Shown here: positions 1 through 9,655 of the stretch, in pieces | How positions within the stretch are numbered: position 1 is the first letter of the stretch | Layout of the letters: each line of letters opens with the position of its first letter | IMG/VR virus record: IMGVR_UViG_2645727635_000010 | Source: a virus | Taxonomy: Duplodnaviria > Heunggongvirae > Uroviricota > Caudoviricetes | Length of the DNA stretch: 9,655 bases | Reading direction: 5' to 3' (one strand) | The notes under the pieces: model-generated | Seen by the model: only the letters and a program-made list of their open reading frames with translations | Told to the model about the DNA's origin: nothing | Database searches by the model: none | Position numbers and translations under genes: made by a program

Positions 1-96
1 ATCATCTGTTCTCCAATGACTAGTCTAAAAACTAGTATTAAGACTATCACTTATTTAAGTGATATTGGTTGTCTGGAGATTCAGGGGGCCAGTCTA
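1..96 (-). mobile_element. IS2 (IS3 family) left terminus: inverted repeat plus leader, with the transposase orfA start codon at 3..5; the element continues beyond the window start
   Basis: Seen in sequence: the reverse complement of 1..96 reads TAGACTGGCCCCCTGAATCTCCAGACAACCAATATCACTTAAATAAGTGATAGTCTTAATACTAGTTTTTAGACTAGTCATTGGAGAACAGATGAT. From memory this matches the left end of E. coli IS2 up to the orfA start (ATGATTGATG...). The stretch is AT-rich compared with the flanking phage DNA. Not verified by search. Confidence 0.8.
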
Positions 97-260
97 ATGG
101 ACGGGCGGAAAGTGACTTTTCCCAGATCTTCGGTATAGGGTTTGTCGCGGTTCGGGTATTCATGTGTTTCCACACGGCGACCGGTTCCCGCACTTTCTTC
201 TTCAACCTTAAACGGCACACCTCGAAATGACGCATCCTGAAGCCTGTCTTTCCACGTCAT
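97..260 (-). pseudogene. 5' fragment of a DNA circulation protein gene (phage Mu gpN-like), truncated by the IS2 insertion
   Basis: Translation from the ATG at 258..260 gives MTWKDRLQDASFRGVPFKVEEESAGTGRRVETHEYPNRDKPYTEDLGKVTFRPS. The W-x-D-R-L-Q-x-A-S-F-R-G-V-x-F and HEYP-x-RD-x-PY-x-EDLG pattern recalls the N-terminal domain of Mu N-type proteins. A GGAG Shine-Dalgarno lies 5 nt upstream. The frame runs into the IS2 end and stops at 81..83. The listed ORF 81..266 starts at an upstream GTG. Confidence 0.6.
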
Positions 261-270
261 ATACACTCCG

Positions 271-301
271 AAAATAAAAAAGCCACCTATTAGAAGGTGG
301 C
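271..301 (-). terminator. Rho-independent terminator downstream of the 322..852 gene
   Basis: On the minus strand: 6-bp GC stem GCCACC/GGTGGC (282..287 pairs with 296..301), 8-nt loop, then TTTTTTATTTT (271..281). It lies about 20 nt past the stop of the 322..852 CDS. Confidence 0.7.
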
Positions 302-321
302 CTTGTAATGAATTTTATTAA

Positions 322-852
322 TTAGCGAGTCAGAAACAACGAATCTTTATACTTTTGCTGTTGTTCATTTAAATACTTAGCTGTTTCATCGCTGGCAAAT
401 GGAAATATTACCGTATTTTTAGGCATGGTAATTTCTTTTTTGTCCAGCGTCAGAGTAAACATAGGAACATACTGAGCAGAGTAACGCACCGCAGAAACGA
501 GCTCTAGTTTAGACTCTTCAATAACACTTAAATTATCCAGGCTAACTTTCTCTTCATCTTTTTTCTTTGACGCATTTAAAGTTTTTATTACTTTATTTAA
601 TTTCTCCTGAAAATCCTCCTTAAAGTTTTCAGGATTGCCGTCGACAACAAGAATCTGTTCACCCTGATTATCTGGAAAAATAATCTTTGCACTTATCAAT
701 TTATTTTCTTTATAAACATCACCAAGTTTTATGGCTCCTCCAGATAACTGAATAATATGTTCATCTTTAAAGGAGATGTTGCCAGAGATTATGAGAGATG
801 AAAAAATAGCCGCTGCTCCAAGAATTACACTTGCTGTGATATAGCCTTTCAT
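322..852 (-). CDS. Hypothetical signal-anchored or secreted protein, 176 aa; AT-rich single-gene insert (moron) between the tape measure and gpN-like genes
   Basis: Intact ORF with stop at 322..324. N-terminal hydrophobic segment MKGYITASVILGAAAIFSSLIISG followed by a K/E/D/N-rich hydrophilic domain; no cysteine, so not a lipoprotein. The DNA is visibly AT-rich by eye, roughly one third GC against well over half for the neighbouring structural genes. It has its own promoter-like sequence upstream and a terminator downstream. No family recognised. Confidence 0.7.
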   Translation of the reverse strand: MKGYITASVILGAAAIFSSLIISGNISFKDEHIIQLSGGAIKLGDVYKENKLISAKIIFPDNQGEQILVVDGNPENFKEDFQEKLNKVIKTLNASKKKDEEKVSLDNLSVIEESKLELVSAVRYSAQYVPMFTLTLDKKEITMPKNTVIFPFASDETAKYLNEQQQKYKDSLFLTR

Positions 853-887
853 TTTTCGCCTATTAACATTTTTCTAAATGTGCATTA

Positions 888-915
888 ATTCTATCACTCT
901 ATTTATGACTTACAA
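888..915 (-). promoter_or_regulatory. Candidate sigma70 promoter for the 322..852 gene
   Basis: On the minus strand: -35 TTGTAA (910..915), 16-nt spacer, extended -10 TGaTAGAAT (888..896), about 35 nt upstream of the ATG at 850..852, in the intergenic region after the tape measure stop. Sequence-pattern prediction only. Confidence 0.35.
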
Positions 916-943
916 CCAGCAATACATGTGAGGGGAATCCTGG

Positions 944-2776
944 CTACCAAAATCGGGTATAGCCAACATCGTGATTTATATCAATGCCACTGGAGCGTGT
1001 TTCCGTAACCCGCATACCTGATGGCATATTTATAAATGATACCTTGATCTCACCATCAACTTTTGGCGCGGTAGCTTTATTAATCATGAAGGGATTCGAG
1101 CCTGTGGCATCGGAGGCGTTGTTTGCCTGAGCCGGATCCACCGCCGGATAAGGAGTGTATCCCCGCGCCGGTATTCCCGTCCCATAAGCATCATAAGCAC
1201 CCGCGCCCCACTGCGCAGAGTTAATGGCATCGACCGTGTCACCGGAACTGTCGGTAAACCACTCAATAATTGGCTTCAGCTTGTCCCACATATCCTGAAA
1301 CCACTTAACAACCGGCCCCCAGTTATTGATCACCATCCCCAGCGGCGACCAGGCAAAAACCTTCTTAAGAAGTTCCCAACCAGCCTCAAAATAAGGACCA
1401 ATGGTTTCCCAGAGCTTCTTAAAATAAGGTCCGACAACATCCCAGTTAGTGATAATTAATCCCGCAGCCAGAGCAATCGCCGTCGCAATCATGCCAATCG
1501 GCGTCATCGACATAATCCTGCTGACAATACTGATGGCACCGCCAACGCCCATCAATCCCAGTTTCAGAATCGCAAGACCGGCAGCAAGCCCGACGACGCC
1601 GCGAATAACCCGGGGATTTTCATCCGCAAACTTCGTGAATTTTTCCCCCAACACCCCCAGCCATTGCGTGATATTTTTAGCGTCACCAGAAAATGCGCCG
1701 CCAATAGCAGCAAGACCGTTAGTTGCGGTCCCCGTCATTGCCTCCCACAGGTTGGACAGCGTACCAAGCTGAGCCTGAACACGTTTATTCAGGCTGGCCT
1801 GTTTATTCATCTTCTGCTGGATCTGATCGTAGCCATCCTTTCCTTTATCGATCAGGGCATTGACCACCTGAAGGGTTTCGGCATCATCACCAAATATTGC
1901 CTTAAGTACACCTGTTCGCTTAACGTCGGTCAGTTTTCGCAACTTTGCCAGTTGCCTGAACATGTTATCAAGACCGCCAAAACTTCCTTTGCCGTCAGTA
2001 AAATCGAGCTGTACCCCGAGTTTCTGGCGGGCCATGACTTTATTGACGTCCCTGATTTTCTTAACACTTAATCCGGACTGGATAACTTTTCGCAGGGCAT
2101 TACCTGCCGACTCCCCGTTCATCCCCATCTGATCCATCATGACGCTGATGGGGGCAAGGCTCTGTGCAGCCTGAAGACCGTCCTTGTTCACCATCTTCAG
2201 AACAGAACTGGTTTTAGTGAAGAAGGACAACATGTTGGTATCGTCAACGCCCAGATAAAACGCCTTCTGGATAGTGTCGAACAGCCCCATCATGTCTTCT
2301 GACGCCGTTCCGGTAGCATCCTGCATCTTTGCCGCAAACTCAGCAGCCGCTTCCGGTGTTTTTTTCAGTTGTACCGCAAGATAAGCTGTCGCTTTACCCA
2401 CACCACCAAGAATGTTTTCTGCCGGGATCCCCTGACGCACCAGCATCTGCATCATGTTCTGGAAATCAGCCGTTGTACCGGGTAGCTGGTTACCCAGGCC
2501 AATAGCCAGTTTATTGATGTCCTGAAAGCGCTTTCCAACCTCACCGTTCGCATCCATCATGGCAACTTTCAGCCCGGTAGCGGCGTTTTCCTGATCGGCA
2601 TAAGATTTCAGGGAAAGCGTCAGACCCGCAGCCAGTCCGCCACCAAGCGCCAGCCCACCCTGTGACGCTTCTTCCGCCTGGCGTTTAAATCCCCGGATTT
2701 TCTTTTGCATTTTCGACAGCGCGGGAGAAAGCCTGTCGACACCGGTGATCAACGCCTTAAGCTCAAATTCAGCCAT
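944..2776 (-). CDS. Phage tail tape measure protein, 610 aa
   Basis: Long ORF directly downstream of the chaperone/frameshift pair. The N-terminus is charged and helical, the middle is rich in Ala/Gly/Met/Gln, and the C-terminus has Gly-rich hydrophobic segments and W-rich repeats, as in tape measure proteins. Start at 2774..2776 overlaps the end of the frameshift ORF. Confidence 0.9.
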   Translation of the reverse strand: MAEFELKALITGVDRLSPALSKMQKKIRGFKRQAEEASQGGLALGGGLAAGLTLSLKSYADQENAATGLKVAMMDANGEVGKRFQDINKLAIGLGNQLPGTTADFQNMMQMLVRQGIPAENILGGVGKATAYLAVQLKKTPEAAAEFAAKMQDATGTASEDMMGLFDTIQKAFYLGVDDTNMLSFFTKTSSVLKMVNKDGLQAAQSLAPISVMMDQMGMNGESAGNALRKVIQSGLSVKKIRDVNKVMARQKLGVQLDFTDGKGSFGGLDNMFRQLAKLRKLTDVKRTGVLKAIFGDDAETLQVVNALIDKGKDGYDQIQQKMNKQASLNKRVQAQLGTLSNLWEAMTGTATNGLAAIGGAFSGDAKNITQWLGVLGEKFTKFADENPRVIRGVVGLAAGLAILKLGLMGVGGAISIVSRIMSMTPIGMIATAIALAAGLIITNWDVVGPYFKKLWETIGPYFEAGWELLKKVFAWSPLGMVINNWGPVVKWFQDMWDKLKPIIEWFTDSSGDTVDAINSAQWGAGAYDAYGTGIPARGYTPYPAVDPAQANNASDATGSNPFMINKATAPKVDGEIKVSFINMPSGMRVTETRSSGIDINHDVGYTRFW

Positions 2777-2951
2777 GTGTGCGTTTCTCCTGCTCTATCC
2801 TGTTTGCCTGACTGACCAGCAAGGGAATTTCACTGATCGGCATATTCAGCAATTCGAAGGGATTAATGCGCCAGTAGCTGGCGCAGTCAAAGAAGCGATC
2901 AGTGAGGTATTCAGCCGTCAGGCCTGGAGGAAAAAACCAGCCACAAGCCAC
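2769..2951 (-). CDS. -1 frame extension of the tail assembly chaperone (gpGT-like frameshift product; fused span would be 2769..3187)
   Basis: This ORF is in the -1 frame relative to the chaperone and overlaps both the chaperone 3' end and the tape measure start. The minus-strand slippery heptamer T-TTT-TTC (plus-strand GAAAAAA at 2930..2936) sits in the overlap. A -1 slip there would give ...AGFF followed by PPGLTAEYL...RTHG. Confidence 0.7.
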   Translation of the reverse strand: MACGWFFPPGLTAEYLTDRFFDCASYWRINPFELLNMPISEIPLLVSQANRIEQEKRTHG

Positions 2952-3187
2952 GCCGCAGCATTCAGGTCTGCCGGAGACATCTGGTCGACAGAGCTTTGCG
3001 GCACTTTCGCCAGCCGCACAATGTATTTCGACACCACATGCGCCAGAAGTCTGACGGACTCATCCTGATTCATCTGGTAGGGATACCCCAGCTCGCGGAC
3101 ATCTTTCCCGGTGGGCTCATCAAACTCCAGTACGGAGAGTGTCTCGCCATGAGCGGTAATCGGTTTCTTTAACTCAAGCTCTTTCAT
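2918..3187 (-). CDS. Tail assembly chaperone (lambda gpG analogue), 89 aa
   Basis: Small acidic ORF between the tail tube and tape measure genes, the conserved position of the chaperone. Its start overlaps the tube stop (TAATG). The slippery heptamer sits 5 codons before its stop. Confidence 0.8.
   Translation of the reverse strand: MKELELKKPITAHGETLSVLEFDEPTGKDVRELGYPYQMNQDESVRLLAHVVSKYIVRLAKVPQSSVDQMSPADLNAAAWLVAGFFLQA
2930..2936 (-). promoter_or_regulatory. Programmed -1 ribosomal frameshift slippery site (T TTT TTC)
   Basis: X-XXY-YYZ heptamer in the zero frame of the chaperone, located in the overlap with the -1 frame ORF. Conserved chaperone frameshifting ahead of the tape measure gene is established for long-tailed phages. 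Confidence 0.6.
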
Positions 3188-3543
3188 TACTGGTAATCCC
3201 CTTCTTCACCGTGGAACTCAAGATCAACCGTCCCTTCTTCGGCATTATGGTTCGCTTCGCCGTGCAGCCAGGCAGACGACAGTACATAGACCTGACCGTT
3301 CGCCAGCTCGGCAGTGATGGTCATCTCATCAGACGAGGTGATTTTGCTCACCGGAAAATTCTTCGGCACCTTGAAGGTCCCTTTGACATAAGGCGCACGG
3401 TGAGTTTCCTTGCGGTCCACTGAACCGTCCAGGCCGATGATGTCATCATTGACCGTCCTGTTCATGGGCACCTCAATGCCGCCGGTCAGCGATAGCTGCT
3501 GACCGTCAATTTTGAAATAACAGGTTCCCCCGATACGGGCCAT
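3187..3543 (-). CDS. Contractile-tail tube protein (Mu gpM-like), 118 aa
   Basis: Small ORF immediately downstream of the sheath gene with a TAATG stop/start overlap at both ends. Size and position are typical of myovirus tube proteins. Confidence 0.85.
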   Translation of the reverse strand: MARIGGTCYFKIDGQQLSLTGGIEVPMNRTVNDDIIGLDGSVDRKETHRAPYVKGTFKVPKNFPVSKITSSDEMTITAELANGQVYVLSSAWLHGEANHNAEEGTVDLEFHGEEGDYQ

Positions 3544-5039
3544 TATGCGGACTCCTCTGAATACTGAAGACGGAACTGGTTAACCACGGCAAAGACACGC
3601 AACTGGTTAACATAGTCAGGCGGGAACAGCGTGTTCAGGCGGTTCGGATCGCTGGCATCACGCTCCACAACCAGGTACTGCTTAAACAGTGCGTAGTTTT
3701 CCACGATCCCCGCACGCTCAAGCTGACGGTAGGTTGCCAGCAGTTCCCCTTTGATCACCGCCGGGGTGACAATCGCCTGACCGGGACCAAAGCGGGTACC
3801 GTCACTGGCAAGCTTGTGACGCCCGTACTTACTGGTAATGACGGATTTCAGTTTGCGCAGTACATACGCACTGGTATGCAGAGTCTCACTGTCGAGGTAG
3901 CTGTTATCCGCAACCCCGTAAGCATTTTTCCTGTACGTGGTGACATCACGCTGAATGCGCAGCACCCCGCTTTCGACATACGCCGTTGCCACGCCATGAG
4001 ACAGCAGGGTCTGTTGTTCGGTCATCGTGAACCGTTTCCCCTTCGGCGCAGGCAGCATACCCACCAGCTCACCGGTCTGCGTGGGACGTGCCGGATCGTT
4101 GCGAATAAACACCGCTGCGCGGGCGGTACGGCTTGCCGCCAGTTCGTCGGCAGGCGTCTGGGTCTCTTTTTCGTACCCCGCCAGGGTAATGTGCTGCTGG
4201 TTAAACTGGTCACCTGCGGTCACCAGTTCTGACAGCGTGCCGATCTTTGCCGTATACACATGACCATACAGCTGACGCGCATAGCTCCAGCGACCGCTGG
4301 TATCGTTCATCTCGGTCACCAGCGTGTTAACGGAGGCCGTGTCGTTGAACGGAAGACCGATATAATCAAACGGCTCATCCGCCATTGCAGCCACCGCGCC
4401 GGTGAGAACAGGAGCCCCCGTTCCGGCGGTCCCCGCCGCCACGGCAATCTGTACGCCCGCAGGCAGCACTTCGCCCCCACCAAAGCCGTAGTAATTGAGG
4501 CTGACAGGAATTTCATTCCCGCAAAGCCCCTTATGACGCGCGGTCAGCGTGACCACGCCAGCCGAAGATGAGGCCGTAAACGGCAGGGCCGGAACGGCAT
4601 TAATGGCATCCTGGATACTGCCGGCAATCGTCGCGACGTTATCGCCATTGGTCACCGGTGCCTGCACGCGGGTACGTCCCACATAAACATTCACCGTGCC
4701 GGTTTCGGTTGCCGCCCCGGTCACCGTCAGCGTAACCGTTGCCGCCGCGCCTGTGGCTTCCGGAACGGCAATCACATACAGCTCGCCAAACGGGTCAGTC
4801 TGGCGATAAGCCTCGACCATACGCGCCAGCTGACTTCCCGCACCACAAATCTGGCGTGCATAGTCTGCCGACGGCATCAGTACCAGACTGTTGGCAACAA
4901 TCTCTGCACCGTTATTGGCATGACCAATCAGCAGCGATGCTCCGCTGTCCTGTGCAGTATTCGCCGCCGAGTTATCCATTTCCGCATAAAACAACGGAAC
5001 CAGCGTATTCGACGGAATGGTGTTAAAGCTTATCGTCAT
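3543..5039 (-). CDS. Contractile-tail sheath protein (Mu gpL-like), 498 aa
   Basis: 498-aa ORF directly upstream of the tube gene with an AGGTG Shine-Dalgarno. It is Ala/Gly/Thr/Val-rich, and its size and N-terminus (MTISFNTIPSNTLVPLFYAEMDNS) are consistent with Mu/SfV-type sheath proteins. Confidence 0.9.
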   Translation of the reverse strand: MTISFNTIPSNTLVPLFYAEMDNSAANTAQDSGASLLIGHANNGAEIVANSLVLMPSADYARQICGAGSQLARMVEAYRQTDPFGELYVIAVPEATGAAATVTLTVTGAATETGTVNVYVGRTRVQAPVTNGDNVATIAGSIQDAINAVPALPFTASSSAGVVTLTARHKGLCGNEIPVSLNYYGFGGGEVLPAGVQIAVAAGTAGTGAPVLTGAVAAMADEPFDYIGLPFNDTASVNTLVTEMNDTSGRWSYARQLYGHVYTAKIGTLSELVTAGDQFNQQHITLAGYEKETQTPADELAASRTARAAVFIRNDPARPTQTGELVGMLPAPKGKRFTMTEQQTLLSHGVATAYVESGVLRIQRDVTTYRKNAYGVADNSYLDSETLHTSAYVLRKLKSVITSKYGRHKLASDGTRFGPGQAIVTPAVIKGELLATYRQLERAGIVENYALFKQYLVVERDASDPNRLNTLFPPDYVNQLRVFAVVNQFRLQYSEESA

Positions 5040-5193
5040 CGGTATTCACCTTTTTATTCACGCGCCGGATATCACCCGCGGCTTCACGGCGCAGCCAGTA
5101 GTTGTTCTCGTCAACATTTCGCCCTTCGGCGGGCAAAAGGTCGCCGCGGGCAGGGTCAGGAACTGACCGCCCTTTAACAGGTTTCACAAACAT
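5023..5193 (-). CDS. Small conserved phage protein (DUF2635-like), 56 aa; absent from the ORF track because it is under 60 aa
   Basis: Hand translation of the minus strand from the ATG at 5191..5193 gives MFVKPVKGRSVPDPARGDLLPAEGRNVDENNYWLRREAAGDIRRVNKKVNTDDDKL, with stop at 5023..5025. A GAGGA Shine-Dalgarno sits 5 nt upstream and overlaps the stop of the preceding gene. The 3' end overlaps the sheath start by 17 nt. The family assignment is from memory of a small protein found upstream of sheath genes in Mu-like prophages. Confidence 0.55.
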   Translation of the reverse strand: MFVKPVKGRSVPDPARGDLLPAEGRNVDENNYWLRREAAGDIRRVNKKVNTDDDKL

Positions 5194-5201
5194 GAGGATC
5201 C

Positions 5202-5762
5202 TCAGGAAGGAAGGGTTATTTCGGTGTGATGTTCGATATCGCCGTCAGGCCCGTTACCGGGCTCGAGATAATCAACATCAATCGCCAGCGTTTGCAGTTC
5301 ATCCAGACTGTTCAGATCATCCTGCTGGCGGGTATCGTCTTCAGTCAGCTCGCTGATGACCGAAAAATCGAACTGATAAATCAGCTCATGACGATTCAGA
5401 TCCAGCAGCGTGCCGCCGTCATAGGTAATCGGGTTACCGCACGCCTCCGGGTTCCAGCCCAGCAGAGCCTTAAAGAGCATCTGCCGGACATCGTCCACCA
5501 CATCATACGAGGCAAACTGACCGCGCTCATCACGCCCGTTACTCAGTATGACAACCACGGAGAAACCCTCTTTCAGCTCCTGCCAGTAGTCGGTCTGGCT
5601 TTTGTTTTCTCCCGGAGAATCATCACCCGGTACAACATACGCCGCCGGGAGTCTCAGCTTTCCGACCTCCGGCAGATTTTTGAACTGGGCCGCGCCTGCA
5701 ACCCGGTTTTCAAAATACGGACAGCGGGCACGCAGCGCAGCAATAACAGGCGTCAGTTTCAT
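5202..5762 (-). CDS. Tail completion / tail terminator protein (Mu gp37-like), 186 aa
   Basis: ORF between the neck genes and the sheath gene. Its start overlaps the upstream stop (ATGA). Function is inferred mainly from position and size; the sequence match is a weak recollection. Confidence 0.65.
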   Translation of the reverse strand: MKLTPVIAALRARCPYFENRVAGAAQFKNLPEVGKLRLPAAYVVPGDDSPGENKSQTDYWQELKEGFSVVVILSNGRDERGQFASYDVVDDVRQMLFKALLGWNPEACGNPITYDGGTLLDLNRHELIYQFDFSVISELTEDDTRQQDDLNSLDELQTLAIDVDYLEPGNGPDGDIEHHTEITLPS

Positions 5763-6265
5763 CTGTGTCGTCGCTCCGGCCTCAGTGATTTACGCAATTC
5801 CCGCGCCAGAAAATAGCGTGTCCAGCTGCGGTTCTTTTCAAGAGTTTCCACCATAAAGTTATTACGTGGAGCCAGTCGCCAGCCGCTGCCACCGGATGCA
5901 CCACGATGATGACTACGACGACGCTTTGCTCCTCCCCGGACACCAAAAAACAGAAACGCCGGATAGAAGTCACCAGAGATCATCCGGTTCCCCTTCCCGT
6001 TGCGCTGGTTAGGGGCAATGCGTGTCATAAAACCGGCTCGCTTTTTACTGGCTCTCGGCACCATGTAACCAATCGAACGAGCCAGGCGTCCGGTCTGATA
6101 ACCGGGGTTTTCACCCGGTGCCGACCGCGCACGGCGCATCACCAGCCGACGGGCATCACGCATATGACGCTGCCCAATCGTGACAAACGCCCGCCGGACA
6201 CGGGCACGGTTAAAGCGCATCTCCGCGGGCTGCTGAACATCAACGTGAAAAAAGGGAGTCGCCAT
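5759..6265 (-). CDS. HK97 gp10-like neck / virion morphogenesis protein, 168 aa
   Basis: Very basic, Arg-rich ORF between the adaptor and tail completion genes. GGAGG Shine-Dalgarno 5 nt upstream of the ATG at 6263..6265. Start overlaps the adaptor 3' end by 26 nt. Confidence 0.65.
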   Translation of the reverse strand: MATPFFHVDVQQPAEMRFNRARVRRAFVTIGQRHMRDARRLVMRRARSAPGENPGYQTGRLARSIGYMVPRASKKRAGFMTRIAPNQRNGKGNRMISGDFYPAFLFFGVRGGAKRRRSHHRGASGGSGWRLAPRNNFMVETLEKNRSWTRYFLARELRKSLRPERRHR

Positions 6266-6650
6266 TGCTGCCTCCGTGACTCTGCCTAAATTCGCCCAGC
6301 TCCGTACACTCCAGCAGCAGAAAGCGCCGCGCCCCGTTCAGATCACGCTGACGTTTCACCCGGTACACACTGTCACCACAGACCACCTCATAATCAGCGG
6401 TGATCCCCCGGCGGTAACGAATGGTGATGTAATGGGTGATGGCGTCCCCGGTCTGCGCGGTTTCCTGCCAGGTGGTGGCACTGGTCTGGATAACCTTCGC
6501 CCATGTCCGGAACGTAACCGGGTATTGAGGCTCCACGCCAAAGTTATCCGCGGGCATATCCACCCGCTGGCGGATCAGGACGCGTTTATTCAGTTCACCG
6601 GGGTCCGGCAGAATGTAGGTTGCGCTGGTCTGCGCCTGACGAATTTTCAT
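6240..6650 (-). CDS. Head-tail adaptor / head closure protein, 136 aa
   Basis: Position after the connector gene and the motif TAQTGDAITHYITIRYRRGI are typical of head-tail joining proteins. Start overlaps the connector stop (ATGA). Confidence 0.75.
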   Translation of the reverse strand: MKIRQAQTSATYILPDPGELNKRVLIRQRVDMPADNFGVEPQYPVTFRTWAKVIQTSATTWQETAQTGDAITHYITIRYRRGITADYEVVCGDSVYRVKRQRDLNGARRFLLLECTELGEFRQSHGGSNGDSLFSR

Positions 6651-6970
6651 TGCGGAAAGTACCTGTACGGGCCGACAAGCCAGCCAAAACTCTGCGGCAT
6701 GTCGAGTTTCTCCACTTCCGTAACCGACGAGCGGTTTTCGTAAAAATGGCTGATAAGCATCAGCATCCCCAGACGAATATCATCCGGCAGGTGCAGCCCG
6801 TCCGGATCGCTGTCCGGAATGGTTTCATCCGGTGCATAGAGCTTCCGGTTCAGATACGTTTCCGTCCGCTTTTGTGCCGCACAGGCCAGCAGTTGCAGAT
6901 GGCGGTCATCAGCATCGAAATCCTCATCCAGCCGGAGTTGGGCTTTAATCTCTTCCATTGTCAGAAGCAT
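6647..6970 (-). CDS. Head-tail connector protein (gp6-like), 107 aa
   Basis: The N-terminus MLLTMEEIKAQLRLDEDFDADDRHLQLL and the size are characteristic of gp6-like connector proteins, which sit after the major capsid gene. Confidence 0.8.
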   Translation of the reverse strand: MLLTMEEIKAQLRLDEDFDADDRHLQLLACAAQKRTETYLNRKLYAPDETIPDSDPDGLHLPDDIRLGMLMLISHFYENRSSVTEVEKLDMPQSFGWLVGPYRYFPQ

Positions 6971-6972
6971 AC

Positions 6973-7173
6973 TCAGCCCTCTTTACTGGTCGTGGCTTTT
7001 TTCTCTTTTGCCGCTTTACTGCTTTTTGCACTGATTCCGCGCTCTGCTAACCCGGCCTGAAGTGCAATCTCCTGCACCCGGGCAGGAAGCGCCCCGTCGT
7101 CATACTCACCGGCCCGAATGACCTCAACACGCATACCGTCCGGTGACCATTTCAGATCTTGTTTCAGGATCAT
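6973..7173 (-). CDS. Small hypothetical head-module protein, 66 aa, with a Lys/Ser-rich C-terminus
   Basis: ORF between the capsid and connector genes in the same orientation, with a GGTGA-like Shine-Dalgarno upstream. No family recognised; the call rests on position and coding appearance. Confidence 0.5.
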   Translation of the reverse strand: MILKQDLKWSPDGMRVEVIRAGEYDDGALPARVQEIALQAGLAERGISAKSSKAAKEKKATTSKEG

Positions 7174-7195
7174 GATTCTTCACCCGTCAGAACAG

Positions 7196-7215
7196 GGGGC
7201 GCGGTTCCGCGCCCC
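7196..7215 (-). terminator. GC-rich hairpin just downstream of the major capsid gene; possible partial terminator or mRNA-stabilising structure
   Basis: 8-bp perfect GC stem (7196..7203 pairs with 7208..7215, GGGGCGCG/CGCGCCCC) with loop GTTC, 8 nt past the capsid stop at 7223..7225. No U-tract follows on the minus strand, so it is not a canonical intrinsic terminator. Confidence 0.35.
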
Positions 7216-7222
7216 TGAGTGA

Positions 7223-8428
7223 TTACGCCACTGCAATCTTCAGCAGTTTGATGGCCTGCGAATCGACCAGCATCCCGCCGGTGCGCTTGGTGGTATAAAA
7301 ACCGACAAACGGTTTATTGGTGTACGGGTCACGCAGAATGCGGGGGCCGATACGGTCAACGATGGTGTAACCCCGTTTGAAGTTACCAAATGCAATGGCT
7401 TTCGCATCAGCGGCGATATCCGGCATCTGTTCGTTTTCAGCGATACCGTAACCCGCCAGAGAGGACGGCTGCCCCAGCTCCAGCCCCGGACGCCACAGAT
7501 AGTTACCCTCGATGTCTTTAAGCAGACGGATGGCAAACAGGCTATTGTTGTTCATCATGAACTTCGCGCCAGTGCGGTGTGCCTTACGCAGCGTGTAAAT
7601 CAGTTTGATAATGGCGTCTGCGGTCACCGCAGTCGCGTCGCCGGATACAATATGCTGAAGTTTGCCGAACGCCCGGACCTTATCGGTTTCATCCGTGGAT
7701 TCATACGCCAGGAACCCTTTCGGCTTCTTGGTACCATCGCCGGTGGTAAAGGCAATTTCTTCCTGTTCGGCAAATTCGGTTGCCAGCTCGCTGTTGATCC
7801 ATGCTTCCACGTTGAAAAAGGCATCATCCAGCATTTTCTGGGTGGCCTGCGGGTTACCGTAGATTTCCCCCATGAAAGGTTCAATCAGGCCCAGTTTTGA
7901 GGTGGCAGTCTGGGAGCGCGCGTCAGTCTCACCAACCCATCCGGAAGCCGTGCCGCCCAGATTCACCAGTTTTTTGTAGTCGGAACCACCAACGGTGATC
8001 ACCGTGGCTTCCTGGCGCATCACCACTTCATCTTTCAGCAGGGTGAGAATGTTGCGATCCAGTGCTTCCGGCACGGCATAGCCGCCGTCTTCATCGGTGC
8101 CCACCTGCAATGCCTTGCGCTCCAGATCGCGCAGACCATCTTCACGGCCTTTACGCAGGAAGCCCACAAACGCTTCTTTATGCTCAGTGGCCAGTTTATT
8201 TTGCGCACCACCTGCCGGACGTTTCAGCTCAAGCAGCTCTTTTTCAAGATCGCTTTTGAGGTTTTCCAGCTCGCTGAGTTTCCCGTTCAGGGTTTCCACC
8301 TGCCCGGCAAGTTTGCCTTTTTCCTGCTCAATCGCATCCACGCGCTTGTCGTTCTTTGCTTTGAAGTCGTCAAACTTCTGCTGCAGCTCCTGCGCGACCT
8401 GTTCGACATCTTTAATATCAACCGCCAT
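7223..8428 (-). CDS. Major capsid protein, HK97 fold, with an N-terminal coiled-coil delta (scaffolding) domain, 401 aa
   Basis: The first ~100 aa are strongly charged and helical (MAVDIKDVEQVAQELQQKFDDFKAKNDKRVDAIEQEKGKLAGQVETLNGKLSELENLKSDLEKELLELK), followed by a body typical of HK97-family capsid proteins. AGGAGA Shine-Dalgarno upstream. The gene directly follows the prohead protease. Confidence 0.92.
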   Translation of the reverse strand: MAVDIKDVEQVAQELQQKFDDFKAKNDKRVDAIEQEKGKLAGQVETLNGKLSELENLKSDLEKELLELKRPAGGAQNKLATEHKEAFVGFLRKGREDGLRDLERKALQVGTDEDGGYAVPEALDRNILTLLKDEVVMRQEATVITVGGSDYKKLVNLGGTASGWVGETDARSQTATSKLGLIEPFMGEIYGNPQATQKMLDDAFFNVEAWINSELATEFAEQEEIAFTTGDGTKKPKGFLAYESTDETDKVRAFGKLQHIVSGDATAVTADAIIKLIYTLRKAHRTGAKFMMNNNSLFAIRLLKDIEGNYLWRPGLELGQPSSLAGYGIAENEQMPDIAADAKAIAFGNFKRGYTIVDRIGPRILRDPYTNKPFVGFYTTKRTGGMLVDSQAIKLLKIAVA

Positions 8429-8442
8429 CGTATTTCTCCTGA

Positions 8443-8592
8443 TTAGAAGTTCAGATTTTTCAGTGCATTCAGTGCAGAGCCCACATCCTCAGCGTCGCGC
8501 AGGGACAGTGCGCCATAGCCCCCGGCCATGAATGCTTTGGCCTGGGTACGGGAGAGTCCGACATCACGCAGGACTCTTTCGATTTTTTTCTG
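8443..8592 (-). other. In-frame continuation of the protease reading frame after the TAA at 8593..8595 (49 codons); likely the C-terminal segment of an ancestral full-length protease
   Basis: Hand translation in the same frame as the protease gives QKKIERVLRDVGLSRTQAKAFMAGGYGALSLRDAEDVGSALNALKNLNF, ending at TAA 8443..8445. Protease plus extension is about 215 codons, close to the usual length of HK97-family proteases. Confidence 0.5.
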
Positions 8593-9093
8593 TTAGGGGA
8601 TTTCCCCGCGGGCCAGTGCGTTCTTGACGTCGCTGATCCGCGCCTCGTCGTTAGACGGGAACGTCACCAGGCTGACTTCCCAGAGGTCGATTTCTTTCAG
8701 CAGAAAGGCTTCTTTGCTCCGGTCGTATTCCCAGTCTTTCAGGACGTACCCAATAGAAAGGCCGGTTAACGAACCGGCCTTCATGTGTGCATGTGCGCGT
8801 TTTGCGAGGGGATCATCATCAATAAGCAACCGTCCCCTGACGTAAAGCCCGACATCGTCTTCCTTCATTTCAGTGTAAACACCGATGGGTTCATCCATGC
8901 GGTGCTGCCAGAGCAGCGCAGGTAACGCTTTTCTGTCACTCCACGCCCGCAGGGAAGCAGCAAATGCCCCGGACATCACCACATCATCGTGGCTGTCCTT
9001 TACACCAAAGACGGAGCCATACCCTTCAAACTCACCGGAGTCACTGACAGATTTCAGACTCAGCGGTACATCAAGACGTTGTTTCGTCTGCAT
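8593..9093 (-). CDS. Prohead maturation protease (HK97 family), ending at an in-frame TAA; the likely start is the ATG at 9091..9093 rather than the listed 9129
   Basis: The motif EGYGSVFGVKDSHDDVVMSGAFAASL is typical of HK97-family prohead proteases. The ATG at 9091..9093 has an AAGGA Shine-Dalgarno 8 nt upstream; the ATG at 9127..9129 has none and would overlap the portal gene by 59 nt. Confidence 0.8.
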   Translation of the reverse strand: MQTKQRLDVPLSLKSVSDSGEFEGYGSVFGVKDSHDDVVMSGAFAASLRAWSDRKALPALLWQHRMDEPIGVYTEMKEDDVGLYVRGRLLIDDDPLAKRAHAHMKAGSLTGLSIGYVLKDWEYDRSKEAFLLKEIDLWEVSLVTFPSNDEARISDVKNALARGEIP

Positions 9094-9655
9094 TGGCGTT
9101 ATCCTTCTGCTTACCGGCTTTACTGCCATCGGAGGGTTCCGTGGTCATGTTCATCGGTGTGAGATAGACATCACCACCGGGACGCGGATTCATATCTTCC
9201 AGGTCGCGGCAGTCATTGGGAGAGTAAATTCCCCAGTTAATCCCGGTGGCGTAGGCTTCAAAACGGGACTTCATATCCCCGCGCAGTAACGCCCCGGCGT
9301 TAAATTTGGCGTAATAAACGCCCTGCTTACTTTTTCGTACCAGTCCGGTGTTGATCCGCTGCTCAATGCGGGTCAGATACGGCACCAGTGAATAGTTGAT
9401 AAATCCCAGCCCCAGCTCTTCGATATTGTTGAAGGTGGCGCGATCGGTGTTCTGCACCATGTGCAACGGCACCCGGAACAGACGACAGATTTCTTCAAGC
9501 TGAAACTTGCGGGTTTCCAGGAACTGGCTGTCCTCGGCGTTCAGCGCCATCGACTTCCAGTCCAGCCCCATCTCAAGGATCATCGGGCGGTGAGCATTGC
9601 CAAGCCCGGTGTGACGCTCCTCAAAATCTTTCTTCAGGCGCTCATAAGCCTGATC
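9071..9655 (-). CDS. Portal protein (HK97 family), C-terminal part; the 5' end lies beyond the window
   Basis: The frame stays open from the listed ATG at 9583 to the window edge (hand translation of 9584..9655 continues upstream as DQAYERLKKDFEERHTGLGNAHRP). Stop at 9071..9073. Its position directly upstream of the protease and capsid genes matches HK97-type head modules. Confidence 0.85.
   Translation of the reverse strand, partial: DQAYERLKKDFEERHTGLGNAHRPMILEMGLDWKSMALNAEDSQFLETRKFQLEEICRLFRVPLHMVQNTDRATFNNIEELGLGFINYSLVPYLTRIEQRINTGLVRKSKQGVYYAKFNAGALLRGDMKSRFEAYATGINWGIYSPNDCRDLEDMNPRPGGDVYLTPMNMTTEPSDGSKAGKQKDNANADETTS

Follow-up and report, generated by a model that had tools for sequence, protein, structure and literature searches.

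The 'window', as the term is used here, is the whole of the stretch of DNA that was analysed, i.e., the entire 9,655-bp draft contig JHRD01000098.1 (assembly GCA_001265315.1), which ends within a copy of IS2. All of its genes are carried on the minus strand, and together they make up the head-to-tail late region of a prophage. In order, they are a partial portal gene, a prohead protease, a major capsid protein, connector and head-closure proteins, a tail terminator, a DUF2635 protein, sheath, tube, tail assembly chaperone, and a tape measure of 610 aa. After the tape measure there is a 176-aa AT-rich ORF and then a gpN-like gene, this latter being the gene that runs into the IS2 copy. Intact relatives display the order tape measure, 176-aa ORF, gpN-like gene, baseplate hub gpP, gp45, gp46, J, gp48, tail fibre, and Pin, that is, in L001 (CP098211) and L006 (CP034784) Mu-type baseplate genes, tail fibres, and the Pin invertase continue downstream, as they do in e14.

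Read codon by codon against L006, all of the window's genes are intact and collinear save for a nonsense codon in the protease gene (and the gene that IS2 cuts). From base 97 to base 9655, the window matches E. coli prophages at up to 98.5% identity over the full length of 9,559 bases and with no indels. Judged from its sequence, the prophage is of the SfV/SfI/SfII/e14-like kind, with an HK97-type head and a Mu-type contractile tail, and the Pfam content of the called genes agrees with an SfV/e14-like assignment. Coordinates are collected in Table 1.

Table 1. Features of the 9,655-bp window, with position, strand, and basis of the call
Feature	Position	Strand	Basis
IS2 left end, first 96 bp	1..96	-	identity to L007; element runs on past window position 1
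IS2 orfA ribosome-binding site GGAG (window 14-11) and ATG (window 5-3)	3..14	-	
OrfA operator (IS2 bp 39-48) and weak extended -10 promoter PIRL (TGATAGTCT, IS2 bp 48-56)	41..58	-	
IS2 left inverted repeat IRL, 42 bp, TAGACTGG...	55..96	-	read directly; identical to IS2 bp 1-42
Truncated fusion ORF, 59 aa: 54 phage codons, Ile (split codon), RLAP from IS2, TGA 83-81	81..260	-	translation
Predicted 5-bp target site, atgga (+) / TCCAT (gene orientation)	97..101	.	inferred from duplication GGGAC at the reference IS2
gpN/gp43-like tail-tube initiator ('DNA circularization protein'), 5' 164 nt (codons 1-54 plus 2 nt)	97..260	-	collinear with the 442-aa gene of L001 and L006
Intrinsic-terminator-like hairpin closing the moron, 18 nt before the gpN-like start	279..304	-	terminator scan: 10-bp stem, 5 GC pairs, T-run
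176-aa AT-rich ORF (32-36% GC) between tape-measure and tube-initiator genes	322-852	-	
Promoter-like site of the 176-aa ORF	915-888	-	
TAA nonsense codon of the prohead protease (GAA in relatives), E167*	8593..8595	-	codon comparison with L006 and direct read

An earlier note, made from the letters alone, had taken the first 96 bases to be, on the minus strand, the left terminus of IS2, including the orfA start codon. That identification is borne out, as window 1-96, once reverse-complemented, agrees at 96/96 positions with IS2 bases 1-96 of a reference copy. The reference in this case is L007 1501-2831, which is 1,331 bp long, carries the annotation 'IS3-like element IS2 family transposase', and is flanked by the 5-bp duplication GGGAC. 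BLAST with the same 96 bases, which had likewise been proposed, returned 7,210 E. coli records matching over at least 80% of the length (best E = 4e-42), thousands of them with an IS2 transposase annotation, a match which, as alignment statistics go, can be placed far above chance expectation. The IRL of IS2 is 42 bp in length (PMC3299598). Positions of the OrfA operator and of PIRL were taken from the same source (PMC3299598) and converted as window = 97 - IS2 bp, with the TGAT of PIRL, at IS2 bp 48-51, confirmed in the sequence at window 49-46. The orfA ATG corresponds to IS2 bp 92-94, and the annotated transposase CDS of the reference begins at L007 1592, i.e., at IS2 bp 92. The transposase genes of IS2 are co-directional with the phage late genes. 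A sister contig with the same junction (L005) extends 206 nt into IS2, reaching into orfA, and there gives a weak match to PF01527 (HTH_Tnp_1).

The boundary between phage and IS2 lies exactly at 96/97: collinearity of the window with the intact relatives L001 and L006 starts at base 97, and at base 96 they no longer agree (a in the window, g in L006). The phage ORF thus meets the IS2 end just where the earlier note had placed the meeting. The other end of the ORF requires correction. The interval had been extended to 266, i.e., to a GTG, but in relatives the ORF starts with the ATG at window 260, which has a GGAG 5 nt upstream, and the GTG therefore is rejected as the start. The first T of IS2 supplies the last base of codon 55, such that Ile is retained, and Arg-Leu-Ala-Pro and then the TGA come after it. 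Interruption after about 55 codons with a stop a few codons on, as had been described, consequently holds up, the exact tally being 54 codons plus 2 nt, then four IS2 codons, then TGA. The resulting 59-aa product is identical on 4 contigs. What is left is a gene fragment, one from which the C-terminal domain is absent, ending as it does after 54 phage codons.

That the interrupted gene is a homologue of Mu gp43/N can be seen from several comparisons. The 59-aa product itself matches Pfam PF07157 (DNA_circ_N) with 59.4 bits against a cut-off of 21 (E = 5e-16), its residues 7-55 aligning to positions 2-50 of the 88 in that model, and an intact relative, P0031, reaches 113.8 bits over positions 2-88. 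With phmmer, residues 10-433 of the intact 442-aa relative align to residues 26-485 of PDB 9ki1, the solved 'DNA circularization protein N' of Mu (E = 6.3e-14), and with BLASTP there is 42% identity to Mup43 over 89 aa (E = 9e-17). The protein also matches PHROG 184, 'baseplate hub'. The position of the gene, between tape measure and baseplate hub gpP, is the same in L001, L006, and Mu, with the upstream neighbour being visible within the window. The gene's description as Mu gpN-like is upheld by the first three of these, that is, by PF07157 above its curated cut-off, by 9ki1, and by Mup43.

In Mu, gp43 is a hexameric tail-tube initiator which holds the baseplate wedges, as based on cryo-EM (PMC11915804). 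Tube assembly starts from a 24-stranded barrel made by its N-terminal, tube-like domain, and the wedges are clamped by its helix-rich C-terminal domain, of which a LysM module is part (PMC11915804). As gp43 is the tube initiator, and as the 59-aa product lacks the C-terminal domain entirely and retains only about half of the N-terminal one, a loss of tail assembly can soundly and reasonably be expected. Mu N amber mutants, in work by Grundy and Howe from 1985, reportedly are tail-less, a phenotype with which the expected loss of tail assembly would agree. The claim that the insertion should abolish tail assembly 'by itself' thus stands in part: it is reasonable given the role of gp43 and the extent of truncation, but the words 'by itself' overlook the nonsense codon in the protease gene.

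That nonsense codon leaves an HK97-type prohead protease of 166 aa instead of 216. It reads as a second inactivating lesion of the prophage, i.e., with its protease truncated the prophage would be defective also in head maturation. The same E167* is present in L022 (GCA_001265295.1), L023 (ENA ERZ28627441), and L025 (Logan SRR21136865). Separately, three other contigs have inserted sequence within the protease gene, directly after the palindrome GGGGAAATCCCC (L019 at 4850, L026 at 5443, and L027 at 4964), and in three more (L020, L021, and L024) the contig breaks in the protease gene after this palindrome. The L019 insert encodes a 413-aa DDE_Tnp_1 transposase, and L026 and L027 have related inserted ends with the transposase gene absent within the contig. 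The inserted end supplies an immediate TGA, giving rise to a 166-aa product that is the same as that resulting from the window's point nonsense codon, a coincidence seen upon exact-protein look-up.

The 176-aa ORF that lies just upstream of the gpN-like gene is kept in the intact relatives. Its N-terminus is hydrophobic-looking by eye, its only match is to PHROG 5485 (function unknown), and Pfam and PADLOC gave no match for it. As it possesses its own promoter-like site as well as an intrinsic terminator, this region (window 279-915) looks like a moron.

The best explanation overall, and one that we hold to be probable, is that IS2 transposed into the tube-initiator gene and that what remains is a tail-less, decaying prophage. 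That is, a resident IS2 copy would have transposed into the prophage's tail-tube initiator gene, this being the homologue of Mu gp43/N, with entry between gene nt 164 and 165, with the IS2 left end adjoining the 5' part of the gene, and with the transposase genes running in the direction of the late operon. Ribosomes on the phage gene would read 14 nt into IS2 and then stop, such that the product, 59 aa in length, would lack the wedge-clamping C-terminal domain, with about half of the N-terminal tube-like beta-barrel domain retained. With no functional tube initiator, no tail assembly is to be expected. The presence of 1.3 kb of IS2 within the operon should in addition lower expression, by polarity, of the downstream baseplate and tail-fibre genes. 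IS2 insertion and protease nonsense codon, taken together, would give a decaying and indeed non-inducible prophage.

Such an insertion predicts what should be present beyond position 1 of the window, namely a full-length IS2 followed by the 5-bp duplication and the remainder of the gene. The predicted far junction is the IS2 right end (…GGGGCAAATCCA) joined to TCCATCAC(A/G)GCTTATGTGG, and then the baseplate genes. Patterns built on the ACG allele of L006 gave 0 matches to this junction in GTDB representatives and JGI metagenomes, patterns which could miss true far junctions as the closest relatives carry ACA, and an allele-independent pattern gave 0 matches in JGI metagenomes and IMG/VR. BLAST with a synthetic far junction (IS2 right end plus TCCAT plus gene) against 5,426 complete E. 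coli genomes returned no record spanning both halves.

The far side may also be considered in terms of protein. The IS2 right end in L007 (IS2 bp 1305-1331) reads TAA CAG ATG TCT GGA AAT ATA GGG GCA AAT CCA. Its ATG, given the TCCAT duplication, is in frame with codon 54 onward, with the consequence of a predicted, N-terminally truncated ORF of 398 aa. The product would be MSGNIGANP plus residues 54-442, and by eye its ATG has no obvious Shine-Dalgarno. A homology search turned up no cluster representative of this 398-aa fusion, and exact look-up of eight of its alleles found it to be absent from a collection of 15 billion proteins. The only 398-aa match, P0041, is rejected as the far-side fusion, as it stems from unrelated defects, one a deletion in L008 and the other a nonsense mutation in L009. 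Also rejected as the far side are the 384-aa truncations P0136 and P0137, which have a GTG start at codon 59 and come from other defective prophages. Among the places listed for these two, none is in the three assemblies with the IS2 junction, with one being ERZ28621960 (MUNK18-1), and 0/11 of the mapped junctions of 384-aa truncations have IS2 upstream. A cluster of 273 'partial' N-terminal fragments was considered as possible marks of IS insertion and then set aside: their sequences continue like the intact gene and they thus are ordinary contig ends.

An alternative is that the junction is the border of an IS2-associated rearrangement rather than of a simple insertion, whether an adjacent deletion, as generated by intramolecular IS2 transposition, or instead a deletion or inversion that resulted from recombination between two IS2 copies. 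The remainder of the gene, along with the baseplate and fibre genes, would then be absent or found elsewhere in the chromosome. This is unlikely, if still worth serious consideration. Absence of the far side from the collections searched speaks for a rearrangement, though that absence carries little weight, as the remaining contigs of the draft source assemblies lay outside of the collections that were scanned. The substrates for recombination are many, with E. coli genomes having a median of 3 and a maximum of 41 matches to the IS2 left end, and related prophages very often are internally deleted at the tube-initiator gene. Against these points, IS2 transposition most often yields simple insertion. 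A simple insertion, as judged against an IS2-bounded deletion or rearrangement, thus is the likely event.

A second breakpoint is found within the same gene. Six contigs from different samples (L008, L012, L014, L015, L017, and L018) break within the tube-initiator gene at nt 125-128, all six junctions falling within 4 nt, with the 384-aa remainder of the gene identical and with six different sequences upstream. The upstream partner in L008 is the tail-chaperone region (confirmed against L001), in L012 it is a putative short ORF where the sheath gene normally sits, in L018 it is an IS3-family end, at codon 42, and in another of the six it is DNA near an integrase gene. The pattern fits nested deletions with one end fixed at an IS site, that is, IS-excision-linked deletion, or instead ascertainment bias. 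A Pin-type invertase pseudo-site was rejected as the cause of this breakpoint, with the partners, upon our own reading, being without half-site similarity. It strikes us as improbable that prophages in E. coli are recurrently inactivated within the 5' approximately 60 codons of the tube-initiator gene. The idea may find its basis in IS2 at codon 55 in the window's lineage, the IS3-family element at codon 42 (L018), and five deletions of differing extent that end within 4 nt of this second site, with chance plus ascertainment as the alternative. If true, it would imply either a target hot spot plus IS-excision-linked deletion or, instead, selection for disarming of the tail while keeping other prophage genes.

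The earlier note had also supposed a 'strong IS2 outward/inward promoter context' that could alter expression of neighbouring genes, and this is not supported here: the resident left-end promoter, PIRL, is weak, OrfA-repressed, and inward-facing. In the integrated element PIRL is the sole promoter of the left end, with a weak extended -10, subject to repression by OrfA, and reading into the element (PMC3299598). The strong promoter, Pjunc, forms only in the excised minicircle, where both ends abut (PMC3299598). Within the window PIRL points into IS2, i.e., away from the window's phage genes, and a consensus scan found no promoter-like site in window 1-266. As all of the window's phage genes are upstream of IS2, which is co-directional with the operon, they are unaffected by the insertion. 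The plausible effect of IS2 on expression is polarity on the downstream baseplate and fibre genes.

IS2 serving here as a mobile promoter, altering expression of neighbouring phage genes, is highly improbable, the window holding the left end, with PIRL its only promoter, and its genes all lying upstream. The right end is the place from which such an effect might come, as Jaurin and Normark, in 1983, are said to have described an outward -35-like hexamer at that end which can form hybrid promoters. At the predicted far junction, by eye, the hexamers found 16-18 bp past the -35-like TGGAAA are TCCATC, CCATCA, and CATCAC, none of which is TATAAT-like. The same right-end hexamer also forms Pjunc in the minicircle (PMC3299598).

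The junction itself recurs. An identical 60-nt junction is found in the NCBI assemblies GCA_001265395.1 and GCA_001265765.1 as well as in the ENA metagenome scaffold ERZ28627441, with the length of IS2 attached across copies being 85, 94, 96, and 206 nt. The lineage with this junction is rare, consisting of three draft assemblies and one metagenome. IS2 is found at the window's site in 0/5,426 complete E. coli genomes, and an exact-pattern scan for the near junction gave 0 matches in GTDB representative genomes and IMG/VR. Assemblers break contigs at repeats, and the window is a whole contig with its IS2 part at the very end, so the 96 IS2 bases could be imagined as a chimeric contig end made by the repeat, with no IS2 at this site in the genome, but the junction is the same base for base in three genomes that were assembled independently and in one metagenome scaffold, with differing lengths of IS2, and falls exactly at the canonical IS2 terminus, such that an assembly artefact is effectively refuted.

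In the 1 kb that adjoins the junction, copies display 0-2 mismatches. Farther upstream, those copies that share the junction diverge by at most 1.3%, e.g., L003 has 57 differing positions versus window 522-4482, clustered in the tape-measure and sheath genes, and L004 has 5 versus window 264-1154. This upstream divergence implies that recombination took place in the history of the copies or, with lower probability, that IS2 inserted more than once at the same site. The simplest reading is of one insertion, with later recombination with related prophages.

Though real, the insertion of IS2 into a tail gene of this prophage is an ordinary occurrence, with both its parts and the phenomenon already known. 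That prophages of E. coli and Shigella decay through the disruption of their structural genes by IS elements is well known. Importance outside of annotation is small. For annotation, window 97-260 is a pseudogene fragment disrupted by IS2, the prophage is to be scored as defective, with two lesions within the window, and the contig end reflects an assembly that broke within a repeat. A contig that terminates in an IS says nothing on what adjoins the other side of the element.

In terms of known systems, the insertion is of IS2 (IS3 family, E. coli), of which the window holds IRL, the OrfA operator, PIRL, and the orfA RBS plus ATG, all 100% identical. This represents 96 bp out of the 1,331 bp of a full element and, of orfA, just the ATG plus 2 nt, with the remainder of the transposase genes, and any right end and target duplication, to be expected outside of the window. 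For the interrupted gene, the known system is Mu gp43/N, with which the window's relatives share the PF07157 N-terminal domain, similarity over the whole length, and place in the gene order. Mu gp43 is 495 aa in length versus 442 aa in the intact relatives, however, with good alignment in the first approximately 90 residues only (42% identity). In the window's relatives, in contrast to Mu, the 176-aa AT-rich moron separates the gpN-like gene from the tape-measure gene, and the window's copy is cut after codon 54.

For the prophage as a whole, SfV, SfI, SfII, and SfIV, along with the e14-like prophages of E. coli, are the closest phage systems, with those of S. flexneri being serotype-converting. 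None of these (SfI/SfII/SfIV/SfV or e14-like prophages) has IS2 at the window's site. The Shigella phages SfI and SfII, compared with window 97-9655, display 97% identity over 92% of the query, with the same gene order, and the ymfQ, tfaE, and pinE of e14 are present also in the window's relatives.

Follow-up and report, generated by a model that had tools for sequence, protein, structure and literature searches.

A single-base G>T nonsense mutation very probably truncates the HK97-family prohead protease gene of an Escherichia coli prophage, leaving an ordinary pseudogene in a decaying prophage with a stop codon that is neither conserved nor programmed. The window, by which is meant the whole stretch of 9,655 nt that was analysed, is the reverse complement of contig JHRD01000098.1 (assembly GCA_001265315.1) and corresponds to the head-tail module of an SfI/SfII/SfIV/ST64B-like myovirus. 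Within this module the protease is read as far as the end of its catalytic domain, where an ochre codon separates it from a C-terminal tail that is present in all of the relatives aligned. The lesion is a nonsense allele of a well-known gene; it belongs to ordinary prophage decay and is not novel.

The protease gene and its surroundings

All genes of the window are encoded on the minus strand, in the order portal (3' part), protease, major capsid protein, head-tail connectors, tail terminator, sheath, tube, tail assembly chaperone, tape measure and a 176-aa protein. The original prediction held that the protease reading frame ends at an ochre codon, that the same frame then stays open for 49 codons up to a second TAA just ahead of the ribosome-binding site of the capsid gene, and that the combined length is about 215 codons. 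These coordinates are confirmed (Table 1). The second TAA is followed by TC, the AGGAG of the capsid gene, and the capsid ATG (8428..8426), with 14 nt between the end of the protease gene and the capsid gene. Two starts can be considered for the protease. An upstream ATG at 9129 would give a truncated ORF of 178 codons and a conceptual full length of 228; the ATG at 9093, which is better supported in that AAGGA lies 8 nt upstream and PGAP places the start there in relatives, gives a conceptual full length of 216 codons, in line with the predicted total. In this 216-aa numbering the replaced residue is Glu167. With the stop at codon 167, the last 50 residues of all relatives are missing from the product of the window.

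Table 1. Features of the protease locus and of the contig end, in window coordinates
Feature	Coordinates	Strand	Basis or remark
Portal gene, 3' part	9071..9655	-	Leaves the window; overlaps the protease start; PF04860 in relatives
Truncated prohead protease CDS, 166 codons	8596..9093	-	ORF list; entire catalytic domain inside
GGGGAAATCCCC, 12 bp directly 5' of the mutated base	8596..8607	-	ISEc60 target-site duplication in related prophages
Premature ochre TAA	8593..8595	-	On the coding strand, the G of GAA has become T at 8595 (A on the + strand)
Orphaned 49-codon C-terminal tail, QKKIERVLRDVGLSRTQAKAFMAGGYGALSLRDAEDVGSALNALKNLNF	8446..8592	-	Nucleotide identity and tblastn
Natural TAA of the full-length protease	8443..8445	-	Annotated CDS end in 7/7 relatives
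Major capsid protein gene, 401 aa, intact	7223..8428	-	PF05065 Phage_capsid; own AGGAG at 8436..8440
'DNA circularization protein' tail gene remnant, ~54 first codons	260..97	-	Interrupted by IS2
IS2 terminal 96 bp (contig end)	1..96	.	100% matches annotated 'IS3-like element IS2 family transposase'

Separate synthesis of the tail by re-initiation was considered and rejected: behind the premature stop, the first in-frame start that could have a plausible ribosome-binding site is Met-22 of the tail.

The capsid protein encoded immediately downstream is presumed to be the substrate of the protease. Its N-terminus is a coiled-coil scaffold (delta-like) region, in which about the first 70 residues are, as judged by eye, charged and heptad-like.

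A second lesion is found at the other end of the window. There the terminal 96 bp of an IS2 element, which has 100% matches in 4,746 of 5,426 E. coli genomes, form the end of the contig, and homology to the prophage begins at position 97. The tail gene that is interrupted in this way, annotated as 'DNA circularization protein', is intact in sequences L008 and L021, where it measures 1,329 nt. Thus, the 9.6 kb contain two inactivating lesions, the nonsense codon in the protease gene and the IS2 in the tail gene. The remaining 12 complete genes of the window are intact, each being as long as its counterpart in L008; consequently, the decay of the prophage must be called modest.

Comparison across the premature stop

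An 801-nt query spanning the gene finds matches in approximately 1,090 of 5,426 complete E. coli genomes. Its nucleotide identity is 97-99.5% to phages SfI, SfII, SfIV, phi467 and ST64B, and 74-82% to phiP27 and to Klebsiella and Yersinia phages. Seven relatives were aligned across the stop: SfIV, ST64B, E. coli 2014C-3075, phiP27, ETEC6, Klebsiella ST101-KPC2phi6.3 and Yersinia YeP1. All seven are colinear with the window on both sides of the stop, and all carry a sense codon at the stop position, namely GAA in SfIV, ST64B and E. coli 2014C-3075, GAT in phiP27 and ETEC6, and TCC in the Klebsiella and Yersinia phages. Their annotated proteases are 216-228 aa long and end 14 nt before the capsid gene. 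Because the relatives are colinear and have a sense codon at this place, the lesion can be described as one G>T substitution that changes Glu167 to ochre. The original prediction had proposed just such a single-base nonsense mutation in an HK97-family protease gene, to be checked by aligning the conceptual read-through protein with its homologues, and the alignment supports it.

The closest counterpart with a name is the protease of SfI, SfII, SfIV and ST64B (Sb5), designated 'HK97 family phage prohead protease' by PGAP (WP_001193631.1). It is the same gene, in the same portal-protease-capsid order, and the sequences of its catalytic domain and tail are identical to those of the window apart from the stop. 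However, the genes of these phages read GAA at this codon and yield products of 216-228 aa, whereas the copy in the window halts at codon 167.

Family assignment and domain limits

Curated models recognize the truncated product and the conceptual full-length product alike as members of the HK97 family of prohead serine proteases. The Pfam model PF04586 (Peptidase_S78) covers residues 14-159 of 216 (E=1e-31), scoring 110.7 bits with the conceptual full-length protein and 111.5 bits with the 178-aa truncated ORF against a cut-off of 21. The equivalog model TIGR01543 (proheadase_HK97) covers residues 20-159, aligned to model positions 1-141 of 142, and gives 158-159 bits with either product against a cut-off of 59. 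The gene order also agrees with the family, the protease lying between the portal gene (PF04860) and a capsid gene (PF05065) with a scaffold domain. A search of solved structures by sequence found no relevant homologue.

Since both models end at residue 159, the stop falls after the catalytic domain. Codon 167 is a variable linker position, occupied by E, D or S in the relatives, and lies just before the conserved tail; the candidate catalytic motifs that can be read from the sequence, DSHDD (residue 33), GLSIGY (residue 111) and LWEVSLV (residue 137), are all upstream of it. What sets the product of the window apart from a complete protein of the family is the C-terminal tail, which is lost at codon 167. 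As judged from these models and alignments, the gene is a pseudogene or a truncated allele of the family.

Occurrence of the ochre allele

The frequency of the allele was assessed with 31-mers designed such that every 28-nt megablast seed is forced to include the mutated base. The 31-mer with TAA has no match in 5,426 complete E. coli genomes; the control 31-mer with GAA is found in 975 of these genomes, at 1,102 places. An exact search with a TAA 40-mer gave no match in GTDB species representatives, IMG/VR or JGI metagenomes. Only an exact-protein index revealed further carriers of this T, namely three assemblies: GCA_001265295.1 (L013), that of SRR21136865 by Logan (L017), and one from an ENA metagenome (L015). 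Full-length 216-aa variants, for their part, are present on more than 1,000 contigs each. Two other protein lookups are to be read with care. The 178-aa ORF from ATG 9129 retrieves only a Salmonella contig that is cut at its end and does not carry the TAA allele, and the count for the exact 166-aa product, '21 contigs / 47 blocks', overstates the frequency of the allele, because many of these entries are ISEc60 junctions, in which a TGA of the IS end serves as the stop, or ends of contigs.

The carriers of the TAA allele represent three haplotypes that are separated by 70-94 differences over 8-9.5 kb (0.75-1.1%), yet within the portal-protease segment they differ by only 2-3 nt in 1,250. The closest relative of the window haplotype, L020, has 17 differences in 5,095 and retains GAA at the codon; it is also the sole other contig in the collection that encodes exactly the same capsid protein. 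Codon changes that are private to the window comprise 7 synonymous and 5 non-synonymous ones. As most of them are synonymous, the haplotypes appear to have diverged under selection, before the inactivation. Three haplotypes are not expected for a recent neutral mutation, and their existence suggests recurrence, recombination or some degree of persistence. The allele may have arisen once, with the downstream genes recombining afterwards, or the mutation may have recurred.

Co-resident prophages with gene conversion were also considered for the occurrence of TAA on two haplotypes from one study. The overlaps between the ends of L013 and L014 comprise 482 and 915 identical nt, which argues against one shared de Bruijn-graph assembly.

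It could also be imagined that the ochre allele persists or recurs for a reason, either as part of a phage that is viable through leakiness, by trace readthrough or a double slip of the ribosome, or through an ISEc60 hot spot at GGGGAAATCCCC. Either one would explain why a rare nonsense allele is present on three haplotypes that are about 1% apart, and under leaky viability a few encapsidated protease molecules might suffice. Nevertheless, the chance that the allele persists or recurs in such a way is judged to be slim.

The hot spot deserves a closer description, as it bears on how the mutation arose. In L010, ISEc60 (the name is taken from annotation) is flanked by direct repeats of the 12-mer; in L018 the element sits at the same place in the opposite orientation. 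The mutated base is the first base after the 12-mer, and both ends of ISEc60 begin with T. Conceivably, then, the T is the footprint of a near-precise excision of ISEc60, in which a slipped nascent strand takes the first base of the element along into the second of the two 12-bp target repeats and creates CCCC-T-AACAG. In favour of such an event, the element inserts at exactly this 12-mer in both orientations, CCCC-T is the sequence at its junctions, and the mutated base comes first after the duplication; the event would also account for recurrence on three haplotypes. However, the agreement is no more than a coincidence at the level of sequence, the insertions found all belong to a 95%-identical sublineage and not to the TAA haplotypes, and full-length ISEc60 occurs in only 15 of the 5,426 complete genomes. 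As an account of the origin of the T, and of nothing else, excision is improbable.

Another mutational route that was tried, correction of a quasi-palindrome by template switching, was rejected, as G>T breaks the CGGGG/CCCCG stem instead of perfecting it.

It might also be that G is the true base and that the T is an artefact of sequencing or assembly, a consensus error and perhaps a systematic one beside the quasi-palindrome GGGGAAATCCCC. The absence of the allele from all 5,426 complete genomes, with sightings confined to short-read drafts and metagenomes, fits this idea, and recurrence on different haplotypes is a pattern that systematic errors can give; moreover, several contigs end 0-2 nt from the site. 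Against this, two independent data sets, an NCBI draft and the Logan assembly of another run (L017), have both yielded the L013 haplotype with its T and are identical over 5,864 nt, and the contig of the window is recorded in two samples. Thousands of assemblies that share the same local sequence call G. For the contigs that end here, an IS insertion, or co-resident prophages whose sequences part at the site, is the better explanation. Three other independent assemblies have this T too, which makes a random sequencing error, the alternative listed originally, unlikely. An artefact of any kind is thus very doubtful. The TAA appears to be a real, although rare, allele, with both random and systematic error unlikely given the recurrence of the base.

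Is the stop bypassed by design?

The other alternative named at the outset was programmed readthrough. In its wider form, recoding would produce some full-length protease together with the truncated one, either by readthrough of the ochre codon or by two slips of the ribosome, +1 at CCC_UAA and then -1 at A_AAA_AAA, five nucleotides further on. In theory this double shift restores the frame after four codons (...EIP-NRKK-IERVL...) and gives a protein of wild-type length. A proline before a stop codon slows termination and favours SsrA tagging, and proline is the residue that precedes the stop here. Of the stop codons, however, UAA is the one read through least readily in E. coli, and no tRNA or suppressor gene is present in the window.

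The distribution of the stop bears on this question. A programmed site would be expected in relatives, but none of the seven aligned relatives has the stop, each of them having a sense codon instead, and among the 975 complete E. coli genomes with the locus not one has TAA. A stop that is shared by no relative is not a programmed readthrough site, and this alternative is rejected. Nor does the flanking sequence offer a dedicated stimulatory context: the flanks of the stop are identical to those of the wild type that has no stop. Since CCC and A7 already exist in these wild-type genes without a stop, and the A7 is lost in the phiP27, Klebsiella and Yersinia relatives, nothing has evolved around the stop. 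On the sequences compared, there is no sign of selection for a double-slip bypass. Programmed recoding is therefore regarded as highly improbable.

The orphaned tail

If the stop is a simple nonsense mutation, the codons that follow it should still look like those of a protease, and they do. Over the 147 nt behind the stop, the window is identical to the 3' end of the intact protease gene in SfIV and in an E. coli prophage, and the 49 codons are 100% identical to the intact SfI, SfII and SfIV proteases. A tblastn search finds the tail peptide in 34 phage records, at the C-terminus of annotated prohead proteases and with identities of 49-100%; these phages have as hosts Escherichia, Shigella, Salmonella, Klebsiella, Yersinia, Pseudomonas and Idiomarinaceae, and it is the protease of the Idiomarinaceae phage that is 49% identical. 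Compared with phiP27, 19 codons of the tail differ, 14 of them synonymously and 5 non-synonymously, and the core of the tail, IERVLRDVGLSRTQAKAFMA, is invariant in the seven aligned relatives although its DNA varies. By this pattern of substitution, the 49 downstream codons are under purifying selection in the relatives. The tail of the window itself is still 100% identical to that of intact genes; measured against the divergence of the gene, the lesion must therefore be recent.

It would have counted against a nonsense mutation if homologous proteases ended at the same stop and the next 150 nt were non-coding in relatives; instead, the downstream codons of the relatives are coding. That the protease of this lineage naturally ends at 8593, with the 49 open codons as a chance frame in a spacer, has in its favour the existence of the stop and the fact that the truncated product passes the family models, but none of the seven annotated relatives ends there, the 147 nt are coding sequence in intact relatives, and a tail conserved as protein as far as the Idiomarinaceae phage, with mostly synonymous substitutions, is not a spacer; by these comparisons the notion is refuted, and its probability is close to nil.

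Predicted consequences for head maturation

On the preferred reading, a nonsense mutation in the protease gene, GAA at codon 167 is changed to ochre by the G>T at 8595 on the minus strand, so that translation ends directly behind the catalytic domain and the conserved 49-residue tail is not made. The 166-aa product, which ends in proline, would be a free catalytic domain that, by analogy, may still be catalytically competent. If HK97 gp4 and an amber mutant of Salmonella phage SPN3US are a guide, the truncated enzyme would probably be left out of the assembling proheads; in that case, the N-terminal scaffold domain of the capsid protein would be left uncleaved, and heads would stall without maturation. 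Basal ochre readthrough or the double slip could restore traces of the full-length protein.

In HK97, the C-terminal part of gp4 reportedly targets the enzyme into the prohead, a result said to come from Duda, Oh and Hendrix in 2013. The protease of the window is like gp4 (S78, TIGR01543) in family, as judged by the models, in gene order, and in being followed by a capsid protein whose N-terminus is a scaffold domain. It also shares the layout of a catalytic domain and then a C-terminal tail, and by homology the tail would be needed for encapsidation in the group to which the window belongs, in keeping with the packaging role that the original prediction gave to this segment. About 60 copies of the HK97 protease are co-assembled in Prohead I, and the enzyme then removes the N-terminal scaffold domain of the capsid protein (PMC12749128).

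The SPN3US mutant 245(am66) offers a parallel documented by experiment, as a nonsense codon in its gp245 removes part of the C-terminal region of the protease, as in the window (PMC7411985). This mutant keeps all of its catalytic residues; in the window, the stop lies downstream of the candidate catalytic motifs. The mutant protease is active in vitro but absent from proheads; the head proteins stay uncleaved, and no viable phage is produced (PMC7411985). However, gp245 belongs to a jumbo phage and is a T4 gp21-like protease that docks to another type of prohead core, and 245(am66) is a laboratory mutant (PMC7411985).

Place within prophage decay

The combination of a nonsense codon in one structural gene with an IS2 in another is the type of decay that is found in cryptic prophages of E. 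coli and Shigella. Since the IS2 in the tail gene already makes the prophage defective, the protease lesion can be understood as neutral pseudogenisation in a decaying prophage. In annotation, the gene is best labelled a pseudogene or truncated allele, and the prophage best scored as defective, with two lesions. A natural allele that separates the catalytic domain from the conserved tail could also provide a ready-made test of whether the tail acts as the encapsidation signal in the SfI/ST64B group. The only feature that distinguishes this case from the usual decay of cryptic prophages is the presence of the same nonsense allele on three haplotypes, and that it should recur on several of them, next to an ISEc60 hot spot, is a small curiosity of prophage decay.

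The premature stop and IS elements in the protease gene

The identical, rare TAA allele of the prohead protease gene is carried by three prophage haplotypes that lie 0.75-1.1% apart (the TAA-bearing contigs L013, L015 and L017 versus the window, L014), and the nearest relative of the window, L020, has GAA at the protease codon. A single origin followed by recombination, recurrent mutation, or the footprint of an IS excision are all possible origins of the TAA.

Next to this codon, within the protease gene, lies a 12-mer (see table) into which ISEc60 inserts repeatedly, making it a hot spot for this element. In L010 (positions 4836-6151), a related contig from E. coli LT-68, ISEc60 is flanked on both sides by a 12-bp duplication of GGGGAAATCCCC. 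A second related contig, L018, contains ISEc60 at the same 12-mer, in the orientation opposite to that of L010, and the L010 junction is seen again in L019 and in three similar Logan contigs. A TGA supplied by the end of ISEc60 yields a protease product of 166 aa, the same as that of the TAA allele.

Because four unrelated short-read contigs (L009, L011, L012 and L016) end 0-2 nt from the mutated codon (equivalent to window ~8594-8596), the data suggest an assembly fork at codon 167; the terminal sequences of contigs stopping here are …ATCCCC, …CCCCG and …CCCCGA. Such a fork could be caused by an IS insertion, or could arise where prophages residing in one host part in sequence, at this boundary between domains.

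Features of the window
Feature	Position	Strand	Remarks
IS2, terminal 96 bp	1-96 (junction 96/97)		contig end
"DNA circularization protein" (PF07157) tail gene remnant	97-260	minus	interrupted by IS2
60-aa ORF overlapping chaperone ORF	2769-2951	minus	upstream of tape measure gene
Tail assembly chaperone ORF, 89 aa	2918-3187	minus	
phrog_22327 match	8446-8665		protease residues 143-216
12-mer GGGGAAATCCCC in protease gene	8596-8607	minus	ISEc60 (IS4-like) target

Annotation of the protease gene

The 74 C-terminal residues of the protease coincide exactly with a match (E=2e-51) to the PHROG family phrog_22327, which is 74 aa long and annotated "unknown function". Given this exact coverage, the C-terminal fragment must have been called as a separate ORF in some phage records. 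In six RefSeq phage genomes (NC_022749, NC_021857, NC_027339, NC_004313, NC_003356 and NC_031940), the protease-gene feature (equivalent to window 8400-9200) is listed twice and labelled "major head protein", while the GenBank originals label the same gene prohead protease; the RefSeq name is likely an annotation mislabel.

Lesions and gene layout in the tail module

The insertion of IS2 in a tail gene is a second inactivating lesion of the window prophage; the PF07157 gene is whole (442 aa) in the related prophage contigs L008 and L021. In L013 and L017, the tail terminator gene has a 4-nt deletion at its 3' end (L014 4442-4445; window ~5211-5214), altering the end of the protein, which is 194 aa rather than 186 aa. 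This deletion may be a further lesion of their TAA-bearing haplotype.

Within window 2769-3187 (minus strand), the chaperone ORF is followed by the overlapping smaller ORF and then by the tape measure gene. Such an arrangement usually goes with programmed -1 frameshifting in tail chaperones.
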